From the IMG/VR virus record IMGVR_UViG_3300029305_010407: a stretch of DNA of 20,468 nucleotides. One strand, given 5' to 3'. Position 1 is the first letter of the stretch; each line of letters starts with the position of its first letter. Source of the stretch: a virus. Position numbers and translations under genes: made by a program. Below the pieces are notes generated by a model. It did no database searches and was not told the DNA's origin. It worked only from the letters and a program-made list of their open reading frames with translations. Shown here piece after piece: positions 1 to 20,468 of the stretch.

Positions 1-1
1 T

Positions 2-1195
2 GCTAAGATTGGTGAGAGCGAAGCTAATGTTACTGGATTTGTAATTTCCATTCCGGTTTTAGATGCAGGAACCTACACTTTAACAGTAACAACAATACCT
101 GATGATGATTACAACCCTGTAACTAAAGAAGTAAACATCACTGTTAATAAGGTTAATTCCACATTAACAGTCAGTGATATCATATTTGATTATAGTAGTT
201 CAGGTTCTACTGTTGTTTCCCTCACCGGTGCTGACGGTGTTAACGCCACTGTAGTTGGCCAACCTAAAGCTGTTGTTAAAGTGAATGGTACCAACATTAC
301 CGTTTCCGATTTAGACGCAGGAACCTATACCTTAACTGTTACTGCAATAGGTGATAAGAATCACAATAACGTAACTAAAAACGCTACAATAACAGTTAAT
401 AAACTTAAAACAGAATTAACAAGCAATGCAATAACAACTACATATAATGTTAACAAGGATTTGGTTATCACATTGAAAGACATTACTGGCAAAGCTTTAA
501 GCGGTGTTAAAGTAACTGTTGATTTAAACGGTGCCAAAACATACACAACCGACAAGAACGGCCAGGTCAAGGTATCAACCAAAGGACTTGCACCTAAAGC
601 ATACACTGCTAAGGTAACATTCAACGGCGATACCAACTATGACAAGTCAACTAAAGACATTAAGGTTACTGTTAAGAAGGCTACTCCTAAATTGACTGCT
701 AAAAAGAAAACATTCAAGAAATCAACTAAAACCAAGAAATACTCCATTGTTTTAAAGGACAACACTGGAAAGGCAATCAAGAAGGCAAAAGTCACCCTGA
801 AAGTCAAAGGCAAAACCTACAAGGCAACTACCAACAGTAAAGGTAAGGCTACCTTCAAGATTACCAAACTCAACAAGAAAGGAACCTTCAAGGCAACAAT
901 AACCTATAAAGGAAACAAGTACTACAACAAGGTATCTAAAAAAGCCAATATCAAGGTTATTGTAACCTTCAAGACAGTATCTAAAGGAAGCAAGGATAAA
1001 GCAACCGTTAAGGAAATCCAAAGGGCTTTAAAAAATAAAGGTTACTATTTAACTTATCAAGGCCATTACTTGAAAGTGGATGGTAAGTTCAAAGGTTGCA
1101 CTGAAAGATCCCTTAAGGAGTTCCAAAAAGATAATGGTCTTAAGGTGACCGGTAAGGTTGATGAAAAGACCGCTAAAAAACTTGGAATACTTTAA
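2..1195 (+). CDS. Adhesin-like cell-surface protein, 5'-truncated by the window; Ig-like repeats, Lys-rich domain, C-terminal PG_binding_1-like domain
   Basis: The frame of ORF 281..1195 is open back to position 2 (AKIGESEANVTG...). It has repeated 'LDAGTYTLTVT' beta-sandwich units and 'ITLKD..GKAL.G.KVTV.LNG.KTYTTDKNGQV' units typical of Methanobrevibacter adhesin-like proteins. The C-terminus 'VKEIQRALKNKGY...VDGKF...T..SLKEFQKDNGLKVTGKVDEKT.KKL' fits the peptidoglycan-binding three-helix signature. Confidence 0.85.
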   Translation, partial: AKIGESEANVTGFVISIPVLDAGTYTLTVTTIPDDDYNPVTKEVNITVNKVNSTLTVSDIIFDYSSSGSTVVSLTGADGVNATVVGQPKAVVKVNGTNITVSDLDAGTYTLTVTAIGDKNHNNVTKNATITVNKLKTELTSNAITTTYNVNKDLVITLKDITGKALSGVKVTVDLNGAKTYTTDKNGQVKVSTKGLAPKAYTAKVTFNGDTNYDKSTKDIKVTVKKATPKLTAKKKTFKKSTKTKKYSIVLKDNTGKAIKKAKVTLKVKGKTYKATTNSKGKATFKITKLNKKGTFKATITYKGNKYYNKVSKKANIKVIVTFKTVSKGSKDKATVKEIQRALKNKGYYLTYQGHYLKVDGKFKGCTERSLKEFQKDNGLKVTGKVDEKTAKKLGIL

Positions 1196-1236
1196 ATAAG
1201 GATTTTAATTCCTTATTTTCTCTTTTTATTTTTTTC
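1194..1236 (+). terminator. Hairpin plus T-tracts after the adhesin gene
   Basis: AAATAAGGA (1194-1202) / 7-nt loop / TCCTTATTT (1210-1218), followed by T-rich tracts to about 1236. Confidence 0.65.
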
Positions 1237-1332
1237 AGATTCGTTTTCCCTATTTTCATTACCCTTCCGAATAATGAAATGAATTAATGTTTTAATCAAA
1301 AGTAAATTTTCCATGTTTAATTTAATTGAATC

Positions 1333-1446
1333 CACTTTAACATTAACGGCAAGGTTTTGGAAAATATATTTTGATTTTAAACCCTGATATATATGAAAGG
1401 GTTTCAGAAATTAAGTTTTGAATTGGTGATGGCGGGTGTTAAAGTG
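1333..1446. repeat. Copy A of a ~110-bp imperfect direct repeat with nested inverted repeats
   Basis: 1337-1445 aligns with 6358-6465 at 90/109 identity (manual alignment). Terminal IR CACTTTAACA (1333-1342) / TGTTAAAGTG (1437-1446); inner IR AAACCCT...AGGGTTT around GATATATATGAA. Confidence 0.85.
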
Positions 1447-1447
1447 C

Positions 1448-1675
1448 TTATGGAAATTCACTGGCTATCTCATGATACTTATCGCTAACAATAGCCACAA
1501 AGTCTTTTATATCACCTTTAACCTCCAATGTGTTAAAGTCCACTTCCTTGAGATAACCTATTTCATGTATCTCTTCAGGAGCATCTGTTTCTATAATGCT
1601 GTACCATCCCATTATCATTAACGGTTTATCTTTTGGAAATTTTTTTAAAACTTCAATTGCCTCGCCACAATTCAT
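1448..1675 (-). CDS. Small hypothetical protein (75 aa), probably co-transcribed with the lysin
   Basis: Lies 10 bp downstream of the lysin on the same strand with a GGTGA RBS upstream. Soluble composition; 'EAIEVLKKFPKDKPLMI' resembles a common small viral protein start. Confidence 0.65.
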   Translation of the reverse strand: MNCGEAIEVLKKFPKDKPLMIMGWYSIIETDAPEEIHEIGYLKEVDFNTLEVKGDIKDFVAIVSDKYHEIASEFP

Positions 1676-1685
1676 ATTATCACCT

Positions 1686-2516
1686 TTAACTTGAATATAA
1701 ATCTGTAAATATCCAACTTGGATCGTATGCTATAACATATCCATCCTCACACCATATGGATCTAACATTACCTGAAGTTGAATCTGCTACTGCTGCAGGG
1801 TCACGGTTGATCCAGTTTCCTCCTGTATGTTTCTTATGTCTCAGCCTTAATCTGATATGGCCAGTACCGCTGACACGACACTTGACGTGGATGAACTGCA
1901 CGTCATAACCTAAGCTTTTGGCGATACGGTAATATACCTGTCCCCAGTCCACACAGTTGGAGCCTTTACCTTTACTTGCATCATTGATGGTTTGTTTATC
2001 AGTTTTCTGTGAATCAAAGTACTTACTATATAATTTCTTGTTTGCTATAATAGCTAAGGCCTCATCAATGGTATTGCCTTTATAATTGAAGGTTTTGATA
2101 AAGAACTTCATTGTTGTATCTTTATAGTCAGGAAGTTTGGACATCCTATATACTATTGCAGGATATCTTTTATTGGCCTTGATGTAGCTTTCAGTTCTTA
2201 TGGCCATGTCAATGTATTCCGCTTTATCGATTTCCTCTCCGTTCTTTAACGTTACATAATTGGGAAGGAAATCCAAAGACTTGTTATCTTTAATGACGGC
2301 CATTGTATACATTGCCACTAGCTTATCGTTACCTAATTTTTTCGCGCGCTTCTCTATATCTTTGCAACTACCTTTCAGTTTGAGCATTTGGTAGTAATCA
2401 CGTTTCTTATATTGTTTTTTATTCTGGAGTAGCCAGTATGCTATTGAGTTCATAGCCTGGCAGAAACTTGTCCAGCTTATACTATTACTTGACATATTAT
2501 ATAATTTATATATCAT
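1686..2516 (-). CDS. Pseudomurein endoisopeptidase-like endolysin (PeiW/PeiP/PeiR-like; pseudomurein-binding repeat plus transglutaminase-like Cys protease domain)
   Basis: PMBR-like 'EYIDMAIRTESYIKANKRYPAIV'. Putative Cys-His-Asp triad in 'GSNCVDWGQ', 'VKCRVSGTGHIRLRL' and 'NRDPAAV', in the same order and context as PeiW (INCTDACQ...VKCNDGKWYGHY...WDYV, recalled). The true start may be the downstream MSSNSISW. Confidence 0.8.
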   Translation of the reverse strand: MIYKLYNMSSNSISWTSFCQAMNSIAYWLLQNKKQYKKRDYYQMLKLKGSCKDIEKRAKKLGNDKLVAMYTMAVIKDNKSLDFLPNYVTLKNGEEIDKAEYIDMAIRTESYIKANKRYPAIVYRMSKLPDYKDTTMKFFIKTFNYKGNTIDEALAIIANKKLYSKYFDSQKTDKQTINDASKGKGSNCVDWGQVYYRIAKSLGYDVQFIHVKCRVSGTGHIRLRLRHKKHTGGNWINRDPAAVADSTSGNVRSIWCEDGYVIAYDPSWIFTDLYSS

Positions 2517-2637
2517 AGTATTATTATTTTTATATAATATGACTAACAGTATTGCTGTTGTATTACCTACATTATTTTATTATGTTAAATCATAGGTTTT
2601 GTATTAGTTATGCTATATGGTATGGCCGAAATAGGTG

Positions 2638-3337
2638 TTGCAATTCCAGTTGCAACTATTGCAATTTTGTTGCAACTTTATTGCAACTCAGTTGCAACTC
2701 TTGAAATTTTCACCCTGAAAACCACGATCAGAGTTGCAATTAATTGCAATTTTTAATTATTAGTTTGTTCAATATTTTATAGTATTTCTTATAGAAAAAT
2801 GAACAAAGGTAATTTTAAGAAAGTCAAATTTAACCTCTTGAAGAAATTGCAATTTAGTTGCAATTTTTGGGTATATGAATTGCAATTTTGTTGCAATTAA
2901 TTGCAATTCCCAAAATCGAAAAAGTCGGAAAATCCGTATTTGACCCCATTTTAATTGAAGTTGCAATTCATTATTTTAAAGTTGCAATTGTTGCAATATG
3001 TAATACTTACACGAATGTATATAAATTATTGTACTACATTGTGAAACTGCAGAGTAGCAACCGGCACATCTGTATCACTCACCACCCCCATTTTTCGACC
3101 TTATAGTGGCATACCAAGGAAATGTATGTATTGTCTTACAAGTATTACAATAATTAATCATTCCTGCAAGCAAACAATAAACCCTGAAAAATAACATTTA
3201 TCGTTTATTTTTTTTTTAAAATTTCAAAATTAAACAATTTTCAACATAATTTTGAGTTGCAATTTTCAAAAATAGAATTGCAATTCCAGTTGCAACTGTT
3301 GCAATTATTGTTGCAATAAAATTGCAATTGATTGCAA
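2638..3337. repeat. Array of 23 TTGCAA palindromes, mostly spaced 9-12 or 21-22 bp
   Basis: TTGCAA starts at 2638, 2650, 2659, 2670, 2681, 2692, 2734, 2744, 2847, 2858, 2880, 2891, 2901, 2961, 2982, 2991, 3257, 3278, 3290, 3299, 3311, 3322 and 3332. 2638-2675 and 3278-3316 are near-identical direct repeats. Confidence 0.95.
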
Positions 3338-3366
3338 TACTATAAAATATATGATATTATAAAAAT

Positions 3367-4515
3367 ATGTGTAAGGATATTGGAGTGAATGTGATGACCG
3401 AGAAAAAACTCAAAAAGTCAGATGAAAGATTCGGTCTTGAATTTGAAGTCAAGAAAAATACAAAGAATGCAAACAGGATAGGATTCAGCAATAGCTTATT
3501 TGGTGTTGGTGAAAAAGTCTATGTCCTGTCAGAACAGCAGCACTTTGACTTAATCAAGGATATGGATCAAGTGGATGAATACAAGTCTAGAATAAAAGAG
3601 CTTGAAAATAAAATACTCAATAGCTCATCCGACAGTAACGCTGAAGATTTGGAAAAACAGATTCAGGAAAAAGATGAAATGATAAATACTCTAAAGGATA
3701 GAGTTGATTCACTTGGAAAAGAACTTGAATCAAATAAAAGCCAACCTAAAGTCCACGATAAAGATGAAATCGAACAATTAAAAGAAGATTTGGAATCAGA
3801 ACGTGGTCAACATCAATATTGGCAGAATGCATATGAAAATATGATTGAAACATCTGATGGCGTAGTAGCTAGAAATGAAGAGTTGATTAAAGACAATGAG
3901 CAATTGAAAACTGCTAACGATCACATTAACGAAACCAATAAACTCCTCAATGAAAATATTATCGGCTTAAATAAAAATTATGAGGAAACAAAAAGAGAAC
4001 TCCAATCTAATTTTGAAACAAGAGAAAAAGAATTGAAAGAAACTATTAAAAAACAACAATCACATATAGATGAATTAACTAAAAAAGTAGAATCTTTTTC
4101 CGGCTTTAAAGAGTATGTTCCACCTAAAGAACATTACGCTGCACTTCAGGAATTGCAGGAAAAAATAAATGATGCTGAAGCTGAATTAAATAAATTAACT
4201 GCTGAAGTTGACCTTAAGCTTACCAATCAAAAATCAGATATGGAACTTAAGCACACTGAAGAAAAAGCGCAAATGTTACTGGCTTACACTCAAGAGCTCA
4301 ATAGCTATAAGTTAAAGTATAACGAACTAGCTAAGGATTATAATCACTTGTTAGGAGATACAAAGTCATTAACAAGGATTAACACTTTCTTCAATGGCAA
4401 ACATAACACTATCGTTAAAGATAAAGAACCTGTTGAACTTGAAGAAATAGAGGTGGAAAAAGAACCAACGGATACAATAGAGTATGTTCCGAAGGAAGAA
4501 GTTAAGTTAATCTAA
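3367..4515 (+). CDS. Long coiled-coil protein with a small N-terminal beta-rich domain (possibly swapped-hairpin/AbrB-like)
   Basis: About 280 aa of E/K/L/N-rich heptad sequence. The N-terminal 'EFEVKKNTKNANRIGFSNSLFGVGEKVYVLS' resembles AbrB/DUF2080-like hairpins (tentative). The likely start is GTG/ATG near 3391-3394, after GGAGTGA. Confidence 0.75.
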   Translation: MCKDIGVNVMTEKKLKKSDERFGLEFEVKKNTKNANRIGFSNSLFGVGEKVYVLSEQQHFDLIKDMDQVDEYKSRIKELENKILNSSSDSNAEDLEKQIQEKDEMINTLKDRVDSLGKELESNKSQPKVHDKDEIEQLKEDLESERGQHQYWQNAYENMIETSDGVVARNEELIKDNEQLKTANDHINETNKLLNENIIGLNKNYEETKRELQSNFETREKELKETIKKQQSHIDELTKKVESFSGFKEYVPPKEHYAALQELQEKINDAEAELNKLTAEVDLKLTNQKSDMELKHTEEKAQMLLAYTQELNSYKLKYNELAKDYNHLLGDTKSLTRINTFFNGKHNTIVKDKEPVELEEIEVEKEPTDTIEYVPKEEVKLI

Positions 4516-4546
4516 TCTCCAAGCCCAACACTAACATTAACGTTAG

Positions 4547-5098
4547 CTATTCTTTATCTTGTATTGATTCTAGTATCTCATCCATTAATTTGGATGCGTC
4601 AATATTATTTATTTCTCCAATCTCGTATTCAATAATGGAACCCACGATTTTATTTAGTGATCTATCCTGAATAGCTGACACTATCCTTAATTTTTTGTGA
4701 GTATCTGGATCTACTTTAACATTAATTCTTTTTCTTGGATTTCCTTTATCCAATAGCTTATCGTTAATGTCATAAGCAGTATTATCAATATCAGTCTGTT
4801 TTAACCAATCAAAGCCATCATTATTCTCAAATGATTCTTTAACATATTCGACAATATCCAATCCTTCAATCCTCTCTTCTAATATTGAAGTTGCAATTGT
4901 TTCTAATGTTGTATCTTTTGCAGTAGCGATTATTTTTAATGTCTTATGTGTATTGGGAAATAATTTAACTGTTATTTGTTTTTTAGGAAGTTCATTCATT
5001 TCATTCAGATAATCTTCACGTACCTGCTTCATTTTGTTTTCACGCTGCACTTGCTTTTGAATCAATTCATCAAATTTATCATTTGTCATGTTATGCAC
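4547..5098 (-). CDS. Tandem ribbon-helix-helix DNA-binding protein (two RHH-like repeats)
   Basis: Internal duplication 'KQITVKLFPNTHKTLKIIATAKDTTLETIATSILEERI' and 'KRINVKVDPDTHKKLRIVSAIQDRSLNKIVGSIIEYEI', each an alternating beta-strand followed by two helices, as in CopG/HicB-C/ParG-like RHH domains. Confidence 0.75.
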   Translation of the reverse strand: MHNMTNDKFDELIQKQVQRENKMKQVREDYLNEMNELPKKQITVKLFPNTHKTLKIIATAKDTTLETIATSILEERIEGLDIVEYVKESFENNDGFDWLKQTDIDNTAYDINDKLLDKGNPRKRINVKVDPDTHKKLRIVSAIQDRSLNKIVGSIIEYEIGEINNIDASKLMDEILESIQDKE

Positions 5099-5118
5099 CT
5101 TTAATTAAATTATGTTAT

Positions 5119-5220
5119 TACATTATAATGTAGTTACATTTATATTTACTTACATATAATATATTATTGATTGTATATAAAACTATCCCGAGATACTAAA
5201 ATTCCATGTATCTTAGGATA
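5119..5220. promoter_or_regulatory. Divergent promoter region with operator-like palindromes between the RHH and GIY-YIG genes
   Basis: Perfect 14-bp palindrome TACATTATAATGTA (5119-5132). Imperfect 13-bp IR TATCCCGAGATAC (5184-5196) / GTATCTTAGGATA (5208-5220). Several TATA-like tracts. Confidence 0.5.
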
Positions 5221-5268
5221 TGTTAAATAGAGATAGCATTTTCTTTAATAATTAAAAGAGGTGTAATT

Positions 5269-6210
5269 ATGTTGAGTAAATATCGTAAACTCGATATATT
5301 TGAAGATTTAGAATCTGAAGTTGAAAATTCAAACTGTGGAATATACAAAATCACCAATCTGAAAAATAATAAAGGATACATTGGCCAATCATCTGACATC
5401 AAAAAGAGATGGAGAAATCATAAATTCGAATTAAAAAACAATATACACAATAATCCCTATTTGCAAAATGCTTTTAATAAATATGGTGAGGAAGCATTTG
5501 AATTCAGAATAATTGAGAAAACATCCAAAGAAAATCTTGATGAAGCTGAAGAATACTGGATTGATTATTTTGATTCAACAAATCCTGAAAAAGGTTATAA
5601 TCTCAAATATGGTGGAAACTCTTCTAAAGTAAGAGCAGATATTCAGGAACAAATAAATCTAGCTAGGGAATTAGACAGAGTTGAAGCACATTATTTTAAA
5701 ATGAGACATATCAACAATAATGGGGGATTTACAAAATTATATGAACTTGCAAAGGAAAATAAAACACAAAAACAAGCAGCATTAGATTTGAAAGTTCCTC
5801 AAAGTTATATCAAAGAATATTTGAATGAACAAGGAATTTCCACATGGCATGAACTTGTCAAACAAGCTAGAGGTTTCAAAGATGATTATACAATCATTGA
5901 TGAAAAAGGAGGAGTTTTATTTATAATTGATGAATTAGTCAATGGTAAGTCTATTAAAGAGATATGTGAGAATTTAAATATTAAACGTAAATTCTTTAAT
6001 GACTATTTGAATTATAAAGGAATTAATCCCCAAAAACTAAATAATCAAATTTCAAAATGGACTGTTGAATTAGGATTGAAGAATTTTGGTGGTGTAACTT
6101 ATATTAAAAAAAATTTAAAACTCGGTTTAACACTAGATGAAATTTCTGAAGAGTGTAAAATTTCTAAATCAATATTATCAAAGTATTTAAAGAAAAATAG
6201 TTCATCTTGA
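5269..6210 (+). CDS. GIY-YIG endonuclease with three C-terminal HTH-like repeats (free-standing homing endonuclease-like)
   Basis: 'CGIYKITNLKNNKGYIGQSSDIKKRWRNH...EAEEYWI...GYN' is the canonical GIY-YIG motif with conserved R, E and N. GAGGTG RBS upstream. The C-terminal half has three 'GG...[ST]xxEI/QA...I...YL' repeats. Confidence 0.9.
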   Translation: MLSKYRKLDIFEDLESEVENSNCGIYKITNLKNNKGYIGQSSDIKKRWRNHKFELKNNIHNNPYLQNAFNKYGEEAFEFRIIEKTSKENLDEAEEYWIDYFDSTNPEKGYNLKYGGNSSKVRADIQEQINLARELDRVEAHYFKMRHINNNGGFTKLYELAKENKTQKQAALDLKVPQSYIKEYLNEQGISTWHELVKQARGFKDDYTIIDEKGGVLFIIDELVNGKSIKEICENLNIKRKFFNDYLNYKGINPQKLNNQISKWTVELGLKNFGGVTYIKKNLKLGLTLDEISEECKISKSILSKYLKKNSSS

Positions 6211-6353
6211 TTATTTATTGTAGTTTTTACACATCAACATTAACGATTGCAATTTCATTACTGGAAAAATATATGTCTTACTAGAATTAAAATCTGAGGT
6301 TTTCAATATGATAATTTTAGTAGATAAACAATAGCTGTTAATATAATCGATTC

Positions 6354-6465
6354 AACATTAACATTAACGGAAGGGTTTTTGAAATTCAATTCTGGATTTA
6401 AACCGTGATATATATGAAAGGGTTTCAAAAATAAGTTTTCAATTGATAATGGCTGCCGTTAATGT
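6354..6465. repeat. Copy B of the ~110-bp imperfect direct repeat
   Basis: 83% identical to 1337-1445. It has its own perfect terminal IR ACATTAACGG (6361-6370) / CCGTTAATGT (6456-6465). Like copy A, it lies immediately after the stop codon of a minus-strand gene. Confidence 0.85.
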
Positions 6466-6468
6466 AAA

Positions 6469-6867
6469 TTAATATTTGTTGATGTCACGGTTATGGATCC
6501 ACTCACGATGCTTGCCAATTGCAACTCTGACAATAACATCGATAAGATCAAGATCATCAATTTGTTTGAAGTAATATTGTGCTGGTCCTTCCAACATTTG
6601 CCTGAGATCATAAAATGGTCTAGGCTTAATTGCATCTGGATTCATCAAGCCGTAATTCTTTAATAGCTTAACATTCTCTGTTTCGTATTTTTCAAGTTTA
6701 GCTTTCTGTACTTTAGTAGCTACAGTCTTTTCTTTCTTATCAAATATTTTAGCTACTTGTGATGAATCAATTAGAATACTGGATTCAATTAAAAGCAGTG
6801 TTATTTCTTTTCCTCTAACTGTTATTGTTGTTGGATGTGAATTTTCAGTATCTAATATTAGCTTCAT
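6469..6867 (-). CDS. Hypothetical protein, possibly a viral DNA-binding/antirepressor-like (ORF6N/KilA-N-like) protein
   Basis: GGAG RBS upstream. 'ITVRGKEITL...ILIDSSQVAKIFDKKEKTV' resembles the N-termini of phage antirepressor-type domains; the resemblance is weak and by eye only. Confidence 0.55.
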   Translation of the reverse strand: MKLILDTENSHPTTITVRGKEITLLLIESSILIDSSQVAKIFDKKEKTVATKVQKAKLEKYETENVKLLKNYGLMNPDAIKPRPFYDLRQMLEGPAQYYFKQIDDLDLIDVIVRVAIGKHREWIHNRDINKY

Positions 6868-6944
6868 TGTAATTACTCCAATATTTTATTATTAACATTA
6901 TATATGTAGCTATTAGTTAAAATATATATTTTTTTAAAAATAGT

Positions 6945-6973
6945 ATAGCTGGGAGAAGGAACGACCCAGCTAT
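6945..6973 (-). terminator. GC-rich hairpin downstream of the capsid operon
   Basis: ATAGCTGGG (6945-6953) / 11-nt loop / CCCAGCTAT (6965-6973); on the minus strand it is followed by TTTTT. Confidence 0.55.
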
Positions 6974-7134
6974 TAAGGATTTGGAGTCAATAAACTCTTA
7001 GCAGAAGATGGACGTGAAGAAAAACAATTAAAACTTCACATAATCTTCAAATGAGATTTTAATATTCTTTTATCCCTACACGCTCTCTAAACGAAAGGGT
7101 CCGATATATATTTAGGAGTTTATATGAAATTCGC

Positions 7135-8061
7135 TTATGCCCTGAATGTACCTGTAATTATACGGTTAGGTGCATTCATTAAAACACCGACAGAAGACAA
7201 GATAAAGAGTTTTGTGTACATTGGAAGTTCGTCACGAATATCTTTCCTCATAAATTCAATTAACGGATAGAAATCATACATCTCACCGTCAGGACCTAAA
7301 GGTGCAACGGTTGTTCCTGTAGTCCTTGAGTATAACAATTTCATTCCTGGATTTATGTAGTCCATACCAATGTAGGTCTTATCGCCCATTTCAGAACCAC
7401 CATCACAGACAGCAGTTCCAAGAATATCTATATTGTCCACACCATAGTAGCTTTGAATATGTTCTACTGGTTCGACTTGTCTGTTAGAAGAGAATAAATC
7501 AGACTTTAATGTAGTGAGAGACTTATAGCTAACAGCCATACTATTTAAGTTGGTAAAGCTTCCTGCTGATTCTTTGAATTTCTCTTGAGCTTTAAGGATG
7601 GTCATACCAGTATCGTCACCAGATTCAAAATCATATTTCGCAACTTTGTTTGAATTGGTGATCATATCAATAGCTGCTTTTTCAATACTTCTTCCGATTA
7701 ATATGCCCACGTCTTGGAGCATATCATTAACGGAGATTAAATTGGAATCTAACATTTGTGCTGAAACGTTTAAGACACCACCAATAGTGTCAATGGAGAT
7801 TGTTTCACTGATTGGTTTTCTAACGTTTAATTCTTGAAGGGTTGCGCCCGGTGCAATGTCTTTGGCCTCACCAAGCACACCTTTTTGAATAGCTTCCTCA
7901 ATATTAACTCTCTGAGACATGTAAGTGTAATATTGGCTATTTTCTTCAATTTCTTGCTTTGGTAGTAATCTGGTGAATTTCATCCACTTTGCAGAAGTGT
8001 CTGCAACAATCTGTGCCATTACTTCATTTTGTACTTTAGCATCATTTCCTTTAGTTAACAT
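7135..8061 (-). CDS. HK97-fold major capsid/encapsulin-like shell protein, paralog 2
   Basis: 308 aa with an AGGAGG RBS. The pattern 'EAKDIAPGATLQEL...TISIDTIGGVLNVSAQMLDS...DMLQDVGILIGRSIEKAAIDMI' matches the E-loop, P-domain strand and spine helix order of HK97-fold proteins. Clear paralog of 8074..9012. Confidence 0.72.
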   Translation of the reverse strand: MLTKGNDAKVQNEVMAQIVADTSAKWMKFTRLLPKQEIEENSQYYTYMSQRVNIEEAIQKGVLGEAKDIAPGATLQELNVRKPISETISIDTIGGVLNVSAQMLDSNLISVNDMLQDVGILIGRSIEKAAIDMITNSNKVAKYDFESGDDTGMTILKAQEKFKESAGSFTNLNSMAVSYKSLTTLKSDLFSSNRQVEPVEHIQSYYGVDNIDILGTAVCDGGSEMGDKTYIGMDYINPGMKLLYSRTTGTTVAPLGPDGEMYDFYPLIEFMRKDIRDELPMYTKLFILSSVGVLMNAPNRIITGTFRA

Positions 8062-8073
8062 TAATATATCCTC

Positions 8074-9012
8074 CTAAGGTCTGCATGTACCTTTCAAAGC
8101 AAGACCAGGTTTATTTAATAATATTCCTACTTTACTTTGTATAAATAATTTGGTGTATTGAGGTAACTCATCGTATATGTCCTTACGCATGATTTCAATG
8201 ATAGGATAGAAGTCAGCGATGTTTTCATCACTTGTTATAGGTGCGGTAGTTGTACCGGATGATTTGGAGTATAATACAGTTAGGGGAGCGTTTCTTAAAT
8301 CGAAACCAATATATTCTTTATCACCTACAAGTGATCCACCGTCAGCTTGGGTTGTTCCTAAGAAATCAATGTTGTCAATACCATAATAGCTTTGGATATC
8401 TTCAACAGGTTGCACAAGTTTGTTATTCATGTACGCTAATTGCTTAACATATGATAATGTCTTATATGATTCAGCCATTATTGTTAAGTCTGCTCCGGCT
8501 CCAGCATTACCTTTGAATGCTTCCTGAGCTGCAATAACGAATTGGCCGAATGCTTCCATTGTGTCTTCAGTTTGAGTTGTGTTATATTGAGGAACTTGAT
8601 TTGAATTCATTAAGGTATCATATATATTAAATTCAATACGATTAGCAATTACAGTAGCTACATCACCTAATAAATCCTCGAATGAAACAATATCTGAATC
8701 GAAAACATCTTTGTTAACGTTTAAGACACCACCAACAGTATCTATTGAAATAGTGTCAGTGATTGGTTTTCTAATGTTAAGTTCTTGTAAGGATGCACCA
8801 GGAGCAATGTCCTTTGCCTCACCTAAAAGACCTTTGTTAATTGCCTCATCAAGATTAATGTTTTGTCTAAAGTAAGTATAGTAATCAGAGTTTTCTTTAA
8901 TCTCTTGTTTAGGAAATAATCTTGCTAACTTTAATCTTTTTGCGGTTTCATCAGTAATAGTTTGAGCTATTACCTCGTTTTGAACTTTAGTATCATTTCC
9001 TTTTGTTATCAT
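8074..9012 (-). CDS. HK97-fold major capsid/encapsulin-like shell protein, paralog 1
   Basis: 312 aa with a GGTGA RBS. 'GEAKDIAPGASLQELNIRKPITDTISIDTVGGVLNVNKDVFDSDIVSFEDLLGDVATVIANRIEFNIYDTL' shows the HK97-like E-loop/spine-helix pattern. No N-terminal scaffold (delta) extension. Confidence 0.72.
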   Translation of the reverse strand: MITKGNDTKVQNEVIAQTITDETAKRLKLARLFPKQEIKENSDYYTYFRQNINLDEAINKGLLGEAKDIAPGASLQELNIRKPITDTISIDTVGGVLNVNKDVFDSDIVSFEDLLGDVATVIANRIEFNIYDTLMNSNQVPQYNTTQTEDTMEAFGQFVIAAQEAFKGNAGAGADLTIMAESYKTLSYVKQLAYMNNKLVQPVEDIQSYYGIDNIDFLGTTQADGGSLVGDKEYIGFDLRNAPLTVLYSKSSGTTTAPITSDENIADFYPIIEIMRKDIYDELPQYTKLFIQSKVGILLNKPGLALKGTCRP

Positions 9013-9025
9013 TCATTATCACCAT

Positions 9026-9508
9026 CTATTCGGTTATATCGTAAGGTCTGAATACTTCAATGTAATTGTATGAGTCTGAGCTTTCAACAGGATGCATTGC
9101 AATATATTCACCATCATCAGATTTAATAGCTCCAGTAGATGTTAATGCAATTCTATCATTAACGGCAATGTTTGATAAACCACTAGCTAATTTTAATCTG
9201 AATAAATGGCCTAACACTAATATAGAAGTTTTTCTTCTACCTCCAGTCATAGTAACTGGATCATTAACTGCAATGCCTAAGATGATTTGTGAATCCTCAT
9301 CGGTGTATTTTTTAACAGTTGGTTTTCCGATATTGGAATTTTCTGATAATGTTACAGCATCATCAACTTTGATTTTTTCTCCAGAATACTCATATCCTGG
9401 TGTTTCTCCAGTTGGAGTTGTAACAGTAGTTTCAGTAATGTCACCTTCATCTAAAAGGAATGTGGTGACTTCCTTTCTTTCTTCAAGTAAAATAATTGAA
9501 TCTGCCAT
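9026..9508 (-). CDS. Putative capsid decoration/cement protein (beta-tulip-like)
   Basis: 160 aa, directly upstream of the capsid genes, with a GGAGG RBS. The pattern 'IKVDDAVTL...VKKYT...ILGIAVND...SILVLG...IAVNDRIALTSTGAIK' is typical of cement proteins encoded beside MCP genes. Confidence 0.6.
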   Translation of the reverse strand: MADSIILLEERKEVTTFLLDEGDITETTVTTPTGETPGYEYSGEKIKVDDAVTLSENSNIGKPTVKKYTDEDSQIILGIAVNDPVTMTGGRRKTSILVLGHLFRLKLASGLSNIAVNDRIALTSTGAIKSDDGEYIAMHPVESSDSYNYIEVFRPYDITE

Positions 9509-9556
9509 TAGATGTCCTCCACTTAAATTCTTTATTATGTAATTTATTATTTATGT

Positions 9557-9572
9557 TATATAAATATCTCTA
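9557..9572 (-). promoter_or_regulatory. Archaeal TATA box (TTTATATA) with BRE-like purines for the capsid operon
   Basis: The minus strand reads TAGAGATA-TTTATATA at 9572-9557, about 50 bp upstream of the 9508 start and leaving room for the GGAGG RBS. Confidence 0.55.
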
Positions 9573-9603
9573 TATAATAGCTACTTTTTTAAAAGAGATG
9601 TGG

Positions 9604-9623
9604 ACATTAACATTAACATTAAT
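9604..9623. repeat. Tandem ACATTA x3 hexamer box
   Basis: ACATTAACATTAACATTAATG. Related tandem boxes occur at 1337-1348, 4527-4546, 6231-6245, 6354-6370 and 6891-6900, all intergenic. Confidence 0.6.
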
Positions 9624-9877
9624 GATTTCAGAATAAGGATAAAAATATGAAATAGTTCTTTATTAAAGGATAGAATAGAAATAAGCCAAAAATAGTTGTT
9701 AAGGATTATTGTGAAGTTTCAGGTGACTTATTTCTATATTGAAAACAATATATGGAGTGATATTTTTGTCTTCAATATAATATTAGTTTCTTGTATTATA
9801 TATAAATGAATTATAATAAAACATTTTATTTATAATGGACATAAATTAATAACAATTAATGTGTTTAGGGATTTTTT

Positions 9878-12100
9878 ATGAAGTTAACAGATAATCAAAA
9901 AAGAGAAATTATCCAAATGATTGAGGATGATGAGTCTTTACCTGATGAATATAGATTCAAACTTTTTGATAGTAATAGGAAAGTTGAATTAATTTGGGAT
10001 GGAAAAACTAATGAAAAGTCAAACGTTGTTTTACCTTTTCAAACAATAGAATGTATTGATGAACCTAGAAAGACAGGAACAACATCTTTTAAACAATCCG
10101 ATTTGTTTAACTTTGATGTTGACCAAAGAGGCAGACAGATTCAAGGATGGTCTAATAAATTAATCTGGGGAGACAATAAATTAATTTTAAGTAGTCTTAA
10201 AAATGGTCCATTAAGACAAGAGATTGAATCTCAAGGTGGATTAAAACTTATTTATATTGATCCTCCCTTTGATGTTGGTGCAGACTTTTCAATGGATATT
10301 GAAATTGGCGATGAATCAATAACTAAAAAACAAAATGTTTTAGAAGAAATTGCTTATAGAGATACATGGGGAAATGGTTCTGATAGTTTTATTGCAATGA
10401 TTTATGAGAGAATTTCTTTAATGAGAGATTTATTAGCAGATGATGGTTCTATTTTTATTCATTGCGACTGGAGAGTTAATGCATATTTAAGGTTAGTTTT
10501 GGATGAAATATTCGGGAAAGAATTCTTTTCTAACGAATTTATTTGGAAAAGAAAAACAAGCTCTTCAGGAAAAACAAGAATCTCAAATTCACATGATACT
10601 ATTTTATATTATACTAAAAGTAAAAATGTGATTTTCAATCCTGTATATAAGGAATATGATGAAGAATATATTAAAAAACAATTTAAAGAAGATGCAGATG
10701 GTCGTTTATATAGAAGACACGATGTCGTTGCAAATCCTGCATTAGGAGGTAATTCTCCAAAATATGAATATAAAGGATATATTCCTGAAACCAGATGGTT
10801 AATGACAAAAGATAAACTAATTAAATTAGATGAAGAAGGTAAATTGGAATGGTCTTCAACTGGAAGGCCATATAGAAAACAATATCTTGATGAATCTGAA
10901 GGACAATTAATTAATGATGTTTGGGATGATATTTCTGTAGTTTCAGGTAACGAAAAAGTTGGATATCCTACCCAAAAGCCAGAAACATTAGTTGAAAGGA
11001 TTATAAAGATGGCTTCAAATGAAAATGATATAATTGCTGACTTTTTCTGTGGTTCTGGAACAACATTAGCTGTTGCAGAAAAACTTGGTAGAAAATGGAT
11101 TGGTTCAGATTTAGGTAAATTTTCAATACATACTACACGAAAAAGAATGATTAAGATTCAAAGAGAATTAAAAGATTCTGGAAAAGATTATAGATCATTT
11201 GAAATTTTGAATCTTGGAAAGTATGAAAGACAATATTATATGGATATTAATTCTGAAGCACTTGACGAAAATCAAGAAAAAATATTAGCTCAAAAAGAAA
11301 AACAATTTACTTCCCTAATCTTATCTGCATATAAGGCAGAACCTATTAAAGGATTTAATACTCTTAAAGGTAATAAATTAGGTAGATTTGTTTCTATTGG
11401 CCCTATTGATATGCCTGTTTCAAGATTGTTTGTTGAAGAGGTTATTAATGAATGTATTGAAAAGAAATTAACAAAAGTTGATATCTTAGGTTTTGAATTT
11501 GAAATGGGGTTATTCCCAGATGTTCAAGATTATGCAAAAGATAAATCTATTGATTTAAGTTTAAAGTACATTCCTAAGGATGTTTTTGATAAGAGAGCTA
11601 TTGAAAAAGACCAAGTGAAATTCTATGACGTCTCATATATTGATGTAGAATATGAATTAGAAAATAATAATATTTCTATTGAATTAACAGATTTCGCTGT
11701 TTTCTATAATCAAGATGAAAATAAAAAACCTACAGCTAGAGGTGTTTTAAAGATAGTTAATGGTAATTTAGTTAAAGAAAAGAAAGTAAAAGGACAAGAA
11801 GAACCTAGGCGTGAGACCATTACAAATCATTGGACAGATTGGATAGATTATTGGTCTATTGATTTTGATTATGAAAGTAAAAAAGAAATTATTAGAATTA
11901 ATGATGAGGAAGAATGGACTGGAAAATATATTTTTGAAAATGAATGGCAAAGTTTCAGAACAAAAAGTGATAGGACATTATTATTAAAATCTCCTCCTTA
12001 CCCTATACAAAAAGGTAAAACAAAAATAGCTATAAAAGTTGTTGATATATTTGGTAATGATACTATGAAAATAATTGAAGTTAATAATGGAGGGAAATAA
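9878..12100 (+). CDS. mod: Type III restriction-modification methyltransferase (beta-class amino-MTase)
   Basis: Catalytic motif IV 'LIYIDPPF' precedes SAM-binding motif I 'DFFCGSGTT'; '[14 protein letters not shown]'. The stop overlaps the res start (TAATG). Confidence 0.92.
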
Positions 12101-14784
12101 TGGCACTTCCAATTGATTTTCCAAGTTCTCCATATGAAGTCTTAGATCCAGATAATAGATGGTTTCCAGATGCAAAAACTGTTGAAAAAAATTTCAATCT
12201 TATTCCTCCATTGGTAGATAAAATTAGACGTGATGTTAAAGAATGGAGAGACAATGATTATGAAGGTGCAAGTGAAACTACTAAATCCTTACTTCATTTC
12301 TGGTTTGAAGAAGAACATTTTATTGAAAATGTAAATAACGATCCTTTTGAATTTAAATATTACTTTGCTCAAAGAGAATCTGTTGAAACAATTATATATC
12401 TTCATGAAATAGCTAATGTTGAAGATAAACATGATTTATTGAAATATGATAGCTCAGGAATTATTAAAGCTGAAGATTTTCCTGAGTCATGGGCTCGTTT
12501 TGTAGTTAAGATGGCGACTGGTAGTGGAAAAACAAAAGTTTTAAGTTTAATTTTAGTCTGGTCGTTTTTCCATAAAACTTATGAAAATAATTCAGATTTA
12601 TCTAGAAATTTTTTAGTTATTACTCCAAACATTATTGTGCTGGATAGAATCCGTTCTGATTTTGAAGGTCTTAAAACATTCTTTTTAGACCCAATGGTTC
12701 CTGAAGATGGGTATCATAGTAGGAACTGGAAAACTGATTTTCAATTAGATGTTCATATTCAAGATAATGTAAATCAAATAAATAAAACAGGAAATATCTT
12801 TTTAACAAATATTCATAGAGTTTATGATAGTAAGTATACTGAACCATCATTTGAAGATGAGGATACAACAGGTTATTTCTTAGGTAAGAAAGCAAAAGAT
12901 GTTAAAGAAGACCATGTTGATTTAGGAGATATTGTAAGAGATATTGATGAGTTAATGATTTTAAATGATGAGGCACATCATATCCATGATAGTAAATTAC
13001 AGTGGTTTAAATCAATTGAAGATATCCATTATAACCTTAAACAAAAAGGAAATAAGTTATCTATGCAAGTTGATTTCACCGCTACCCCTAAAGATACAAA
13101 AGGTTTTATTTTTCCACAAACTGTTTCTGATTATCCATTAGTTGAAGCAATTCATCAAAATATTGTAAAACAACCTTTCATTCCAGATGATGAAAGTAGA
13201 GAAAATATGAAAGAAGTTGAATCAGTTAAAGTTGAAGAAAGATATGCAGAGTATCTTCATGTGGGTTATCATGAATGGAAAAAAGCTTATGATGAACATA
13301 TTGGTTTAGGTAAAAAAGCAGTTCTTTTTATAATGGTTGAAGATACTAAAAAATGTGATGCTGTTGCAGAATATCTTGAAAGAACCTATCCTGAATTTGA
13401 AGATTCAGTTTTAACTATTCATACTAATGCAAAGGGCGATTTAAAAGATGGAACAAGTAAGAAAGCTAAAGAAGAATTAGAGATACTTAGAAAAGCAGCT
13501 AATGAAATTGATAGTTTAGATAGTCCATATAAAGTTATTGTTTCTGTATTGGTATTAAAAGAAGGATGGGATGTTAAAAATGTGACAACAATTGTTGGTT
13601 TGAGATCTTTTACTTCTAAATCAAAAATCCTTCCTGAACAAACTTTGGGAAGAGGTTTAAGAAAAATGTATCGAAATACTGAAGAAAGACTCATGATAAT
13701 TGGAACTGAGGCATTTATGGAATTTATTGAATCTATTAAAAGTGAGGGGGTTAAATTGGGTAAAACTCATATCGGTCCTACTGGGCCAGCACATGCAATG
13801 CGTATTGAGGTTGATTTAGATAATGAAAATAAAGATATTGATGAATTAGATATTTTAATCCCAGTATTGGAGCCTTCATTTTATAAAGATTATATTAAAC
13901 TTAAACAGATGGATGTTAGCAAATTTAATGTAAATAAGTTTGAGATAATTAATTTCGGTGAAGATAAACTTAAAGAAATTAATTTTGTCCACATTATTGA
14001 CGATGATAAAAGAGAAACATTAACATTAAAAGATGGCAACACTATCAACTATAGATCAATGCTCAAATATTACGCTGGAGTTATATTAAAAGAAACAAAG
14101 TTGGTTTCAGGTAATGCAACAGTTTATGGTAAATTAAAAGACTTTATTTCAAATTATTTATTTGAAGAGCCTGTTGATTTAGAAGATCCTAATATTATCA
14201 AAAATGTTTCCAGGAGAGAAGTTTCTAAAACAATTCTTGATACATTCATATATTATGTAAACAATATCACTACCTCTATTGTTTCAGAACCAAAAATAAT
14301 GACTTGGAATTCCGTAGCTGATACAAATCCATTTATTGTTAAAGAACAAGGATATGTTGTACCTCAAAAGTCTGTTTTTAATAAAATTATTGGAGATAGT
14401 GGTTTTGAATTAAGTTTTGCTGAAAAATTAGAATGGTGCAGTGATATTGTTTCTTATACAAAAAATTATCTGGCAGTTCAATATCATATTCAGTATCAAG
14501 ATAGAAATGGAAAAATTTCAAAATATTATCCTGATTTCTTAGTTAAGACCTCTGATACTAAAATATATGTAATTGAAACAAAAGGTAATGCTGATTTGGA
14601 TGTTCCATTAAAACTTGCTCGATTGAAAGAATGGTGTAGTGATGTGAACTCTCAACAAAATCAGATTACATATATCCCATTATATGTTGAACAAGAGAAA
14701 TATGAAAAACAACCAATTAATTCTTTCAATGAGTTAATTAGATTGTTTGAACATGAATTAGATTTCATGATTAATAAGGATTAA
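12100..14784 (+). CDS. res: Type III restriction endonuclease subunit (SF2 helicase-like ATPase plus PD-(D/E)xK nuclease)
   Basis: Walker A 'KMATGSGKT', Walker B 'DEAHH', 'FTATP', 'LKEGWDV', motif VI 'EQTLGRGLR', and C-terminal 'YYPDFLV...VIETKG'. Translationally coupled to mod. Confidence 0.92.
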   Translation: MALPIDFPSSPYEVLDPDNRWFPDAKTVEKNFNLIPPLVDKIRRDVKEWRDNDYEGASETTKSLLHFWFEEEHFIENVNNDPFEFKYYFAQRESVETIIYLHEIANVEDKHDLLKYDSSGIIKAEDFPESWARFVVKMATGSGKTKVLSLILVWSFFHKTYENNSDLSRNFLVITPNIIVLDRIRSDFEGLKTFFLDPMVPEDGYHSRNWKTDFQLDVHIQDNVNQINKTGNIFLTNIHRVYDSKYTEPSFEDEDTTGYFLGKKAKDVKEDHVDLGDIVRDIDELMILNDEAHHIHDSKLQWFKSIEDIHYNLKQKGNKLSMQVDFTATPKDTKGFIFPQTVSDYPLVEAIHQNIVKQPFIPDDESRENMKEVESVKVEERYAEYLHVGYHEWKKAYDEHIGLGKKAVLFIMVEDTKKCDAVAEYLERTYPEFEDSVLTIHTNAKGDLKDGTSKKAKEELEILRKAANEIDSLDSPYKVIVSVLVLKEGWDVKNVTTIVGLRSFTSKSKILPEQTLGRGLRKMYRNTEERLMIIGTEAFMEFIESIKSEGVKLGKTHIGPTGPAHAMRIEVDLDNENKDIDELDILIPVLEPSFYKDYIKLKQMDVSKFNVNKFEIINFGEDKLKEINFVHIIDDDKRETLTLKDGNTINYRSMLKYYAGVILKETKLVSGNATVYGKLKDFISNYLFEEPVDLEDPNIIKNVSRREVSKTILDTFIYYVNNITTSIVSEPKIMTWNSVADTNPFIVKEQGYVVPQKSVFNKIIGDSGFELSFAEKLEWCSDIVSYTKNYLAVQYHIQYQDRNGKISKYYPDFLVKTSDTKIYVIETKGNADLDVPLKLARLKEWCSDVNSQQNQITYIPLYVEQEKYEKQPINSFNELIRLFEHELDFMINKD

Positions 14785-14808
14785 GTTATTATTCTTAAAA
14801 CTAATTCA

Positions 14809-15762
14809 TTATCTTATTATCTCAGCAATATGATAGTTATAGGCAAAATATAGTAAGTATTTAGCATGAGTAATATCTTGATGGATGTCGCTAGCATTTG
14901 AAGTTAAATAACATGTAGTATGCTCATTATTTGCAACATACCCTACTTTAACGTTATTTAAATAAACTGCAATAGCATCACTATCAAATTCATTATCTTT
15001 TTCTTTTTTTAATAATAATTCCATTCCTTTTTTAAATTTGTGATTGCCGTGAAAACGAGTTCCAGTAATGGTGATTAAGTTCTTTTTACCGATAGCGATT
15101 AAAAGTTCTTCTTTTTCTTCATAATCGCTTTCATCAGATATGGTTGATTTTTTATTAATTATTTCATTCTTTAATTTAATTGAATAATCAATTCTATCTT
15201 TCAGGTTAGAAATCCTTTCGTTTTTCTTAGTTAATAATGAATTTAAATATGCATCTGAAGGAGGATCCCATCTTTGTTCTTTATGAAAATTTATTGTCCA
15301 AGCATAATCTTTATTAATAATATTAATAGCTTCTTTATACGATTTAATAGCTTCCTCGAATCTATTTAATTCATTTAATGTATCGCCTATCCATTCAAAT
15401 ATAATATAATTATCAATTCCTTGATAAGGTGCTATTGACTGCTTGAAAAGAGGTAGTGCTTCCTCATACATTCCAGCATAGTAATATGCCTTTGCTTTAG
15501 CCATAATATAAAAACTAGATTTAGATGTTTCAAGTGCTTTGTCAATATATTCAATAGATTCTAAATACTTTCCGTCATCCATTAATTTCTTTGCTTCTTG
15601 GTAATAACCATTACAAAGTTTTCTTTTTTCTTTTTGTTGTTTCTCAAATTCTGTTGGTTCTTTTTCTTTTTCAGGTTCTGAGTTATAACCAAAAGTAGTC
15701 CCACAACTACAAATGTTAGTTCCTGGAGAAACATAACTTCCACAATTTGGACAGAATGGCAT
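14809..15762 (-). CDS. Zinc-ribbon - TPR - HIRAN domain protein
   Basis: N-terminal 'CPNCG...ICSCG'; TPR-like helices 'YYQEAKKLMDDGKYLESIEYIDKAL', 'KAKAYYYAGMYEEALPLFKQSI' and 'IGDTLNELNRFEEAIKSYKEAI'; C-terminal HIRAN signature 'ITGTRFH...LLLKKEKDNEFDSDAIAVY...VGYVAN'. Confidence 0.8.
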   Translation of the reverse strand: MPFCPNCGSYVSPGTNICSCGTTFGYNSEPEKEKEPTEFEKQQKEKRKLCNGYYQEAKKLMDDGKYLESIEYIDKALETSKSSFYIMAKAKAYYYAGMYEEALPLFKQSIAPYQGIDNYIIFEWIGDTLNELNRFEEAIKSYKEAINIINKDYAWTINFHKEQRWDPPSDAYLNSLLTKKNERISNLKDRIDYSIKLKNEIINKKSTISDESDYEEKEELLIAIGKKNLITITGTRFHGNHKFKKGMELLLKKEKDNEFDSDAIAVYLNNVKVGYVANNEHTTCYLTSNASDIHQDITHAKYLLYFAYNYHIAEIIR

Positions 15763-15787
15763 TATACCTCCTCATTAAAAAAAGAAA

Positions 15788-16069
15788 TTATTCATCAGTG
15801 AGATTTTTAACTACATCCACACCTTTATCCGTATGTCTATACAATCTACCTTTTCTAACTTCCGGATTAATACACTCTACTAATTCATGAGCTTTTAATT
15901 CAGATAGAACTTTGGAAATATGATTTTGTCTAATGTCAGCATCTTTTGCAATCTGAGAAGGCATCTTAACATCCTCCTCTAATGATTTCATTACCTTTAA
16001 CCGATAGCTTGAGATTTTAACATAACTAATCTCTTTCAGCATCTCGTCCGATAATTCCACATTTACCAC
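15788..16069 (-). CDS. Small winged-helix transcriptional regulator (ArsR/MarR-like archaeal type)
   Basis: 'SSYRLKVMKSL...MPSQIAKDADIRQNHISKVLSELKAHELVECIN...KGRLYRHTDKG' shows an HTH followed by a wing with the YxxTxxG motif. Confidence 0.85.
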   Translation of the reverse strand: MVNVELSDEMLKEISYVKISSYRLKVMKSLEEDVKMPSQIAKDADIRQNHISKVLSELKAHELVECINPEVRKGRLYRHTDKGVDVVKNLTDE

Positions 16070-16076
16070 CCCTTAA

Positions 16077-16098
16077 TATTATATTAACTTCTATTATA

Positions 16099-16106
<8 letters not shown>
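16077..16106. repeat. Perfect 15-bp tandem duplication
   Basis: TATTATATTAACTTC at 16077-16091 and 16092-16106, overlapping the stop codon of the collagen-like gene. Confidence 0.85.
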
Positions 16107-17373
<1,267 letters not shown>

Positions 17374-17390
17374 ATTCTCACATTATCTTT

Positions 17391-18014
17391 TTAATCATCA
17401 AATATTTCCATGTCAATATCTCTAAATCTGTTATTGGCCCTATTGGCCATAAATCCCATTTGAATAGGTTCCTGAAAACTATAAGCTGAAGAGGTTCCAG
17501 AGTTACTTCCGCTTCTTATAGTTAATAATCCATTATCCCATTCAAATTCAATATCTACCCATTTGTTATATCCTAAATTTGTTAGTCTAGCTGTACTGCC
17601 ACTGCCGGCATCATAACTTGCTGAATACCTTGCGACTTCAGTTCCGTTCAAATAGAATCTTAACCATTCCCATCTGTCTGTTGGATAGTAAGTGCATGAG
17701 AACTTGAAATGATTTGGAAGTTTATCTTTCAGTGTAACTATGCTGCCGCTGGATGGTAATAATACATCATAATAATCATACGTACCATAGGTTAATGTTC
17801 CAGAACTCCAACTATATCTTAAACTAGGATCATCAGATGTATCACAATAATCAAACCAATATTCTTTCCATCCTCTTTCGAATTTATTAATTAATGTAAT
17901 AAGATCATCAAAGGAATAGTAAGGAAAGCCGTTACCATCCATTTTACTTCTCATTAATGATATTGCGGTTCCTAATCTGGTATTGATTTCAATTACATTG
18001 CTTGCAATAGTCAT
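17391..18014 (-). CDS. Putative receptor-binding/fibre-tip protein (shared N-terminal anchor plus lectin-like beta-sandwich head)
   Basis: The N-terminal ~45 aa are homologous to those of 19164..19916 and 18028..19167. The aromatic-rich beta C-terminal domain has a ConA/LamG-like 'NKWVDIEFEWDNGLLTI' pattern. Confidence 0.6.
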   Translation of the reverse strand: MTIASNVIEINTRLGTAISLMRSKMDGNGFPYYSFDDLITLINKFERGWKEYWFDYCDTSDDPSLRYSWSSGTLTYGTYDYYDVLLPSSGSIVTLKDKLPNHFKFSCTYYPTDRWEWLRFYLNGTEVARYSASYDAGSGSTARLTNLGYNKWVDIEFEWDNGLLTIRSGSNSGTSSAYSFQEPIQMGFMANRANNRFRDIDMEIFDD

Positions 18015-18027
18015 ATTATCACATTGT

Positions 18028-19167
18028 TTAAATAACTCCTGCTCCGTATATTCTGAATCCCCTATAAGAATATCTATCTGGGAAATTGAATATTATTGAA
18101 GGTTCATATGTTCCAGTTTTGAAATCAAGCATTGTAACATTCCAAGTTCCGTGACTTACAAAATAATCCGGATATTCTACTGTAGGGTCACCTGAGTACA
18201 CATCCCAAACACGTGGACTGAATGACCCATCACAATTAACTTGATATAATTTAATGCCAGCAGGTTCTAAATCATCTGAATCGTTTGAATTTCCATATGG
18301 AGATATATTTTCCATAACTTGTCTGTATCCATTGGCACCGCTACCATTTCCATAATTATATTTTGCACCGGCACCGATTCTTAAATTAGACCAGTCATCA
18401 ATATTAGCACATATTCCAAATCCCATCCATCGTCCTGTTGTTCCAGTTATATCTGACATTAACGCGTAGAATTTATGTCCTTCAAGTTCGCTTGTTGCAT
18501 ATGTTCCTAAATCTGGCAATGACAATCCGAAATAATTTCCAGAATAACCACTGTGTGCTTCCAAATATATGTCCATATAATTGCCATCAGGTTCAGCTTC
18601 CATTATACTGAATCCAGAACTTGAACCTCTACCGTTAGCACTGAATAATCCGCTATTCAGATTGCTGTAGTTTAAGTCGTCAACATTAACAGCTGTAGTG
18701 CAATATACGCCATATTGGCCGCCAACAATATTGTTGTTTCTTCCTTGAATATAGAAAAATCCTTTTTCTGATGGAGGTGAAACACTTAATGTAGCTTTAC
18801 CATTTGATCCAGTTGTTATTGTTCCTAATGAATTTATTACAGGCTGGCCCCAAGCGGTAGTGTCAAGCCTATACATATCCACGTTTGCATTAGGCATTAA
18901 ATCTCCGTTGGTGTCTCTTGTTGTTATTTCAACATTAACATTCGCACCTGTTGTGAACATGTTTTCAAAGTATATGTTTATACTTGCCAATTCTGGGATA
19001 GGTAACTTCCTAATCAATGGTATTACACCATCTCCTGAAGTATATCCGATTTCTTCCTTGTCTAATATACTTCTTAACCTTGTTTGAGCGGTTGTTAGAT
19101 TATTATTAAGGGTTGATTCATTTTGAAGTATTTGAGATAAATCTGGTTGAGTATAAGACATTTTCAC
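18028..19167 (-). CDS. Putative receptor-binding/adhesin protein (shared anchor, Ig-like domain, beta-rich head)
   Basis: N-terminal anchor 'NNNLTTAQTRLRSILDKEEIGYTSGDGVIPLIRKL'. Ig-like 'VEITTRDTNGDLMPNANVDMY...TITTGSNGKATLSV' resembles methanogen adhesin repeats. The GTG start overlaps the upstream stop (GTGA). Confidence 0.6.
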   Translation of the reverse strand: MKMSYTQPDLSQILQNESTLNNNLTTAQTRLRSILDKEEIGYTSGDGVIPLIRKLPIPELASINIYFENMFTTGANVNVEITTRDTNGDLMPNANVDMYRLDTTAWGQPVINSLGTITTGSNGKATLSVSPPSEKGFFYIQGRNNNIVGGQYGVYCTTAVNVDDLNYSNLNSGLFSANGRGSSSGFSIMEAEPDGNYMDIYLEAHSGYSGNYFGLSLPDLGTYATSELEGHKFYALMSDITGTTGRWMGFGICANIDDWSNLRIGAGAKYNYGNGSGANGYRQVMENISPYGNSNDSDDLEPAGIKLYQVNCDGSFSPRVWDVYSGDPTVEYPDYFVSHGTWNVTMLDFKTGTYEPSIIFNFPDRYSYRGFRIYGAGVI

Positions 19168-19916
19168 ACCCCATAAACTTTAATATTTTTTATTTTAATA
19201 TTTGTTGAAGAATTGTAACATTTGCTTAAACATAACTGATTATCGTTATAATTGGTATCGAGACCTGTTGGAGTTGTTGCTGATAATGAAACAAACGTGT
19301 TTCCGTCACGAGTTATTACAAATGTTGTAGTTGTGCTTGATATTGTTAAAACTGCATGATACCATACGCCAGTTGAATATGCTTTGGAATTATTAACAAT
19401 AACTTCTAATGAATCTGAAGTAGTAGTTCTAATATCTCCACTTCTTATTTCTGTAGCGCTGGATGAATATTTTGCAACATTACCTATGACTGCAAAGCAT
19501 GGAGTTGATGATGAGTACTCACTCCAGGGATTATATAAACCTAATCTTAATTGATTATTTCTACCATTTGCTCCCTGCATTAACATGAAATCATATTCAA
19601 TAGCTACTGGAAGTTTAAAATATTCACTATCAACAGTAGCATATCCAAATTTTTCATTTGAAGTTGTTAAGAGATTATAACACTTATTTGTTGAATCATA
19701 AGTTATAGATAAGCTCCCATTAACTGTCCAGTCTGAAATGTTGTTTATGCTGCATCTGTCAAAATATAAACATCTCCATCTTTCAATAAGATCATTGAGA
19801 TTATCATCATCTAAGAAACTTTTTCCGTTAGCGGTTAATTTTTCTTTCATTAATGTTCTAGCTAATGCCAATCTCTCATTAACGGTTAATACCGTACTGG
19901 CTATTGACATTAACAT
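19164..19916 (-). CDS. Putative receptor-binding/fibre-tip protein (shared anchor plus ConA/LamG-like head)
   Basis: Anchor 'SIASTVLTVNERLALARTLMKEKLTANG...LNDLIERW'; 'GVWYHAVLTISSTTTTFVI' and terminal 'IKIKNIKVY' fit jelly-roll lectin domains. The start is coupled to the upstream stop (TGATG). Confidence 0.6.
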   Translation of the reverse strand: MLMSIASTVLTVNERLALARTLMKEKLTANGKSFLDDDNLNDLIERWRCLYFDRCSINNISDWTVNGSLSITYDSTNKCYNLLTTSNEKFGYATVDSEYFKLPVAIEYDFMLMQGANGRNNQLRLGLYNPWSEYSSSTPCFAVIGNVAKYSSSATEIRSGDIRTTTSDSLEVIVNNSKAYSTGVWYHAVLTISSTTTTFVITRDGNTFVSLSATTPTGLDTNYNDNQLCLSKCYNSSTNIKIKNIKVYGV

Positions 19917-20248
19917 CAGCTCCCTAATAAGTTTAAGTTTGCGGTTTGTGCTGATGTTATTGTTCCTATTTGGTCAGTAACATCTTCAATAGCTGTAGCT
20001 ATTGCACTGTTTGTTACTGCATTTGTTGTATCTGTTGTGTCTAATGTTGAAGTCATATTAACAGGACCGGCAGGACCAGTTGCTCCGGTATCACCTTTAG
20101 CTCCTTTGATTTCACTGAGATAAATTGTCGCTTCTGTATCATCACCAACAAAAATTATTTGACCGTGTGCTGTATCCTTATATACATTAACACTTGTGCC
20201 GTCTGCACCTGTTTCTCCTTTTATGTTTCCTACATTTACCCATGACAT
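19916..20248 (-). CDS. Short fibre adaptor-like protein (half-module, short collagen stretch, helical C-terminus)
   Basis: AAGGTGA RBS. It begins 'MSWVNVGNIKGETG'. 'GTSVNVYKDTAHGQIIFVGDDTEATIYLSEIKG' is homologous to 'GFSPIVNVDHSTGQIVITTEDGSTTISFDELKG' in the 424-aa fibre. Confidence 0.75.
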   Translation of the reverse strand: MSWVNVGNIKGETGADGTSVNVYKDTAHGQIIFVGDDTEATIYLSEIKGAKGDTGATGPAGPVNMTSTLDTTDTTNAVTNSAIATAIEDVTDQIGTITSAQTANLNLLGS

Positions 20249-20271
20249 GTTATCACCTTTGAAAATCTTTT

Positions 20272-20310
20272 AAAAAAAAAGGAAGTACCGTTTTAGCTCA
20301 GTACTTCCTT
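20272..20310 (-). terminator. Hairpin terminator between two fibre genes
   Basis: AAGGAAGTAC (20279-20288) / 12-nt loop / GTACTTCCTT (20301-20310), followed on the minus strand by a poly-T run (A9 at 20272-20280 on plus). Confidence 0.7.
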
Positions 20311-20332
20311 CAGGGATTTAATGGAATTAGTT

Positions 20333-20468
20333 TTATTGGTAGACGTAAAGCACTCCGTCAACAAGATATGCATCACCAGTTGTACCGGTTGGATGTGCTT
20401 CTATTAATTCTGCATAGGTAGCATAGCTTCCTTTGATAATGGTACTGTATCCTTGCGGACCTTGTGGG
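20333..20468 (-). CDS. 3' end of a collagen-like fibre gene (truncated by the window; absent from the ORF track)
   Basis: Manual translation of 20467 to 20333 gives PQGPQGYSTIIKGSYATYAELIEAHPTGTTGDAYLVDGVLYVYQ*, homologous to the repeated module in 16099..17373. Confidence 0.85.
   Translation of the reverse strand, partial: PQGPQGYSTIIKGSYATYAELIEAHPTGTTGDAYLVDGVLYVYQ

Follow-up and report, generated by a model that had tools for sequence, protein, structure and literature searches.

A conserved array of phased RTTGCAAY palindromes in tailed viruses of Methanobrevibacter: a candidate docking platform for the neighbouring coiled-coil protein

The DNA analyzed here (the window; 20,468 nucleotides) is part of the genome (about 35 kb) of a vir323-like tailed virus of Methanobrevibacter. 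The closest named record is Caudoviricetes sp. vir323 (34,179 bp; circular; host, Methanobacteriales; goat faecal enrichment), with 83% identity over positions 1600-4600, and a fragment from a roe deer Methanobrevibacter MAG is 96% identical to the window; the contig of the latter begins inside the array of TTGCAA sites that is the subject of this report. The open reading frames of the window include two HK97-like capsid genes, a collagen-like tail fibre, a type III-like restriction-modification pair, a GIY-YIG/HTH nuclease, a tandem ribbon-helix-helix (RHH) protein of 183 amino acids (4547-5098, minus strand) and the lysis gene pei for a pseudomurein endoisopeptidase (Pei; 1686-2516, minus strand), which is divergent from the array and is kept in relatives with and without the array. 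On the other side of the array lies the gene for a 382-amino-acid coiled-coil protein (3367-4515, plus strand; translation probably starts at the ATG at 3394, which follows GGAGTG). The divergent gap between these two genes (850 bp) is the largest conserved non-coding region of the viral genome. Its GC content (27-29%) is little under that of the surroundings, and no stretch of at least 90% AT was seen there.

In this gap, 23 copies of TTGCAA are found at positions 2638-3337, all of them where a first-pass annotation had placed them, as compared with about 0.2 expected per 700 bp from the base composition. The window as a whole holds 36 copies (11.4 ± 3.0 in shuffled sequences; none of 100 shuffles reached 36). 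The spacings between neighbours within a cluster were the same on recomputation as first described (9-12 or 21-22 bp), and the pairwise distances gave a best single period of 10.6-10.8 bp with a resultant of 0.80. The real unit is the 8-bp palindrome RTTGCAAY, since R on the left and Y on the right were found in all 237 sites of ten genomes, with W preferred one position further out. All 23 sites in the window are of this form and fall into five clusters of 6, 2, 5, 3 and 7 sites. The strict twofold symmetry of RTTGCAAY points to a symmetric dimer as the candidate reader.

The six sites of cluster 1 (2638-2697; spacings of 12, 9, 11, 11 and 11 bp) are each kept in 7-9 of 9 relatives; about 18 bp separate them from a conserved block (2606-2625) that is TATA-like and faces pei. 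Cluster 2 (2734-2749) consists of two sites that form the perfect 16-bp palindrome TTGCAATTAATTGCAA, conserved in the relatives with a one-base change of the spacer in some. It is followed by a conserved inverted repeat, TTGTTCA ... TGAACAA (2765-2806), of which the centre is AT-rich and variable, and which persists even in distant relatives with a different repeat word. In cluster 3 (2847-2906; five sites with spacings of 11, 22, 11 and 10 bp), each site is kept in all nine relatives, and the 16-bp palindrome occurs for the second time, as had been noted previously; GTTGCAATTAATTGCAATT was found at 2733 and 2890, and ACCCTGAAAA, also noted before, at 2712 and 3181. Cluster 4 (2961-2996) has three sites and ends about 20 bp ahead of a central TATA-like block. 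Cluster 5 (3257-3337) has seven sites, and its copy number differs among relatives by units of 11 or 22 bp. The two outer clusters are direct repeats of each other, as first described (a 29-nt repeat, 2638-2666 versus 3278-3306, 97% identical). That the last cluster adjoins a TATA-like sequence was borne out as well: the final site ends at 3337, 3 bp ahead of the box TATAAAATATA (3341-3351, plus strand), which is invariant in close relatives and is the putative promoter of the coiled-coil gene.

Between clusters 4 and 5 lies a central element without sites (2997-3256), with conserved blocks that comprise a TATA-like block (3017-3028), a conserved stretch (3108-3176) and a run of ten T (3208-3217). 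Blocks of this element are common to the window and the distant relatives L064 and L067, and the part at 3132-3176 is similar to a non-coding element of host chromosomes. An attP site in the central element is not supported, as no integrase was found and the host matches are mostly T/A runs plus one short shared non-coding element. Structured RNA was also rejected for this element: the RNAalifold consensus of 12 sequences gave -5.3 for the plus strand and 0 for the minus strand, with no covariation. No Rfam families or tRNAs were found in the array region. The annotation of vir323 places a CDS of 70 amino acids inside the array; this CDS is probably spurious, because neither the position nor the length of the open frames is constant across ten relatives and a 1-nt indel falls inside the CDS.

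At least ten relatives hold 22-25 sites, with the five blocks arranged alike with respect to the gene start; the 382-amino-acid product is only 62-73% identical among relatives with this conserved layout. Across ten genomes, the hexamer columns were 94.1% identical to the window, as compared with 74.8% for the other columns and 76.5% for the spacers within clusters, and none of 10,000 circular shifts attained the observed conservation of the hexamer columns. Judged by this column-wise conservation, the sites of the array are under selection one by one. A pattern of three phased sites was found in 11 of 101 Methanobrevibacter genomes; ten of these matches are virus-like contigs, and the remaining genome, G090, has one isolated triple whose spacing differs. 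With the reversed pattern as a control, no match was obtained. When IMG/VR was scanned for the triple-site pattern, chance single triples swamped the result at that database size, and the two dense matches were a coding collagen-like repeat and an unrelated repeat region. A literature search for the TTGCAA word and for vir323 found nothing on the array. The array is real, selected and specific to one group of viruses, and it very probably serves as a protein-binding platform.

The phasing by itself would also suit a chromatin or shape element, in which periodic GC steps flanked by A/T position histones or bend the DNA with no specific reader. Methanobrevibacter possesses histones, such an element would be consistent with a period of about 10.7 bp and a GC step in an A/T context, and a class III relative has phased A-tracts. 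However, the 8-bp word is invariant, the spacer positions +8 to +10 are mixed rather than AA/TT-rich at the half-turn offset, the relatives swap in other exact words instead of a degenerate periodic signal, and the array is gained and lost with one gene. Histone positioning, one of the options of the first-pass annotation, thus fits poorly with exact words that are kept while the spacers vary, and we consider it very improbable.

As for the protein that would read the sites, the product of the coiled-coil gene consists of a small beta-containing head (about residues 19-58), about 290 amino acids of helix or coiled coil, and a conserved C-terminal part. In the AF2 model, short strands were predicted at residues 24-27 and 50-53 and helices at 56-351; the pLDDT of the head was 56-77 in the full-length model and 56 when the head was folded alone. 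The protein had no Pfam match at E <= 0.01, and only generic coiled-coil matches, far under the cut-offs, were obtained with NCBIfam. A profile search of the head against solved structures gave nothing significant (one match at chance level), and the fold comparison with the protein atlas gave only leads under 0.8; an AbrB-like fold may be taken as a tentative guess for the head. Two distant homologues (35-38% identity) with upstream DNA have there the inverted repeat TGTTCAAT...ATTGAACA, the conserved central element and phased repeats up to a TATA-like box; the repeat word is YTTGCAAR in one of them and TTTGAAAAAT at 11 bp in the other, and pei is the left neighbour in neither. In all three motif classes, a phased repeat adjoins the corresponding TATA-like box, and control of the adjacent promoter by the array is likely. 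Across the family, the identity of the head drops abruptly from about 0.75 to about 0.25, and that of the rest of the protein stays level (0.61 and 0.60), which suggests that the head occurs as discrete specificity types. The three repeat words pair with three head types, three motif classes being all that this pairing comprises. The gene also occurs in a host chromosome, with the same type of head, in a defence island where its neighbours are cas1, a TIR/SEFIR gene and a restriction-modification pair; this copy has no array at all. The protein can therefore exist without the array, and its dependence on the array is not strict. We regard the 382-amino-acid protein, with moderate confidence, as the best candidate for the protein that binds the array.

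The first-pass annotation had named the tandem RHH protein as another potential binder. RHH dimers such as ParR, omega and MetJ recognize short palindromes through a single major groove, and neighbouring dimers stack about one helical turn apart. A centromere of the ParR/parC type might accordingly be imagined, in which the tandem protein, as a single-chain dimer, binds each palindrome and forms a segregation complex, with some other role left to the coiled-coil protein. In the tandem protein, one strand (ITVKL) resembles the other (INVKV); the protein is encoded in all array-bearing genomes, and it has a weak match to the RHH segregation protein PrgO (21 bits, with a cut-off of 100). Its gene is, however, separable from the array, as it occurs without the array in two integrated relatives (G049 provirus 2 and G075:C79) and also in the chromosomal island; the promoter of the RHH gene itself has TTACAT words, not TTGCAA, and is conserved from the virus to the chromosomal copy; and the gene is convergent to the coiled-coil gene, with no shared operon and with neither ParM nor ParA found. 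Because it is present without the array and has TTACAT in its own promoter instead, the tandem RHH protein is an unlikely binder, and a centromere of this type is quite improbable. The GIY-YIG/HTH protein was rejected as the binder, its gene being absent from several array-bearing genomes. The control region of the wHTH gene g37 has no TTGCAA site.

The distribution of the array among relatives bears on its role. Each of the six complete genomes that carry the array is a stand-alone contig (34,043-36,922 bp); one is a circular record, and another has a terminal overlap of 141 bp. No match to a tyrosine integrase was found in these six genomes, and no match to the resolvase, ParA or ParM families in the five of them that were searched. 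ParA (PF13614) matched on host contigs only and not on vir323, G058:C4, G026:C25, G023:C24 or G033:C162, and ParM (PF06406) had no match in the five array-bearing genomes, with the control genomes giving no match either; Pfam scans of the ORFs in the window likewise yielded no ParM. Homologues of the capsid gene (85-100% identity) were present in 42 of the 101 genomes, and the DNA past the capsid gene was read in 27 further relatives (capsid identity, 85-96%). The array and the coiled-coil gene were jointly missing in all 27 of these, with no more than three TTGCAA per 800 bp, and only two retained the RHH gene. The closest 18 have the order capsid, h132, a few hundred bases and pei; the region differs in the others. 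Two proviruses in the closed genome G049 keep, beside pei, only a remnant of about 50 bp of the 3' end of the coiled-coil gene. Seventeen of the 27 lie in closed chromosomes or in contigs longer than 45 kb, and at least ten have an ORF of 376-400 amino acids resembling a tyrosine recombinase at provirus distance. The integrated relatives have the same pei, capsid and terminase genes at 84-96% identity, and three MAGs each contain one virus of either kind. A search of related elements for the combination of array and coiled-coil gene, which had been recommended at the outset, thus found that the layout recurs and that its two parts are acquired and lost as one, being co-inherited and restricted to genomes without an integrase. 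We infer from this distribution that the array-bearing genomes live as episomes; MAG bins may also hold virion DNA. The cargo in their variable regions (restriction-modification systems and adhesin-like genes) suits a resident element. The initial proposal of a platform for the maintenance of an excised element therefore holds in part. Its maintenance part agrees with the selection on single sites, the joint inheritance with the coiled-coil gene and the restriction to stand-alone relatives without an integrase; the excised-element part does not stand, since this is not an island but a virus that assembles as its own contig of 34-37 kb, circular in two cases, and the parts concerning an origin and histones are not supported.

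With regard to the origin, the array-bearing genomes have a second array, found only in them, directly after the large terminase gene. It consists of 30-39 copies of (T)ATGGACT, nearly all in one orientation and with alternating spacings of 11 and 12 bp, and in five of the six genomes a 100-bp stretch of 88-93% AT lies beside it. Then follow two small genes (g43 and g44) and a satellite group of three to four RTTGCAAY sites. The integrated relatives have neither the ATGGACT array nor its two genes despite a terminase of 92% identity, which disfavours the reading of this array as a packaging site; the arrangement argues for a putative replicon of plasmid type. A plasmid-type replication origin has also to be considered for the TTGCAA array itself. 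The array and the central element would then form an episomal origin, and the coiled-coil protein would be an initiator or would recruit the host replication machinery, as in EBNA1/oriP. Such an origin would be in keeping with the extent of the conserved non-coding region and its low GC content, with the inverted repeat and core that are kept where the repeat word changes, and with the restriction of the cassette to genomes without an integrase, a contrast to the integrated relatives that fits a plasmid-type origin equally as well as maintenance by other means. Moreover, no recognizable replication protein was found in the virus. On the other hand, the sites are 8-bp palindromes and not directional repeats of 17-22 bp, no Rep family is encoded beside the array (Pfam and NCBIfam), and the directional repeats typical of an iteron origin are matched better by the ATGGACT array. 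The host origin boxes beside cdc6 in three genomes are TTACACTTGAAAT or TTACAGTTGAAA, and none of these was found in the TTGCAA array, so that mimicry of the host origin box (TTACACTTGAAAT, not TTGCAA) was rejected. Orc1/Cdc6 had no match on three virus contigs (G058:C4, G023:C24 and G026:C25). GC skew was of no use as an origin marker, since it follows the direction of transcription and gave no signal. The origin reading of the first-pass annotation is thus weakened both by the host box and by the presence, in the same genomes, of an array that is more replicon-like and lies beside a stretch of about 90% AT. The ATGGACT array appears to be the better origin candidate, and an origin in the TTGCAA array is unlikely.

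The array might instead be purely an operator array for a regulator of the carrier state, be it the coiled-coil protein or some other viral factor. The lysis gene, the coiled-coil gene, the central promoter and, via the satellite cluster, the late region would be silenced by this regulator, which would have no role in segregation or replication. Three of the blocks each end 3-20 bp upstream of a conserved TATA-like box, the juxtaposition of repeat and box recurs in all three motif classes, and the discrete head types recall the immunity types of phages. In vir323 and G058, the satellite group lies after g44 and before a TATA-rich stretch upstream of the portal gene; in three genomes, however, a restriction-modification insert parts the cluster from the portal gene, and the cluster still stays beside g44. 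Furthermore, the integrated relatives manage without the array and its gene, so that the array is not needed for ordinary control of the lysis and late genes, and 23 sites in 700 bp with a copy number drifting by units of 11 or 22 bp would be unusual for a simple operator. We therefore consider a purely transcriptional role rather unlikely.

The reading that we prefer is a cis-acting docking platform for the coiled-coil protein, which would serve both the control of the protein's own promoter and the maintenance of the episome; we give this combined reading an even chance. Its parts differ in strength: a role of some kind in episome maintenance is probable, if slightly less so than promoter control, and within that role, segregation or tethering is about as probable as replication. 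According to this docking model, dimers of twofold symmetry would bind each RTTGCAAY and, owing to the one-turn spacing, would line up on the same DNA face in five blocks, each bound block being a short protein-DNA filament. Binding at the block that touches the TATA/BRE region would result in auto-regulation of the coiled-coil gene, as suggested by the same juxtaposition in the three motif classes, and the promoters would presumably be repressed by the bound protein. The complex formed there would also take in the blocks beside the remaining promoter-like boxes, one of which faces the lysis gene. Should the 382-amino-acid protein be the binder, its long stalks may bridge the five blocks and the satellite group, and the conserved C-terminal part could fix the complex to a cell structure. 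The complex would then be a centromere-like or tethering device by which the genome of about 35 kb is kept as a free episome instead of integrating, with replication provided by the second lineage-specific module (the ATGGACT repeats, the AT-rich stretch and the two small genes). Because the cassette replaces integration in the sister lineages, maintenance of the free genome is the most likely net role. Segregation is the least supported step, with no known motor or anchor partner. A more far-reaching version is possible, and we put it forward tentatively: the array and the coiled-coil protein would constitute a motor-free, single-protein device for episome maintenance (a tether like EBNA1-oriP or RacA) through which, together with the ATGGACT module, a lineage of integrating proviruses would become a plasmid-like Methanobrevibacter prophage. 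The two modules would be a minimal natural kit of replicon plus stability.

In bacteria, plasmid-like prophages are well known together with the devices that maintain them; to our knowledge, they have hardly been described for archaeal tailed viruses, and we know of none in gut or rumen methanogens. The two close sister lineages differ by module swaps, an integrase-like gene in the one versus two repeat-array modules without an integrase in the other, and the swap provides a testable hypothesis for how an archaeal virus moves from inside the chromosome to beside it. If the docking reading is true, the cassette would be a partition or tethering system with no recognizable NTPase. Methanobrevibacter is the main methane producer of ruminants and humans and, as far as we know, is still without genetic tools; for this genus, the two modules together would then offer a candidate shuttle-vector backbone. 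In addition, the pairing of discrete head types with distinct repeat words would offer a small natural code for how a protein recognizes DNA.

Membership was found in none of the known families that could be tested from the sequences (no KfrA homology, no ParM, ParA or Rep, and no ORB box), and the comparison with known systems is therefore one of function and form. In EBNA1-oriP (the family of repeats) and LANA-TR, one viral protein and about 20 palindromic sites keep a free episome without a motor, much as a viral protein and a palindrome array are proposed here as the alternative to integration; the proteins of those systems are eukaryotic and unrelated, and tethering to host chromatin is here only possible. 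RacA of Bacillus subtilis combines a DNA-binding domain at the N-terminus with a long coiled coil and an anchor at the C-terminus, and it recognizes about 25 palindromic, centromere-like ram sites; together with EBNA1-oriP, it is the analogue for the notion that a single protein and its set of sites may stand in for integration. The small N-terminal head, long coiled coil and conserved C-terminal part of the 382-amino-acid protein resemble this build, whereas RacA has a MerR-like HTH head, its ram sites are spread over hundreds of kilobases, and the system is a chromosomal one for sporulation. The ParR-parC systems of R1 and pB171 (type II partition) have blocks of repeats of about one turn by the adjacent promoter, to which ParR binds cooperatively on one face, so that the blocks act as centromere and operator. 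The phasing of 10.6-10.8 bp and the last block at 3 bp from a TATA-like box are alike in form only; the unit of the array is an 8-bp palindrome, in contrast to the 11-bp direct iterons of parC, the RHH neighbour is separable from the array, and no actin-like ATPase was found. Omega of pSM19035, a small dimer, binds 7-10 contiguous short repeats at several promoters and is both a global repressor and a centromere binder. The satellite RTTGCAAY cluster elsewhere in the viral genome is a similar feature, whereas the partner of omega, the ParA-type ATPase delta, was not found here, and the unit length and the spacing differ. These two systems (ParR-parC and the omega heptads) would rank next after KfrA with its repeated operator, which appears to be the closest functional analogue. 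KfrA of the IncU plasmid RA3 has a globular DNA-binding head, a coiled-coil tail of about 300 residues and a repeated operator (OK) over its own promoter; several adjacent repeats are needed for binding, and the protein has an accessory role in stable plasmid maintenance (PMC7783346). The 382-amino-acid protein differs from KfrA in that it has no sequence homology to it and no Pfam match, and in that a model of low confidence shows beta strands in its head instead of a KorA-like HTH. The 23 palindromic sites of the array are spread over 700 bp, as compared with the five 9-bp repeats of the KfrA operator, and the setting is an archaeal virus in which no ParA/ParB partners were found. Common to both are a globular head with a long coiled-coil tail, as predicted for the viral protein by the AF2 model, and repeats that reach the protein's own promoter, the seven sites of the last block ending at the TATA-like box, with the same arrangement in the two other motif classes, as a candidate operator.

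A second array, built of 30-39 copies of (T)ATGGACT, was found in the genomes of the group of Caudoviricetes sp. vir323, the closest named record; almost all copies have the same orientation, and their spacing alternates between 11 and 12 bp. It follows directly after the large terminase gene, at 32304-32880 of the vir323 stretch L024 and, in the array-bearing virus contigs, at 3806-4500 (G058:C4), 7115-7800 (G026:C25), 26695-27400 (G033:C162) and 28248-28950 (G023:C24). A 100-bp segment of 88-93% AT adjoins it in five of the six genomes. The (T)ATGGACT array is confined to contigs that also carry the TTGCAA array and is not present in the integrated relatives. It is a candidate for an origin of the plasmid type.

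A satellite group of three or four RTTGCAAY sites, spaced at 10-11 bp, was located 7-12 kb away from the main array (L024, 34065-34103; G058:C4, 5806-5827; G026:C25, 5780-5821; G033:C162, 28492-28513; G023:C24, 26901-26944). It lies 30-110 bp past the stop codon of g44, a small gene whose 155-aa product has no family assignment, and it keeps this place even when a restriction-modification insert stands between the group and the portal gene. Several close relatives of the virus occur together in single MAG bins, namely G026 (C25 and C62), G058 (C4, C8, C22 and C37) and G074 (C21, C49 and C136), and such a bin typically holds a single integrase-less genome carrying both arrays, together with at least one integrated copy that lacks them.

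The coiled-coil gene was also found, without any array beside it, in a host-chromosome island adjoining cas1 (G002:C31; L007 / L022 4280-10900), where the copy is 74% identical and has the same head type. The island runs from this gene through a TIR/SEFIR gene, a tandem RHH gene and a MutH-like nuclease gene to a C5 methylase gene, and 81 bp from the 3' end of the coiled-coil gene are duplicated at the flank of the TIR/SEFIR gene. At its C-terminal end, over 74 residues encoded at 4290-4515 of the window, the 382-aa protein is 81% identical to the C-terminal ends of type I HsdS proteins of half size that are encoded on long host contigs (P0101-P0108). In two integrated proviruses, a piece of about 50 bp from the 3' end is the sole remnant of the gene (L218, 16847-16892; L219, 16662-16714). 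This 3' end has the look of a joint at which recombination recurs. Three or four TTACAT/ATGTAA words occur in the promoter region of the tandem RHH gene; the virus (window 5099-5160) and the chromosomal copy (L007, 7565-7625) share this region in conserved form, and it is probably the operator of the RHH protein itself.

Within the site-free central element of the main array, window 3132-3176 (AATAATTAATCATTCCTGCAAGCAAAC) is 87-96% identical over 24-31 bp to intergenic DNA of several Methanobrevibacter chromosomes (contigs L097, L098, L100 and L101), in some genomes twice, and some of the host copies form a small hairpin (TCCTG...CAGGA). This may be an undescribed non-coding element common to host and virus. 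The 70-aa CDS annotated within the array in the public vir323 record (vir323_00030; L001, 10013-10225) is an open frame not conserved among the relatives, and is probably not a gene. Separately, the unrelated viral contig IMGVR_UViG_3300012347_000581 (L141, 1990-2350) has a non-coding region of phased GCTTGCAA words and, after them, a series of TTACA words, with no homologue of the coiled-coil gene within the stretch examined.

The word ACATTAAC is in excess in the window (99 matches with at most one mismatch, against 34 expected). Its tandem form, ACATTAACATTAAC, stands at several gene junctions, among them both copies of the repeat of about 110 bp and, in relatives, a place beside the satellite cluster; places of the two forms are window 1334-1347, 4528-4541, 6231-6244, 6355-6368, 9604-9623 and 14017-14030. 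On Methanobrevibacter chromosomes, repeated TTACACTTGAAAT or TTACAGTTGAAA boxes adjoin the Orc1/Cdc6 gene (L078-L080, stretches beside the host cdc6), and these are likely to be the mini-ORB boxes of the host origin.
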